This document shows, one piece after another, positions 1 through 64,000 of a stretch of DNA of 64,000 nt. Origin of the DNA: an uncultured Nitrospiraceae bacterium (GTDB lineage: Bacteria; Nitrospirota; Thermodesulfovibrionia; Thermodesulfovibrionales; Dissulfurispiraceae); the NCBI GenBank assembly GCA_963727805.1, contig CAVSHF010000005.1, forward strand, positions 896,001 to 960,000. The letters are read 5' to 3'. Numbering within the stretch: the stretch's first letter is position 1; each line of letters starts with the position of its first letter. The position numbers were made by a program, and so were the translations under genes. Under the pieces are notes generated by a model. It did not search any database. It saw only the letters and a list, made by a program, of their open reading frames with translations, and had not been told where the DNA came from.

Positions 1-1781
1 TTCCCCATTTTCTCCTTATGGTGCTGTTTGCCGGTACGCTGTCTCCTGACGGCCTTAGTTTTTTTGACGGCTTCATCCTCGATTTTCTTCAGTTCCGCAT
101 TTGCCTTGAAAATATCGTACTCATTGTAATCTTCCATGTTCTTATCTTTGAGATATTTCTGGCTCTTTCTTAGGTCCCATATCGATATCGGAGGGAAGGC
201 AACGTTTCTGTAAGGAATCTCAAAATACTCCTTCAGATCAGGAGCATAAAAATACAAAATGCTTATATCATACGGATTATACTTGAATATGTATTTCGTC
301 CTTTTCTTGCCGGGCGTTTCCATTTCACTATATTTTCTGAGGACATCGCTATAATAATGTATGTGTTCCCATACCACATTGGCCCTCTGGATAGTCCGCT
401 CTATAGATGGGAAAAGAGAGATTCTCAACTTGCGTGCCTCTTCTCCCTGGATTATTTCCGGAAGCCCGGTACCGGGTGTAGTTTCGTCCCCGAAGATACC
501 CATCTCATATTTCTTGTACGGCATCATATAACCTATGCCTGAGTGAGGACTCTTATGGTATTTGTTGACGATAAGTTGCGTAGCCCATTTTTCAGTTTCT
601 TTTATCGTCATACAGGCCGTTGCCTCCGAATCGTATTCTCCTTTGGCCTGCGGATTCGAGAATGTCGTCCCGGGAAGAGCATGCACTTCATTGTTTAAAG
701 TCTCAATAAACCTCTCGATGTGGCCACCGTATTTTGGTTGTCGGCGAGGCCTGAACTTTACCTCCAAATTATTATCTTCACAAAATCTCTTCAGATCTTT
801 TCCTCTGTACCAGCTGGCATTGTCGGTATATATGATGATATTTTTTGTCAATCCCCATACGCTCCACTCTCCCTCGACACCTACTCTAGCCAAAACTTCC
901 TGTTTCGGCATAGCTCCCATATAAATGCATTGTCCGATCGTGAAAAAACTCGGGTGGTCCACTGAAAAATCAAACCCATATACCGACCTGCTAAAAACAT
1001 CTTCAGCAACAACTGCATATGCTTTTCCGATGGATTGTCTGTATAGTTCATCGACAATCAAGAGATCAAGCGGCGTCTCATCTATTTCAATAACATCCAG
1101 TGGATGTTCGACAATAAAAGAGCCAACTATCGGATCGTAAATGGTCCTGGCTTTGGCAGCTCCTTCTGTACGCTTCATGATTTCTCTCTTTGATATCTCA
1201 CCTATTCTGTTTTTGATAGTATTTTTGTGAGGAGCCTTTAATTTCGCATTTTTGCACTTTACCTTTACGTCTTCCTGAAGTTTCTTAAGCCTCAGTCTTT
1301 TCCCCTTCTGTAAATATTCCTCGATAGTTTCGGCCACGACGACATCAACTGCCGGATCTATTCTGTGGGTACCCTTTCCTCCTCTTTTGTTATAGTTCGG
1401 GGCTAGGGAGCTCAACTGCCCTGTTGCTTCATATCTTTTTATCCAGTCATATAAAGTAACATCAGTTAGACCAAATGCCTCTGCTCTTGCTATAACCTCT
1501 TTTTTTGTCCTGTCAGACCTCAGAAGAGGCTTTATTATCTCGTATCTTTGCTTCGCTATTTCCCAGTGCTCTTCCTCAATGTGCTCTGCAGGTTCCACTT
1601 TGTTATTTTCGGCCGGTGCGCTCGCCGGGGTCATCCTGAGCTGTAAGATGGGGTAGAGCCCTGTCTCGCCGCTTTCCGGGTCTCTCAGGAGAACTTCCTT
1701 GAAATTGACTGCGTTGATGACCTCGTGCTTCTTGTCACCTATGTAAACGATGCTCCCTTTGGATAACGATAATCCTTTCAT
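1..1781 (-). CDS. tnsB: Tn7-like DDE transposase TnsB (3' end runs off window)
   Basis: Not in the ORF track (no stop in window). My translation from ATG 1781 (ATGA overlap with the tnsA stop) reads MKGLSLSKG...HWEIAKQRYEIIKPLL...TLYDWIKRY (HTH)...IEIDET...YTDNA...GHIERF (DDE triad)...KYNPYDISILYFY. Confidence 0.9.
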   Translation of the reverse strand, partial: MKGLSLSKGSIVYIGDKKHEVINAVNFKEVLLRDPESGETGLYPILQLRMTPASAPAENNKVEPAEHIEEEHWEIAKQRYEIIKPLLRSDRTKKEVIARAEAFGLTDVTLYDWIKRYEATGQLSSLAPNYNKRGGKGTHRIDPAVDVVVAETIEEYLQKGKRLRLKKLQEDVKVKCKNAKLKAPHKNTIKNRIGEISKREIMKRTEGAAKARTIYDPIVGSFIVEHPLDVIEIDETPLDLLIVDELYRQSIGKAYAVVAEDVFSRSVYGFDFSVDHPSFFTIGQCIYMGAMPKQEVLARVGVEGEWSVWGLTKNIIIYTDNASWYRGKDLKRFCEDNNLEVKFRPRRQPKYGGHIERFIETLNNEVHALPGTTFSNPQAKGEYDSEATACMTIKETEKWATQLIVNKYHKSPHSGIGYMMPYKKYEMGIFGDETTPGTGLPEIIQGEEARKLRISLFPSIERTIQRANVVWEHIHYYSDVLRKYSEMETPGKKRTKYIFKYNPYDISILYFYAPDLKEYFEIPYRNVAFPPISIWDLRKSQKYLKDKNMEDYNEYDIFKANAELKKIEDEAVKKTKAVRRQRTGKQHHKEKMG

Positions 1782-2425
1782 CGGTTTGCCTTCAAAATTG
1801 TGCTGTTGGTTAAAGGCTTGTTCAGGTCTGTCACCAGGATCTTTGTCCAGACAAGATGCCAGATCGAAGGGAGTATCCACGCACGCTCAAGCCGGTCTTT
1901 CGCTATGCCATCGAGAATATCCGATACACTCATGCCATTTCCATCAAGATTAATAAGTATCCGGTCTTTATACGATCCGAGAAGTTTTGGCGCTTCTCTG
2001 TATCCGTAAAGAAAATTAAGATTATCGAGGCGCTGGCCTCTAATATCGGTGTCGAGGACCACCTTGAAGTCCATACCATTAGCTGCGGCGTATTCCTCAC
2101 ATGTCGCAAACTTGAGCTTTAACAGAGGAGCCTTCTCCGGATCCAGGAGGTCCTTCTCGGATTTGACTTCCATGAGAAGCGGCTTTCTGCCAGTTTCCGG
2201 TTTGTAATATATAAGGCAATCCGGATAATAAGGACTGCTCGGCCTTCTCGGATTCGGCACTTCAACCTGTTGAGCCACGTATCTTTCTATCTCATCCTCA
2301 AACTCAAGCGTCTGATAAAAATCCCGTTCTACAGGAGACTCGTAATCCACGTGTCCGCCGTTTTTCATACTGTAAAAGTAGCCCGTCGGCACTCTGTTGC
2401 CAGGTGGTATTTTCCTGATCTTCAT
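1778..2425 (-). CDS. tnsA: Tn7-like TnsA endonuclease
   Basis: YES..ERDF...LEF..., YYPD...LMEVK PD-(D/E)xK motif and a C-terminal wHTH-like region; translationally coupled to tnsB. Confidence 0.9.
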   Translation of the reverse strand: MKIRKIPPGNRVPTGYFYSMKNGGHVDYESPVERDFYQTLEFEDEIERYVAQQVEVPNPRRPSSPYYPDCLIYYKPETGRKPLLMEVKSEKDLLDPEKAPLLKLKFATCEEYAAANGMDFKVVLDTDIRGQRLDNLNFLYGYREAPKLLGSYKDRILINLDGNGMSVSDILDGIAKDRLERAWILPSIWHLVWTKILVTDLNKPLTNSTILKANR

Positions 2426-2473
2426 GAGTAAATTATACTTTGTCCGGAGTCCATTTGCAACTTTTGTAAATTA

Positions 2474-2657
2474 GTTAATCTATTTATTGTATTATTGTAA
2501 TTGGTTAAGCTATATTATGTTAAAGTTAAGTTATTTATTGTCTCTTTCTGTTTTTTTGAAAACGAGACCATATTTTGTCGTATCTTATTGATTTAAGGTG
2601 ATATAAAGATGTGTTATGGGAGGCAGAGCGATAAAATTAAGTTAAGCTATCTTGTGG
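2474..2657. repeat. Putative TnsB-binding site repeats
   Basis: gttaatctatttattgt (2474-2490), gttaagctatattatgt (2504-2520), gttaagttatttattgt (2525-2541), gttaagctatcttgtgg (2641-2657). Confidence 0.8.
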
Positions 2658-2665
2658 GAATGACA

Positions 2666-3025
2666 ACATGATGCACCGTCATGCTGCTCACGATAAGATC
2701 GAAGGCGCCAGTCAAACTGACTCCCTTATCGAAATTTACAAATTCTGTATACACATTTGCTAAACCCCGTCGCGCAACTTTATCATCCACCACACTCAGC
2801 ATGCCCTTCGAACTATCGACGCCGATAATACATCGTACATAGGGCTTCAGCCGGAGCGTCACAAGACCTGTTCCACAGCCGAAATCGAGAATATCCATAT
2901 TCTTGGCGGGCTTGACGATCCTGATTATTGCATCGGCAATATCATTTGCAAGTTTGATTCTCTCCGGATTCAGGTCCCCCCTGCGCAGCTTCAATATCGA
3001 AATTTCTCCGCTCTTCTGCATTCAA
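2666..3025 (-). pseudogene. Class I SAM-dependent methyltransferase, truncated by the transposon and frameshifted near the 5' end
   Basis: ILDFGCGTG motif I; ...FDLIVSSMTVHHV then runs directly into transposon DNA. RBS GAAGGAG and TTG at 3025 are out of frame with the body because of a G6 run at ~2976-2981. Confidence 0.8.
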
Positions 3026-3156
3026 TTTGTTTACTCCTTCCCGTTCTCAATGCTCCACAAATGATTCTATCCTGCTAATATGTCTGCTTTTAATATGTTT
3101 GTATACTATCGTAGAGGACAAAGAAAGTACACTGCCTTCATTGTTAGGGATCCAAC

Positions 3157-4893
3157 ATGAAAAACAGGGAAATTGCAAAGATATTTAATGAAATCGCCGA
3201 CCTTCTCGAAATAAAAAACGAGAACCCCTTTCGAATTCGAGCGTACCGCAGGGCCGCCCTTAATGTCGAAGGATTAGCTAGGAACATCGAAGACCTTACC
3301 GAAAGGGAGTTAATCAAGGTCCCCGGCATCGGCAAAGACCTCGCGGGCAAGATTGCCGAATACCTGAAAACCGAAAAGATCGTGGCCCATGAAGAGTTGA
3401 AAAAAGAGATCCCGCCGGAGATTCTGGCGCTTGAAGCGGTACCGGGACTTGGCCCCAAGACCGCTATTCTCCTTCATGATAAATTGAACCTCAAGAGCAT
3501 TGATGAACTCGAACAGCTTGCAATGAAACATAAGCTCGCAGGACTGCCAGGGATTAAGGCAAAGACCGAAGAAAATATATTGAAGGGGATAGGGATGCTC
3601 AAAAGGGGCATAGAGCGCCAGCCGTTAGGCAAGGTACTTCCTATTGCCCAGGACATTGTCGATCAGCTCAAAGGCAAAGCGCCTATTATCAGGATCGATA
3701 TCGCCGGCAGCCTGAGGAGATGGAAGGATACAGTGAAGGATATCGACATTCTAGCGATGTCCACCAATCCCAAAGAGGTGATGCGTACCTTTGTCAATCT
3801 TCCGCATGTAAAAGACGTACTGATGCAAGGCGCGACAAAATCGAGTGTAATCATCAAAGAGGGCTTACAGGTGGACCTTCGCGTTGTCGAAAAGGAATCA
3901 TATGGTGCCGCTCTTGCCTATTTTACCGGCAGCAAGGAGCACAACATCAGGCTACGGGAGATAGCGCTTAAGAGAGGGCTCACTATTAACGAGTATGGAA
4001 TATTCCGGGTAAAGGACAACAAAAAGCTTGGCGGAGAAAATGAGGAGGATGCTTACAGGATACTCAATCTGCAGTATGTACCTCCTGAGATGAGGGAAGA
4101 CCGCGGAGAGATAGAAGCGGCGATCGAGGGGAAATTACCGAAGCTCGTCACTGTCGAGGATATCAGAGGCGATCTCCATGTTCATTCAAAATGGAGCGAC
4201 GGCAGCCATACGTTCGAGCAGCTTGTTGAAGCCGCGAAAAAGATGGGCTATTCCTATTTCGCCTTGACAGATCATTCGAAGGGCCTTGCCGTTGCGCGCG
4301 GCCTTACCGTTGAAAGACTTATGGATCAGAAAAATGAGATCATTGCCCTAAACAAGAAGCTGCAAAACTTCAGAATCCTCCAGGGGACAGAAGTTGATAT
4401 AAGAAATGACGGGACACTCGACTATTCCGACGACGTCCTTCAGATGCTCGATATTGTGGTCGCATCGATCCATTCAGGCTTTAAGCAGACGAGGGAACAG
4501 ATAACATCACGAATTGTCTCAGCCATGAAGAATCCGCATGTGAGCATCATTGCCCATCCAACCGGCAGGCTCATCGGTGAAAGGGATGCTTATGAAGTGG
4601 ACATGGATGAAGTATTGAAGATGGCGAAAGAAACAGGAACGGTAATGGAGATTAATGCTTATCCTTTGAGGCTTGACCTTCATGATGTTTACGCAAAAAA
4701 GGCAAAGGAAATGGGCATTCCCATCGTCATAAGCACCGATGCCCATGTTACGACACAATTTAACTTTATGTCATATGGTGTCTCGATCGCGCGGCGCAGC
4801 TGGCTTGAAAAGAAAGATGTCGCCAACACTCTAGAGGCAAGACAGTTGCTGAAAAAACTAAAACCGTATGGGAAGAAAGAGAATGGAAGGTAA
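3157..4893 (+). CDS. polX: DNA polymerase X family with C-terminal PHP domain
   Basis: ENPFRIRAYRRAA, HhH motifs, GSLRR...KDIDIL, TGSKEHN; PHP motifs DLHVHS, TDHS, AHPTGR, STDAH. Confidence 0.95.
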   Translation: MKNREIAKIFNEIADLLEIKNENPFRIRAYRRAALNVEGLARNIEDLTERELIKVPGIGKDLAGKIAEYLKTEKIVAHEELKKEIPPEILALEAVPGLGPKTAILLHDKLNLKSIDELEQLAMKHKLAGLPGIKAKTEENILKGIGMLKRGIERQPLGKVLPIAQDIVDQLKGKAPIIRIDIAGSLRRWKDTVKDIDILAMSTNPKEVMRTFVNLPHVKDVLMQGATKSSVIIKEGLQVDLRVVEKESYGAALAYFTGSKEHNIRLREIALKRGLTINEYGIFRVKDNKKLGGENEEDAYRILNLQYVPPEMREDRGEIEAAIEGKLPKLVTVEDIRGDLHVHSKWSDGSHTFEQLVEAAKKMGYSYFALTDHSKGLAVARGLTVERLMDQKNEIIALNKKLQNFRILQGTEVDIRNDGTLDYSDDVLQMLDIVVASIHSGFKQTREQITSRIVSAMKNPHVSIIAHPTGRLIGERDAYEVDMDEVLKMAKETGTVMEINAYPLRLDLHDVYAKKAKEMGIPIVISTDAHVTTQFNFMSYGVSIARRSWLEKKDVANTLEARQLLKKLKPYGKKENGR

Positions 4894-5572
4894 TTCATCA
4901 ATGCTGAATGAAATCGAAGTTCGCATCCTTGGCTGTCTGATCGAGAAGGAAATTACAACGCCAGAGTATTATCCGTTGACATTACACTCACTAACCAGCG
5001 CTTGCAACCAAAAATCGAACCGTTGTCCGATCGTATCATATGACGAGAATACCGCAGCGCATTGGCTTGAAGAACTGCGGAAAAAAGGGATTGTACAGTC
5101 GATCAATACTCCGAGCAGTCGTGCAGTTAAATATCGGCATTCCTTTCTTGAAGAATTCAGGCTCATTCCAAGTGAGGCGGTTATTCTTTGTGAACTGATG
5201 CTTCGCGGCCCTCAGACCATGGGAGAAATTAGGGCACACACCGAAAGAATGTATGAGTTCAGGGGGCAGGATGAGATTGAAGAAACCTTGCGGGGCGTGA
5301 TGGAACGTGATGAGCCCTTGATTATTAAATTACAGCGGCAATCGGGCAAAAAAGAAGCGAGATATATGCATATGTTGTCGGGTATACCCGGAAAACAGGA
5401 AAAGGACCAGGACGCTTCAGTGATGGGTTCCAGGCAACAGTATCTGACGGATGATGAGCGAATTGGTAAGCTGGAGGAAGAGTTGTTGGCACTCCGCAGG
5501 GAATTGGATGGATGGAGAAATTCTTTCGAAGAATTCAGAGCACAATTCCACAAAAAAGAGAATTATTCCTAA
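4868..5572 (+). CDS. YceH / DUF480 family protein
   Basis: EVRILGCLIEKEITTPEYYPLT...ACNQKSNR, LMLRGPQT; true start may be slightly downstream. Confidence 0.9.
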   Translation: MGRKRMEGNSSMLNEIEVRILGCLIEKEITTPEYYPLTLHSLTSACNQKSNRCPIVSYDENTAAHWLEELRKKGIVQSINTPSSRAVKYRHSFLEEFRLIPSEAVILCELMLRGPQTMGEIRAHTERMYEFRGQDEIEETLRGVMERDEPLIIKLQRQSGKKEARYMHMLSGIPGKQEKDQDASVMGSRQQYLTDDERIGKLEEELLALRRELDGWRNSFEEFRAQFHKKENYS

Positions 5573-5576
5573 CAAC

Positions 5577-5738
5577 TTACTTTGCATCCTTCATGCTTCC
5601 TTTGTTAGCCGAGCCCTCAGGCTCCCTGATAGCAAGGTCCTTGCAGTAATCAGGGCACTTCTGCCCAGCTTTCATCGAGAACTGTTTCTGGCAGGTCTCC
5701 CTCCATGCGCATATAATACACAACTCTTTTTCTTCCAT
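5577..5738 (-). CDS. Small Cys-rich protein (53 aa), below the ORF-track cutoff
   Basis: MEEKELCIICAWRETCQKQFSMKAGQKCPDYCKDLAIREPEGSANKGSMKDAK*; the ATG abuts the upstream stop (TAAATG) and GGAGG lies upstream. Confidence 0.65.
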   Translation of the reverse strand: MEEKELCIICAWRETCQKQFSMKAGQKCPDYCKDLAIREPEGSANKGSMKDAK

Positions 5739-6593
5739 TTATGCCCCTCCCCTGAAATGCCTCGTCAGGACCCGTTCGATATTCGAGACAATGCCGTCCT
5801 TTGCATTTATTATAAACACTTTAGGCAGCTCTATTCCGTCGCAAGCGATCTCGAAGAGTTCCTTCTCCATCCGTCTTACCGCCGGTGGCTCGCGAAAACG
5901 ATTCTTCAGCTCGTGTTCGAACATCGGTACGATCTTGTCCTTCATCCTCAACTCAGTATCCATAAAGAATATTGAAATCTCCGGCATCAGGTCGCCGACT
6001 CTGTCGAAAAAGGCGCTTATCTCGTTCTGATATACCTGCCTGGGCGGTGATGATTTGATCTCCATATAGAGGATGAACCCTTCAATCCTGGAGAGGAGGT
6101 CGTAGTCTCCGCCGACAACCCTGTGTCTGATCTTCACTCCCCAGACCGCCTCAGCTGAAAAATCCTTCCTAAAGATCTCTGCGACAAACCATTCGAGAGT
6201 ATTCCCAAAACTCCTGATCGGCCCTTTCAGAAGCCTGCATGAATCCCCCTCAGGCCTCACAATACCGATGTCTATGAGATAGCGAATATACTCTGCCGTG
6301 ACCTCTTTTGTAGCATAACGCGTTACTTGAGCAAGCGAGAATAATGGCTGGTGCTTGATGATGTCGCGTAGAAAGAGGCGAAACGAATACTTCCTAAGCA
6401 TTTCATAGTATCCATCGATGAATTGCTTCCCGGGGACCAGGAGGTCGTCGGACGGCTCCTTTTTGTAAATACTGATCCCCCGCCGCCTGAGAATGACCGG
6501 AAGCGATGGAGAGAGCCTGTTCAAGCGCTCCCTGAGCCGCTTGACCTCGTTTCTCAGCGCACGAATCTCTTCACTTTCCTGAAGGGCCTTCAT
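5739..6593 (-). CDS. Hypothetical protein with PD-(D/E)xK nuclease-like C-terminal domain
   Basis: G.TLEWFVAE...GDYDLL...LYMEIKS spacing is typical of the restriction-endonuclease-like fold. Confidence 0.6.
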   Translation of the reverse strand: MKALQESEEIRALRNEVKRLRERLNRLSPSLPVILRRRGISIYKKEPSDDLLVPGKQFIDGYYEMLRKYSFRLFLRDIIKHQPLFSLAQVTRYATKEVTAEYIRYLIDIGIVRPEGDSCRLLKGPIRSFGNTLEWFVAEIFRKDFSAEAVWGVKIRHRVVGGDYDLLSRIEGFILYMEIKSSPPRQVYQNEISAFFDRVGDLMPEISIFFMDTELRMKDKIVPMFEHELKNRFREPPAVRRMEKELFEIACDGIELPKVFIINAKDGIVSNIERVLTRHFRGGA

Positions 6594-6779
6594 ATCTTAT
6601 TGTAGCAATTATTGGGACCTTGAGAAAAGACTCAAATCATATACTATTACGTGTTGCACAATCGAATCCACAATTTGCCGAAATTTGAATTAATCTCCCC
6701 GCCATGATAAAATGAAACTCGTTTATTTGTGTGGCAATACGTATAAACTATTAACAATCAAGGGAAAACCATTACTAAT

Positions 6780-8024
6780 ATGCCGAATGTCATTCCTTTC
6801 AGAGGGCTTCTCTTCAATCGCGACAAGGTTTCTGGCGATAATGTCGTAGCTCCGCCGTATGATGTTATATCCCCAGAGTACAAAGAAGTGCTTTATACCA
6901 AAAGTCCCTACAATATCGTCCGCATCGACTTCGGGAAGGAGTTGCCTGAAGATACGAAAGAAAGTAACAAATATACGCGCGCCAAGGCTTTGCTCGATCA
7001 ATGGACACGTGAAAAAATTCTAGTAAAGGACAGGGAGCCTGCTTTCTATGCTTATGAGATGGATTATAACGTAATGGGCAAGAACAAGCGGCTTAAGGGC
7101 ATTTTCGCCCTCGTGAAGATCGTTGAACTAGGCAACGGCGTATATCCTCATGAAATGACTCACGCGAAGCCGAAGGCCGACCGACTAGACCTCATGAGAT
7201 ACTGCGAGGCAAATATAAGCCCTATATATAGTATTTATAACAGCCCTGAAAGATTGACATCAAAAGTCCTTGATGCGATTAGGAAGGAACCTTACCTGAC
7301 AGCAAAGGATGCCGACGGTGCAGTGCATAGGCTATTCAAAATTGCAGACAAGGTAAAGACGGGGCTGATTTCGAAGGACTTGCTCGACAAGGCCATATTC
7401 ATCGCCGATGGACACCACCGCTATGAGGTAGCCCTCGAATTCAAGAAAGAGATGGACCAAAAAACGCGCAGGACTGACGATGAGCCACGGCCGTGGGATT
7501 ATGTTCTCATGTTTCTCGCAAACATGTCGGACGAAGGGATCACCATTCTTCCCACTCATCGTATGGTCAAAGGCATTGCCGATAATGTGTCCATTCTGGA
7601 AAAACTTAAACCCGATTTTAAGATGAGGGAACTTCCTCTTGCTGCCGACATAACAAGCCAGATCTTCTCGGAAGGGGAGCACACCTTCGGTCTCTTTTTG
7701 AAAGCAGACCAGAAGTGGCACGTACTGACATACATGGGGGGCAAACTGAAAGACCTCCATCCGGCCCTCAATAATCTTGATGTTGTGGTGCTTCATGAGC
7801 TGATCCTTAAAAGAGACCTTGGCATTACCGAAGTTGCCTATGAAATGGACGTTATAGAAGCAATGAGAAAGGTGCACCGCGGCGATTTTGATGCCGTTTT
7901 TTTCCTCAATCCCACGGGGGTCGGAGCTATCGAGCTCGTAGCATCAGCTAATCTGCGGATGCCGCCGAAATCGACGTATTTCTATCCCAAGCTCTTGACC
8001 GGAATGGTCATCAACAAATTCTAA
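6780..8024 (+). CDS. DUF1015 family protein
   Basis: PFRGL, APPYDVIS, PHE.T, IADGHHRYE, MPPKSTYFYPKL. Confidence 0.9.
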   Translation: MPNVIPFRGLLFNRDKVSGDNVVAPPYDVISPEYKEVLYTKSPYNIVRIDFGKELPEDTKESNKYTRAKALLDQWTREKILVKDREPAFYAYEMDYNVMGKNKRLKGIFALVKIVELGNGVYPHEMTHAKPKADRLDLMRYCEANISPIYSIYNSPERLTSKVLDAIRKEPYLTAKDADGAVHRLFKIADKVKTGLISKDLLDKAIFIADGHHRYEVALEFKKEMDQKTRRTDDEPRPWDYVLMFLANMSDEGITILPTHRMVKGIADNVSILEKLKPDFKMRELPLAADITSQIFSEGEHTFGLFLKADQKWHVLTYMGGKLKDLHPALNNLDVVVLHELILKRDLGITEVAYEMDVIEAMRKVHRGDFDAVFFLNPTGVGAIELVASANLRMPPKSTYFYPKLLTGMVINKF

Positions 8025-9050
<1,026 letters not shown>

Positions 9051-9052
9051 TC

Positions 9053-10282
9053 ATGGCGCGTAAGAACAGTATATCGCCTGCAGTAGGAGATATACTTGGT
9101 AAAATGACGATTGAAGATCTTCCTATCAAAGGGAAACGAGTCTTTATCAGGGTCGACTTCAATGTGCCCATCGACACCAATATGGGCATCACCGACGACC
9201 GCAGGATTAGGTCCGCACTTCCTACCATCAACTATGCTATCGATGAGGGTGCAAAGGTAATCCTCGCATCACATCTTGGGAGACCCAAGGGCAAAGTTGA
9301 TCCCCGCTACAGTATTGCGCCCGTAGCAAAGAGGCTGCAGCGTCTCCTGAACAAAGAGGTGTTCTTCGCACCCGACAGCGTCGGACCCCAGGTTGAAAGC
9401 ATAGTCGCAAAGATGAAGGATGGGGATGTTCTTCTCCTTGAGAACCTCCGTTTCCATGTTGAGGAGGAAAAGAATGATGAGAATTATGCGAAATTACTTT
9501 CTAGACTCGCGGATTTTTATGTAAATGATGCCTTCGGGGCGGCTCACCGGGCGCACGCTTCGACGGTAGGGATCACAAAATTTCTTCCATCGGCGGCCGG
9601 CTTTCTCATGAAAAAAGAGATCGAATACCTGAAGGGTGTTGTCGAAAACCCCGTAAGACCCTTTGTGGCTATACTCGGCGGATCGAAAGTCTCCGGCAAG
9701 ATCGGAGTGCTTCAACACCTCGCCGACAAGGTTGACAAGGTCATCGTAGGCGGCGGCATGGCCTATACCTTTATCAAAGCAATGGACTACGAGATCGGCG
9801 ACTCGCTCCTAGAGGCCGAGATGCTCGGCTTCGCCAAAGAAACGATAGAGCAGTTGAAGAAGAACAAGGTGAAATTCTATCTCCCCGTCGACAGTGTTGT
9901 CGCACAGACGATCGAACGCGGCGCCGAAACGAAGATCGTCACCACGCAGGAAATCCCTAAGGGCTGGAAGGCCCTCGATATCGGTCCGGCATCGGTGAAG
10001 CTCTTTTCAGAGGCGATCCAGGATGCTAAAACGATCATATGGAACGGGCCGATGGGCGTTTTTGAGATAGACGCTTTTTCACGAGGGACGTATGCGATCG
10101 CCCATGCGGTTGCTGATGCCTACGCCCTTACGATCGTGGGCGGAGGGGATACGGACTACGCGGTGCACAAGGCGGGGGTCAGCGATACGATCACCTTCAT
10201 CTCCACGGGCGGCGGCGCATCACTTCAGCTACTTGAAGGAAAAGACCTGCCGGGAATATCGGCGTTGAGCAACAAACAATAA
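9053..10282 (+). CDS. pgk: Phosphoglycerate kinase
   Basis: RVDFNVP, SHLGRPKG, LLENLRF, GGGDT, STGGGASL. Confidence 0.98.
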   Translation: MARKNSISPAVGDILGKMTIEDLPIKGKRVFIRVDFNVPIDTNMGITDDRRIRSALPTINYAIDEGAKVILASHLGRPKGKVDPRYSIAPVAKRLQRLLNKEVFFAPDSVGPQVESIVAKMKDGDVLLLENLRFHVEEEKNDENYAKLLSRLADFYVNDAFGAAHRAHASTVGITKFLPSAAGFLMKKEIEYLKGVVENPVRPFVAILGGSKVSGKIGVLQHLADKVDKVIVGGGMAYTFIKAMDYEIGDSLLEAEMLGFAKETIEQLKKNKVKFYLPVDSVVAQTIERGAETKIVTTQEIPKGWKALDIGPASVKLFSEAIQDAKTIIWNGPMGVFEIDAFSRGTYAIAHAVADAYALTIVGGGDTDYAVHKAGVSDTITFISTGGGASLQLLEGKDLPGISALSNKQ

Positions 10283-10305
10283 TAGTCGAGGGTTAATAAA
10301 ATATG

Positions 10306-10340
10306 AGGGAGGCTCGGGTAGTCCCCAGGGCCTCCCTTTT
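10306..10340 (+). terminator. Rho-independent terminator after pgk
   Basis: agggaggc...gcctccct stem followed by a T run. Confidence 0.65.
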
Positions 10341-10480
10341 CTCCAACTGGCAATTATCAAAATTCACAGTCCGAGAATATGACTCTGCTGCCTTCGAAGT
10401 TTCCTTATTTGAATTTAAACTGAATTGATCTCCCAGGGCGAACGGCCTGTTCTATCAATCCGCATAGGCTGGGTCAACCC

Positions 10481-10888
10481 TCAGGAGAGCACTTCCACAA
10501 TCTCTTCGCATACCTTATGAGGAAGTTTTTCGTTATCAAATGAAAGGATTCCTCTCTTCATCTCGACGACGGACGGAGTTTTGCTCTCGAACCGCTTGAT
10601 AAGGTATTGAGCGGCAACCTCGGGCTTGATGACGTCTCCACAGGTAAATATGTCGACTGCGGCATAAGAATATTCGGGCCAGGTATGGATGGAGAGATGT
10701 GATTCGGCGATAACCACCATTCCGCTGATCCCGAAAGGATTGAATTCATGGAATGATACGTCGATAATAGTCGCTTTCGCCTCTTTAGCGGCTGAGACCA
10801 AAGCTCCCTTCACCTTGTTCAGGTCTTTAAGAATCTCGGGATTACAGTCCCTCAACTCTACCAATAGATGGGTACCTAAAGCATACAA
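10481..10888 (-). CDS. speD: S-adenosylmethionine decarboxylase proenzyme
   Basis: GISGMVVIAESHLSIHTWPEY..AAVDIFTCG (ES self-cleavage site); TTG start with a G-rich RBS. Confidence 0.95.
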   Translation of the reverse strand: MYALGTHLLVELRDCNPEILKDLNKVKGALVSAAKEAKATIIDVSFHEFNPFGISGMVVIAESHLSIHTWPEYSYAAVDIFTCGDVIKPEVAAQYLIKRFESKTPSVVEMKRGILSFDNEKLPHKVCEEIVEVLS

Positions 10889-10945
10889 TTTCTTACCCCC
10901 CCTCAGTAAAGAATTGAAGAAAGAACAATCGCTCTTAAGCTTTAA

Positions 10946-10975
10946 ATATTAAGGTAATTGGCACTTTATTGTCAA
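10946..10975 (-). promoter_or_regulatory. Sigma70-type promoter for speD
   Basis: TTGACA-N18-TAATAT on the minus strand about 60 bp upstream of the start. Confidence 0.5.
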
Positions 10976-11947
10976 GATAATTATCGTCTCGGCTGCCGTA
11001 CCGCAGCCATCGAATAATAAAGCTGAGACAAAATGCATTGACACTTCCCCGAGAAAACTACAAATGATTTGCTATCTGTACATCCCGAAGGTCAGGACGG
11101 TGCAACATACACGGACTGCGGAAACAGCGCTGGGAAAGCAATCGAAGGCAGGGGTTGATACCCAATCTTATTAAGGCTCCGGCAGAATCGCTCGGTGAGA
11201 GCGGCCTTTCTGTCAGCACTATGCATTTCTTCAACCCAAAGTTGGAAATCGATGTCGAAATTATCCTCGGCAGTGATATCATTGGGAGACGCAACTGGGT
11301 GCGGCATGATCAGAACAGTAATAGGCATGGGTTCTTGTTTAGCATCCGCCCCTCTATTCATTACCAATCGATCAAGAAATATGTCTCAGCGCGAGTTCAG
11401 AAGGGACCGCCTTGGACAGAAATAATATTCTTATGGTCGATCCCGATCCTGATCAAGAGCAGGATATACTAGGGGAAGCTTATCAGAACGGTTCATTGTA
11501 ATCGAGGATGCTGAGGGGGGGAGTTCCTCAGCAGCATGCAGGAGAGAGATATCGGCCTTGTACTCATGGACTTTTAGTGAGCGGGCTTGATATTATTGTC
11601 TGCATCAGGAAGATCCCGCTGTGGATTGGCATGCCTATTATCATTAAATTAGTGTCAAAAATATCCTCCATGCTATCAACAAGGCAAAAACTGCTGGAGT
11701 AAACAAAGTCCTTTTCAGGATGATTACACCCTCCTCTATAAAATTGAGTGGCATGATTGAGAAATACTTCAATGCAGAATTTGATGCTCAAAGCGGCAGA
11801 AGGCCCTTCTTCAAAAAGCTAGAAGCTTGGCAGCTCTAAAATCCTCTTTAGTCCACAAGTTGTGTGCCTGACGCTTTTGCCAGTCAGTTATCTACTATGC
11901 TATGATGACTAATTCTATAGATGTTCCATAAACTTTGGAGGTGTTTG

Positions 11948-12724
11948 ATGCGAAAGATCTTTAGTTTGTTTGTATTAGCAGTGCTGGTTTTCGCCACCCA
12001 GGCTTGCGCCTTGTCCGAGAAGGAGCATGACAAGAAAGCTCATGACTGTGCGGCGTGTCATATCCTAAAAAATGAAGAGGCTGCCGTAATCCTGAAAGAT
12101 GTTGCTCCCGATCTAAAAATATTGAGTGTAAGCCAAGGACCGGTCAAAGGCCTCTGGGAGGTCTTCCTCCAAGCGGGCGGACGCAAGGCAGTCGTATATA
12201 TCGATTATTCGAAAAAGAACTTTTTCAGCGGTGCTATCATCGAAATAAATGGGAAGAAGAACCTGACCCAGGAAAAATTCGACGAGTTGAATAAAATCGA
12301 CGTTTCAAAGATACCGTTGGATGGTGCACTCGTGATGGGAGATAAAAACGCAAAATACAAGGTCATTGTCTTCAGTGATCCTGATTGCCCTTACTGCGGT
12401 AAGCTCCATCAGGAGATGAAGAAGGTAGTCGAAAAGAGAAAGGACATCTCATTTTTCATCAAGCTCATCCCTCTCCCTATGCATCCGGATGCCGGCTGGA
12501 AGGCAAAGAGCATACTCTGCAAAAAGTCCCTACAGCTTCTCGAAGACAATTTCGATGGCAAGCAGATTCCGAAAATAGAGTGTGACACAAAAGCAATTGA
12601 AGACAATACAAAGCTTGCCGGTGAAATCGGCATCTCAGGCACGCCGGCTCTCGTGCTTCCTAACGGGAGGATCGTACCAGGGGTTCGTGAAGCAGACGCG
12701 CTTATCGAGCTGATCACAAAGTAA
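11948..12724 (+). CDS. DsbC-family thiol:disulfide interchange protein (exported)
   Basis: Signal peptide, VFSDPDCPYC, GISGTP cis-Pro loop; GGAGG RBS before ATG 11948. Confidence 0.88.
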   Translation: MRKIFSLFVLAVLVFATQACALSEKEHDKKAHDCAACHILKNEEAAVILKDVAPDLKILSVSQGPVKGLWEVFLQAGGRKAVVYIDYSKKNFFSGAIIEINGKKNLTQEKFDELNKIDVSKIPLDGALVMGDKNAKYKVIVFSDPDCPYCGKLHQEMKKVVEKRKDISFFIKLIPLPMHPDAGWKAKSILCKKSLQLLEDNFDGKQIPKIECDTKAIEDNTKLAGEIGISGTPALVLPNGRIVPGVREADALIELITK

Positions 12725-12743
12725 TCAGGCTTTTATCATCTAG

Positions 12744-12780
12744 GAGGGGAAGCGTCTGGTACGCCTCCCCTCTGTTATTT
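12744..12780 (+). terminator. Terminator after the dsbC-like gene
   Basis: gaggggaagcgt / acgcctcccctc hairpin followed by tgttattt. Confidence 0.55.
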
Positions 12781-12833
12781 CAGCCATATCCAACTCATGC
12801 TTTTTAGGTAAGTAATGATAAAATAAGAGCGCT

Positions 12834-13536
12834 ATGGAATGGTTACATCTGGATGACCTGGCGAAGCTTGCACTTGCGACCCTCACGGGGGCCGCTATCG
12901 GTTTTGAGAGAGAGGCTCACGGCCAAGCGGCAGGACTAAGGACTAATAATCCTTGTCTGTACCGGCGCCTGCCTGATGATGCTCCTGTCCCTCCACATGG
13001 AAGAAATGTACCGCACTGTCGGCGTCACAGAGTCGGTGGTCCGACTCGATCCGGGCAGGATTGCCTCATACGCCATCGCAAGCATGGGCTTCCTCGGCGC
13101 AGGAGCGATCATCAAAGGCAAGGGGACAATAAAGGGCCTTACTACTGCAGCAGGGCTTTGGCTCGTGACGGGCGTCGGCCTCTCTATTGGCGCTGAGTTT
13201 ATCATGCCGGCAGTTTTTACTACCGTCATCAGCCTTATCTTTCTTTACGGACTGCGCAGGCTGAAGATCGTTCTTCCTCGCACCGAATTCATCGTCCTCA
13301 CTATCAGGTGCAGCGGCATCTGCAACCCCATTGAGCGGATTAGAGAGGTCATCTCTGAATATCGTTACGTAACGGTGCATTTTATCAATTACACGAATGA
13401 AATAAAAAGACTGAATTTCGCTTATCGCATTCGAATCTCCCACAGGGCGCAGGTCCGTTTCGAGGACATCACCGATAAACTTGCTACTATTGAATGTATC
13501 GACGAGATCAGATGGGAGGAGAGTGACATCCCCTGA
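12834..13536 (+). pseudogene. MgtC/SapB family membrane protein with +1 frameshift (or sequencing error)
   Basis: IGFERE...AAGLRTN lies in one frame; ILVCTGACLMMLLS...DPGRIA...GFLGAG...GLTTAA continues in the next frame; extra A in ACTAATAATCC at ~12947. Confidence 0.8.
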
Positions 13537-13667
13537 ATTCGTTCCATCCATGGATATTGACTCTCTGCCTTTCCCAGTTGTTTCCTCATCGAATCAGTTT
13601 GCATTGAAGCCCATTATTTGTTAAAGTAGCATTAAATGAGTTACTACATTATAGGAGGTACGTTACA

Positions 13668-14207
13668 ATGAAGCGCTTCTTTATGTGTGTTGTTGTCGTG
13701 TTAATGTTTGCCTCACTGATTGGGTGCGCCCAGAAACAGATTGCCCAGCCCGAACAGCCTGCTGTAAAGCCTGCTGAGACTGCGCCTTCGAAGGCTGAGC
13801 CGGTCACCGAAAAGCAGCAACCAATGGTTAAGCAGGAAGAAATGACGGCTTCGGCAAAGGAAATTGAGGCAAAAGTCAAAGACGTTTATTTCGCCTTCGA
13901 CAAATATGATCTAGACGATTCGGCAAAAACAACCCTCAAAGGCCTTGCCGCCATGCTGGGAAAGAGAAATACCAAGGTCATCATAGAAGGCAATTGTGAC
14001 GAGAGGGGCACAAAAGAGTATAACCTCGCACTTGGAGACAAAAGGGCAAATGCGGCTAAGCAGTACCTAGTTTCCCTCGGTATACCTTCAGCAAAGCTTG
14101 ACACCATCAGCTACGGCAAAGAAAAGCCAGTATGCACCGAGAGCACTGAGGATTGCTGGGCTAAAAACAGAAGGGACCACTTCGTACTCGTTGAGGGAGG
14201 CCGTTAA
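13668..14207 (+). CDS. pal: Peptidoglycan-associated lipoprotein
   Basis: Lipobox LIGC; VYFAFDK, EGNCDERGT.EYN.ALG..RA, SYGKEKP, NRR. Confidence 0.93.
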   Translation: MKRFFMCVVVVLMFASLIGCAQKQIAQPEQPAVKPAETAPSKAEPVTEKQQPMVKQEEMTASAKEIEAKVKDVYFAFDKYDLDDSAKTTLKGLAAMLGKRNTKVIIEGNCDERGTKEYNLALGDKRANAAKQYLVSLGIPSAKLDTISYGKEKPVCTESTEDCWAKNRRDHFVLVEGGR

Positions 14208-14209
14208 CG

Positions 14210-15166
14210 ATGAATAGACGCCGGGAAACAGGAACGGTTGTTTCAGGTAGGAGGCCCTCACCGCTTCAGGCAACCTTTCGCCGTCTCCTGCTTCCCTTGT
14301 TGTCTCTCGTTGCGCTGTCCCTATTCGGCTGTGCAACCGGTTCCGAAATGGAAACTACCAAGAGCAACCTTGCTCAACTGCAGGTCCAGTCTGTGAATCG
14401 CGATAGGGATATTGCCCAAATAAGGGACCAGATTGCGGCAATATCAAAAGACCTGAATACTCTCACGGCGATCAAGGAGAGTCAGTCAACCCTGCTTACA
14501 CAAGTGAGCGATTATTCGAAGGAATTGCAATCACTCAGAGGCCGTTTCGACGAAAATAAATATTTCATTGATAAGACGATCAAAGATCTCACTTCTGAGA
14601 TGGACCTCGAAAAGGCCAGGACTTTGGCACTCGAAAATGAGTTGAAAGGGATCAAGACATCGGTGCCGGTCAAGGAGGCGCCGAAAGCTGTCGACCAAGG
14701 TGGAGAAAAAGCCCTTGCTGTTACTACGGAGTCGGCACCCACGGGCCCGGATGATGCAGCGAAGCTTTATGATGAGGCCCATATTGCTCTTAAGGAAAAG
14801 AAATACGCCGAGGCTAGAAAGATGTTTGAACGCTTTGTAAAGGGATATCCCAAAGAGGCCCTTACTGCAAACTCGTATTTCTGGATAGGAGAAACCTATT
14901 ATTCGGAGAAGAAATATGAAGACGCCATCCTCGCCTATGAAGATTTTCTAAAGAAATACCCCAACCATGAGAAGGCGCGCGCGGCCATGCTCAAGCAGGG
15001 GTTCTCATTCCTCGAACTCGGAGACAAAAAAACAGGCAAGGTGATCCTTGAAACGCTCATAGAGAAGTACCCCAAGTCCAAAGAGGCTGACCTGGCCCAG
15101 AAGAAACTCAAGGAAATCTCAAAATCAACCTCGACTCCCACTCCCAAGTCGAAGAAAAAGAAGTAA
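14210..15166 (+). CDS. cpoB: Tol-Pal system protein YbgF/CpoB
   Basis: Lipobox, coiled coil and TPRs (NSYFWIGE.YY, AMLKQG); follows pal. Confidence 0.85.
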   Translation: MNRRRETGTVVSGRRPSPLQATFRRLLLPLLSLVALSLFGCATGSEMETTKSNLAQLQVQSVNRDRDIAQIRDQIAAISKDLNTLTAIKESQSTLLTQVSDYSKELQSLRGRFDENKYFIDKTIKDLTSEMDLEKARTLALENELKGIKTSVPVKEAPKAVDQGGEKALAVTTESAPTGPDDAAKLYDEAHIALKEKKYAEARKMFERFVKGYPKEALTANSYFWIGETYYSEKKYEDAILAYEDFLKKYPNHEKARAAMLKQGFSFLELGDKKTGKVILETLIEKYPKSKEADLAQKKLKEISKSTSTPTPKSKKKK

Positions 15167-15239
15167 TAATCTCTCTGACGGCACATCGAAGCGTGACCGG
15201 GTATTGTCAAACCTATCGTGATCGCGCAATAATAAGGCG

Positions 15240-16226
15240 ATGAACGAGATCAGAGACCCATTCGCACGCATCATCGATTATATGAGGATATCTATAATCG
15301 ATCGCTGCAATCTGAGATGCATTTACTGCATGCCTGAAGCCGGCATTACCCCTCTCGATCACGAGCTCATTCTTAAATATGAGGAGATCATTAGGATCGT
15401 GAAGGTTGCCGCCAACCTCGGCGTCAAAAAAATCAGGCTTACCGGAGGGGAACCACTGATACGGCGGAACCTCCCATATCTCATCTCATCGCTTGCAGAC
15501 ATCCACGGAATCGAAGACATAAGTCTTACAACGAACGGTATCCGCCTCAAGAATCTGGCAGTCACCCTTGCTGATGCCGGTCTCAGGAGAGTGAATGTGA
15601 GCCTCGATTCCTTGCAGCCAGACCGGTACCGAGAGATTACCAGGGGCGGCGCCCTAAGCGAGGCCATGGAGGGAATTGCAGCGGCAGAACAGGCAGGCCT
15701 TCACCCAGTAAAAATTAATATGGTTCCGATACGAGGATTTAACGACGATGAAATCGAAGACTTTGCGAGATTAACATTGACCAGGTCTATCCATGTGCGG
15801 TTCATCGAATTTATGCCGATCGGTGCCACCGAGTTTTGGAACGAAGACAAATATCTCTCCACCGAAGAAATCAAAAAACGCGTCGATCGAATTGCCCACC
15901 TCATGCCGGTAAAGGTACGCCGAAACGGTCCAGCGCGTTACTTCAGCTTTGAAGGCGCGCCCGGCGTGGTTGGATTTATCAGCGCCCTGACGCACCACTT
16001 CTGTGATTCCTGCAACCGTCTGAGATTAACCTCTGACGGCAAGCTGAGGCCCTGCCTTTTTTCAGAAACCGAGATCGACCTGAAATCGGCTCTGCGCTGC
16101 GGAGCATCGGACAAAGAGATTGAACGTCTGCTACGGCTCGCCATAGAGATCAAACCCGACAGTCATACCCTGTCAAAAGAAAAAAGCTTCGTCCATTTAA
16201 AACCAATGTCTAAGATCGGCGGATAG
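15240..16226 (+). CDS. moaA: GTP 3',8-cyclase
   Basis: CNLRCIYC, LTGGEP, FCDSCNRLRLT..G...PCL, C-terminal IGG. Confidence 0.96.
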   Translation: MNEIRDPFARIIDYMRISIIDRCNLRCIYCMPEAGITPLDHELILKYEEIIRIVKVAANLGVKKIRLTGGEPLIRRNLPYLISSLADIHGIEDISLTTNGIRLKNLAVTLADAGLRRVNVSLDSLQPDRYREITRGGALSEAMEGIAAAEQAGLHPVKINMVPIRGFNDDEIEDFARLTLTRSIHVRFIEFMPIGATEFWNEDKYLSTEEIKKRVDRIAHLMPVKVRRNGPARYFSFEGAPGVVGFISALTHHFCDSCNRLRLTSDGKLRPCLFSETEIDLKSALRCGASDKEIERLLRLAIEIKPDSHTLSKEKSFVHLKPMSKIGG

Positions 16227-16227
16227 C

Positions 16228-17007
16228 GTGTCCGGCAAGATCCCTCTTTCTGTCGCGATCGTTACAAGAAACGAAGAACGCAATATTGGGGACGCCCTTG
16301 AAAGCGTCAGGGATTTCGATGATATCGTGGTCATCGACGCATTTAGCGAGGACCGGACCGTCGAGATATGCAGGAACTACACAGACCGCGTATATCAACA
16401 CGAATGGCCAGGGTTCTCACGCCAAAAGCAGAGAGCCGTCGATTACGCAAAAAATGCCTGGATTCTGATTCTCGACGCTGATGAGCGAGTGACTCCTGAG
16501 TTGAAAGATGAAATGATGGAGGAAATATCCGATGGTGAATGCAGTGGATTTTATATCCCGAGGAAAAACTATTTCCTCGGCAAGTGGATACACCACAGCG
16601 GCTGGTGGCCGGATTATACGCTGAGGATCTTCAGAAAAGATTCTGCTCGTGTCGAACCGCGTGAAGTGCACGAAAAGATCCTTGTCCATGGGGTCACGAA
16701 GCATCTAAAAAGCCCGCTTCAGCACTACACCTACCGGACACTCAGCGATTACATGAAAAAGATGGAGACCTACTCGACTCTTGCAGCCAAGGAGATCGTT
16801 CGGCAAAAAGGACGGCCCTCCCCGCTCTCTCTCTTGCTCAACCCTCTGGCCGTCTTTGTGAAAATGTACTTCCTCCGGCAGGGATTCCGAGATGGCATCC
16901 ATGGCTTCATGCTTGCCATGCTCTATGCCTTTCAGACCTTTCTCAAGTATGCAAAAGCCCTGGAAAATGACTTGACCCTTGCTTCCTCCATAGACAAAAG
17001 TCCTTGA
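16228..17007 (+). CDS. Glycosyltransferase family 2 (WaaE/KdtX-like)
   Basis: NEE.NI, SEDRT, WILILDADE, WPDY.LR, VHE, GFRDG. Confidence 0.88.
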   Translation: MSGKIPLSVAIVTRNEERNIGDALESVRDFDDIVVIDAFSEDRTVEICRNYTDRVYQHEWPGFSRQKQRAVDYAKNAWILILDADERVTPELKDEMMEEISDGECSGFYIPRKNYFLGKWIHHSGWWPDYTLRIFRKDSARVEPREVHEKILVHGVTKHLKSPLQHYTYRTLSDYMKKMETYSTLAAKEIVRQKGRPSPLSLLLNPLAVFVKMYFLRQGFRDGIHGFMLAMLYAFQTFLKYAKALENDLTLASSIDKSP

Positions 17008-17040
17008 CATTGCTTTTAACAATCGTTTCTAATAGTAGTC

Positions 17041-18498
17041 ATGGTAATCTCTACCTGTTTCAGAGGGGCTCTTTTCTCTTCCCTGCTTATTTTCTGTTTC
17101 GCGCATGTTGGATTTTGCGGGGAGAAGAGCACTGGTGAGATCATAGCCAAAGTTGTCGACTCGACTGCAACGGTCGATGCACCTCCGCAGCAGGTTGCCA
17201 AGGAGATAGATCCTCCTGCACAGCCAAAGCACGATGCAGTTTCTACCATTATGGTCCCTGCTGCTTCAGATACGTCGCTTCTTCCCGAAAGTCAGATGGG
17301 GGCATCGGCGACCACAGCACCCCCCGCTGTTTATAGCGCTGCTTCTTCAGGTGAGCAAGGTTCCCGGTCTAAAATAACCCCTCCCCTTTCAATATCGCTT
17401 TCACCCTCTGATAAAACAGCGACCAAGGCGATAGAAAAAAGCTTTGCCCTGTACACAAATAATTTAAAAAAGAGATTCTCGGTCTGGCTCGAAAGGTCCG
17501 CAAGGTACCTTGAAGTCATGAAGGATATTTTGAAAGATAAAAATATGCCCGAAGAACTTGTCTTCCTTCCTATTGTCGAAAGTGGATTCAATCCCAAGGC
17601 ATATTCATCAGCTCGGGCTGCTGGTCCTTGGCAGTTCATCGCGGGTACAGCAAAGCGTTATGGTCTGGTAATCGACTGGTGGAGGGACGAAAGAAAAGAT
17701 CCCGTCAAGTCGACTGTTGCAGCCGCCGACTATCTGAAAGATTTATATGGCATGTTTGGCTCCTGGAGCCTGGCACTCGCAGCTTATAATGCCGGAGAAG
17801 GAAGGATCGCAAAGGCCTTGAGAAGGACCGACTCCGACAACCTTTGGTCCCTTCTCGACACCAAGCAGATCAGGCAGGAAACAAAAGATTACGTCCCGCA
17901 CTATATCGCCGCCACAATCATTGCAAATACACCTGAGAATTATGGGTTCAACGATCTTTCTTACCACGAACCCTTTGAATATGACGAAGTGGTCGTCTAT
18001 ACTCCTGTAGATCTTGAGGTCATAGCAAAGTGTGCAGGGACAGGAGTGGATGAAATCAGGGAACTAAACCCCGAATTGCGCAGATGGAGCACTCCCCCCA
18101 ACATGACGGAGTACACCTTAAGATTACCGGTCGGGACCGCAGATGCCTTCATCGAGAACCTTTCGAACATGCCCGATGATAAGCTCTTCAGTTATGATTC
18201 ATATACGGTTAAGAAAAACGAAACATTGAAGAAAATCGCCGCCAGAACAGGGGTATCAGTGAGCACAATACTCGCCATGAACTCATTGTCGGGCATCGAA
18301 AGACTTCACGCCGGAGAAACGATCAAGCTACCGCCGCAGGGACAACATTTCGCCGACATCGATGACAAGATGACGGCCCGCAAGGTGTCCTTGAAATCAA
18401 CAAACAAGGGCCAGATAGTCAAGAAAGGTGATAAGTCCAGAAGCAAGAAGGCCACTCATGGTAAGTCCAAGTCCAAGGTCAAGACCAAGAAGACCTGA
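17041..18498 (+). CDS. Lytic transglycosylase (MltD-like) with LysM domains
   Basis: IVES, AAGPWQF, LAAYNAGEG, ETKDYV; LysM YTVKKNETL..IA. Confidence 0.88.
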   Translation: MVISTCFRGALFSSLLIFCFAHVGFCGEKSTGEIIAKVVDSTATVDAPPQQVAKEIDPPAQPKHDAVSTIMVPAASDTSLLPESQMGASATTAPPAVYSAASSGEQGSRSKITPPLSISLSPSDKTATKAIEKSFALYTNNLKKRFSVWLERSARYLEVMKDILKDKNMPEELVFLPIVESGFNPKAYSSARAAGPWQFIAGTAKRYGLVIDWWRDERKDPVKSTVAAADYLKDLYGMFGSWSLALAAYNAGEGRIAKALRRTDSDNLWSLLDTKQIRQETKDYVPHYIAATIIANTPENYGFNDLSYHEPFEYDEVVVYTPVDLEVIAKCAGTGVDEIRELNPELRRWSTPPNMTEYTLRLPVGTADAFIENLSNMPDDKLFSYDSYTVKKNETLKKIAARTGVSVSTILAMNSLSGIERLHAGETIKLPPQGQHFADIDDKMTARKVSLKSTNKGQIVKKGDKSRSKKATHGKSKSKVKTKKT

Positions 18499-19104
18499 TA
18501 TTAAAGTCACGAAGGCTTAATCCCACAGTCCCATGCGCGATTGGGAGCATGGCCGCTCTGCCCCTTGTTTTTTTTTGATAATAATGGAAGTACCCACTCA
18601 TCTCTTTGTCATGCTTACAATATGTATCCGCACTGCACCCAGATTGATGGCCTTAACTCGGGATAATCGCGACAGCCCAACCAAACTAGAGATGATATAT
18701 CTACTTTAGAGTTAGCGGGAGGAAAGTCGCATCCTATGGCTTGAACCGGATCGTCAAGTTCGAATAAGCATCATGCTGCACCTGCGCAGCAGAATAATGC
18801 TTATTCGAAATACGTTGAGCAGGAGGTTGCTGCAGGTGATGGTTGCCAAAAATACTTCATTTCCTATTGGGCACGTCAATTGGTAATCACGAAAGTTTCA
18901 TTCACGTAAAAAGTGTAGACTCATAGCCAATGAAACCAATATTGTTAGAATTGCTCAACCCGAAATTAATAATCGTTTACTGACTCGAAAAATTGGATAT
19001 ATGGCTGAATTAGTGTACAGCTGATGCCAGGTGAACTGATCGCGGAAGAAAGCGCTATTCGCTCAGACAGCGGTGAAGGTCAAGCGCGGTGCAACCACTC
19101 GGAT

Positions 19105-19785
19105 CTATTCTGCAAGCCTTGCTTTAGCCTCTCCCACGAGGGCTGAATTCGGGTATTTTGTGACCAAGTCTTTATACTTAGCTTGTGCCTCTTCAGTTTT
19201 GCCCTGCACTTCAAGTATCTTGCCACTTTCCATGAGCGCCATGTCACGGAAAATGCCGTCTTGCAATCCCGCCAGAGTATTAAGCACAGCAAGAGCGTTA
19301 ATGGTATCACCTTTCTTCAGATAAGTCTCGGCCATCTTATAATAAGCGAGGGGAATGATCTTTGAATCGGGGAACTTCTCGTTCAGTTCCCTCAGCGACT
19401 TGATTGCGTCATCATAACTGCCGAGTTCATACTGGCAATAGGCAATGTAGAGAAGGACATCGGCCTTCTGCTTCACATCATAAGATTTTCTGAAAAGCTC
19501 GAGGGCTTTTTTATAATTCTCCCCGGTTACTACTGGCTGCGTGACATTCTCATTGTAGAAAAGCCGGTAGGCTTCGCGCTGCAGACCAGCGGCCTTGTCC
19601 CCTTCGGATTTAGTGTAGATAAAGAAAGCGCCGACAGAAACCAGCAGGACGAGAAAAATGGCAAGACCTATAACGAGCATGCGCTGCCTCTCTTTGATTC
19701 GAGAGCGAATGTCCGCTACTGCCCCCCTGAGGTCTTGGTCGGGGCCGTCATGTTTCTCGCTGTGTTTCTTTATGACCTTCGGCAT
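19105..19785 (-). CDS. Membrane-anchored TPR protein (YfgM-like)
   Basis: One TM helix followed by TPR repeats. Confidence 0.7.
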   Translation of the reverse strand: MPKVIKKHSEKHDGPDQDLRGAVADIRSRIKERQRMLVIGLAIFLVLLVSVGAFFIYTKSEGDKAAGLQREAYRLFYNENVTQPVVTGENYKKALELFRKSYDVKQKADVLLYIAYCQYELGSYDDAIKSLRELNEKFPDSKIIPLAYYKMAETYLKKGDTINALAVLNTLAGLQDGIFRDMALMESGKILEVQGKTEEAQAKYKDLVTKYPNSALVGEAKARLAE

Positions 19786-20441
19786 TACATTCCTCCAATA
19801 GCTTTCTTAACAAGAATCCTTGCGTGGTTAAATATGTCGTCAATTTTAGCCCGGTCAATTCCGGCAGAAAGAAGAATTCTAGCGGCATAATCACGGTTTA
19901 TGAGATCTGACGGAGCATGCGTGTCGGTATTGACGGTCAGCGGAATACCTAGAGGAATGGCTGACTGCGCTACATGGCCGTTCGACAAACTGTGGCCTTT
20001 CCGGGCAGTGATCTCGAGCGTGATGCCTTTTTCTCTTGCAAAGAGAAGGTCATCTCGGGAAATCAGGCCGGGATGGGCGAGTATGTCAGCGCCCGCTTCG
20101 ATAGCCGCCTTGTTGGTGCCTTCGATAACCGGCTCGACAATGGTTTCGCCATGAACAATGACTATCAGCGCGCCAAGTTTACGCGCCTCTTTCACAATAT
20201 CCGGAATCAGCGCCGGAGGCACATGCGTAATCTCGGCACCCGGCAACAAGGTAATGGGCATAATGTCCTTCAGTGCACGAACGACCTTCACGATTCTCGG
20301 GATGATAAGATCGATATTGGAGTGGTCCATGTGGTCCGTAATCGCAAGAGCCTTATAGCCCATCGAAACCGCTCTGCGAGCGAGTTCCGCAGGAATGAGT
20401 TCTCCGTCACTGAATATGCTGTGGGTATGAAGATCTATCAT
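19785..20441 (-). CDS. PHP-domain (histidinol-phosphatase-like) protein
   Basis: MIDLHTHSIFSDG, AITDH, VHGET, LAHPG, NTDTH; start taken at MIDL. Confidence 0.85.
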   Translation of the reverse strand: MIDLHTHSIFSDGELIPAELARRAVSMGYKALAITDHMDHSNIDLIIPRIVKVVRALKDIMPITLLPGAEITHVPPALIPDIVKEARKLGALIVIVHGETIVEPVIEGTNKAAIEAGADILAHPGLISRDDLLFAREKGITLEITARKGHSLSNGHVAQSAIPLGIPLTVNTDTHAPSDLINRDYAARILLSAGIDRAKIDDIFNHARILVKKAIGGM

Positions 20442-20657
20442 ATTGTTAACTTTCAGAATAACGGATAGAAGCGCCAAATGTAAAGCTTTCGCAAGCTGAC
20501 ATGACAGTAGCCCACCGCCCTGTATTTTGATATACTTGCGATAGGGTCGCACCCATAGCCGTACGATAGATCGCGATCATATCGTGGCTGTTTTTAGTAC
20601 CAGTACTATATCCTAATCCATGATCGAGCTGCACACTCATGATCCGGAGGACATTCG

Positions 20658-22790
20658 ATGGCCTATGAGTTGAAACATACGACGAACAAGAAGGTATCGA
20701 AAGGGTCATTTTATCCCCTCGGCGCAACACTCCACCCGGACGGAGTCAATTTCACCCTGTATTCCCAGAATGCGCGCGAGGTTTTTTTGCTCCTTTTCGA
20801 CAAGCTGGATACTGACCCTTCGGATATCATCAAGCTCGAAAACAGGACCAAATATATCTGGCACGCTTTTGTGCAGGGATTGAAAGCAGGACAATTATAT
20901 GGCTTCAAGGTCAGAGGCGATTTCAATCCTTCCCGCGGGATGAGATTCAACGAACACAAAGTCCTTATTGATCCCTACTGCAAGGCCCTTACCGGCAAGT
21001 TCATCAATACCGACAATCTTCTCCTCGCATATGATACAAATTCCTCAGCCAGGGACCTTTCGCTCGCCGCACATGACAACACAAGCATAGTGCCGAAATC
21101 GATCGTCATCGATGACGGTTTCGACTGGCAGGCAGACTCCCCATCCCATATCCCGCTCGAAAAATTGATCATTTACGAAGTCCACCTCAAGGGATTTACT
21201 GCTCATCCATCATCGGGAGTAAGCAAACCCGGCACTTATTTAGGGTTCGTTGAGAAGATCCCGTATTTGAGAGATCTAGGGATCAATGCCGTCGAACTGC
21301 TCCCCATCCATGAGTTTTATGTCGATGATTTTCTGCTGAATAAGGGTCTCACAAACTATTGGGGATACAACACCATCGGATTCTTTGCTCCCGAATCCTC
21401 ATATTCGTCCCAGCACTATCCCGGCTGCCAGGTCGAAGAGTTCAAAACGCTGGTGCGCGAACTGCACAAGGCTGGGATCGAAGTGATTCTCGATGTCGTC
21501 TTCAACCACACCGGCGAAGGGAATGAACTTGGCCCGACGATGTGCTTTAGGGGTATCGATAATCCCACCTATTATTCTCTCACCGGGACTCCCTCTGATC
21601 CGTTTCGTTATTACATAAACTATACGGGATGCGGCAATAGCGTGAAATTTGAAAACAGCCAGGTGATACGCTTCACACTCGACTCTCTCAGGTATTGGGT
21701 CGAGACGATGCATGTGGACGGTTTCAGGTTCGACCTCGCCTCTGTGCTCGGGAGGGAATACGGCGGGTTCAGGACCTCGTCATGCTTCTTCGATGCGATT
21801 TCTCAAGACCCCGTTCTCTGCCGGTCTAAGCTTATTGCCGAACCATGGGATCTCGGCACCTATCAGGTCGGCAACTTCCCTGTCGACTGGTCAGAGTGGA
21901 ACGGCAGGTTCAGGGACACGATTAGGAAATTCGGTAAAGGCGATGCCGGTCAGTTAAGAGACCTGGGCTGGAGGCTCACCGGTTCTGCAGACTTGTATGC
22001 TGACGACGGCAGGTCGGCATACAATAGCGTTAATTTCATCACCTGCCACGATGGGTTTACCTTGAACGACCTCGTTTCATATAACTACAAACACAATAAT
22101 GCGAACCTCGAAAATAATAATGACGGGACTGATGATAATAACTCATGGAATTGCGGCGCAGAAGGCGAAAGCGACGATCCAAACATCATCGCCCTCCGCA
22201 AGCAGCTCATAAAGAATTTCGCCTGTTGTCTCCTTTTTCCAGCTGGCACCCCCATGCTGCTCGGTGGCGACGAGTTCATGCGGTCCCAAGAAGGCAATAA
22301 CAATGCATACTGCCAGGACAATGCCATAAGTTGGTTCGATTGGTCCAACCTGGAAAAGCACTCAGATATTTTTGTCTTTTTCAGGAAGGCCATCGCATTT
22401 ACCAGGAAATACACCGTCCTTCAGAACAGGAAATTCCTTGCTGGTGTCGATGAAGACGGCAACAAAATACCCGACATCTCATGGTTTGGCCCTAACAGTG
22501 GCAGAGCAGAGTGGGAGGATCCAGAGATGCGCGTCCTCTGTTATATGCTCGACGGAGCAGAGGAGGATTCCGAATTGGGCAACTATCAGCTCTATCTGAT
22601 CCTGAATGCGGACTACAACGCGCACAGCGTGAGCCTGCCGCACCTTGACGGCGAGAGGTGGTGCAGGGTAGTAGACACAAGCCTGGGCGCCGGAGAGGAT
22701 TTCCTTGATGGCGGAAAAGAAATTGAACTCGATCCACCGGATGTCTACATTGCCAATCCGCGAAGCACAGTCGTTCTGCTTGGAAGATAA
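20658..22790 (+). CDS. glgX: Glycogen debranching enzyme
   Basis: YPLGAT, IYEVH.KGF, NYWGY, DVVFNH, DGFRFDL, AEPWD, HDGFTL.D. Confidence 0.95.
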   Translation: MAYELKHTTNKKVSKGSFYPLGATLHPDGVNFTLYSQNAREVFLLLFDKLDTDPSDIIKLENRTKYIWHAFVQGLKAGQLYGFKVRGDFNPSRGMRFNEHKVLIDPYCKALTGKFINTDNLLLAYDTNSSARDLSLAAHDNTSIVPKSIVIDDGFDWQADSPSHIPLEKLIIYEVHLKGFTAHPSSGVSKPGTYLGFVEKIPYLRDLGINAVELLPIHEFYVDDFLLNKGLTNYWGYNTIGFFAPESSYSSQHYPGCQVEEFKTLVRELHKAGIEVILDVVFNHTGEGNELGPTMCFRGIDNPTYYSLTGTPSDPFRYYINYTGCGNSVKFENSQVIRFTLDSLRYWVETMHVDGFRFDLASVLGREYGGFRTSSCFFDAISQDPVLCRSKLIAEPWDLGTYQVGNFPVDWSEWNGRFRDTIRKFGKGDAGQLRDLGWRLTGSADLYADDGRSAYNSVNFITCHDGFTLNDLVSYNYKHNNANLENNNDGTDDNNSWNCGAEGESDDPNIIALRKQLIKNFACCLLFPAGTPMLLGGDEFMRSQEGNNNAYCQDNAISWFDWSNLEKHSDIFVFFRKAIAFTRKYTVLQNRKFLAGVDEDGNKIPDISWFGPNSGRAEWEDPEMRVLCYMLDGAEEDSELGNYQLYLILNADYNAHSVSLPHLDGERWCRVVDTSLGAGEDFLDGGKEIELDPPDVYIANPRSTVVLLGR

Positions 22791-22889
22791 AGTCGGCAAA
22801 TAGTGATGTGGAATTAGAGACCTCGGATGGTAATCTCCTTGCTACAATCCTGTCGCCTCTGCCAAAATATTAAAATGCTAGGGATTGAG

Positions 22890-23951
22890 ATGAACAAGAA
22901 CGTCATCATTGGCATGAGCGGAGGTGTCGATTCCTCTGTCACTGCTTATCTGCTGAAGGAGCAGGGATACGAAGTCGAAGGTGTGAGCCTGATACTTTTC
23001 GACTCCCGATCACGTAAGGCATTGGGCCATGCACCCTGCTCGATCGAATCTGTCGCGGATGCCAGGATTACTGCCCAGGCAATTGGGATCCGGCACAGCC
23101 ATGCCGATATGCGAGATTTATTTGCGGAGAAGGTCATCAAGCCCTTTATCGATACCTATGCAAAAGGCTCAACACCTAACCCCTGCATACTCTGCAACAG
23201 ATACATCAAATTCCTTTCGCTTATCAAGGCCGCTGATGAGCGGGGATTCAGTTTCATCTCGACCGGCCATTACGCTAGAGTATTGCAGACCGACACAGGA
23301 CCGCGCTTACGGCGAGGAATGGATCCAAGTAAAGACCAGTCCTATGTTCTTCATTATCTTAGCAAGGACATACTCAGTCGCCTCATATTGCCGCTCGGTG
23401 AAAAAACGAAACCTGAGGTTCGCACGATCGCTCAGACCCTCAACCTGCCATCCGCAAAGAGGCCTGAGAGTCAAGAGATATGCTTTCTTGAAGAAAGGCA
23501 TTATGTTGCTTTCATGGAACATCTTAACAAGGATGCGCAAGGGCAGGTTGTCGATATCAAATCAGAAAAGGTAATCGGCAGCCACAGGGGAATTCACCTT
23601 TTTACCATCGGACAGCGGAAAAGGCTACCTGCAACCGGAAGGCCGATGTACGTTGTTAAGATTGATCCCTTGAAAAACTCCGTTTATATCGGCCCGCGTG
23701 AGATGGCGCTGATGAGAGAGTTTATAGTGCGCGATGTGAATTGGCTGATATCCCCCGACAAGGGTCATCTCCGCGCCACAGTGAAAGTGCGCTCGACAAT
23801 GACGGACGAACCCGCTTCACTAAAGATATTAGATGACGGCACTGTCAGCGTCGCCTATGATGAGCCTCAGTGGGCACCCGCTCCGGGACAGAGCGCCGTT
23901 TTTTATCAGGGCGATAACGTTTTAGGCGGTGGCCCGATTGTCCCCTTCTAG
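22890..23951 (+). CDS. mnmA: tRNA 2-thiouridylase
   Basis: MSGGVDSS, TPNPCILCN, TGHY, KDQSY, SQEICF, TIGQRK, PGQSAV. Confidence 0.95.
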   Translation: MNKNVIIGMSGGVDSSVTAYLLKEQGYEVEGVSLILFDSRSRKALGHAPCSIESVADARITAQAIGIRHSHADMRDLFAEKVIKPFIDTYAKGSTPNPCILCNRYIKFLSLIKAADERGFSFISTGHYARVLQTDTGPRLRRGMDPSKDQSYVLHYLSKDILSRLILPLGEKTKPEVRTIAQTLNLPSAKRPESQEICFLEERHYVAFMEHLNKDAQGQVVDIKSEKVIGSHRGIHLFTIGQRKRLPATGRPMYVVKIDPLKNSVYIGPREMALMREFIVRDVNWLISPDKGHLRATVKVRSTMTDEPASLKILDDGTVSVAYDEPQWAPAPGQSAVFYQGDNVLGGGPIVPF

Positions 23952-24417
23952 GACTCCCCCCCTATAGAGCACATTTATGTCATTGTTTTTTAGAGCATTC
24001 GGATTGTCGTGTTAACGACTCAACCTTTCGCTGGCCGGATATATCTTTCATCCATCGAGGAAATCGCCACTATAGTTGCTGCTTAGTGGGCGGAGGATGT
24101 CATACAGTCTGTCAATCTCATTTGAAAGCGAACGCGTCAAATTGTCCCTTGCACAAATCTGAAATTGTGGATTACAATATCCGCGGGATATGAGTCATTA
24201 ATCTTACGGGCGTGTAACATACTATTAACATGGAAACGTCCCTCTCTGCAGGACGGACAAAGTTAAAAGGTTGGGATGGCGAAAAGCCGGCGATTATACT
24301 CACATGAAGCAGCCACATTGATTTCACTGGATTCTTTCTGTCCGAAGTCGTCACACTTATCGCTTCCTATTGACAAAATCATATTTTTAAAAACTATCAA
24401 CCCGCGAGGAGATAATT

Positions 24418-25023
24418 ATGCCATCGCAGACTCTCACTGTTGAGACTGAAGTAGCCGGTTCACTGGCGCAGGAAGTGGCCAAACGTTCAGGCCAGAACCT
24501 CAATGCCTGTTACCAGTGCCGTCGGTGCGCCGCAGGATGCCCTGTTGGCGACGATACTGGGGTCACACCAGACCGCCTGATCAGAATGGTCGTTTTGGGT
24601 GACAGGGAGGCGGCCCTCAATAACCTTCTTGTCTGGAAATGCGTAGCATGCTATACCTGCGGTACCCGCTGCCCGAACAGCATCCATACGGCCAGGATCA
24701 CCGAAACCCTAAAACAGATGATCAAGGAACAGCACCTGCAACCGATGGTTCCGAAGGTGGCGAACTTCCACAGCGCCTTTCTGGCCTCAACCTCCCACTT
24801 CGGCAGGGTAAACGAGATGGAGTTTATGGGTATCTATGATTTTAAAACTGCCATAAACGAGCTTACAAAAGGTGGGGGAATAAAGGCGTTTATCACTGAC
24901 CTGAAGAACCAGATGCAACTCGGCAAGGCGATGATGAAGCTCAAGAGGTTTCATATCGGCTTAGAAAAGATAAAAGGCCTTGCTGAAGTAAAACGCCTGT
25001 ACAACAAAGCGAAGGGCAAATAG
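24418..25023 (+). CDS. hdrC: Heterodisulfide reductase subunit C-like (copy 1)
   Basis: CYQCRRCAAGCP and WKCVACYTCGTRCP 2x[4Fe-4S] motifs. Confidence 0.9.
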   Translation: MPSQTLTVETEVAGSLAQEVAKRSGQNLNACYQCRRCAAGCPVGDDTGVTPDRLIRMVVLGDREAALNNLLVWKCVACYTCGTRCPNSIHTARITETLKQMIKEQHLQPMVPKVANFHSAFLASTSHFGRVNEMEFMGIYDFKTAINELTKGGGIKAFITDLKNQMQLGKAMMKLKRFHIGLEKIKGLAEVKRLYNKAKGK

Positions 25024-25083
25024 ATGTTGTATTCAAAGACTTTGGGGGCGGCTCCGGCTGCCTTAACTACGAGGTAAAATAAA

Positions 25084-25959
25084 ATGGAAATGGCCTATTA
25101 TCCGGGATGTTCGCTTCATGCCTCCACTGCGCTCTATGATATCCAGTGCAAGGAAGTGCTGGGCAAGCTTGATGTGGATCTCAGAGAGATCAAAGACTGG
25201 AACTGCTGCGGCGCCACTTCTGCGGCAAAGACAAATGACTTTCTGGCGATAGCCCTGCCGGCCCGCAATCTGGGGATTGCCGAGTCAAGCGGTTATGCCG
25301 AGATGATGATTCCCTGCGCCTCCTGTTACAGCCGCACTCTCATCGCGCAGAAGACGCTCGAGAGCGACAAGGACCTGAGGGACAAGATCAACGCCGAGCT
25401 TTCCGAAAAAATCAAGGGGAAGATCAAACTGCTGTCTATCCTCGACCTGCTGGTCAAGAAGTCGAAATCCGGGGAGATTGCGGCAAAGGCGACAAAAAAG
25501 CTTACCGGCCTGAAGCCGGCATGCTATTACGGCTGTCTCCAGACCCGGTACCCCATGGACGTTGAGTTTTCCGACAGCATCGAAAACCCTCAAGGCATGG
25601 AGACGGTATGCAAGGCCTTGGGAGCAGAGGCCCTCGACTGGGGCTATAAAACCGACTGCTGCGGCGCTTCAGCCTCGGTCAATGATACCGACCTGTCTAT
25701 CAAACTCATGTCCAATATCATGAAGGACGCTGTGGGCCGCGGGGCGAACTGCTTCGTCACCACATGCCCTATGTGCCAGTTGAATATGGATGCCTATCAG
25801 GAGAAGGCCGGTGAAAAGTACGGCATCAGTGCAAGGCTGCCTGTCTATTTTATTACCGAGCTGATCGGGGTCTCGATGGGCATCGGGGCCCTCGAGCTGC
25901 AGCTTGACAGGCATTTCATAGAAGCAATAGGACTTTTGAAAGGATTGGAATTGCTATAA
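25084..25959 (+). CDS. hdrB: Heterodisulfide reductase subunit B-like (copy 1)
   Basis: Two CCG domains: YYPGC...NCCGA...PCASC and YYGC...DCCGA...TCPMCQ. Confidence 0.9.
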   Translation: MEMAYYPGCSLHASTALYDIQCKEVLGKLDVDLREIKDWNCCGATSAAKTNDFLAIALPARNLGIAESSGYAEMMIPCASCYSRTLIAQKTLESDKDLRDKINAELSEKIKGKIKLLSILDLLVKKSKSGEIAAKATKKLTGLKPACYYGCLQTRYPMDVEFSDSIENPQGMETVCKALGAEALDWGYKTDCCGASASVNDTDLSIKLMSNIMKDAVGRGANCFVTTCPMCQLNMDAYQEKAGEKYGISARLPVYFITELIGVSMGIGALELQLDRHFIEAIGLLKGLELL

Positions 25960-25982
25960 ACGACTCTAACTGCTTCCACTGA

Positions 25983-26010
25983 GAGAATCCGGGTTAAAGC
26001 CCGGATTCTC
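25983..26010. terminator. Strong hairpin closing hdrCB copy 1 (possibly bidirectional)
   Basis: gagaatccggg-ttaaag-cccggattctc, perfect 11-bp stem between convergent genes; the U tract is weak. Confidence 0.6.
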
Positions 26011-26062
26011 TTCAATCAATCGGCAGCGACCCGATAACCCGTCTTAGGAATCTCCGAATGGC

Positions 26063-26464
26063 TCAATACCCCTGCCCCGACCTCGACGCCGGCGGTGTGG
26101 TCACCGTTCGGACCACTGGTTGAATCTCGTACTTATAATTGCAGGTTGCCTGTGTGTTCTGATTGTTTGTCCACATCAAGCAATAGATGTCCTCGTGATC
26201 AGGCACATACGTTCCATCATCCGAATTGACGTTGCGTCTCTCAAGGGGAAAAAAGATCTTGTCGCCGGCATGGTAATGAACATTAAAATCGACAGGCACA
26301 GAAGCAAAAAAGGAATAGATGAACTTCTGGCCGCCCTTGACCGATATACATTCTTCATGTATGCCGCCCGGTTTGATCTGAGTCATGCCACTTTCCTTCA
26401 CAGGCGCTACAGCGCATGAAGCAAGGAGGAGCAACGAAAAAGCAAACATCATCATCCTTATCAT
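26063..26464 (-). CDS. Putative lipoprotein, beta-rich (GOLD-like) domain
   Basis: GAGGTG RBS, lipobox LLLASC, PVDFNVHYH...YCLMWTN. Confidence 0.65.
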   Translation of the reverse strand: MIRMMMFAFSLLLLASCAVAPVKESGMTQIKPGGIHEECISVKGGQKFIYSFFASVPVDFNVHYHAGDKIFFPLERRNVNSDDGTYVPDHEDIYCLMWTNNQNTQATCNYKYEIQPVVRTVTTPPASRSGQGY

Positions 26465-27084
26465 CTTTTTCACCTCATTTTTAAAGATATCGCACCCCGG
26501 TTGCTTGACAACGACCGGATGCCTAAACATACTATATCCGGATTGATGTCATCATGCAAACACGCTAACATCTTGCAATCCTTAATATCATATATCATTG
26601 TTTTTTCTTATTACCTGATAAGCTGATATTGACATAAGTTTGCTCGAATACAGAGTTCCACCGGTTCTAAAACAGCCCTGCACAAGGCATTGAGTCTAAT
26701 GCCCCTGTCCGACGACGTCCGCTCCTCGATATCGTGCAAAAGCGAACGTGTCAAATTGCCCCTTGCACAAATCTGAAATTGTGGATTACAATATTCGCGG
26801 TGCATGGTTCATTAATCTTACAGACGTTGATTTTTGGTAAGGCAATGCCCCGCCAGAACAAGTCGCAAACCAACGGGCGTGTAACATACTATTAACATGG
26901 AAACGTCCCTCTCTGCAGGACGGACAAAGTTAAAAGGTTGGGATGGCGAAAAGCCGGCGATTATACTCACATGAAGCAGCCACATTGATTTCACTGGATT
27001 CTTTCTGTCCGAAGTCGTCACACTTATCGCTTCCTATTGACAAAATCATATTTTTAAAAACTATCAACCCGCGAGGAGATAATT

Positions 27085-27690
27085 ATGCCATCGCAGACTC
27101 TCACTGTTGAGACTGAAGTAGCCGGTTCACTGGCGCAGGAAGTGGCCAAACGTTCAGGCCAGAACCTCAATGCCTGTTACCAGTGCCGTCGGTGCGCCGC
27201 AGGATGCCCTGTTGGCGACGATACTGGGGTCACACCAGACCGCCTGATCAGAATGGTCGTTTTGGGTGACAGGGAGGCGGCCCTCAATAACCTTCTTGTC
27301 TGGAAATGCGTAGCATGCTATACCTGCGGTACCCGCTGCCCGAACAGCATCCATACGGCCAGGATCACCGAAACCCTAAAACAGATGATCAAGGAACAGC
27401 ACCTGCAACCGATGGTTCCGAAGGTGGCGAACTTCCACAGCGCCTTTCTGGCCTCAACCTCCCACTTCGGCAGGGTAAACGAGATGGAGTTTATGGGTAT
27501 CTATGATTTTAAAACTGCCATAAACGAGCTTACAAAAGGTGGGGGAATAAAGGCGTTTATCACTGACCTGAAGAACCAGATGCAACTCGGCAAGGCGATG
27601 ATGAAGCTCAAGAGGTTTCATATCGGCTTAGAAAAGATAAAAGGCCTTGCTGAAGTAAAACGCCTGTACAACAAAGCGAAGGGCAAATAG
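27085..27690 (+). CDS. hdrC: Heterodisulfide reductase subunit C-like (copy 2)
   Basis: Protein identical to copy 1. Confidence 0.9.
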   Translation: MPSQTLTVETEVAGSLAQEVAKRSGQNLNACYQCRRCAAGCPVGDDTGVTPDRLIRMVVLGDREAALNNLLVWKCVACYTCGTRCPNSIHTARITETLKQMIKEQHLQPMVPKVANFHSAFLASTSHFGRVNEMEFMGIYDFKTAINELTKGGGIKAFITDLKNQMQLGKAMMKLKRFHIGLEKIKGLAEVKRLYNKAKGK

Positions 27691-27750
27691 ATGTTGTATT
27701 CAAAGACTTTGGGGGCGGCTCCGGCTGCCTTAACTACGAGGTAAAATAAA

Positions 27751-28626
27751 ATGGAAATGGCCTATTATCCGGGATGTTCGCTTCATGCCTCCACTGCGCT
27801 CTATGATATCCAGTGCAAGGAAGTGCTGGGCAAGCTTGATGTGGATCTCAGAGAGATCAAAGACTGGAACTGCTGCGGCGCCACTTCTGCGGCAAAGACA
27901 AATGACTTTCTGGCGATAGCCCTGCCGGCCCGCAATCTGGGGATTGCCGAGTCAAGCGGTTATGCCGAGATGATGATTCCCTGCGCCTCCTGTTACAGCC
28001 GCACTCTCATCGCGCAGAAGACGCTCGAGAGCGACAAGGACCTGAGGGACAAGATCAACGCCGAGCTTTCCGAAAAAATCAAGGGGAAGATCAAACTGCT
28101 GTCTATCCTCGACCTGCTGGTCAAGAAGTCGAAATCCGGGGAGATTGCGGCAAAGGCGACAAAAAAGCTTACCGGCCTGAAGCCGGCATGCTATTACGGC
28201 TGTCTCCAGACCCGGTACCCCATGGACGTTGAGTTTTCCGACAGCATCGAAAACCCTCAAGGCATGGAGACGGTATGCAAGGCCTTGGGAGCAGAGGCCC
28301 TCGACTGGGGCTATAAAACCGACTGCTGCGGCGCTTCAGCCTCGGTCAATGATACCGACCTGTCTATCAAACTCATGTCCAATATCATGAAGGACGCTGT
28401 GGGCCGCGGGGCGAACTGCTTCGTCACCACATGCCCTATGTGCCAGTTGAATATGGATGCCTATCAGGAGAAGGCCGGTGAAAAGTACGGCATCAGTGCA
28501 AGGCTGCCTGTCTATTTTATTACCGAGCTGATCGGGGTCTCGATGGGCATCGGGGCCCTCGAGCTGCAGCTTGACAGGCATTTCATAGAAGCAATAGGAC
28601 TTTTGAAAGGATTGGAACTGCTATGA
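27751..28626 (+). CDS. hdrB: Heterodisulfide reductase subunit B-like (copy 2)
   Basis: Protein identical to copy 1; ATGA overlap with the next gene. Confidence 0.9.
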   Translation: MEMAYYPGCSLHASTALYDIQCKEVLGKLDVDLREIKDWNCCGATSAAKTNDFLAIALPARNLGIAESSGYAEMMIPCASCYSRTLIAQKTLESDKDLRDKINAELSEKIKGKIKLLSILDLLVKKSKSGEIAAKATKKLTGLKPACYYGCLQTRYPMDVEFSDSIENPQGMETVCKALGAEALDWGYKTDCCGASASVNDTDLSIKLMSNIMKDAVGRGANCFVTTCPMCQLNMDAYQEKAGEKYGISARLPVYFITELIGVSMGIGALELQLDRHFIEAIGLLKGLELL

Positions 28627-29501
28627 GCGACTCTACTGCTTCCACTAAAAAAGGATCGGTTCTTATCGTCGGCGGCGGAATTGGAGGCATGCAGGCATCG
28701 CTTGACCTTGCTGACAGTGGGTTCAAGGTGCACATGGTCCAGAAAGATTCTTCCATTGGCGGCGTCATGTCGATGCTTGACAAGACTTTCCCCACAGGTG
28801 ACTGTGCCATGTGCATGATATCTCCCAAGATGGTCGATGTAGGCCGTCACATGAATATAGATATCCACTCCTGTTCTGAGATTGTAGCATTGAAGGGCGA
28901 TGCCGGCGAATTTACCGCCACAATCAGGAAGAAGGCACGCTCAGTGGATAAGACAAAGTGTACGGGCTGCGGCGAGTGCACGCGGAACTGCCCTGTGAGA
29001 AACGTCATACAGATTCCGGATCACGTTCCCCCTCCTCCGCTCAAAGAGGAATGGCAGCAAGTACTCAACGAAACTGTTGCTGCTTATGAGGATGCCCCAA
29101 GAGCGCTTATCTCCATTCTTCAGGACATAAATCATAAGCTAAAGTACCTGCCGCTCCCCATGATCGGCAATCTCGCCCATCGGCTGGGGATCCCAGAGTC
29201 GCACATCCTTTCTGTCGCGACTTTCTACAATGCATTCAGCTTAGTTCCTGTCGGGCGACACATCATCGAGGTCTGTTCAGGAACGGCCTGCCACGTCAAA
29301 GGGTCGAAACGCCTTATTGATCGACTGAGTGAGTCACTGCAAGTTGCTCCCGGGCAGACCACCAAGGATGATCGTTTTACGCTGCGTACTGTCAACTGTA
29401 TCGGCTGCTGCGCCCTCGCACCCGCAATGCGCATGGACGGAGAGGTCTACGGATACGTGAAGATCTCGGAGCTGCCAAAGATACTGAAAGATCATGCATG
29501 A
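28623..29501 (+). CDS. Fusion: HdrA N-terminal FAD/ferredoxin half + NuoE/HydC-like [2Fe-2S] domain
   Basis: VLIVGGGIGG...LDKTFPTGDCAMC.ISPK...KCTGCGECTRNCP (HdrA), then LISILQD...VATFY..F...VCSGTACHVKG...CIGCCALAP (NuoE). Confidence 0.88.
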   Translation: MSDSTASTKKGSVLIVGGGIGGMQASLDLADSGFKVHMVQKDSSIGGVMSMLDKTFPTGDCAMCMISPKMVDVGRHMNIDIHSCSEIVALKGDAGEFTATIRKKARSVDKTKCTGCGECTRNCPVRNVIQIPDHVPPPPLKEEWQQVLNETVAAYEDAPRALISILQDINHKLKYLPLPMIGNLAHRLGIPESHILSVATFYNAFSLVPVGRHIIEVCSGTACHVKGSKRLIDRLSESLQVAPGQTTKDDRFTLRTVNCIGCCALAPAMRMDGEVYGYVKISELPKILKDHA

Positions 29502-31413
29502 GGGGAATCTATCCATGGAAATATTGAAAAATGTTAATGAGCTTGAATCTCTTCGTACCCGACTCATTCAAGCGGAAAACAAGAAAAAAACGCTCGTTAC
29601 TGTCTGTTGCGGATCTGGGTGTCTCTCCAATGGGGCTCTGAAGGTAGCCGCAGCTTTGAAAAAGGGCTTAGCGCAGCCCGGGATGGAAGGATCTGTTGAG
29701 GTCAAGACCACTGGCTGTCATGGTTTTTGCGAGCGTGGCCCTATTACGGTGATTGAGCCCGAGGGCATCCTTTATCAGGGTGTAGGACGTAAACAGTTAG
29801 ATAAAGACGTTGATGAGATAGTGGAGACTCTACAAAAGGGGGGAGAGCCCGTTAAACGGCTGCTCTACAAAGATTTAGAAACTAAAGATGTTATTGCACA
29901 TTTTAAAGATATCCCCTTTTACGCCAAGCAACGCAGGGTGGCTTTACGCAACAACGGGATAATCGACCCTAAGAATATTGAAGACTACCTGGTTCACAAC
30001 GGTTATGCTTCTTTTGCCAAGGCTGTTTCCATGAAGCCTGAAGAAATCATTGCCTTGCTCAAAGACTCGCAACTGCGTGGCCGAGGCGGCGCTGGTTTTC
30101 TTACAGGTCAGAAGTGGGAACTATCACGAAGGTCCGAAGCGTTCCCTAAATACGTGATCTGTAATGGTGATGAGGGTGACCCCGGCGCCTTTATGGACCG
30201 GTCCATAATGGAAGGCGATCCCCATTCTGTGCTTGAGGGCATGCTCATCGCGGCATGGGCCATCGCTGGCGGCCAGGGACCGATCGCCGGATACCTTTAT
30301 GTGCGCGCTGAGTACCCACTAGCAGTTGAAAATTTGACACTTGCTGTGAAGCAGGCAAGGGCCTATGGACTTCTGGGGAAGAACATCTTAGGTTCTGGAT
30401 TCGACTTTGACATAACGATCAACCGCGGCGCTGGAGCATTTGTGTGCGGCGAAGAGACTGCACTTATAGCTTCTATTGAAGGAAAGCCAGGCCTACCACG
30501 ACCCAGGCCGCCTTTCCCCGCCCAGGAGGGGCTCTTTGGCAAGCCTACAAATATTAACAACGTCGAAACCCTTGCCAACGTGCCAATGATCATCGAAAAA
30601 GGCGCTGAATGGTTCAGAAGCATCGGCGTCGAAAAGAATGGCGGCACCAAAGTATTCAGCCTCGTGGGAAAGGTTAACTATACAGGCCTTGTGGAAGTGC
30701 CCATGGGAACAACCATCCGCGAAGTGGTCTTCGGCATAGGGGGCGGCATCCAAGGCGGCAAGAAGTTCAAAGCAGTGCAGACTGGCGGACCCTCTGGCGG
30801 CTGTATCCCAGAGTCGTTGCTGGACCTTCCCCTTACCTATGAAGGACTGATGCAGGCAGGGTCTATCATGGGGTCCGGTGGTATGATCGTGATGGACAAC
30901 GAGACTTGTATGGTTGACGTTGCCCGTTACTTCCTGAAGTTCGTCTGCGAAGAATCATGCGGAAAGTGTATCCCCTGTCGAGAGGGCACAAAACGCATGA
31001 GTGATATCCTGGAGCGCATTTGCGCAGGAGACGGGCAGGAGGGAGATATCGAAACCTTGGAACGCATGGGTAAAGCCATTGCCGCTTCCTCTCTTTGTGG
31101 CCTGGGCCAGACGGCACCTAATCCGACGCTCTCCACGATCCGCTATTTTCGCGATGAGTACGAGGCCCATATTCGGGACAAGAGATGCCCTGCCGGAGTT
31201 TGCAAAGCCTTAATAGATTACCGTATAGACGAAAAAGCCTGCACAGGGTGCGGGGCATGCGCCAGAAACTGCCCGGTCAATGCTATAACTGGTGAAAAGA
31301 AGAAGACGCATGTACTTGATCAGGATAAATGCGTGAAGTGCGGCGCTTGTCGCGAAAGCTGCAAGTTTAATGCAGTTGTCATTGAAAAAGCCCATGAGCA
31401 CGCAGCAGTTTAA
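29494..31413 (+). CDS. NuoF/HydB-like FMN- and NADH-binding subunit
   Basis: N-terminal [2Fe-2S] (CCGSGC...GCHGFC), LRGRGGAGF, CNGDEGDPGAFMDR, GAGAFVCGEETAL, GGPSGG, ESCGKCIPCREG, C-terminal 2x[4Fe-4S]; start may be 29515. Confidence 0.92.
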   Translation: MHEGNLSMEILKNVNELESLRTRLIQAENKKKTLVTVCCGSGCLSNGALKVAAALKKGLAQPGMEGSVEVKTTGCHGFCERGPITVIEPEGILYQGVGRKQLDKDVDEIVETLQKGGEPVKRLLYKDLETKDVIAHFKDIPFYAKQRRVALRNNGIIDPKNIEDYLVHNGYASFAKAVSMKPEEIIALLKDSQLRGRGGAGFLTGQKWELSRRSEAFPKYVICNGDEGDPGAFMDRSIMEGDPHSVLEGMLIAAWAIAGGQGPIAGYLYVRAEYPLAVENLTLAVKQARAYGLLGKNILGSGFDFDITINRGAGAFVCGEETALIASIEGKPGLPRPRPPFPAQEGLFGKPTNINNVETLANVPMIIEKGAEWFRSIGVEKNGGTKVFSLVGKVNYTGLVEVPMGTTIREVVFGIGGGIQGGKKFKAVQTGGPSGGCIPESLLDLPLTYEGLMQAGSIMGSGGMIVMDNETCMVDVARYFLKFVCEESCGKCIPCREGTKRMSDILERICAGDGQEGDIETLERMGKAIAASSLCGLGQTAPNPTLSTIRYFRDEYEAHIRDKRCPAGVCKALIDYRIDEKACTGCGACARNCPVNAITGEKKKTHVLDQDKCVKCGACRESCKFNAVVIEKAHEHAAV

Positions 31414-31422
31414 GGAGATATC

Positions 31423-34400
31423 ATGAACGAGGCATCTAACATTTATTTCATCAACGACCAAGAAGTCAACGTCGAGCCGGGACAAACCGTTTTAGAGGCC
31501 GCCCGAAAGCTGGGCATTTGGATCCCTACACTATGCCATCGCAACCCTCTTGAGCCCGAAGGCGCCTGTCGGCTTTGCATGGTCGAAGTGGAGGCCATGG
31601 GCCGGCGCAGGCTGGTTACCAGCTGCGGATATCCCGTATCACCTGGCATAAAAGTCTATACCGAAACCCCATTAGTCAAAGAGAGCCGTCAGGTTGTGGC
31701 TGAACTCCTATTGGCCCGCTGCAGCGAGAATAAGGAGATACGGGAACTTTGCGAAAAGCTGGGGGTAACTGATACTCCTTTCTCTAAAGAAAAACATGAT
31801 TGTATGCTATGTGGTCTCTGCGTTCAAATGTGCCATCAGCGTATGCAGGTTGGCGCAATAGGCTTCATCGGCCGAGGCTACGATCGTAAAGTGGGCACTC
31901 CTTACGACCGCAATTCTGACGTTTGTATCACCTGCGGGGCATGCGAGTTCATCTGTCCCACCGGGGCCATCACAGCCAAAATGAACAGCGGCCGCAACCC
32001 TATCCCTCACAAAAAGACGTTCGAGCAGGGCCTCAGTGCATGCGGCAACATTGATATCCCGTTCCCCTCGGCAGTGCCGCTCCTTCCAAGCATCGACCGG
32101 ACTAATTGCATCCATTTCAATATCGGGTCGGATGCCTGCAAGATCTGCAAACAAGTATGTCCTCCGGGCGCCATTACTTATGAACAGGAAGATATAGAGG
32201 AAGAACTCGAAGTCGGAGCAGTCATCATGGCGCCGGGTCTGGAGCGTTATAATCCCCAGGTCAGGGGCGAACTTGGTTACGGCCGGTGGCCCAATGTTGT
32301 CACATCGCTTCAGTTCGAACGCATCCTGTCTGCTTCGGGTCCGTTTCAGGGGGTCGTACAACGGCCCGCCGACGGCAAGCATCCTGTCAAGGTCGCCTGG
32401 ATCCAGTGCGTAGGCTCTCGTGATGCTCATAATGCCAACCCCTGGTGCTCGTCAGTTTGTTGTATGTATGCCACCAAGCAGGCGGTGATAGCGCGCGAGC
32501 ATGATAAGCACATCCAGCCCACTATTTTCTACATGGATATGCGGGCTTTTGGCAAGGATTTCGATAAATACGTAGAGCGCGCCAAAAGTGAGTATGGTGT
32601 GCGGTATATGCGGGCAATGGTCTCTGCTGTCCGCGAAGCCCCCGGTACCAGTGACCTCGTGCTTCGCTATGCGCTCGAAGATGGTTCACTTATCAATGAA
32701 GAGTTCGATATGGTAGTTCTCTCAGTTGGCCTAGAACCGCAGAAAGACGCGGCCAAACTTGCGGAGATTTGCGGCGTCGATATGACCAATTATCTATTTC
32801 CACAGACCTCTACCTTCGAGCCTGTCGACGCGAGCCGTCCGGGCGTCTTTGTAACCGGCACTTATCAGGGGCCAAAAGACATTCCCGAGACAGTTATGCA
32901 GGGCAGTGCAGTAGCAGGGCAGGCGATGGCCCTTCTTGGCGAAGCGCGTTGGACGGAAACAATAAAAAAAGAGACGCCGCCTGAAAGGGACATTTCTGCA
33001 GAAGAGCCGCGGCTCGGCGTCTTCGTCTGCTCATGCGGCATAAATATCGCCGGCACCGTCGACGTTGCAAAGGTAGTCGAGGAGATGAGAGATATCCCCG
33101 GCGTGGTCCATGTAGAAAACACACTTTACACCTGTTCCCAGGACAGCCAGGAGAAGATAAAGCAGCTGATAAAAGAAAAGGGAATCAACCGCGTGCTCGT
33201 TGCTTCATGCACGCCTCGTACCCATACCCCACTATTCCAGGAGACTCTTCAGGAAGCCGGCCTCAATAAGTACTTGTTCGAGCTTGCAGATATCCGCGAG
33301 CAGTGCTCATGGTGCCATATGGGCCAGCGTGAAGAGGCGACAAAAAAGGCGATACGTCTCGTAAAAATGTCGATCGCCAAGGTAAAGCTCCTCCAGCCGA
33401 TTAAAACCGAGACAGTGGGCGTAACCCCGGCGAGTCTCGTCATTGGTGGCGGTGTAGCCGGAATGACCACTGCTCTTTCACTTGCTGAGCAAGGGTTCGA
33501 CGTCCATATCATAGAGCGCGAAAAGGAACTTGGAGGCCTTGCCAGGAATCTTTATTTCACTCAGGACGGCAGTGACGTTCAGGGCTACCTGAAGTCGCAG
33601 ATCGGTGCAGTCATGGCCCATCCTCGCATAACGGTGCATACTGGGGTCGAGGTCCAGAATACCGAAGGATTCATCGGCAACTTCGAGACGGTACTTACTG
33701 ATGGGAAAACCATCTTACACGGCACTATAGTTCTGACGACAGGCGGCATCGAGTACCAGCCGACGGAATACCTCTATAACGAGAGCGACAGGGTAGTCAC
33801 CCAGCGAGAACTTGAAAAGAAGATCTTTGAAGGACTCCAGCCCGGCTCAGGCGAACGGTATGTAATGATCCAGTGCGTCGGCTCACGTGAAGAGCCTAAC
33901 CAGTACTGCTCCCGCATCTGCTGCCAGGACGCCGTGAAGAACGCCATCGAGATCAAAGCACGGAACCCAAAGGCCCAAGTGGCCATCCTTTACCGGGATA
34001 TGAGGACCTACGGCCTTCGCGAGGATTACTATACAAAGGCCCGCGACCTCGGAGTCCTCTTTATCAGATATGATGTAGATAAAAAACCCCAGGTCGAAAA
34101 GATAGGTGAAAAACTCCGTATCAAGACCTGGGATTACATGCTGGATAAGGAACTCGTAATGGATGCCGAGTGGGTGGTTCTCTCAACAGGTCTGAGGCCG
34201 CACCCAACGACAGAAAAGATTGGTTCGCTTTACAAAGTCACCCGCAATCCTGACGGCTATTTCCTTGAGGCCCATGTAAAACTCCGTCCAGTGGACTTCC
34301 CGAGTGAAGGCATCTTTGTAGCCGGTCTTGCACACGCTCCCAAGAATCTGGATGAGACAATCAGCCAGGCACTTGCCGCAGCTGGCCGGGCGGGCGTCGT

Positions 34401-34680
34401 CCTTTCTCATGAGAGGCTGGCGATATCCGGTCTCATCGCCAAACAAAAGCGCGAGCTCTGCATGTCGTGTCTGAGTTGCCTCAGGATATGCCCCTTCGGG
34501 TCACCCTTTATCGACGCAGACGGCAAAGTCAGCCATAACGAGATCAAATGCCACGGATGCGGTCTCTGCGCAGGTATTTGCCCGGCAAAGGCCTTCCAGA
34601 TCAACGGCTTCAGTGATGAGCAGATGCTCGCCATGATCGACGTGGCTGCTGATCTTGAAGAAGGCGGGGTAGTCAATTAG
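31423..34680 (+). CDS. Fusion: NuoG/HoxU-like N-terminal FeS domains + remainder of HdrA + second HdrA module
   Basis: IPTLC...GACRLC...SC and CMLCGLC...CITCGAC; then IPFPSAVP, CVGSR...CSSVCCMY, GPKDIP; then GVFVCSCG.NI, IREQCSW.H, LVIGGGVAG, YCSRICC, AHVKLRPVD and a C-terminal ferredoxin. Confidence 0.9.
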   Translation: MNEASNIYFINDQEVNVEPGQTVLEAARKLGIWIPTLCHRNPLEPEGACRLCMVEVEAMGRRRLVTSCGYPVSPGIKVYTETPLVKESRQVVAELLLARCSENKEIRELCEKLGVTDTPFSKEKHDCMLCGLCVQMCHQRMQVGAIGFIGRGYDRKVGTPYDRNSDVCITCGACEFICPTGAITAKMNSGRNPIPHKKTFEQGLSACGNIDIPFPSAVPLLPSIDRTNCIHFNIGSDACKICKQVCPPGAITYEQEDIEEELEVGAVIMAPGLERYNPQVRGELGYGRWPNVVTSLQFERILSASGPFQGVVQRPADGKHPVKVAWIQCVGSRDAHNANPWCSSVCCMYATKQAVIAREHDKHIQPTIFYMDMRAFGKDFDKYVERAKSEYGVRYMRAMVSAVREAPGTSDLVLRYALEDGSLINEEFDMVVLSVGLEPQKDAAKLAEICGVDMTNYLFPQTSTFEPVDASRPGVFVTGTYQGPKDIPETVMQGSAVAGQAMALLGEARWTETIKKETPPERDISAEEPRLGVFVCSCGINIAGTVDVAKVVEEMRDIPGVVHVENTLYTCSQDSQEKIKQLIKEKGINRVLVASCTPRTHTPLFQETLQEAGLNKYLFELADIREQCSWCHMGQREEATKKAIRLVKMSIAKVKLLQPIKTETVGVTPASLVIGGGVAGMTTALSLAEQGFDVHIIEREKELGGLARNLYFTQDGSDVQGYLKSQIGAVMAHPRITVHTGVEVQNTEGFIGNFETVLTDGKTILHGTIVLTTGGIEYQPTEYLYNESDRVVTQRELEKKIFEGLQPGSGERYVMIQCVGSREEPNQYCSRICCQDAVKNAIEIKARNPKAQVAILYRDMRTYGLREDYYTKARDLGVLFIRYDVDKKPQVEKIGEKLRIKTWDYMLDKELVMDAEWVVLSTGLRPHPTTEKIGSLYKVTRNPDGYFLEAHVKLRPVDFPSEGIFVAGLAHAPKNLDETISQALAAAGRAGVVLSHERLAISGLIAKQKRELCMSCLSCLRICPFGSPFIDADGKVSHNEIKCHGCGLCAGICPAKAFQINGFSDEQMLAMIDVAADLEEGGVVN

Positions 34681-34743
34681 ATTAGTGATGAATAGTTCGA
34701 CGAGCGTCTATGCCCGTCGGCGATATAACAGGAGGAACATTTA

Positions 34744-35262
34744 ATGGCGACAGTTGCTGAAGCGCCTGTAAAGGAAGCGGTTTCGACAATCGAGAAACCC
34801 CACGAAATAAGCGAGGGTTGGCAGCCGAACATTATCGCCTTGGCTTGCCATTACTGCGCGTTTGCCGCGGCAGACCTGGCCGGGGTCATGCGCCTTACTT
34901 ACCCAACGGGCGTCAAGATCATCCGCATGCCCTGTACGGGAAAGCTCGATCACATCTATGTGCTTAGGGCCTTCGAAAAGGGCGTTGACGGCGTCTTCGT
35001 CGCCGGTTGACTCGAGGGGCAATGTCATTACCTGGAAGGTAATACCAATGCAGCAAGAAGGGTAAAGCATATAAAAAAGCTTTTACAACACGTAGGAATC
35101 GATCCCGCACGACTCGAAATGTTCAATCTCTCTGCGGCGATGGGGCCACGGTGGGCTGAAATATGCATCGATTTCACCGAGCGTGTCAAGAAGCTCGGCC
35201 CCTCTCCCGTCAGGATTGCAAAAGAAAAACAGGCCAGAAACAAAAGGAGTGACAACCAATGA
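34744..35262 (+). CDS. mvhD: MvhD/FlpD-type [2Fe-2S] subunit, predicted selenoprotein (UGA at 35008-35010)
   Basis: ACHYCAFAAADLAG, RMPCTGK, DGVFVAG-[TGA]-LEGQCHYLEGN; the frame stays open to TGA 35260-35262, which overlaps the metV ATG. Confidence 0.9.
35011..35050 (+). promoter_or_regulatory. Bacterial SECIS-like hairpin
   Basis: ATTACC-TGGAA-GGTAAT stem-loop (35027-35043) with a G-containing apical loop 22 nt after the UGA. Confidence 0.7.
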
Positions 35263-35972
35263 TCGTCGGCGAACAGAAGCCAATTGAAGAAATCTGGAAT
35301 ATGGTCAAGGGTCTTAAAAAAGTCTTGGTGTACGGCTGCAACACCTGTGTTGCCGTCTGCCATGCCGGCGGCGCCAAGGAGGCTGAGATCATCGCCTCTC
35401 TTCTGCGCATCAGGGCCGCGGAAGAAGGGATCGAAATGGCGGTTGAACACGGGGCATGCGAACGACAATGTGAACCCGAATTCTTTATGCCCTCTATAGA
35501 AAAATTCAAGGCGCAGGATGTAGTACTCTCGACCGCATGCGGCGTTGGGGTAAACCTCATGTCCGCTGAAATCGGCGATATCGCCGTCTATCCTGCTCTT
35601 AATACCGAATTCTACGGCGCCGTGCCCAAGGCTGGGCTCTTTGTCGAGATGTGCGGGGGCTGCGGCAACTGTATCCTCCACCTTACCGGCGGTATCTGCC
35701 CCATCGTCCGTTGCTCGAAGTCGCTTTTAAACGGTCCCTGTGGCGGCACCAACAACGGCAAGTGCGAGATCAGTAATGAGGTAGACTGCGCCTGGTACCT
35801 GATAGTTGAACGTATGAAGAAACTCGGCACTCTTGATAAACTTCTGGAGATACAGCCCCCGAAGAACTGGGCAACAGCAACTGCCGGCGGACCCCGCAGA
35901 ATCGTAATCGAGCATATCGCTGAATTGGAAGAAAAGGAAGAAAATAAGGCTGCGGGGGAGGTCAAGAAATGA
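35259..35972 (+). CDS. metV: Methylene-THF reductase small subunit MetV (MTHFR C-terminal domain protein)
   Basis: GCNTC...GG..E, RQCE, ACGVG, C.GCGNC.L..TGGICP..RCSKSLLNGPCGG...GKCE...CAW. Confidence 0.9.
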   Translation: MIVGEQKPIEEIWNMVKGLKKVLVYGCNTCVAVCHAGGAKEAEIIASLLRIRAAEEGIEMAVEHGACERQCEPEFFMPSIEKFKAQDVVLSTACGVGVNLMSAEIGDIAVYPALNTEFYGAVPKAGLFVEMCGGCGNCILHLTGGICPIVRCSKSLLNGPCGGTNNGKCEISNEVDCAWYLIVERMKKLGTLDKLLEIQPPKNWATATAGGPRRIVIEHIAELEEKEENKAAGEVKK

Positions 35973-36949
35973 AATCTGGAAGCAATCTCGAACGGGTCAT
36001 CCTGAGCGGAAATCCGGCTGTTACAGCGGAACTTGGACCTCCCATGAGTGCATCACCCGATGAGATAGTCCATAAGGCTCATACGTTGAAGGGTTTTTGC
36101 GATGCGGCAAACATCACCGATTGTCAGACAGCAGTCGTGCGCATATCCAGCATAGCTGCAGCCTTCATCGCCTTTCGTGAAGGGCTCGAGCCGGTCATGC
36201 AGATGACCTGCCGCGACAGAAACCGCATTGCTATACAGGCCGATCTGTTAGGAGCAGCAGCACTTGGACTGAAAAACTGCCTCTGCATCGCAGGCGACCA
36301 CCAGAAATTCGGCGCTGCAGGAAAATTGAAGGGCCATCCCGGAGCAAAAAACGTCTATGACGTCGACACCACACAGCTCGTTGGCATCCTCAAGAAGATG
36401 CGCGACGAAAGTCTTCAGGAAGGCGGCGACAAGCTCGAAGTGCCCCCGAAGTTCTTCATCGGCGCGACGTGGACACCCATGGGCGACCCGATGGATTTCA
36501 GACCTTATAACCTGAAGAAAAAGGTCGATGCGGGAGCTGAATTTATCCAGACCCAAGGCATCTATGACATGGAGCTCTTCAAGTCTCAGTGCGAAAAAGC
36601 GCGGAACCTCGGCGTCCTTGAAAATACTGCTCTATTGGCCGGCATCATCGTGCCGAAGAGCGCCATGATGCTCAAATATATGGACGCGAGCGTTTCAGGA
36701 GTGACTGTACCTAAGCCACTGATCGACCGCATGGCAAAAGCGAAAGCGGCTGCCGGAGATGACAAGAAAAAGGCCAAGCTGCTCCAGGAGGAAGAGGGAA
36801 TAAAGATCACCATCGAGCTGATCCATCAGGCTCTTGAAATACCCGGCGTCAAGGGCGTCCATATTCAGGCAATCGATTGGGAATCAGCCATCGAGAGGAT
36901 TGTCAAGGATGCCGGTCTTTATCCGAGACCGACTTTCCCGGCAGAATAG
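35969..36949 (+). CDS. metF: Methylenetetrahydrofolate reductase
   Basis: VTAELGPP, ANITD, QMTCRDRNRIAIQ.DLLGA, GDH, KKVDAGAEFIQTQ, GVHI. Confidence 0.93.
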   Translation: MKSGSNLERVILSGNPAVTAELGPPMSASPDEIVHKAHTLKGFCDAANITDCQTAVVRISSIAAAFIAFREGLEPVMQMTCRDRNRIAIQADLLGAAALGLKNCLCIAGDHQKFGAAGKLKGHPGAKNVYDVDTTQLVGILKKMRDESLQEGGDKLEVPPKFFIGATWTPMGDPMDFRPYNLKKKVDAGAEFIQTQGIYDMELFKSQCEKARNLGVLENTALLAGIIVPKSAMMLKYMDASVSGVTVPKPLIDRMAKAKAAAGDDKKKAKLLQEEEGIKITIELIHQALEIPGVKGVHIQAIDWESAIERIVKDAGLYPRPTFPAE

Positions 36950-36960
36950 CTTCATTGTAC

Positions 36961-36996
36961 AAAAAAGGGCGGTGGTTAACTCCATCGCCCTTTTTT
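36961..36996 (+). terminator. Rho-independent terminator of the hdr-met operon
   Basis: aaaaaagggcggtgg-ttaact-ccatcgccctttttt. Confidence 0.8.
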
Positions 36997-37144
36997 GTTG
37001 CCAGACACCATCCCCCGTAAACGTGTTAGCATTGTTAGTGAAGAAAAGGTATAACGGGGGTCTGCCGCACCTTTCGTTAGAGTACAGCAGAGGTCAATAA
37101 AAGCTTACAGCTCGTTGCAGTCCAGAGTCTATATATTAATGTAC

Positions 37145-37819
37145 TTATTCGCCTGTCCTACTCGTCATACCATCCGCCGCCGTCATTTCCACTGACAGAG
37201 ATACAAGCTGAAACGCCTTACAAAAATCATTACTAAGCAAAGCACCTATTTCAATAGGTCCATTATTAAAAAGAATTTTCGTGCATCCCTTCAGTAAATC
37301 ATGATGCTCTTTCATAAAGTTTTTGAGCTCACAAGCGTTTACGAGTATACCTTTCGTCAACAAAGATGGCCCGAGATCCTTCATCACAACATTGAACAGC
37401 TTCAGATGTACTACTCCTTCGCCGCCGGCTCGTAGACCTGACTCTCTGTAAGTGATCGATCTGCGGAATGATGCAAAGACGCTTCCCTGCCTCATGGTTG
37501 CTCCAACCAGGCCCGGCAATGCAGAGGATAGCGCTAATCTCGATTCGTTCCTGATGGTCGCCGAATCAAGATCATCCACGGGCTTGCCATCAAGGAATAC
37601 GGTGCTTATATGGTCTCGGATATACTCCGGGCTTATACCGAGTTGCCCGGTCAAAAACGCCGAGACACTGCAGCCGACCTTAACGTCTCTCACAAAAAAG
37701 CCGCCTTGCACAAAACTGAACAGTTCTGATACCTTCCTCTTATCAAGCTCCAACACCAAGTGCGGAAGGATGTTACTGAACCCTGATTGATCCAACAAAA
37801 CAGTTTCACTATCGCTCAT
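37145..37819 (-). CDS. Hypothetical protein
   Basis: 224-aa open frame with protein-like composition (STVFLDGKPVDD...LALSSALPGLVGA); no family recognised. Confidence 0.6.
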   Translation of the reverse strand: MSDSETVLLDQSGFSNILPHLVLELDKRKVSELFSFVQGGFFVRDVKVGCSVSAFLTGQLGISPEYIRDHISTVFLDGKPVDDLDSATIRNESRLALSSALPGLVGATMRQGSVFASFRRSITYRESGLRAGGEGVVHLKLFNVVMKDLGPSLLTKGILVNACELKNFMKEHHDLLKGCTKILFNNGPIEIGALLSNDFCKAFQLVSLSVEMTAADGMTSRTGE

Positions 37820-38026
37820 CGTTCCCCATTATTTAACAATATGGTATGCATTTGTCTTATATTGTAATGATAGTTCAAAATAGCCGGTATGCCTAAACCG
37901 GGTCAATCTTCAGGAGCGGGGCAGGAGCAGGTTGGACTATGGATATTCCACAACAAGGCACTAAATCCCAATAATCCAGCCTGCTTCCTGAAGTCAAAAA
38001 TACATCATTCTCCTATAAATTAATAA

Positions 38027-38506
38027 TCAGACGACTTTTACGTTCATGATTCCTTCCCAATAGCCATGCAGATTGCACCGCTGATGTGCGACCAGAGTTA
38101 TCATGCCGGCAGGAGCGGACTCCTTTGTAACGACTACGGTAAAGGTTGCTTTTGGCTGAAGATATCCCTTGGGCTGAAAATCGATCCTGCCTGCAGGCTC
38201 ATTGCCTATGTTGAGTTCGATATATTCTATCCAGTGGGTAGGTCCCATTGAATGGACCTTCTCTCCCACGCTTACCTCAACGGTGAACGGTTCTCCAGCC
38301 TTAACTTCCGAGGGTACGGTCAGAAAGGGTGCGTGGGTTTTTTCGAGGGGAGTCTTATTAGAAACATCCTTTACCTTGTTGATAGCCTCAAACAGTGCAG
38401 CATCGACCTTCACCGGATAATTGGTATCGAGTGCAAAAGCTCCTTTCGCAAGTCCCACTACCAGCGTCCCCATTGTAGCAGTCTTTAAAAAAGTCCTTCT
38501 ATCCAT
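38027..38506 (-). CDS. Superoxide reductase-like (1Fe, neelaredoxin/SORL) protein with Tat signal
   Basis: MDRRTFLK...AFA signal; EKTH, HSMGPTHWIEYI, CNLHG Fe ligands. Confidence 0.85.
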   Translation of the reverse strand: MDRRTFLKTATMGTLVVGLAKGAFALDTNYPVKVDAALFEAINKVKDVSNKTPLEKTHAPFLTVPSEVKAGEPFTVEVSVGEKVHSMGPTHWIEYIELNIGNEPAGRIDFQPKGYLQPKATFTVVVTKESAPAGMITLVAHQRCNLHGYWEGIMNVKVV

Positions 38507-38650
38507 CTTGCAGATCCTCCTTTTGATCGCTTTCTTATAAGTATCACATCAAAATATGGAGCATTCAAGTCCAGCGTACGGTCCTGATATGTGCTATGGC
38601 TATTCCTCATTTGCCTTTATTCGGTCAAATAGGTAATATATCTTTCCGTT

Positions 38651-40663
38651 ATGGATAAAGAAATCGCCCGTCTCAACCCGCGACAGAAGGAGGCAGTCCT
38701 GTATACTAACGGGCCTCTGCTGATACTGGCCGGAGCTGGCACCGGCAAAACACGGGTAATCACGACACGCGTCGCGCACCTTCTCTCCAATGGCATGCCA
38801 TCTGATGCGGTCCTCGCTGTCACATTTACAAATAAAGCTGCCAAAGAGATGAGGGAAAGGGTCATGTCCATGCTGTGTGGCAAGGGATATAGAACGCCCA
38901 TAATTTCCACCTTCCATTCACTATGCCTGAACATCCTCAGGCGCGAGATAGAGAATCTGGGCTACCGGAAAGATTTCACCATTTATGACGTCTCCGACCA
39001 GCATTCACTCCTGCGCAACATCCTGTCCGAAATCAACTTTGAGGACAAGAGCTTCAAGCCCGAAAACATCATGGAGAGAATCAGCATGGCGAAGAACCAG
39101 ATCGCACCTTCTAGGGGGGGGGAATCCGCCGCCCCTAACGATCTGGAGATTATTTCTGACGCTGTGTATCCCAAATACCGCGAGGCTATGAAGACCCTCA
39201 ATGCGGTGGATTTCGATGATCTCCTTTTACTGACACTTCAATTGTTCAGGGAGCATTCAGCTATCCTGGATAAGTACCGTGAAAAGTTCAGGTATATCAT
39301 GATAGATGAATACCAGGATACCAACCGGGTCCAGTACGACCTGGTGAGGCTGCTGGCCGGTGAAAGAAAGAATTTGTGCGTTGTCGGAGATGACGACCAG
39401 TCCATCTATGGCTGGAGGGGCGCTGACCTCGGCAATATTCTCGATTTCGAAAAGGATTTTCCGGGGACCATGATTGTAAGACTGGAGCAGAACTACCGGT
39501 CATACAGTTACATCCTGCAGGCGGCAAATGGGATTATAAAAAATAACAAAAAGCGAATGGAGAAGTCTCTCTGGACACAAAGGGGCGAAGGGACTAAAGT
39601 AAATTGCTTCAAGGCATCCGACACTGGGGATGAAGCAAAGTGGGTGGCTGACAGGATCGAGCTTTTGAAATTCGAGAAGAAAGCGTCCTATGATGATATC
39701 GCTATTATTTACCGCGCAAACCTCTTCTCCAAACCCTTCGAAGAGGCCCTCAGGGGGAAAAGGATACCATACACGGTGGTTGGCGGCACGAGCTATTTCG
39801 AGCATCGTGAGATTAAGGACTTGGCAGCATATCTGAAAATATGTGTGAACCGCAGTGATGATTTAAGCCTCTTACGAATAGCCAACGTCCCGAAAAGAGG
39901 CCTCGGCTCATCAACTCTAGGCAGACTGGTTTCCTTTTCCAGAGATAAGTCGATAGATCTGCTGGAGGCATTTGAGAGGGTTGGAGAAATACCAGACCTT
40001 GGCGGCAGAATCAAGAGTGCTGCCTCAGACCTCGCGGGCCTCATCGCCAAATATGCGAAACTCTTTAAAGCCAATAGGGAGATGAGCAAGGTCTTCAGAT
40101 CGCTGATCGGAGAGATAAATTACCGGGACTATCTCCACGAGCTACACAGTAACCCCCAGGCTTCGCAAAGAAGAATAGAGGCCTACGAGGATTTCATCTC
40201 TTCCCTTGCCCGTTACGAGTCGCAGGAGCCGGCCCCATCGCTCCACGGCTTTCTGGAGGCATTGGCATTAATGGACCTGATGAACGAAAAAGATGAGAAG
40301 AAATCGTTCGGTGTCACACTGATATCCTTACATTCATCGAAAGGGCTGGAATTCCCGGTCGTTTTTATTGTTGGAGTCGAGGAGGATATTCTTCCCCATA
40401 AAAAATCGGTCGGTGATATTGAGGAGGAGCGAAGGCTGTTCTATGTGGGCATAACGAGGGCAATGCAAGAGTTGTATATTACTTATACCGCTGGCCGATC
40501 GAAGTATGGCAAAAATGTGCCTTCCACCCCCTCGCGATTTCTGAAAGAGATCCCTGACGAAGTGATTCAACCAGTTGCCAGGTTCGAAAAGGAAGAGCCT
40601 GAGCAGGCGGAAAAATCCGCGAAGGCGTTCTTTGCGAATATTCAGGAACTGCTGGGGCCATAG
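38651..40663 (+). CDS. UvrD/Rep/PcrA SF1 helicase
   Basis: AGAGTGKT, TFTNKAA, IDEYQDTN, VGDDDQSIYGWRGA, EQNYRS, SKGLEF, EERRLFYVGITRA. Confidence 0.95.
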   Translation: MDKEIARLNPRQKEAVLYTNGPLLILAGAGTGKTRVITTRVAHLLSNGMPSDAVLAVTFTNKAAKEMRERVMSMLCGKGYRTPIISTFHSLCLNILRREIENLGYRKDFTIYDVSDQHSLLRNILSEINFEDKSFKPENIMERISMAKNQIAPSRGGESAAPNDLEIISDAVYPKYREAMKTLNAVDFDDLLLLTLQLFREHSAILDKYREKFRYIMIDEYQDTNRVQYDLVRLLAGERKNLCVVGDDDQSIYGWRGADLGNILDFEKDFPGTMIVRLEQNYRSYSYILQAANGIIKNNKKRMEKSLWTQRGEGTKVNCFKASDTGDEAKWVADRIELLKFEKKASYDDIAIIYRANLFSKPFEEALRGKRIPYTVVGGTSYFEHREIKDLAAYLKICVNRSDDLSLLRIANVPKRGLGSSTLGRLVSFSRDKSIDLLEAFERVGEIPDLGGRIKSAASDLAGLIAKYAKLFKANREMSKVFRSLIGEINYRDYLHELHSNPQASQRRIEAYEDFISSLARYESQEPAPSLHGFLEALALMDLMNEKDEKKSFGVTLISLHSSKGLEFPVVFIVGVEEDILPHKKSVGDIEEERRLFYVGITRAMQELYITYTAGRSKYGKNVPSTPSRFLKEIPDEVIQPVARFEKEEPEQAEKSAKAFFANIQELLGP

Positions 40664-40805
40664 GATGTTAGTTGGCAGTGCCATACTGACAGATAGCTTG
40701 TAGTCGGCTAAACACGATCAATCCTGATTTCCGTCAAAAGCACCGCCGGTTTTGCATCGAGATTGAATCGGCCTCACATACTTCGATTATAATCCTTGCT
40801 TACAG

Positions 40806-40860
40806 CTTTTTTTTACGACTTTTTTATCGCCCAGTGTCGTTTCTTAACACATATTTGACA
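40806..40860 (+). promoter_or_regulatory. Candidate KdpE-binding T-rich direct repeat upstream of the kdp remnant
   Basis: TTTTTACGACTTTTTTATC resembles the T-rich direct-repeat KdpE operator; it lies upstream of the kdp genes. Confidence 0.45.
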
Positions 40861-40895
40861 TCCGTTGTTGATACACTTAATAAATGGAGGTGCGT

Positions 40896-41429
40896 ATGGA
40901 TCTGAACTATCTCGAGATCATTGCAGCTTTCTTCGGACTCACATGGCTACTGATCTTCCCTGAACAGGTGACCGGCGGCTTGATCACGAAGAATAGCAAA
41001 ACGGTAGGATCCTCTCTAATCGGGCAGCCCTTTGATGATCCAACATATTTCTGGGGAAGACGATCAGCGACATCGCCCTTTCCATATCATTCGGCCTCTT
41101 CGTCTGGCACAAATCTGGCCGAGACGAACCCCGACCTTGTGAAAAATGCACGGGGACGGATAGACGCCTTGAAAGCCGCTGACCTGCAGGCAGGGAGACA
41201 GGTACCAGTGGATCTTGCGATTGCATCTGGAAGTGGTCTCAATCCTCACATTAGCCCTGCTTCCGCCATATATCAGATAACTAGAGAGGCAAAAGCACGC
41301 GGGATGGATGAAGCAAGGGTGGGCACACTCGCCGCTCAATATGTGGAAGACCGTCAAGTCGGAATTCTCGGTGAGCCCAGAGTAAATGTACTCAGGTTGA
41401 ATCTAACCTTGGATGACCTACAAAAATAA
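40896..41429 (+). pseudogene. kdpC: Chimeric kdpC remnant (kdpFAB deleted)
   Basis: GSSLIGQPF...YFWGR.SA, SSGTNL, VPVDLAIASGSGLNPHISP, GEPRVNVLRLNL; the normal KdpC N-terminus is replaced and no kdpA or kdpB is present in the window. Confidence 0.75.
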
Positions 41430-41442
41430 AGGAGGAGACTAT

Positions 41443-41838
41443 ATGAAAATGAAGATAACCAGAATCATTCTGATGCTAGTGCTTTTGGCATCTGTTTGTG
41501 CTCCATTGACCGTTTCTGCTGTTTCCTATCCGCCCGCTCCGCTCTATCATCATCCGCAAAAAGCTGAAACAATTTTGACATCTGGTGCCATCGTCTATTT
41601 GTTTCACAGCGGCACGGATGAGATTAATAGTGCTATTCATGCCAATGACATCCTCACTGTATATAGAATCAACACTTTATGCGAAGTCAGGGAGGTTGGG
41701 AAAATCAGAGTAATCTCCCATATCGGAGAAACATACCTTAAATGCGAGGTAATGGAGGGTGAGATCACGCCTAATGATATTGCTAAGAAAGGAACTGTCG
41801 CACTCCTTGTAATTTCAGCTGGCACATGCGACCATTAA
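41443..41838 (+). CDS. Secreted hypothetical protein
   Basis: AGGAGGAG RBS, ATG 41443, signal peptide ending VSA. Confidence 0.65.
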   Translation: MKMKITRIILMLVLLASVCAPLTVSAVSYPPAPLYHHPQKAETILTSGAIVYLFHSGTDEINSAIHANDILTVYRINTLCEVREVGKIRVISHIGETYLKCEVMEGEITPNDIAKKGTVALLVISAGTCDH

Positions 41839-41897
41839 TCGGCAACTTTACTTATGATATCAACCACCAGATAGAATGAGACAGAGCTATTTAACTG

Positions 41898-44579
41898 ATG
41901 GAAGATCAACGACCTGATCCTGAGTTGCTACTCGATCAAATGCGCATGGATGCTGAACGCAGCCGCGAGGGACAGCTGAAGATATTCTTCGGAGCTGCAC
42001 CGGGCGTTGGCAAGACCTATGCCATGCTAGAAGCTGCTCACCAAAAGATTTCTGAAGACGTCAACGTTGTGGTAGGACTCGTCGAGACACATGGACGCAA
42101 AGAGACTGAGGCATTGCTTGAAAGATTGGAAATACTGCCTCTCAGAAGTGTCGAATACCGCGGTACCATCCTGAAGGAATTCGATATTGATGCGGCCCTT
42201 ACCCGTAAGCCCTCAATCATCCTTGTCGATGAACTTGCCCACTCAAATGCCGAAGGGTCACGTCATAAGAAACGCTGGCAGGACATATACGAACTCCTGG
42301 GGGCCGGCATTACGGTCTATACGACACTGAATGTACAACATCTGGAAAGTCTCAATGACGTAGTTGCCCAGATCACCAGCATCAACGTTCGTGAAACAGT
42401 GCCTGATTTTCTGCTCGACCGAGCCGACGAGATAGAGCTTATCGACCTACCGCCTAACGATCTGCTGCAAAGGCTGGCCGAAGGAAAGGTATATGTGGCC
42501 GAACTCGCCGTGCAGGCACGCAGAAATTTCTTCAGGAAGGGCAACCTCCTTGCCCTGCGCGAGCTTGCACTGCGCCGCACGGCGGAACAGGTTGATGTCC
42601 AGATGCAGGACTACCGGCGGATTAAGGGCGTAAAAGATGTCTGGCCGGCGGCTGAGCGCATTCTTGTATGCGTTGGTCCGAGCCCTTTTGCTGTCCGCCT
42701 GATTCGCGCAGCCAAGCGAATGGCCGCGGGGCTTCGCGCCGACTGGATTGCGGTCAATGTAGAAGCACCCGGAAAGATACAGCCGTCGGAGAAAGACATC
42801 AAAGGACTTACCGAAAACATGCGCCTTGCCGAAAGCCTCGGCGCCGAAACTGTCGTCCTTTCGGGTCACAAGGCAAGCGAGGAGATCTTGAATTATGCTC
42901 GAAACCGCAATGTCACCAAGATTATCGTAGGGAAACCGACCCATCCCCGTTGGAAGGACAAACTGTTTGGCTCCATGCTCGACGAGATCGTACGCGGAAG
43001 TGGGGACATCGATGTCAATGTCATATCAGGAGACATCACGGCCCCCTCTCGGATATCCCCGCCTAAAACCGCCCCCAGCAAAACCCCAGCAAAAGAATGG
43101 ATCACGAGCATCTTCGGCGTTGCGCTCTGCACGGTCATAGCAATCCTGATGTTACCCTACTTCACTTTGGTCGACATTGCAATGGTCTATATACTTGGGG
43201 TTGTAGTGGTTGCAATCCGCACAGGCAACGCCCCTTCCCTTCTAGCCTCTCTTTTGAGCGTAGCTGCTTTCGATTTCTTTTTCGTTCCGCCCTACTATAC
43301 TTTCGCGGTGAATGATGTGAAATATTTCGTAACATTTATCGTGATGTTCATTGTTGCATTCGTGACCAGCAGGCTCACCCTGCGTGTGCGTGAACAGGCG
43401 GAATCAGCACGGCGAAGGGAGAGAAGCACTGCCGCACTGTATCGCCTGAGCAGGGAGCTCACACGAGAACGGGAAATAGAGCGTCTGAGCACCGTCTCAA
43501 TCAAACATATAAGCGAAGTCTTCTCAAGCGAGGCGGTTGTGCTCGTCCCGGATCAATGGGATAGACTGACATGTGCAGTAAGATGCACAGGAACTTTTAT
43601 CGTCGATGACAAGGAGATGAGCGTTGCCCAGTGGGCGTTTGATCATAGTCAAAAGGCTGGCGCCGGTACCGATACACTGTCGGGTGCCAAGGCCTTTTAC
43701 ATCCCCCTCATTTCCGCCTCAAAGACTGTCGGGGTAATCGGCGTTATTCCCGGCCCTTCCGTTAGCTTCTACGACAGCGAACAGGTCCATGCCCTTGAAA
43801 GTTTTACGACTCAGACGGCAATTGCCATTGAGAGAGCCATTCTTGCCGAAGAGGCGCAGCAGGCCATACTGAGGGCTGAGACGGAGATGCTTCGCAACAC
43901 GCTGTTGAGTTCGGTCTCTCATGACCTGCGCACGCCTTTGGCTGCGATTACAGGGGCAGCGTCCACAATTCTGGAAAACGATTCTACGCTGAACCAGTCA
44001 GATAGGCATGAGCTGACACTTACGATTTACGAAGAAGCGGAGCACCTAAATCAGATCATTCGCAATGTGCTTGATATGACTCGCCTCGAATCGGGCGCAA
44101 TAAAGGTCAAAAAAGAGTGGCAATCCATCGAGGAGATTGTGGGGGCAGTGTTGAACCGTCTGGCCGATAAACTTAAAGATCGCCCTATCTCGATCAGGCT
44201 TCAGAAGGATTTACCCCTTGTACCTTTCGATCCACTGCTCCTTGAACAGGTCCTTATGAACCTGCTGGTCAATACCATAAAATATACACAGCCTGAATCC
44301 GAGATTGATATCTCGGCGGTGGTCAAAGGGCAAGAAGTTTTGGTAGAATTGGCGGATAGAGGCCCTGGAATACCTTCCGAAGACGCAGATAGAATATTCG
44401 AGAAATTTGTACGAGGTCCCTCTACCGGCGGCATAGGCCTGGGCCTTACAATTTGCCGGGCGATTGTTGCTGCCCACGGTGGACGTATCTGGGCCGAAAA
44501 CAGGCCGGGGGGCGGAGCAGTATTCCGTTTTACACTCCCCATAGTGGAGCAGCCGCCCATGGTCGAAACCGATGCATAA
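41898..44579 (+). CDS. kdpD: Sensor histidine kinase KdpD
   Basis: LKIFFGAAPGVGKTY, VDELAH, KRWQD, Usp domain, 4 TM, GAF, SHDLRTPL, GLGL. Confidence 0.96.
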   Translation: MEDQRPDPELLLDQMRMDAERSREGQLKIFFGAAPGVGKTYAMLEAAHQKISEDVNVVVGLVETHGRKETEALLERLEILPLRSVEYRGTILKEFDIDAALTRKPSIILVDELAHSNAEGSRHKKRWQDIYELLGAGITVYTTLNVQHLESLNDVVAQITSINVRETVPDFLLDRADEIELIDLPPNDLLQRLAEGKVYVAELAVQARRNFFRKGNLLALRELALRRTAEQVDVQMQDYRRIKGVKDVWPAAERILVCVGPSPFAVRLIRAAKRMAAGLRADWIAVNVEAPGKIQPSEKDIKGLTENMRLAESLGAETVVLSGHKASEEILNYARNRNVTKIIVGKPTHPRWKDKLFGSMLDEIVRGSGDIDVNVISGDITAPSRISPPKTAPSKTPAKEWITSIFGVALCTVIAILMLPYFTLVDIAMVYILGVVVVAIRTGNAPSLLASLLSVAAFDFFFVPPYYTFAVNDVKYFVTFIVMFIVAFVTSRLTLRVREQAESARRRERSTAALYRLSRELTREREIERLSTVSIKHISEVFSSEAVVLVPDQWDRLTCAVRCTGTFIVDDKEMSVAQWAFDHSQKAGAGTDTLSGAKAFYIPLISASKTVGVIGVIPGPSVSFYDSEQVHALESFTTQTAIAIERAILAEEAQQAILRAETEMLRNTLLSSVSHDLRTPLAAITGAASTILENDSTLNQSDRHELTLTIYEEAEHLNQIIRNVLDMTRLESGAIKVKKEWQSIEEIVGAVLNRLADKLKDRPISIRLQKDLPLVPFDPLLLEQVLMNLLVNTIKYTQPESEIDISAVVKGQEVLVELADRGPGIPSEDADRIFEKFVRGPSTGGIGLGLTICRAIVAAHGGRIWAENRPGGGAVFRFTLPIVEQPPMVETDA

Positions 44580-44645
44580 GTAATTCCACGCTTCCTCCCT
44601 TTAAATAAATGGGATTGGAGGAGGAGTGAAGCAGGGCAATATTTT

Positions 44646-45365
44646 ATGACACATGACAATAGACTCATTCTCCTGATTGAAGATGAACCGCAGATGCGGC
44701 GTTTCCTGCGTGTTACGCTGCAAAGCAACGGTTATGGCCTGATCGAGACGACCACGGGACAGGATGGACTCGCCCAAGCGGCAACACGCAACCCTGATGT
44801 GGTGCTTCTCGATCTGGGGCTGCCGGATTGCGACGGGCTCGAAGTACTCTCAGAAATAAGAGAATGGTCGCAGACGCCTGTGATTATCCTTTCGGCGCGG
44901 GGCCAGGAGCAGGATAAGATCAAGGCGCTTGATGCGGGCGCAGACGATTATCTGACCAAGCCCTTCGGCGCAGGAGAGTTACTAGCAAGGATCCGCGTAG
45001 CACTGCGCCATATCAATAAACAGCAAATCGAGCAGACTGAACCGGTTTTTGTTATTGATACGTTGCGTGTCGATCTATCAAAGAGACAGGTCTTTATAAA
45101 AGATACCGAGGTCCACCTGACTCCGATCGAATACAGGCTGCTAACATATTTGATCAAAAATGCGGGCAAGGTCGTCACCCACAATCAGTTGCTAAAGGAG
45201 GTATGGGGGCCTGCATATGCTGGTCAGACCCATTACGTACGCGTCTATATGGGCATGCTCAGGCACAAGCTTGAAGAGGACCCTTCGCGCCCCCATTTTT
45301 TCATTAACGAGCCAGGAGTCGGCTACCGATTGCGTTTCGAGGATCTGGCTGAACACGATTCCTGA
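44646..45365 (+). CDS. kdpE: Response regulator KdpE
   Basis: LLDLGLPD, ALDAGADDYLTKPF, HLTPIEY, LR.KLE.DP, EPGVGYR. Confidence 0.94.
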   Translation: MTHDNRLILLIEDEPQMRRFLRVTLQSNGYGLIETTTGQDGLAQAATRNPDVVLLDLGLPDCDGLEVLSEIREWSQTPVIILSARGQEQDKIKALDAGADDYLTKPFGAGELLARIRVALRHINKQQIEQTEPVFVIDTLRVDLSKRQVFIKDTEVHLTPIEYRLLTYLIKNAGKVVTHNQLLKEVWGPAYAGQTHYVRVYMGMLRHKLEEDPSRPHFFINEPGVGYRLRFEDLAEHDS

Positions 45366-45569
45366 CATCAACTCCAAAAGGCTACCCCTTCATCTACACC
45401 AGGGCAAACTTCCTTCAGAAAGTCACGCAAGAGAGACTTCTTCTCTGCCGATTAGAATGCCAATCCATAGTAGGCTCTGTCTATCTGCGAAAATTGGATA
45501 TTTCTAATTTTGAGCAAATGACTCACTTAATTGAACGGTGAGGTCCCTGACCAGGGGTCGCACTTATCC

Positions 45570-45890
45570 TCAACAAGGGACGTAGTTTATGTCATAACCA
45601 TGTCGTCGAAAAGCTCTCTTTAGTTGCTCTTTTTCCTCCGGCGTAAAGAAGGTGTATATTGCAACTACTTTTTCCTTTGACTGTTCATGTGTGCAGTTAT
45701 ACCGATAAAATTCATCCTTAAGATAGTCAGGCATAGATGTCTCGGACAGAATATGCTCCAAATCGCCACTCATACAGACCATAGCGTGCAGACTCTTACT
45801 TTTGCTCCCGAGGTAATACGCCCTTCCGTCCTTGCTAATGATAAAAGTGGTCGCTCCACAGCCTGCGAGTATCAGTGTGGCTAGGACCAC
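45570..45890 (-). CDS. Putative small lipoprotein
   Basis: Lipobox LAGC; exact start uncertain. Confidence 0.55.
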   Translation of the reverse strand: MVLATLILAGCGATTFIISKDGRAYYLGSKSKSLHAMVCMSGDLEHILSETSMPDYLKDEFYRYNCTHEQSKEKVVAIYTFFTPEEKEQLKRAFRRHGYDINYVPC

Positions 45891-45928
45891 CGTTAACAGT
45901 ATCTGATAACTCTTTATTGTTTTAACCC

Positions 45929-46438
45929 TTACATAAGATTTTCTATCTTTTTCACAAAAGCCGCCGAACTGAAATCAATCCGGCCGATTATCCTTTCCAC
46001 GACAAGACCATTCCTGTCTATGACAACAGTCGTGGGAAGTGCAATGACTGTATAGCGCTTGATAAACACGCCCCCGCTTGTATCGAGGAGCAGAGGGTAT
46101 GTTATATCGATCTGCTTTAGGATCTTCATGACAGCTTCTTTATTCCTGTCAGCCGATATTCCGAGCACGACTAGGCCCTTTCCTTTATATTTCTTATAAA
46201 TTATGCTTAGCGATGGCATCTCTTCAATGCACTCCGGACACCAACTTGCCCAGAAGTTAATCATTACTATTTTCCCCCGGTAATCCGATAGCCTGTGATG
46301 CTGCCCGCGAAGATCATCCAGCTCAAATTCGGGTGCTTTAACTGACTGCTCTGCAAAGTCATATGGCGGGATGAAAAGCTGAAAGAGCACTATGAGTACA
46401 ATCCCAAAACCGCCTAACATTAATTGTTTCATCTTCAA
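45929..46438 (-). CDS. TlpA/ResA-like thioredoxin
   Basis: APEFEL.DL, NFWASWCPEC.EEMP, LPTT..IDRNG. Confidence 0.88.
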   Translation of the reverse strand: MKMKQLMLGGFGIVLIVLFQLFIPPYDFAEQSVKAPEFELDDLRGQHHRLSDYRGKIVMINFWASWCPECIEEMPSLSIIYKKYKGKGLVVLGISADRNKEAVMKILKQIDITYPLLLDTSGGVFIKRYTVIALPTTVVIDRNGLVVERIIGRIDFSSAAFVKKIENLM

Positions 46439-46613
46439 TCCTTATCGTCTACTCACAAACGAAATCTCTTGTTTATCACAGAATAACATATTTCCAGTGT
46501 GTTTCAATATATCGACTTACTAGACTAAGACAGATAACTGGGTCATGTCGTATTCTTGTCATATCTACTGTTTGATCCTCGGCATATATGCTGCGGTTTT
46601 ATGGCATCATCGG

Positions 46614-46859
46614 CTAACTGTAGTCAGGCTGCACTTCCCGGAGGATCCCGATGAGATTCGTCGAGTGTGTCCGATCGCAGAAGAAAAGGTAAAAATTGAT
46701 AGTCTTCTCATAAGGATCATGATAGAGGATCAATCCCACCGGTATTGAAAACAAAGACCTCTTATCAGCCCCATGCACCTGATATTATTTCTCAAGAAGA
46801 AACTTGGCAAGATACGCGCCGTTTTCCCCGATTATTCCCATGATGAGCGTTCATTTCAT
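46614..46859 (-). pseudogene. gmd: Degraded 5' fragment of GDP-mannose 4,6-dehydratase
   Basis: My translation MK*TLIMGIIGENGAYLAKFLLEK*YQVHG...STNLIGILREVQPD resembles the Gmd N-terminus (ALITGITGQDGAYLA..LLEKGYEVHG...STNL..I...QPD), with two internal stops. Confidence 0.75.
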
Positions 46860-46892
46860 ATGTCCCCCAACCAAGTAATCAGCACCCGTTCA

Positions 46893-47909
46893 CTAATCAC
46901 GGTCTTTATAGTACTCTTTGTACCACTCAATAAATTTTTCTATCCCTGCCTCGATGGATGTAGCCGGCTTAAACCCGACATCACTTATGAGATCGTCCAC
47001 ATCTGCATATGTCGCGGGCACATCTCCTGCTTGGAGGGGCAAGAAATTCTTTATGGCTTTAATACCGAGGCAGCCTTCGATGACCTCGATGAACTTCATG
47101 AGTTCGATGGGATTGTTATTTCCAATGTTGTAAAGCCGGTAAGGAGCATAACTCGTTGCAGAATCGGGATGGTCGCCGCTCCAGTGCGGATTGTGCTGCG
47201 GAATACTGTCGATCACCCTGACCACGCCCTCGACGATATCGTCTATGTAGGTAAAATCCCTTCTCATCTTCCCGAAATTAAAAACATCGATAGGCCTGTT
47301 GCCGAGCATCGCTTTGGTGAACAGAAAAAGCGCCATGTCAGGCCGCCCCCATGGGCCATAAACTGTAAAAAACCTAAGGCCGGTGCAAGGGACCTTATAC
47401 AAGCTGGCATAGGTATGGGCCATAAGTTCGTTGGCCTTTTTAGTCGCTGCATACAATGATACAGGATGGTCGACATTATCATGAACGGAAAAGGGCATCT
47501 TGGTGTTGGCGCCGTACACTGAGCTTGAAGAAGCAAAGACAAGATGCCCAACACCGTTGTGCCTGCAACCTTCAAGGACATTGAGGAACCCGACGATATT
47601 GCTGTCGATATAGGAGTAAGGGTTTTTGAGGGAATATCTTACGCCCGCCTGCGCCGCCAGATTCACTACCGCGTTGTATCCCCCCTCTGCAAAAAGCTTT
47701 TCCATTGCCGCCCGATCCTGAAGGTCGAGCTTGACGAATGCAAATCCTTTTTTTACTTCGAGCCGCTTAAGCCTTTCGAGCTTCAGTTTAACATCGTAGT
47801 AGTCGTTTATATTGTCGAGCCCGGTAACAACATCTCCCCGTTCAAGAAGTCTACTGCTGAGATGGAACCCGATGAAGCCTGCTGCGCCGGTAACGAGTAC
47901 CTTCTTCAA
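46893..47909 (-). CDS. NAD-dependent epimerase (UDP-glucuronate 4-epimerase-like)
   Basis: [46 protein letters not shown]. Confidence 0.92.
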
Positions 47910-47910
47910 T

Positions 47911-48774
47911 TTATCCTCCCCTAATCTTACACTGATTTTTTTTCAGGTACCGATCCACTGCATTTTCCCAGTCCGGTATTTCATACTTCAGTTCGGAGGT
48001 AATCTTCGCATTGGACATAGCAGAAAAATATGGCCTCTTTGCAGGCGTAGGGAAAAGATCCGTCGTGACGGGCAAGACGATATTATTCGCTCCGATCTTC
48101 TTAAGAAAGTATCGGGCCACTTCATATCGTGAGGCATAACCCCCGTTAGTCAGATTGTAAAGCCCTATTAACTGCTTCTCGATAGCCAGCATGGTGACTC
48201 GTACGATATCTTCCGTATACGTGGGCACCGAAACCTGATCACTCACTATCTTCAGCACCGGATTTTTCCTTGCCCATTCAGCCAGCTTGTACAGGAAATT
48301 CTGCTTGCCGTCTCCAAAGACCCAGCTCAATCTAAATAACAGATATTGTTTCGCCTCGTTTATCACAAAGAGCTCGCCGGCCCTCTTCGTCTCTCCATAA
48401 CAGTTGATCGGAGAAGGCATGTCATCTTCCGTATAAAAGTCCTCTTTCCGGCCATCAAAGACATAATCAGTGCTGTAATGCACCAGTAGGGCACCACTCT
48501 CTCTGCATGCAATCGCGAGGTTTTTCGGCCCGAGGGCATTCACCCTATAAGCTGTGTCGTAATCATCCTTTTCGGCCTTGTCCACGTTGTTATACGCGGC
48601 ACAGTTCAGTACAACATCAGCGCGGTGAGTTTCCAAGACATCCTTGATAACAGCACTATTGGAGATATCCAGGGATTCCTCGGAGGGGGCCTGCACATCA
48701 TGACCTAATACAGGAAGTACCCGCTGAAACTCTTGCGCAAGCTGGCCACTAGCGCCAGCTATGAGAATTTTCAC
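47911..48774 (-). CDS. rfbD: dTDP-4-dehydrorhamnose reductase
   Basis: [33 protein letters not shown]...PT, AKRP. Confidence 0.92.
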
Positions 48775-48814
48775 TCATTAACCTCCATGAACAACAAAAC
48801 GCGAGACAGACAAT

Positions 48815-49030
48815 TTAAGCTTCATGCATCATAAAATCATAGTCGGCATTATTAAGCAATGGGTGCCGAGAATCTTTATCGGAGAGAAGCAACTTGCACA
48901 GCGGCCAGTCAATAGCGATGACGGGATCGTTCCAGGCTATCCCCCTGTCATAGTTGGGAGAATACTCCTTCGCGCATTTACAGGAGGTGTCGCCAAGCAT
49001 TGCCAGATCAATAAATTTAAAATTGCTCAT
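48815..49030 (-). pseudogene. rfbC: Internally deleted dTDP-4-dehydrorhamnose 3,5-epimerase
   Basis: 71 aa: a short N-terminus joined to the C-terminal KC..EYSP..DRGIAWNDP.IAIDWP...LSDKD; the catalytic RGLH region is absent; lies between rfbA and rfbD. Confidence 0.8.
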
Positions 49031-49898
49031 CGAGCATCCTCAGCAGATATTGGCCGTACCCGTTCTTTTTTAAAGGCCCGGCGAGCTTCAAGACCTGATC
49101 TCTGTCGATATAGCCAAGCCGGTACGCTATTTCTTCAATGCATGCCATCTTAAGGCCCTGCCTTTTTTCAATGGTGGCGATGAATTCTCCCGCCTCAAGG
49201 AGGCTCTCGTGGGTCCCGGTATCGAGCCAGGCAAAGCCTCTTCCCATAAGTTCGACTCTGAGTTTTCCCCTCCTCAGATATTCCCTGTTCACATCCGTGA
49301 TCTCAATCTCTCCCCTTGCGGATGGCTTTACCTGCGCTGCTATGTTTATAACGTCATTGTCATAGAAATAAAGGCCTGTAACTGCATAGTTCGATCTCGG
49401 CCGCTCCGGTTTTTCTTCTATCGAAAGAACTTTGCCCTTCTTGTCGAATTCCACTACTCCGTATCGCTCTGGATCATTTACATAGTAACCGAAAACAGTC
49501 GCGCCTCCCCGCTGTTCGACATCATCGACGGCCTTCCTGAGCATTCCGGTAAGGCCATGGCCGAAAAAGATGTTGTCGCCGAGGATGAGGCAGGCGCCGT
49601 CATTCCCGATAAATTCTTCCCCGAGAATAAACGCCTCCGCAAGCCCTCGTGGGGCAGGCTGCACTTTATACGAGATACTGAGTCCCAAGTGTAAGCCATC
49701 TCCAAAGATGTCCCTGAACCTGGGCAGATCCTGCGGGGTCGAGATGATCAGGATATCCCTGATAGCAGCGAGCATAAGGGTCGCGAGCGGATAATAAATC
49801 ATAGGTTTGTCATAAACCGGTAATAGCTGCTTACAGACCGCCATCGTAACCGGATAGAGACGCGTACCGCTTCCACCGGCAAGAATAATTCCCTTCAT
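49017..49898 (-). CDS. rfbA: Glucose-1-phosphate thymidylyltransferase
   Basis: [52 protein letters not shown]. Confidence 0.97.
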
Positions 49899-50312
49899 TC
49901 TATGCTCCTCCAGTCAACTCAAGTCAAAAACCGACTCGCTTACTCAATTTTTATTATAATCGATTCCGTAGATCCTTGACAGGGTTTAGATGGAATGACT
50001 CAAAAGGGGCAGGGCTCCGAGACATTTAATGATCTGAACTATTTCCGTGTTCGACTTCCCATGCGTTGATAATCTTCAACTCCGCACCTGGGAGTATCGG
50101 AGTCACGTATAAGCATTTTTGACGGCATATTGGAAATTTTCTTGTAAGTATAGCTATCCATCTTCGCAAGAAATTCCAGAGCCTATTGAAAGCAGTCGAT
50201 ATTTCTCATATTTTCAGAAATCTCCCGCTGATCTGCCTCCGCGCGATTATCTCCCTGGCGATAAAGACATCAACTAACGGACACGATCATGCCGCTAATC
50301 GCATCGTACCTG

Positions 50313-51047
50313 TCACGACACGACACGAACAATGTTCTCTCTTGGGACCTTTTTGAGAAGTATTCTCAGAGCAGAATCAAGACCCTCCTCATCAGTGGAT
50401 TCGAGCGTCACCATCACAGAATGATCCCGATTATTAACGACAGGATAAGAGCCGACCTTGACGCCACTTTTGAGTCCTACAATCTCGTCAAGATAAGGCG
50501 CAAGGAGTGATTCGGCCTCGTTGAAATAAACCTTCTTGAGAAAGATTTTCGGCCCGCTAAAACGTTTCTCAACAGCAAGGAATTTCTTTCTCAGCAGTTC
50601 AGGTATGCCGGGGAAGATGAAGATGTTTTTGAACTTGATTAGGGGGAAAATAAGGTCCCCGTCGTGGAGGAGTTCGGCTCCTTCGGGGACCTCCGCCATC
50701 TTTAGCTGGGCGGGGGTGAGGTTTTTATGTCTTTGTTCAAGAAATCCCTTCAGGATGTCGTTTATCACTGGCCTGACTCCAAAAGCCTGCGAGATGCCCT
50801 GTATAGTAATATCGTCATGGGTCGGCCCGATGCCGCCCGAGGTAAAGACAAAATCAAATTTGTTTGAGAAGTCCCGCACTTCACGGGCTATTTCATCCGT
50901 CAGGTCGGGGATTACCGAAATACGACAGACCGTTATCCCGCGGGTCCAGAGCTCCTTCGTCATAAAAAAGGTATTCGTATCCTGGACCTTTCCAGTCAGA
51001 ATCTCATCACCGATAATAATTATGCCAGCTGTTTTTACCGAGGCCAT
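50313..51047 (-). CDS. CinA-N / molybdopterin-binding domain protein
   Basis: IGDEILTGK.QDTN, SGGIGPTHDD.T, PGIP. Confidence 0.85.
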   Translation of the reverse strand: MASVKTAGIIIIGDEILTGKVQDTNTFFMTKELWTRGITVCRISVIPDLTDEIAREVRDFSNKFDFVFTSGGIGPTHDDITIQGISQAFGVRPVINDILKGFLEQRHKNLTPAQLKMAEVPEGAELLHDGDLIFPLIKFKNIFIFPGIPELLRKKFLAVEKRFSGPKIFLKKVYFNEAESLLAPYLDEIVGLKSGVKVGSYPVVNNRDHSVMVTLESTDEEGLDSALRILLKKVPRENIVRVVS

Positions 51048-51112
51048 CGAATCAATTATAGCACGTTATGTTCCCGCTGCTGTCCGAGAATCATCCCTGA
51101 CTCCGACTTAGA

Positions 51113-52003
51113 TCATTTGCTCTCAGCCTGAATTCTCCCCGTTATTATTAAGCAGTCGTCGAATACGGCGATGGGCTTTTCAGAGGATTGCACCTCGCGG
51201 ATAACAAGCTCCTTCTGCCTGTCGATAAAGACTTGGCGGTGATCCACAGCAATCCCGGCGGCATCGAGAAGATCGAAGAACAGGTATCCGGGGATGGCCG
51301 CTTCGAGAATTCCTCCACCCTTCAGGAAATCCGAAAAGGCAGTCTGTCTTTTGAGTTCATGGAGTATCTTCATCATGAAAGGTTTCTGCCGCAAAAGACC
51401 GCTGCGGAATGCCGAAAAAGCAGTCCCATAATGCCGATCTGTAAACTTGCCGTTTCGCCAAACCTCACATGACGCTTTATCAGAAGACTGGAAGCCCCGG
51501 CATCGGGAAAATGCGCCCTTCTTCTGTTCTATAAAGACGGAATCTTGTCTCTCCTCGGGATAGATGGCACAGAATGGGACAAGTGAGCATTGTATTGGTT
51601 TTCTGCCTTCTTTATGCAGCCCGCAGAGATTATCGCCCCCCAGGACAGCGCAACGCCGGCTACGCCAGTTCCCCGCAATAAAATCGCCAACGATGAAATG
51701 CCTACCCGTCCCGATACCGATGGCTTCTAGAAAGTTTTCGTGTTCGGCATCAATTGGTATATATTTTCTAAACCCGACGGTAATAGGGAAAACATCATAA
51801 AGCTTGCCTATTTCGTCTATTGTAATCATCGTTGCTCCGCCACAGCACCAACTGGAGCAATCCCTAGCACAATCGAAGTTGCAGACGCCAGCGGTTAAAA
51901 GTACTTCTGTAGACGGCACTTCTGCCGAAGACGGACTTCCACAACACCGCTTGTATTTCTTCCCACTTCCGCAAGGACATGGGGTGTTTCGTTCCGGTTT
52001 CAT
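51113..52003 (-). CDS. SEC-C motif + YkgJ-like Cys-cluster protein
   Basis: RNTPCPCGSGKKYKRCC; FDCARDCSSWCC; C.LH...KP.QC..PF. Confidence 0.75.
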   Translation of the reverse strand: MKPERNTPCPCGSGKKYKRCCGSPSSAEVPSTEVLLTAGVCNFDCARDCSSWCCGGATMITIDEIGKLYDVFPITVGFRKYIPIDAEHENFLEAIGIGTGRHFIVGDFIAGNWRSRRCAVLGGDNLCGLHKEGRKPIQCSLVPFCAIYPEERQDSVFIEQKKGAFSRCRGFQSSDKASCEVWRNGKFTDRHYGTAFSAFRSGLLRQKPFMMKILHELKRQTAFSDFLKGGGILEAAIPGYLFFDLLDAAGIAVDHRQVFIDRQKELVIREVQSSEKPIAVFDDCLIITGRIQAESK

Positions 52004-52082
52004 TCTAAATCTATGGTAACAGAGTTTCAGGATAATAGTCATTTCCTTGCCCAAAGCTTTCTACGGATGTTATTTTAAAAGG

Positions 52083-54644
52083 ATGAACTTTTCCCGTTTC
52101 CAAAAACCAAGCCGCTATATAGACAGTGAATTCAATGTCCTGAGGAAAGAGTCCCCCCGTGATGCCGTGGATGTTACGGTGGCTCTGTCTTTCCCCGATA
52201 CTTACGAGATCGGAATGTCCCATCTCGGGCTTCGCATTCTCTACGAGATCATCAACAATCTGCCCTTTGCGACTGCCGAGAGGGCCTATGCGCCATGGAC
52301 AGACCTTAGAGACTATATGAAGAAAGATGGGGTTCCTCTTTGTTCCCTTGAGACAAAGAAGCCCCTCTGCGAATTTGATGTCGTCGGCTTCAGCCTGCAA
52401 TATGAGCTTTCCTACACCACCATTCTCGACATGCTCGACCTGGCGGGAATCCCTATAAGGGCTGCTGAGAGGATGCAATCAAAAATAGTGCAGCCTCTCA
52501 TCGTTGCCGGTGGCCCCTCTGCTGTGAATCCCGCGCCGATGGCCTCGTTTATCGATGCTTTTCTGATCGGTGACGGCGAAGAGGCGGTTGTAGAACTCAT
52601 CGAAGCGGTGCGGCAATGGAAGGACGGCGGCGGCAGCAGAGAAGACCGCCTGCGGACAATTTCTCAGATCGAGGGGTTTTATGTTCCTTTCATTCACGGC
52701 CATGCTAGCAAGATAAAACGCAGATTTGTCGACGATCTCAACTCTGCCCCCTTCCCTGAAAGACCGATTGTTCCCTATGCTCAGATCGTTCATGACCGGA
52801 TCAGCATCGAAGTGGCAAGAGGCTGTACGATGGGCTGCAGATTCTGCCAGGCGGGGATGATTTACCGTCCATTGCGCGAGCGGAGCCCCGAAAAGGTACT
52901 CGAAATCGCCGAAAAAACGCTCAAGAATACCGGCTATGACGAGGTTTCCTTTTCGTCTCTGAGCACAGGCGATTACCAGTGTCTTCTGCCGCTCATCAAG
53001 GAATTCAATCTCAGATTTCGTCCCATGAGAACAGCGGTGTCGCTCCCTTCGTTGCGAGTCGCATCGGTGAGCAGGGATGTGCTGAAAGAGATTCGGTCGG
53101 TAAGAAAGACCGGTTTTACGATGGCCCCTGAGGCAGCGACCGAACGGCTTCGCAATGTCATAAACAAGGACTTCACTGACGCCGACTATGAAAGCGCACT
53201 TACAGCCCTCTTCGAAGAAGGGTGGCTCACCCTCAAGCTCTATTTCATGATAGGACTGCCGACGGAGCGTGAAGAGGACATCGAAGCAATCAATGATATG
53301 GCCATGCGGGCACTCAAGATTGCAAAGAGGAACAGCGGGAAGTTCGTTAATATCAATATCACCGTTTCGCCTTTTATCCCTAAACCCCATACTCCTTTTC
53401 AGTGGTACGGGCAGATAAGCCTTGACGAGATGAAACGAAAACTTGGATTTCTGAGACGATCGATCAATTCAAGGAAATTTAAATACAAGGGTCATAACGA
53501 AGAGATGAGCTTCCTCGAAGCAGTCTTTGCGCGTGGTGACGAAACCCTCTCCCCTCTCATTGAGGAAGCTTGGAGATCGGGATGCAGGCTCGACGGTTGG
53601 TCTGAATTCTTCGACTTCAACAAATGGCTGCAGGCTATGGACAGGACCGGTGTCGAAGGCGCTGCCTATGCCGGCAGACAATTCGACAAGGATGATCCTT
53701 TGCCTTGGGATAACATCGATGTAGGGGTCAGCAAGGATTTCCTTTACCGGGAGTATGCAAAAGCTGTCGAGGGAACCATGACGGCGGACTGCAAAAAAAG
53801 CTGCTCGGCCTGTGGCCTTGCATGCAAACAGACTGTTGGTTCAGGGCTTGCCCTGCTCGGGCAGAAATCGGAAGCTGCGGCATCTCTCAACGCGCCGGCT
53901 CAGGAAACCGTTTCACAGTCGGCGCAGCACGTCAGGCCGAAGGTACGGGTCAGGACTGAGTTTTCGAAGACCGGCATGCTCCGCTACCTCTCTCACCTCG
54001 AACTTGTAACAACCATCATGCGAGCATTGAGACGGGCGGGCGTACCCCACGATTTTTCAAAGGGCTTTCATCCCAAGCCTGAGATATCCTTCGGTCCTTC
54101 CCTCAGAGTGGGTGTTGCGGGGACCAGAGAGTATTTCGATATGGAGGTCTTCACGCCCTTTGATGTACAATTATATAGTGCATTATTGAATAGCACATTA
54201 CCCGACGGAATCAAAGTCAACTCAATGCAGGTAATCCCTATGACGGAACCTTCGCTCACCGGCTTTGTCAGCAGGTATGAGTATATCGTTGGATATCTGG
54301 CGTCTCCCGACAGTAACGGGGGCCTAGAAACACGCTTGCCAATTATGCCTGCTCAGGGTGATAAAATCATTGTCAGGCGCGAGGATAAGGAAGTTGACCT
54401 GTCGCCCTGCATCGAATCAGCGGAGAGTATTGAGCTCTCAAAGTCTGAGGCGGGGCTTATGTTCGGACATGATATCAACTGGGCATACCGGCTGATTCTC
54501 AGGGACCGGGACGATATTAAGGTCAGACCCGGCGAAATCACCGAAGCGCTCTTCGGAATAAAAATGGAAGACCTCACGGTCATCAGGACACGCCTGTACG
54601 GGTGGAAAGAAGGATGGCCAGAGGGATGGAAGGAGCCGCTATGA
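52083..54644 (+). CDS. TIGR03960-type radical SAM protein fused to a TIGR03936-type domain
   Basis: KPSRY, FPD.YEIGMS.LG, RGCTMGCRFCQAG, KPHTPFQW; C-terminal YLSHL...RRAG...GFHP.P. Confidence 0.85.
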   Translation: MNFSRFQKPSRYIDSEFNVLRKESPRDAVDVTVALSFPDTYEIGMSHLGLRILYEIINNLPFATAERAYAPWTDLRDYMKKDGVPLCSLETKKPLCEFDVVGFSLQYELSYTTILDMLDLAGIPIRAAERMQSKIVQPLIVAGGPSAVNPAPMASFIDAFLIGDGEEAVVELIEAVRQWKDGGGSREDRLRTISQIEGFYVPFIHGHASKIKRRFVDDLNSAPFPERPIVPYAQIVHDRISIEVARGCTMGCRFCQAGMIYRPLRERSPEKVLEIAEKTLKNTGYDEVSFSSLSTGDYQCLLPLIKEFNLRFRPMRTAVSLPSLRVASVSRDVLKEIRSVRKTGFTMAPEAATERLRNVINKDFTDADYESALTALFEEGWLTLKLYFMIGLPTEREEDIEAINDMAMRALKIAKRNSGKFVNINITVSPFIPKPHTPFQWYGQISLDEMKRKLGFLRRSINSRKFKYKGHNEEMSFLEAVFARGDETLSPLIEEAWRSGCRLDGWSEFFDFNKWLQAMDRTGVEGAAYAGRQFDKDDPLPWDNIDVGVSKDFLYREYAKAVEGTMTADCKKSCSACGLACKQTVGSGLALLGQKSEAAASLNAPAQETVSQSAQHVRPKVRVRTEFSKTGMLRYLSHLELVTTIMRALRRAGVPHDFSKGFHPKPEISFGPSLRVGVAGTREYFDMEVFTPFDVQLYSALLNSTLPDGIKVNSMQVIPMTEPSLTGFVSRYEYIVGYLASPDSNGGLETRLPIMPAQGDKIIVRREDKEVDLSPCIESAESIELSKSEAGLMFGHDINWAYRLILRDRDDIKVRPGEITEALFGIKMEDLTVIRTRLYGWKEGWPEGWKEPL

Positions 54645-56158
54645 CAAGTGAACTCATCATCAACGTGACGAGAGAAGAGAGCAGGGTCGCTCTGCTTGAA
54701 GGCGGCCAGGTTGTCGAACTCTATATCGAGCGAAAGAAAGACACCAGTCTAGTCGGAAATGTCTACAAAGGCAGAGTCCTTAAAATTCTGCCTGGCATGC
54801 AATCCTCATTTATTGACATCGGCCTCGAAAAAGCTGCGTTTCTTTATGTTTCTGACATCATGCCGAATGACGAAGATTACTACGCGCCATTCATCGAGAG
54901 CAAATCGGATGAGGTACCCAGCGTGGACAATCCCCCGATCGCCACGGAGGCACCGAAACCTCTCCCCATCGAGGAACTGATCCAGGAGGGCCAGGAAATT
55001 CTCGTACAGGTGGCAAAAGATCCGATGGGCACCAAGGGAGCACGGGTCACTTCCTATGTTACGCTGCCTGGACGTTACTGCGTCCTTATGCCGAACGTGG
55101 AACATGTCGGCATATCCCGGAGGATTGAGAACGAACAGACGCGAGAACAGCTCAAATCAATCGCAAATGAAATGAAACCGAAAGGTTTTGGCATCATAAT
55201 GAGAACGGCGAGTGAGGATGCCTCTGCTGAAGAGATCAGGCGCGATCTCGAATTCCTGCTACTCGTCTGGGAAAATATCCAGAGGAAAAAAGATAAGGTT
55301 TCAGCCCCAGTGCTCCTTTACAGCGACCTCGACTTGGTTTTCAGGAGCATCAGGGATTTTATGAGTCATGAGGTGGAAAGGCTCGTCATCGACTCTCCGG
55401 ACGAGTTTGAACGGCTCAGCGAGTTCGTAAAGAATTACTTCGAAAGACTACTCGAAAGGATTGAGCTTTACGAAGGCAGGGAGCCGATCTTTGATGCTTT
55501 CGCAATCGAACACGATGTCTCGAGGGCCCTCGAGAGAAAGGTCTGGCTAAAGTCGGGAGGGTATATCATCATCGACCAAACCGAAGCGATGACTGTCATT
55601 GATGTAAACACCGGCAAGTTCGTCGGCAAGGAAAACCTCGAGGACACCATACTTAAGACTAACCTCGAAGCAGTCAAAGAGACCGCTTATCAGATACGGC
55701 TCAGAAACCTTGGCGGCATCATTATCATGGACTTCATCGACATGGAAAAGATGGAGAACAGAGAGAAGGTGTGCAATGCCCTGGTCGAGGCGATGAAAAA
55801 AGATCGAGCCAAAAGTACCATTTACAACATATCGGAACTTGGCATCATTCAGATGACACGCAAACGCGTGAGAGAAAGTCTCGGTCGGGTCCTCTGCGGG
55901 CAATGTCCCTATTGCGAGGGCAAGGGCTTCGTAAAATCCGCTCGAACCGTGGCTTACGAGATATTCAGAAAGCTCAGAAAAATGAACCTACCAAGCGGGA
56001 AGATGGCAGTAATAACAGCGAATTCAGCCGTGGCTGAACTCCTTTCGGACGAAGAACGGTATGGTATCGAGGAGATAGAGAACACCTTCGGTATAAAGCT
56101 TATTGTAAAAGAAGACTTCAGGCTGCATCAGGAGCATTACGAGATTATAGTACTGTGA
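54641..56158 (+). CDS. rng: Ribonuclease G (Rne/Rng family)
   Basis: GNVYKGRV..ILPGMQ..F.DIG, VQV.KDP...KGAR, IDVNTG, TNLEA, LRNLGGII..DFIDM. Confidence 0.93.
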   Translation: MTSELIINVTREESRVALLEGGQVVELYIERKKDTSLVGNVYKGRVLKILPGMQSSFIDIGLEKAAFLYVSDIMPNDEDYYAPFIESKSDEVPSVDNPPIATEAPKPLPIEELIQEGQEILVQVAKDPMGTKGARVTSYVTLPGRYCVLMPNVEHVGISRRIENEQTREQLKSIANEMKPKGFGIIMRTASEDASAEEIRRDLEFLLLVWENIQRKKDKVSAPVLLYSDLDLVFRSIRDFMSHEVERLVIDSPDEFERLSEFVKNYFERLLERIELYEGREPIFDAFAIEHDVSRALERKVWLKSGGYIIIDQTEAMTVIDVNTGKFVGKENLEDTILKTNLEAVKETAYQIRLRNLGGIIIMDFIDMEKMENREKVCNALVEAMKKDRAKSTIYNISELGIIQMTRKRVRESLGRVLCGQCPYCEGKGFVKSARTVAYEIFRKLRKMNLPSGKMAVITANSAVAELLSDEERYGIEEIENTFGIKLIVKEDFRLHQEHYEIIVL

Positions 56159-56415
56159 TAGGATTCTTATCCCATGGTATCTTTATTAATCTGAGTCCGA
56201 CACCTAATGACAATGGCGCCGGGGATGACTCTCTTCCGCTCAAATGCTCTCTTTTAACAGTTCTAAGCTCATTACGCTGCAGCCGCAAAGCTCTCCTGTA
56301 CAGGGCCTAGATAGTTGCGGCTGTTTAACACTCTATTTCAGTAAGGACGGTTGGCAAAGGCGGAGCAATTCGCTCCAGAGCGTCATCCGGCTGGCCGACA
56401 ACGCAGTAAGAAGAT

Positions 56416-57207
56416 ATGAACAATAAATACGAAAAACTACTCGTTCTTTTGAGCGACATGCAATCAGTCGTGCTTGCTTTTTCGGGAGGGGTGGACAGCA
56501 CCTTTCTGCTCAAGGCGCTGAAAGACTCGGGCGCTCGGACCATAGCCGTAATCGCCTCTTCCGAAACCATGCCGGAAACCGAATTGAAACATGCCGAGAA
56601 CATGGCCGCGTCAATCTGCGTTCCTTACCGGATAATAAGGACTTCTGAGCTGGATAATCCTGACTTTGCCCGGAATCCGGTGAATCGCTGCTTTTACTGC
56701 AAAGATGAACTCTTCATGAAACTGTACAGGATAGCCGATGCAGAAGGCTACGCAGCAGTCGTTGACGGAAGCAATGCAGATGATCTCTCCGACTGGAGGC
56801 CAGGCAGGGAAGCAGCCGTAAGGCATGGAGTGCGAAGCCCCCTCATTGAAGCAAGTTTTTCGAAAGATGAAATTAGATCTCTCTCCAAGAGCATGGGATT
56901 GCCTACATGGTCGAAGCCTTCGTCGCCCTGTCTTTCATCTCGCTTCCCCTATGGTATTGCGATCACAAGGGAAGGACTCCGGAGGGTCGAAGAGGCCGAG
57001 GCATTTTTAAAAAGCCTGGGCTTAACTGAATTGAGGGTGCGGAGCCATCATGGAGACCTCGCGAGGATAGAAGTAAAGGCCGCCGAAATTGATTCTCTCT
57101 TGCATACCGGTCTGAGGACAAAAATCGCCAATCGCTTCAGAGAACTTGGATTCAAGCATATCACCATCGACATTGAAGGCTTCAGAAGCGGGAATCTCAA
57201 TGGCTAG
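56416..57207 (+). CDS. larE: ATP-dependent sacrificial sulfur transferase LarE-like
   Basis: AFSGGVDS PP-loop, NP.NRCFYCK, DG.NADD..D.RPG, KPS.PCLSSRFPYG, RVR.H, GFRSG. Confidence 0.88.
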   Translation: MNNKYEKLLVLLSDMQSVVLAFSGGVDSTFLLKALKDSGARTIAVIASSETMPETELKHAENMAASICVPYRIIRTSELDNPDFARNPVNRCFYCKDELFMKLYRIADAEGYAAVVDGSNADDLSDWRPGREAAVRHGVRSPLIEASFSKDEIRSLSKSMGLPTWSKPSSPCLSSRFPYGIAITREGLRRVEEAEAFLKSLGLTELRVRSHHGDLARIEVKAAEIDSLLHTGLRTKIANRFRELGFKHITIDIEGFRSGNLNG

Positions 57208-58384
57208 AGATTCCAATCTCAACCTTTGCGTGCGGTGCGGAAACTGCAAGGCCCTCTGTCCGACCCACATTGAATTCAGGAGTGAAGGAATGAGCGCCCG
57301 CGGCCGCGTCGTGCTCCTGAAAAAACTCCTTACGGGAGAGATCGAAACATCTGACACCCTTGACCAAAGAATCTTCAGCTGCCTGCTCTGCGGCTCTTGC
57401 AACAGCCTCTGTCCCCTGGACATATCAGTTACCGATGCCGTTTACGAGGGCCGGAGAAAGCTGGCAGGCCGAAAGAAACGCTGGCTCTTCAGGGCGATTA
57501 TGAAATATGTCTTTACGGATCCTGAGAGGACACTACGGATGCTTCAGTTTCTTGAAAACGCGGGACTGCTGTCGCCGTTAAGCCGAATGAGGCCCTTCAA
57601 GGCCTTGCGCGAGCTTCGTATCAGGATTCCCAGGACACGTCTCAGAAACGAAGCCACGATCTTTAAAGTCTCTAATCCAAAAGGGAGGATCGCCCTCTTT
57701 GCCGGCTGCACGGTCGACTTCCTCTATCCTGCCATGGGCTTGTCGCTTATATACACGCTTAACGCCCTCGATTATGAGGTGGTAATGCCGAAAGGAGAAG
57801 TCTGCTGCGGCGCTCCACTGCTTGCCATGGGGCTCAGGGATGAGGCCGCTGCCCTCGCAGACAAGAACCTTAATGCATTTAAGAATCTTCAGGCCGAGGC
57901 CGTAATAAGCCTTTGTCCGACCTGCACGCACTTCATCAAAACCGAATACCCGAAGATCATCGGTGACGGCATCTGTAATGCCATGGATATATCACAGTTT
58001 CTTGGCGATAAGCCTCTCGATTCAATCCTTATGCCGCCTGAGAATCATAGTGGTACGATCACTTACCACGATCCCTGCCATTCAATCAATTATCTGGGCG
58101 TAAAAGAAGGACCTCGTAAGATTTTAAAGAACATGGGATTCGGGATCGTGGAACCGGCGGAAAGGGGTTGCTGCGGACTTGGCGGTACTGTTAGACTATT
58201 GCACGACGATGTCTCCATGGCTATCCTCGCAAATAGGGTAAAGGCCCTCGAAGGAACAGAAACACCGGAGATGATAGTCACATCCTGTCCCAACTGTGTC
58301 CTGCAACTCGAAAGCATGATCACAGACAGACCGGTAAAACACATAATAGAAATCATCGCCGCAAATATAAAAAGGAGAGCATAA
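57200..58384 (+). CDS. (Fe-S)-binding CCG-domain protein (GlcF-like)
   Basis: CVRCGNC...CP, CLLCGSC...CP, FAGC, CCGAP, YHDPCH, CCG.GG, TSCP.C. Confidence 0.85.
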   Translation: MARDSNLNLCVRCGNCKALCPTHIEFRSEGMSARGRVVLLKKLLTGEIETSDTLDQRIFSCLLCGSCNSLCPLDISVTDAVYEGRRKLAGRKKRWLFRAIMKYVFTDPERTLRMLQFLENAGLLSPLSRMRPFKALRELRIRIPRTRLRNEATIFKVSNPKGRIALFAGCTVDFLYPAMGLSLIYTLNALDYEVVMPKGEVCCGAPLLAMGLRDEAAALADKNLNAFKNLQAEAVISLCPTCTHFIKTEYPKIIGDGICNAMDISQFLGDKPLDSILMPPENHSGTITYHDPCHSINYLGVKEGPRKILKNMGFGIVEPAERGCCGLGGTVRLLHDDVSMAILANRVKALEGTETPEMIVTSCPNCVLQLESMITDRPVKHIIEIIAANIKRRA

Positions 58385-58386
58385 TA

Positions 58387-59136
58387 TTGGACAACAGCAA
58401 GACTGACAAATTCGAAATCGTCACCCCTCAAGGATATGAAGAGGGCGACAAGCCCAAAAAGATGAAATTCGTCAAGAAGACCTCCTGCGACCGGTGTGGT
58501 AGCTGCTGTACCGCCAGCACGCCTTCTCTCTTGAAGCAGGACCTGGACCTTTTTCGATCGAGCATCCTCTCGTTTGACAACACTTATACAATCCGGGAAG
58601 GCGAACTATTCGTCGTGCCCGGTGAGGAAGACCCCTATCGGTCGGCAATGGAACTCATCAAGGTCAGGTCGAAGGAAGGCACCACGGAATGTATTTTTTA
58701 TCATGAGGATGAGGGGTGCACGATCTATGACCGCAGGCCATCCCAGTGCGAAACCTTTGCGTGTTGGGAAATGCGGGAAGCGTTGACCGGACTCGAAGCG
58801 GATGCACTTCGGCGGGAAGACCTCTTCGGTGATATCGAATTGATTGCCGATATAATCGACCGTCATGAAGACCGCTGTTCTTACGAAAAACTGGCCCTCG
58901 CCGTGGAAAAAGCAACTGGGGGCGATGAAGCTGCAGCCGAGGAGATCGTTGATAGACTTCAGTATGATATGTTCATCCGGTCTTATGTCACTGAAAAATT
59001 CAACATGCCAGAAAGCTCCCTCGATCTTGTTTTTGGAAAGCCGATGACCGAAAAGATCAAAGAATTCGGGGTGAAGGTCGAAAAAGAGGGGGACGAATTC
59101 ATATTACTGCCAATAAATCATAAGGAGGGAGAATGA
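58387..59136 (+). CDS. YkgJ family Cys-cluster protein
   Basis: CDRCGSCC...CIF....[11 protein letters not shown]. Confidence 0.8.
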
Positions 59137-59783
59137 AATTTTTTATTGACACAGCTAATATCGAGGAGATCAAAAAGGCCTGGGAGCTGGGGGTTATCGA
59201 TGGTGTGACGACAAACCCTTCACTGATCTCGAAGGAAAAAAAAGACCCTATCGCTCTTTTTAGGGAAATCTGTGCAATAGTTGACGGGCCCATCAGTGCT
59301 GAAGTGCTAGCTACTAAAACGGAAGATATGGTCAAAGAGGCTGAACAGCTTGCAAAGATCCATGAGAACATCGTTGTCAAGATCCCGATGATCGAGGACG
59401 GGCTCAGGGCTGTTAGGAGGCTCACCGCTGCGGGGATCAGGACCAATGTAACCCTGATCTTTTCGTCGACTCAGGCGCTTTTGGCTGCTAAAGCAGGCGC
59501 GACTTATGTGAGCCCGTTTGTCGGAAGGCTTGATGATATTAGCCACACAGGGATGGACGTCGTCGCGGATATCCAGACTATTTATGAGAATTATGTGTTC
59601 GATACACAGGTAATCGTAGCCAGCATCAGAAATCCCCTTCATGTGGTTGAAGCGGCCCGCATAGGTGCAGATATCGCCACAATACCATACAGTGTGATCG
59701 GCCAGCTCATCAAGCATCCGCTCACAGACATCGGGCTCGCAAAATTCCTGAAAGACTGGGAAAAGGTCAAAGCAGCAAAATAA
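59133..59783 (+). CDS. fsa: Transaldolase / fructose-6-phosphate aldolase
   Basis: [41 protein letters not shown]. Confidence 0.93.
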
Positions 59784-59970
59784 GCTGACTGTAATCATAC
59801 ATAAGGCAGTCCGACTTTCAACAAAGGATATCAGTACTTGGGTACTAGTTTGAGTTTTGACCAAGATAGACCTACTATTTCTTTTGAGTTAATCCCGAAC
59901 CGGATAACTCAGGCTATTTTACTTCAATCCGGCATGCCTTATGCGGTAATAGACAACAAGAGAGGGCATT

Positions 59971-60198
59971 ATTAAAGACGAAGCCTGGACGGTAATTTAC
60001 GTAACCTACGACTCCCTTGAGGCCGAGATGATCAAAGACCTTCTTGAAAGCGGTGAAATCCCTGTTGTCCTCAGATCATCAAAGGTGAGTCCCTACCCCG
60101 TCAACGTCGGCAAGATCGGAGAGATCAAAATTCTTGTGAACGACAACGACAAAGAGATAGCAGAAAAACTGATCAAGGAAGAAATCGATAACGATTAA
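59971..60198 (+). CDS. DUF2007-like small protein; no canonical start before the conserved N-terminus
   Basis: (I)KDEAWTVIYVTYDSLEAEMIKDLLESGEIPVVLR...GEIKILV...EIAEKLI*; in-frame TAG at 59950-59952. Confidence 0.6.
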   Translation: MKDEAWTVIYVTYDSLEAEMIKDLLESGEIPVVLRSSKVSPYPVNVGKIGEIKILVNDNDKEIAEKLIKEEIDND

Positions 60199-60371
60199 CT
60201 TAATATACTGTTGATTGCTGGAACAAATCACTTGGTAACCGTGCACTAAATATTTTTTGCGGCGCTCGTACAAGCGGAATTTACGTAATGTGTCGTTGTG
60301 AAATTTCCCCCAATTCACTCAGCCATTACTTTCAGTTCACATGGAATTTAAAGACCCCAGTTTATTCATCC

Positions 60372-61151
60372 TTAATTCGTTGTCCTTATATTATTAATGG
60401 CTTCAGATCGATTTCCGCCTTTTCTCTTTGCTTTATACATGGCATCATCTACCCTCTTCAGAAGGGAATCTTCCGTATCGCTATCAAGAGCCTCTACCAC
60501 ACCTAAACTTATTGTTAATTGCCCGACTTGATCGAATATATGCCCTTCTACCATTTTTCTTATTTTCTCTGCCACTATGTATGCTTCATCCATTTTGCTA
60601 TCCGAACAAATTATGAGGAATTCCTCACCACCCCATCTCACAAAGTAATCTAATGTCCTTATATTCTCTCTTACAAAATCAGCTATCGTTCTCAAAACAT
60701 AATCACCACCATTATGACCGTAGCTATCATTCACCTCTTTGAAGTGGTCAATATCAAACATTAGCATGGAGAATGGCCGACGATATCTTCTGATTCTTTC
60801 TATTTCCCTTTCTATTATTTCATCAAATTTCATTCTGTTATAAGCTCCCGTCAATTTATCTATAGTTGCCAGTTTCTCTAATTCTCTATTTTTAACATTG
60901 ACAATCTCTCTATATTCGATCAATTGTTTATGAATAATTGCGAAAGTATCTCTGATAGTTGCATTCTTGAAGTTGGCTAGAAAAACTCCACAGGAAAGAC
61001 ATATCTCTATCTTCTCTAAGAACGTTCCCTGAAGCTCCCCTCGACAATAGGTTCCTGAAAACAGCCAGCATCTGAGATCTTGAGACATAAAAGCAGGACA
61101 TGAGTTATTTTGACATTTAAAAAGTTCCCAGCATTTAGGCTTTATTTTCAA
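60372..61151 (-). CDS. Diguanylate cyclase (GGEEF) with N-terminal Cys-rich CW domain
   Basis: CWE...C....CPA......CW...GT.C...C..C, then DKLTGAYNR, DIDHFK.VND.YGH..GD, RWGGEEF, AMY.AK..G.N. Confidence 0.9.
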   Translation of the reverse strand: MKIKPKCWELFKCQNNSCPAFMSQDLRCWLFSGTYCRGELQGTFLEKIEICLSCGVFLANFKNATIRDTFAIIHKQLIEYREIVNVKNRELEKLATIDKLTGAYNRMKFDEIIEREIERIRRYRRPFSMLMFDIDHFKEVNDSYGHNGGDYVLRTIADFVRENIRTLDYFVRWGGEEFLIICSDSKMDEAYIVAEKIRKMVEGHIFDQVGQLTISLGVVEALDSDTEDSLLKRVDDAMYKAKRKGGNRSEAINNIRTTN

Positions 61152-61315
61152 TTTCTCTCCTAACCCAGAAACTTGTCCTCAAGATGCGTGGAAACGGTAA
61201 TGGGGATAACTCTTCTCTCTATCACTTCATCGTCCTCTTCTAATATCTACCCCACAACTTTATTGCCGCATGAATCTTGTATCATTTACTGCTGGCGCAA
61301 ACTCTGCACACCTGG

Positions 61316-62542
61316 CTACTTCTTGATGCCGCCCATCCTGCCGCCTCTCGGGATGATCCCGATTCCGGAAGACTGGTCGATGTGACAACGGAAGCGGTCC
61401 TTATCGGGATCGAATCCGATCTGCTCGCATTCGCTGACCACATTATATTTATCAACGATGACCTTACGAAGCTTGCACCCTTTATTAATAGTGACCCGAT
61501 CCATGATGATGCATTCTTCGATTGAGACACCATCCTCGATCGTTACTCCGCTCTGTATGATAGAATCCCGGATCTTTGCCTTCCTGATTATCGACCCTTC
61601 GGCGATAAGGCTATTCTTGATCTGGCTATCGATTATTTTAGTCGAAGGCCCTTCGTACCCCGATGGATGAATAGGCCAAAGAGTGTTATGAGTATCAAAG
61701 GGCGGCGACGCGCTCAGTAAATCCATGTGAGCGTCGAAATAGGCGGCTATTGTCCCTACATCCCGCCAGTACCCTTTTTCTTCGTATGGCTTTGTGCCCG
61801 GAATGATATTGGTTGCAAAGTCATAAGCAAAAACCTTCCCGGTATCAACAAGGTTTGGAATGATATGGGCACCGAAGTCGTGCTCCTTTTTCTTCTGGGC
61901 CTTTACCAAGGCATCGATGAGAACATCAGTCCTGAATACATAATTCCCCATCGATACAAATGACCGCAAAGGATCATCCGGCATCGCTGCAGGCTTTTTA
62001 GGTTTCTCCTGAAATCCAGTAATCCTCTTGTCCGCATCGGTTGCAATAACTCCGAACGCTGAAGCCTGCTCAATCGGCACGGGACGCGCAGCGACGGTGA
62101 CATAGGCGTCGTTTTTCAGATGGAAATCGATCATCTGCCGGATATCCATTCGATAAATGTGGTCAGCGCCGAAAATAACGACGAGGTCGGCGTTGTGGTC
62201 CTTTATGAGGCTTATATTTTGATACACGGCATCGGAAGTGCCCTGGAACCACTCGGGCCCCATTCTCATTTGTGGAGGAACAACAGCAACAAAATGATCC
62301 TTAACGATGGAGGAGAAATTCCAGTGCTGCCTCACATGCTCAATAAGCGACTGTGATTTATACTGAACGAGAAGATAGATGGAATAAACATGGGAATTTA
62401 GGAAATTGCTGAGGACAAAGTCCACAATCCGGTATCTGCCGCCGAACGGCACCGATGGCTTTGAACGGAAGACCGTCAGGGGGAAAAGTCTTTCCCCTTT
62501 TCCGCCGGCAAGAATGAACGCGAGAACCTTTGGATGTGCCAT
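61316..62542 (-). CDS. glgC: Glucose-1-phosphate adenylyltransferase
   Basis: LAGGKGERL.PLT..RSKP.VPFGG.YR, GT.DAV.QN, DHIYRMD, EKP, SMGNY, YWRDVGT. Confidence 0.96.
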   Translation of the reverse strand: MAHPKVLAFILAGGKGERLFPLTVFRSKPSVPFGGRYRIVDFVLSNFLNSHVYSIYLLVQYKSQSLIEHVRQHWNFSSIVKDHFVAVVPPQMRMGPEWFQGTSDAVYQNISLIKDHNADLVVIFGADHIYRMDIRQMIDFHLKNDAYVTVAARPVPIEQASAFGVIATDADKRITGFQEKPKKPAAMPDDPLRSFVSMGNYVFRTDVLIDALVKAQKKKEHDFGAHIIPNLVDTGKVFAYDFATNIIPGTKPYEEKGYWRDVGTIAAYFDAHMDLLSASPPFDTHNTLWPIHPSGYEGPSTKIIDSQIKNSLIAEGSIIRKAKIRDSIIQSGVTIEDGVSIEECIIMDRVTINKGCKLRKVIVDKYNVVSECEQIGFDPDKDRFRCHIDQSSGIGIIPRGGRMGGIKK

Positions 62543-62590
62543 ATATGCCCCCTCAACCGATTTGATTGCATCAATGCGGTTATTATTATA

Positions 62591-63295
62591 TCACTTTTCG
62601 GCGGCGACGGATAATATGTTGAACATGTCCAGTCGCATCAGACAGGCTATCGTTTTTGATTGCATAAAAGCGTTGTCCCTACTTCTTTTGATGAGGTCGA
62701 CGACGTCCTCCGGCCTGTCGATGTCCCTCCAAAATGGCAGTTGTCGGACCTCGCACCCTTCTTCCCTGAGAATTTCTATGGTCCTCGTAAAGACAACAGC
62801 GGTACTCCAGGGGATGTCATCGAAGATCCGAGGCAAGAAACTGTCGTTACTAAATCCTATCAGATAATATCCGCCATCCCGCGCAGGACCTATTGCTGCA
62901 TCATAGTCCTTGAGGGATGTGAAGGCATCTTTGATGATCTCAACAGGAAGATCAGGAACGTCACTTCCGATAAGTACCACTCGCGAACACTCTTGAGCAA
63001 AGGCCCGCGTAAAAGCATTCTTCATCCTCGTTCCAAGATCGGCACCCGTTTGAGGCATATAAATATACTCATCACCGAGCCATTCAGCAATTTTATCCCC
63101 TGCCTCCGAAGGATAGAACGCTATGATGGGCCGAAAGCCAGCTCGTTTCAGAGTTTGCAGCAAGTCTTCGACAAAACATTTATACAGGTCGCGTACCACA
63201 TTTTCATCCAGACCGGCTGCAAGGCGTGACTTGACCTTCCCCTTCTCAGGCCACTTCATGAATATTATCAGGCAGTCGTTTTTGTCCATCTTCAT
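62591..63295 (-). CDS. TIGR04282 / DUF2064 family glycosyltransferase-like protein
   Basis: K.P..GKVKSRLA, Q.G.DLG.RM, IGSD.P, GPA.DGGYYLIG, IPWST, DID..ED. Confidence 0.88.
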   Translation of the reverse strand: MKMDKNDCLIIFMKWPEKGKVKSRLAAGLDENVVRDLYKCFVEDLLQTLKRAGFRPIIAFYPSEAGDKIAEWLGDEYIYMPQTGADLGTRMKNAFTRAFAQECSRVVLIGSDVPDLPVEIIKDAFTSLKDYDAAIGPARDGGYYLIGFSNDSFLPRIFDDIPWSTAVVFTRTIEILREEGCEVRQLPFWRDIDRPEDVVDLIKRSRDNAFMQSKTIACLMRLDMFNILSVAAEK

Positions 63296-63999
63296 TTATA
63301 CACTTCAATATTGCTGATATATGAAACAGAGTTTTCACCGGTATTGTCGGAGTCATTCATGATCGCGATACTTGCCATCAAAGGCGGTTCTGTGCCAAAG
63401 GCCTTTCTGTAATCTTCGAGGATATCGACCGATTCTTCGACCCATTCGCCAACCCTAGTAGATCCACGCTCAAGCGCGATAAGCTGCGCCCTGTCGGTAT
63501 AAGGACTGGGCATAATCTTTGGATTGTCGAGACTGCTTGCCCATATATAGTTAAGCGTGCTGTCGGGGGGGTACTGGCCGTAAATTGCCCTGATTGCTTC
63601 ATATTTGATCTTCCCGAAAAAGCTGTCCCTGGCGGGATCGTATTTAAAAACGATATAGATGCGAACGGGATAATCGTCGCCCTCTTTTGTCCCCGGCAAA
63701 GCCTTCTTGTAAACATTGCTCACCTTCCAGCGCCATTTCGCCTTCGGATATTCATATACGTTGAATTCCTTCCTGTAAACCAGGGCAGATGCGGAGGCAG
63801 TGCTTTCAGCTTTCAGATAATGAGTCCCTCCCTTCGTTTCAATACTATACTTCGTGTGAGCCTTGATCTTCGGAAAGTAAAGCGGTTTCCAGTTGTCGAG
63901 TGAATAAAAGTCTTCGCGGAGAAAAACCGCATCGTTGGCAAAAGCCGACGATACTATAATGATGATACAAATAATAAGAACAAGATACTTTTTGATCAA
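63292..63999 (-). CDS. DUF3047 family exported protein (start may lie beyond the window)
   Basis: Signal peptide; W.WKV, DDYP.R.Y..F, LNYIW, DYRKAFG, IM.DSDNT. Confidence 0.8.
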   Translation of the reverse strand: MIKKYLVLIICIIIIVSSAFANDAVFLREDFYSLDNWKPLYFPKIKAHTKYSIETKGGTHYLKAESTASASALVYRKEFNVYEYPKAKWRWKVSNVYKKALPGTKEGDDYPVRIYIVFKYDPARDSFFGKIKYEAIRAIYGQYPPDSTLNYIWASSLDNPKIMPSPYTDRAQLIALERGSTRVGEWVEESVDILEDYRKAFGTEPPLMASIAIMNDSDNTGENSVSYISNIEVYK

Positions 64000-64000
64000 C

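What the first reader, a model, noticed from the sequence alone, without database searches (positions are those of the whole stretch)
28623..34680. HdrA split into two chains by an inserted NuoE-NuoF-NuoG NADH module
Seen: the HdrA N-half stops just after the first motif of its inserted ferredoxin (KCTGCGECTRNCPV) and continues as NuoE. After a full nuoF gene, a NuoG-type N-terminus runs into FEQGL...IPFPSAVP...IDRTNC...CKICKQVCP, the sequence that normally follows that motif in a single HdrA chain, and then a second HdrA module. Known: HdrL-type proteins carry a GltD-like NAD(P)H domain inserted in HdrA, whereas Bam and Flx-Hdr systems encode their NADH modules as separate subunits. Inference: a nuoEFG cassette was spliced into hdrA. 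One FAD site and a 2x[4Fe-4S] domain would then be assembled from two polypeptides, covalently tying NADH oxidation to HdrA. I do not recognise this architecture as characterised.
Basis: partly seen in the sequence, partly recalled or inferred. Interest (0 to 1): 0.85.

Follow-up and report, generated by a model that had tools for sequence, protein, structure and literature searches.

The report
Split HdrA around swappable NADH module
In a folate-reductase gene cluster of this sulfate-reducer-type bacterium, the gene for the electron-splitting flavoprotein HdrA is cut in two and its halves are fused to the outer subunits of an NADH/ferredoxin module, a layout shared by many uncultured microbes that likely wires two energy-coupling machines into one enzyme.

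Summary
Confirmed. Gene 28623 encodes HdrA residues 146-258 (5ODC numbering) fused to NuoE. Gene 31423 is a NuoG-type head fused to HdrA from residue 260 on, plus a second HdrA module. Contigs from other runs bridge both junctions, and 24 of 80 related loci are split the same way, so it is not a misassembly. The insert is a HydABC/Bfu-type module with every bifurcation ligand, not complex I NuoEFG, and its NADH-binding subunit is not itself fused. The operon is hdrCB-hdrA-mvhD-metVF, the Moorella-type methylene-THF reductase cluster. The same slot holds plain, GltD-inserted (HdrL) or split HdrA. A congener carries HdrL, 83% identical up to the break, and trees reject one clade of split backbones, so the insert behaves as an exchangeable cassette. 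It sits on HdrA's inserted ferredoxin, the low-potential exit in solved complexes; in benzoyl-CoA reductase the same module docks at the input end. Likely role: NAD(H), with or without ferredoxin, is the low-potential branch of a bifurcating methylene-THF reductase. Docking and wiring are untested. Ten literature searches found no description; one key subscription review was unreadable. This scan reported the split before in many other genomes.

The parts
27085..27690 (+). hdrC (2x[4Fe-4S]), second copy, at the head of the operon
   Evidence: TIGR03290/NF041890 hits below cut-off; identical to 24418-25023
27751..28626 (+). hdrB (two CCG domains); stop overlaps the start of the split hdrA
   Evidence: PF02754; TIGR03288 below cut-off
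28623..28997 (+). Chain 1, aa 1-125: N-half of HdrA module 1 (FAD Rossmann motif, C61/C64 with C64 = Cys197 of 5ODC, first ferredoxin motif C113/116/119/123)
   Evidence: Ungapped match to 5ODC_A 146-258; all six Cys invariant in 89 of 89 aligned rows
29040..29501 (+). Chain 1, aa 140-292: NuoE/HydC/BfuC domain with [2Fe-2S] ligands C218/223/259/263
   Evidence: PF01257; NF005722 at cut-off; ligands invariant in 89 of 89 rows
29494..31413 (+). BfuB/HydB-type FMN/NAD(H) subunit, free-standing, with B1-B5 ligands
   Evidence: Best PDB hits 7T2R_B, 7Q4V_B, 8A6T_B; C472, C510, H559, C565, C570 match C438, C476, H525, C531, C536
31423..31986 (+). Chain 3, aa 1-188: BfuA/NuoG-type head, one [2Fe-2S] and 2x[4Fe-4S], no A3 (His-Cys) motif
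   Evidence: PF13510; 12 Cys in 20 of 20 fusions, A3 motif in 0 of 20; best head-only PDB hit 9MQX_A
32008..32982 (+). Chain 3, aa 196-520: rest of HdrA module 1 (second ferredoxin motif C229/239/242/246; E299 and K352 = E356 and K409 of 5ODC)
   Evidence: 5ODC_A 260-512; four Cys in 20 of 20
33001..34680 (+). Chain 3, aa 527-1085: second HdrA module (N-terminal-type FeS domain, FAD domain without inserted ferredoxin, C-terminal 2x[4Fe-4S])
   Evidence: Lys equivalent K839
34744..35262 (+). mvhD adaptor with in-frame TGA at 35008-35010 (selenocysteine inferred)
   Evidence: PF02662; frame continues past TGA; break at the same place in many related loci
35259..35972 (+). metV
   Evidence: PF12225
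35969..36949 (+). metF, methylene-THF reductase
   Evidence: PF02219
24206..25950 (+). Exact 1745-bp duplicate of hdrC-hdrB, ending in a decayed copy of the hdrA start; not needed for the finding
   Evidence: the joint is also seen in contigs of runs X1 and X2

Best explanation
The three genes encode a tandem HdrA whose first module is made as two chains fused to the C and A subunits of a HydABC/Bfu-type NAD(H)/ferredoxin module, inside an hdrCB-hdrA-mvhD-metVF operon, and the parts likely assemble into one methylene-THF reductase complex in which the Bfu module is predicted to be the low-potential branch. Shown by sequence: tiling, full ligand sets, operon, and exchange of the insert among relatives. 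Inferred by analogy to solved Hdr and Bam complexes: chains 1 and 3 rebuild one FAD domain and one 2x[4Fe-4S] domain, with BfuB clamped between them. Methylene/methyl-THF (-200 mV) would be the mid-potential couple entering through MetVF-MvhD. The module-1 FAD would split pairs to HdrCB (a high-potential partner such as a quinone-linked carrier or a disulfide) and to the rebuilt ferredoxin, then BfuA and BfuB (NAD+, possibly also ferredoxin). This would let methyl-THF oxidation make NADH in acetate oxidation, and run in reverse in CO2 fixation. Confidence: about 0.97 for the layout, 0.85 for reassembly, about 0.5 for this wiring.
For: Tiling 146-258 / 260-512. Eight ferredoxin Cys kept across two genes: 89 of 89 rows for chain 1 (last Cys followed by P in 89 of 120 hits, by P, L or V in 120 of 120) and 20 of 20 for chain 3. 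The BfuA head has its own 8 Cys, so the HdrA motifs have no partner in their own chain. The bifurcation Lys of module 1 is kept in 120 of 120 chain-3 homologues, both modules in 111 of 120; its meaning is from PMC9430772. B2 ligands and B3/B4/B5 motifs are intact. The inserted ferredoxin is the low-potential exit in methanogen Hdr and in BamE, and MvhD with the C-terminal ferredoxin is the entry. Two unrelated NAD(P)H modules occupy this same domain in this operon. What follows mvhD varies: metVF in 8 of 24 split loci, a [NiFe]-hydrogenase in L015. The mean of NAD (-320) and menaquinone (-74) is -197 mV. The genome has ACS, Fhs and DsrA and Apr/Qmo/Sat-like genes read by eye.
Against: No docking model and no biochemistry. 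That MetVF binds at MvhD rests on gene order; Kremp 2022 shows MetVF binds the Hdr-MvhD set but not where. The model usually quoted for Moorella makes NADH the mid-potential donor. In Sporomusa, NADH was not oxidised in the H2:methylene-THF assay. If Bfu must couple NAD and ferredoxin tightly (about -400 mV), the reaction with menaquinone is uphill by about 7 kJ/mol and needs a partner near +16 mV. No high-potential partner is encoded in the operon. Both FAD sites keep Glu/Lys, so which one bifurcates is open. 16 of 24 split loci show no metVF in the DNA held (many are cut by contig ends). L024 shows no third gene within 9 kb.
Confidence: 0.55

Rival explanations
1. Same assembled complex, Moorella-textbook direction: Bfu is the electron input. 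NADH (with or without reduced ferredoxin) feeds HdrA, whose FAD splits electrons to methylene-THF as the high-potential acceptor and to a low-potential acceptor leaving by another route.
For: This is the model quoted for the Moorella complex, whose NAD(P)H module lies in the same domain. Bfu is the input module in benzoyl-CoA reductase. There are two FAD sites with Glu/Lys.
Against: In the solved complexes I read about, electrons leave rather than enter at the inserted ferredoxin. The quoted Moorella preparation did not reduce methylene-THF with NADH or use ferredoxin as acceptor.
Confidence: 0.22
2. HdrA here is only a wire and scaffold. NADH electrons pass from BfuB through the rebuilt ferredoxin and flavins to MetVF without bifurcation at HdrA; HdrBC is a side outlet.
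For: NADH alone reduced 68% of BamGHI clusters, and one of the two BamE flavins is structural. Non-bifurcating HdrA complexes exist. NADH to methylene-THF is downhill.
Against: The bifurcation Glu/Lys and the C61/C64 pair are conserved; hdrCB stay in the operon and are even duplicated here.
Confidence: 0.15
3. The halves do not rebuild the canonical domain. Chain 3 pairs its last BfuA Cys motif with the HdrA second motif, and chain 1's motif is swapped or idle.
For: The last BfuA motif aligns to HdrA's first ferredoxin motif (8RVU alignment), and may have been the original crossover point. In 31 of 120 chain-1 hits the Pro after the last Cys is replaced.
Against: All four motifs are fully conserved; this pairing would leave the first BfuA motif without its normal partner. 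The FAD Rossmann motif exists only in chain 1, so the chains must meet anyway.
Confidence: 0.06
4. Assembly artefact or broken gene.
For: An exact 1745-bp repeat ends at the start of the first gene.
Against: Contigs of other runs bridge both junctions; 5 of 7 other genomes of the genus match chain 1 over its full length; the 120 best listed hits all cover at least 78% of the fusion.
Confidence: 0.01

Closest known systems
HdrCBA-MvhD-MetVF methylene-THF reductase of Moorella thermoacetica (1487-aa HdrA with GltD insert) and Sporomusa ovata (PMC9430772, sections 5 and 12 read)
   Same: Same six-gene order; tandem HdrA whose second module lacks the inserted ferredoxin; Glu/Lys in both FAD domains as in Moorella; a pyridine-nucleotide module in the first module's ferredoxin.
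   Different: HdrA is in two chains; the insert is a three-subunit Bfu module, not GltD; the break is right after the first Cys motif, about 30 residues before the GltD insertion point.
HdrL (Desulfobacterium autotrophicum, PMC2702500, passages) and ANME-1 HdrA9-11 with NfnB insert (PMC9012536, passages)
   Same: NAD(P)H module placed in the inserted ferredoxin; followed by mvhD; closest backbones of the window are HdrL forms (81-83% identity).
   Different: HdrL is one polypeptide; its insert is GltD/NfnB-like.
Class II benzoyl-CoA reductase Bam[(BC)2DEFGHI]2 ('Bam-Bfu'; bioRxiv 10.64898/2026.04.10.717634, abstract to start of conclusion read; PMC9304861)
   Same: Tandem HdrA (BamE), Sec-MvhD (BamF), HdrBC-like unit and an A3-less BfuABC in one complex; two bifurcating modules.
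   Different: BamGHI are separate subunits that dock at BamF and the C-terminal ferredoxin (input), while the inserted ferredoxin feeds BamBC. Here the Bfu module is fused to the inserted ferredoxin, and there is MetVF instead of BamBC.
BfuABC family, Types 1-4 (PMC9304861, section 5 parts 1-2, passages, the one held supplement searched)
   Same: BfuBC core with all predicted clusters; BfuA with A1, A2, A4 only.
   Different: BfuA is fused to a partner (like Type 1) but lacks A3 (like Type 2), and BfuC is fused too. No Hdr- or Met-fused type appears in the parts read; the supplement has no 'Hdr'.
Methanogen MvhAGD-HdrABC (PDB 5ODC, 8RVU, 7BKB)
   Same: HdrA fold and ligands.
   Different: Single-module, single-chain HdrA; soluble ferredoxin or polyferredoxin binds the inserted domain.

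Membership tests
Bfu family | BfuB with FMN/NAD(H) site and B1, B3, B4, B5 ligands | tested here: met
   Motifs at aa 38-79, 226-236, 489-535, 583-623; E 5e-236 to 7T2R_B
Bfu family | B2 site: four Cys/Thr plus one His | tested here: met
   C472, C510, H559, C565, C570 align to C438, C476, H525, C531, C536
Bfu family | BfuC with C1 [2Fe-2S] | tested here: met
   Four Cys invariant in 89 of 89 rows
Bfu family | Coupled NAD(H)/ferredoxin bifurcation | not testable with these tools
   Needs enzyme assay
Complex I N-module (NuoEFG) | NuoF without B2-B5 clusters; NuoG with His-ligated N5/A3 site; linked nuo genes | tested here: not met
   B2-B5 ligands present; A3 motif in 0 of 20; TIGR01959 and TIGR01973 below cut-off; no nuo membrane genes in the operon
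HdrCBA-MvhD-MetVF methylene-THF reductase | hdrC, hdrB, hdrA, mvhD, metV, metF in one cluster | tested here: met
HdrCBA-MvhD-MetVF methylene-THF reductase | HdrA as one tandem polypeptide | tested here: not met
   Two chains; hence a variant
HdrCBA-MvhD-MetVF methylene-THF reductase | Physical complex with MTHFR activity | not testable with these tools
   Needs purification
Bifurcating HdrA | E356 and K409 equivalents | tested here: met
   E299/K352 by alignment to 5ODC; K839 in module 2; E798 assigned by motif only
HdrL | GltD/NfnB-like insert in a single chain | tested here: not met
   No PF14691 in the window proteins; present in L033 and L087
Bam-Bfu (class II benzoyl-CoA reductase) | Tungsten BamB with BamC in the cluster; separate BamGHI | tested here: not met
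   No such genes among the ORFs of the operon; C and A subunits fused. The rest of the genome was not searched for bamB

The most novel reading that the evidence does not exclude
A methylene-THF reductase with two different bifurcating centres in series, the Bfu module hard-wired to HdrA's low-potential exit, the mirror image of benzoyl-CoA reductase. HdrA's inserted ferredoxin is a socket into which GltD or Bfu cassettes are swapped by recombination between its two Cys motifs, even within one genus. This implies that in Moorella-type enzymes too NAD(P)H is the low-potential partner and methylene-THF the mid-potential one, so the long-sought missing substrate is a high-potential carrier at HdrBC, not a low-potential acceptor.
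Probability: 0.35. Interest if true: 0.82.

Novelty: new variant of a known kind. Interest (0 to 1): 0.64.

Why it matters
How HdrCBA-MvhD-MetVF reductases are coupled is still open: the papers read report an unknown second partner and failed NADH coupling assays. Finding plain, GltD and Bfu forms at one site in the same operon fixes where the pyridine-nucleotide module is wired and suggests a different assay: supply a high-potential partner. It also shows a flavin domain and an iron-sulfur dicluster likely shared between two polypeptides, and a widespread family that databases label only as 'NuoE' or 'HdrA'. The parts are all known; the wiring is what is new.

Tried and rejected
Two-chain complex prediction could not be run because the queue was full; docking stays untested, and a pass would have been expected from likeness to solved HdrA anyway. 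Single-chain models: chain 1 mean pLDDT 82.5, pTM 0.46; chain 3 mean 80.8, pTM 0.75, with aa 142-250 mostly below 60. That low region is not evidence, because 23 of the 42 aligned rows were intact HdrA forced onto the BfuA head. Fold search returned methanogen HdrA and no Bam chain among the rows shown. RNA run X15 has short contigs on hdrC/hdrB, the hdrA C-part and metF, but no listed contig across a junction, and contigs do not show transcription. A SECIS-like hairpin after the mvhD TGA was not significant (z -0.78). The B2 regex failed on all rows and was replaced by direct alignment; the 'second half motif' regex also failed (0 hits) and is not used. A paper on further HydB signature residues was not found, so those were not tested. 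No cultured carrier was seen among the named hits. Literature searches without a description of the split; the last, for six hyphenated fusion names, gave 0 papers. Desulfotignum clusters with nuoEFG beside hdrA are described as separate genes.
Full report
Observation. The three ORFs are as described. Chain 1 (28623-29501) matches methanogen HdrA 5ODC_A 146-258 without gaps over aa 13-125, then NuoE/HydC over aa 148-289. Chain 3 (31423-34680) has a NuoG/HydA-type head, resumes HdrA at 5ODC residue 260 (aa 196-454 = 260-512), and carries a second HdrA module. The genome's own intact tandem HdrA at C3:2177288 is covered by the two chains in order (55% and 49% identity). Upstream lie hdrC and hdrB; downstream mvhD with an in-frame TGA, metV and metF.

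Not an artefact. The 120 best listed hits to chain 1 all cover at least 78% of the fusion, down to 48% identity. Of the 120 best hits to the chain-3 junction, 117 carry the full head plus HdrA and 3 are N-terminally cut. Source names include WOR-3, TA06, Planctomycetota, Chloroflexota, Deltaproteobacteria and Thermoplasmata. At 50% clustering only 8 representatives match the whole fusion, 4 of them (418-436 aa) with room for HdrA's N-terminal domain in front (such forms seen), so it is a compact family. Contigs from runs X2 and X7 cross junction 1 and X2 crosses junction 2 with scattered substitutions and no gaps. X1 may be the source sample and is not counted.

Three forms of one slot. The scan of species genomes kept the best 80 of 449 matches, so the counts are biased to close relatives. 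By script: 23 split, 48 plain, 7 HdrL, 2 truncated. L015 was scored plain but is split with a damaged start, giving 24 split and 47 plain; the 2 truncated loci begin a GltD-type insert. 19 of the 24 show the BfuA::HdrA gene; four end at contig edges and L024 lacks it within 9 kb. L019 and L020 are near-identical. metVF follow in 8 of 24 split, 38 of 47 plain and 7 of 7 HdrL loci. The closest named records are Dissulfurispiraceae/Nitrospirota MAGs. Of 7 other genomes in the genus, 5 have the split, G004 has a chain 83% identical to aa 125 that continues into a GltD-type domain, and G006 has neither as a close match. In a phylum-wide sample, 2 of 301 genomes (own included, both this genus) matched the chain-3 junction at E 1e-60.

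The insert moves as a cassette. A quick tree of the HdrA part behind the junction (59 rows: those of 79 with a full C-part; L015 and L024 left out) nests the window's clade among Nitrospirota HdrL forms (SH-aLRT 100), puts L006 among plain forms and the other split rows far away. Five state changes are needed, and one clade of the 15 split rows is rejected (p-AU 0.00016; quick tree, several long branches). A careful BfuB tree instead joins the window's group with L006, L009 and L010 (97/99) and divides the congeners differently: L003 is 89-90% identical in the backbone but 65-69% in C and B. Against HdrL L033, identity is 81% for aa 7-125 and 82% from chain-3 aa 239 on. The simplest reading, an inference: a ready-made split cassette replaced the GltD insert by crossovers at the two Cys motifs. 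The tree is unrooted, so direction rests on parsimony.

What the insert is. The middle gene's best solved relatives are bifurcating HydB/BfuB subunits. It has the B5, B1, B3 and B4 motifs and the five B2 ligands defined in PMC9304861. The A head has one [2Fe-2S] and two [4Fe-4S] ligand sets in 20 of 20 fusions and no A3 motif, like Bam- and Wor-type BfuA. It is a Bfu module, not complex I's. The NAD(H) subunit is free and would be held by its two fused partners.

What must be rebuilt. Chain 1 holds the FAD Rossmann motif, C61/C64 and four ferredoxin Cys; chain 3 holds the other four Cys and E299/K352. C64 equals Cys197 of 5ODC, which ligates the partner module's N-terminal cluster (PMC9012536); the matching domain here is chain-3 aa 527-660. 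The C59-C62 pair of BamE lies on its low-potential path; equating it with C61/C64 is my inference from the motif. All these residues are invariant in the alignments. That a 2x[4Fe-4S] domain takes ligands from both motifs for each cluster is recalled general knowledge. Docking was not modelled.

Mechanism. [quoted passage not shown] BamGHI sits at the entry; here the Bfu module is fused at the exit. With metVF behind mvhD, the most economical model has methylene/methyl-THF at mid potential, NAD(H) with or without ferredoxin on the low branch, and an unknown high-potential partner on HdrBC. NAD plus menaquinone averages -197 mV against -200 mV; a tightly coupled Bfu at about -400 mV would need a partner near +16 mV (potentials). 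The genome has ACS, Fhs and DsrA, so both directions are plausible. Kremp 2022 suggests a similar confurcation of NADH and quinol electrons for Sporomusa but saw no NADH oxidation. I give this wiring about 0.5; the textbook Moorella direction and a plain wire remain open.

Literature. Ten searches found no description of the split. Read: PMC9304861 (passages, section 5 parts 1-2, one supplement searched); PMC9430772 (abstract, sections 5 and 12); bioRxiv 10.64898/2026.04.10.717634 (parts 1-3 of 8); passages only of PMC5736913, PMC8671834, PMC6295475, PMC2702500, PMC12350162, PMC9012536, PMC7325909, PMC4046663, PMC10327494, PMC10553843, PMC6085437 and bioRxiv 10.1101/2020.12.10.419648. Subscription papers, above all the 2021 HdrA review, and figure supplements were not seen. 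The scan's own notes report the same split in more than a dozen other genomes; one is marked 'part of it fell' without saying which part. These notes are not evidence, and my reading of the exit-port position was written down before I saw them.

Verdict. Real, conserved, and not described in what I could search. A new variant built from known parts, with a testable bearing on how Hdr-type methylene-THF reductases are coupled. Interest 0.64.

Noticed in passing
window 24206-25950 and 26873-28617: Exact 1745-bp duplication of hdrC-hdrB; the first copy ends in a decayed hdrA start, and a 155-aa lipoprotein-like ORF (26063-26530, minus strand, no Pfam hit) lies between. The joint is also in contigs of X1 and X2; L001, L003 and L005 show one copy.
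   Followed up: partly
window 35008-35010: In-frame TGA in mvhD at a site broken in many related loci and open in others; selenocysteine inferred.
   Followed up: partly
L012:3705-6791, L014:1236-4400, L017:4058-7390: In these split loci BfuB's C-terminal ferredoxin is replaced by a GltD-like domain (1028-1110 aa), so both NAD(P)H modules occur in one insert.
   Followed up: partly
L013:12542-14967 (similar in L007, L018, L023): CBS, PHP and HATPase genes lie between the B gene and the A::HdrA gene, inside the split.
   Followed up: partly
L022:222-1652; proteins P0023, P0027, P0041, P0045: Forms in which HdrA's N-terminal FeS domain precedes the split half, i.e. a canonical-type HdrA split at the same point.
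   Followed up: partly
L018, L019, L023: An intact tandem hdrA-mvhD with Flx-like genes (read by eye) lies just upstream of the split copy.
   Followed up: no
G000 C3:2177288-2183705 and C3:1751656-1753776: Own genome has an intact tandem HdrA with in-frame TGA followed by mvhD and Flx-like genes, and a second mvhD-like-metV-metF set without hdr genes.
   Followed up: partly
G000 C3:440844-446179: A NuoE-like domain fused to a response-regulator-like N-terminus ahead of a BfuB and an Fdh-like gene (read by eye).
   Followed up: no
window 40884-45365: kdpC-like remnant followed by kdpD/kdpE-like two-component genes, read by eye.
   Followed up: no
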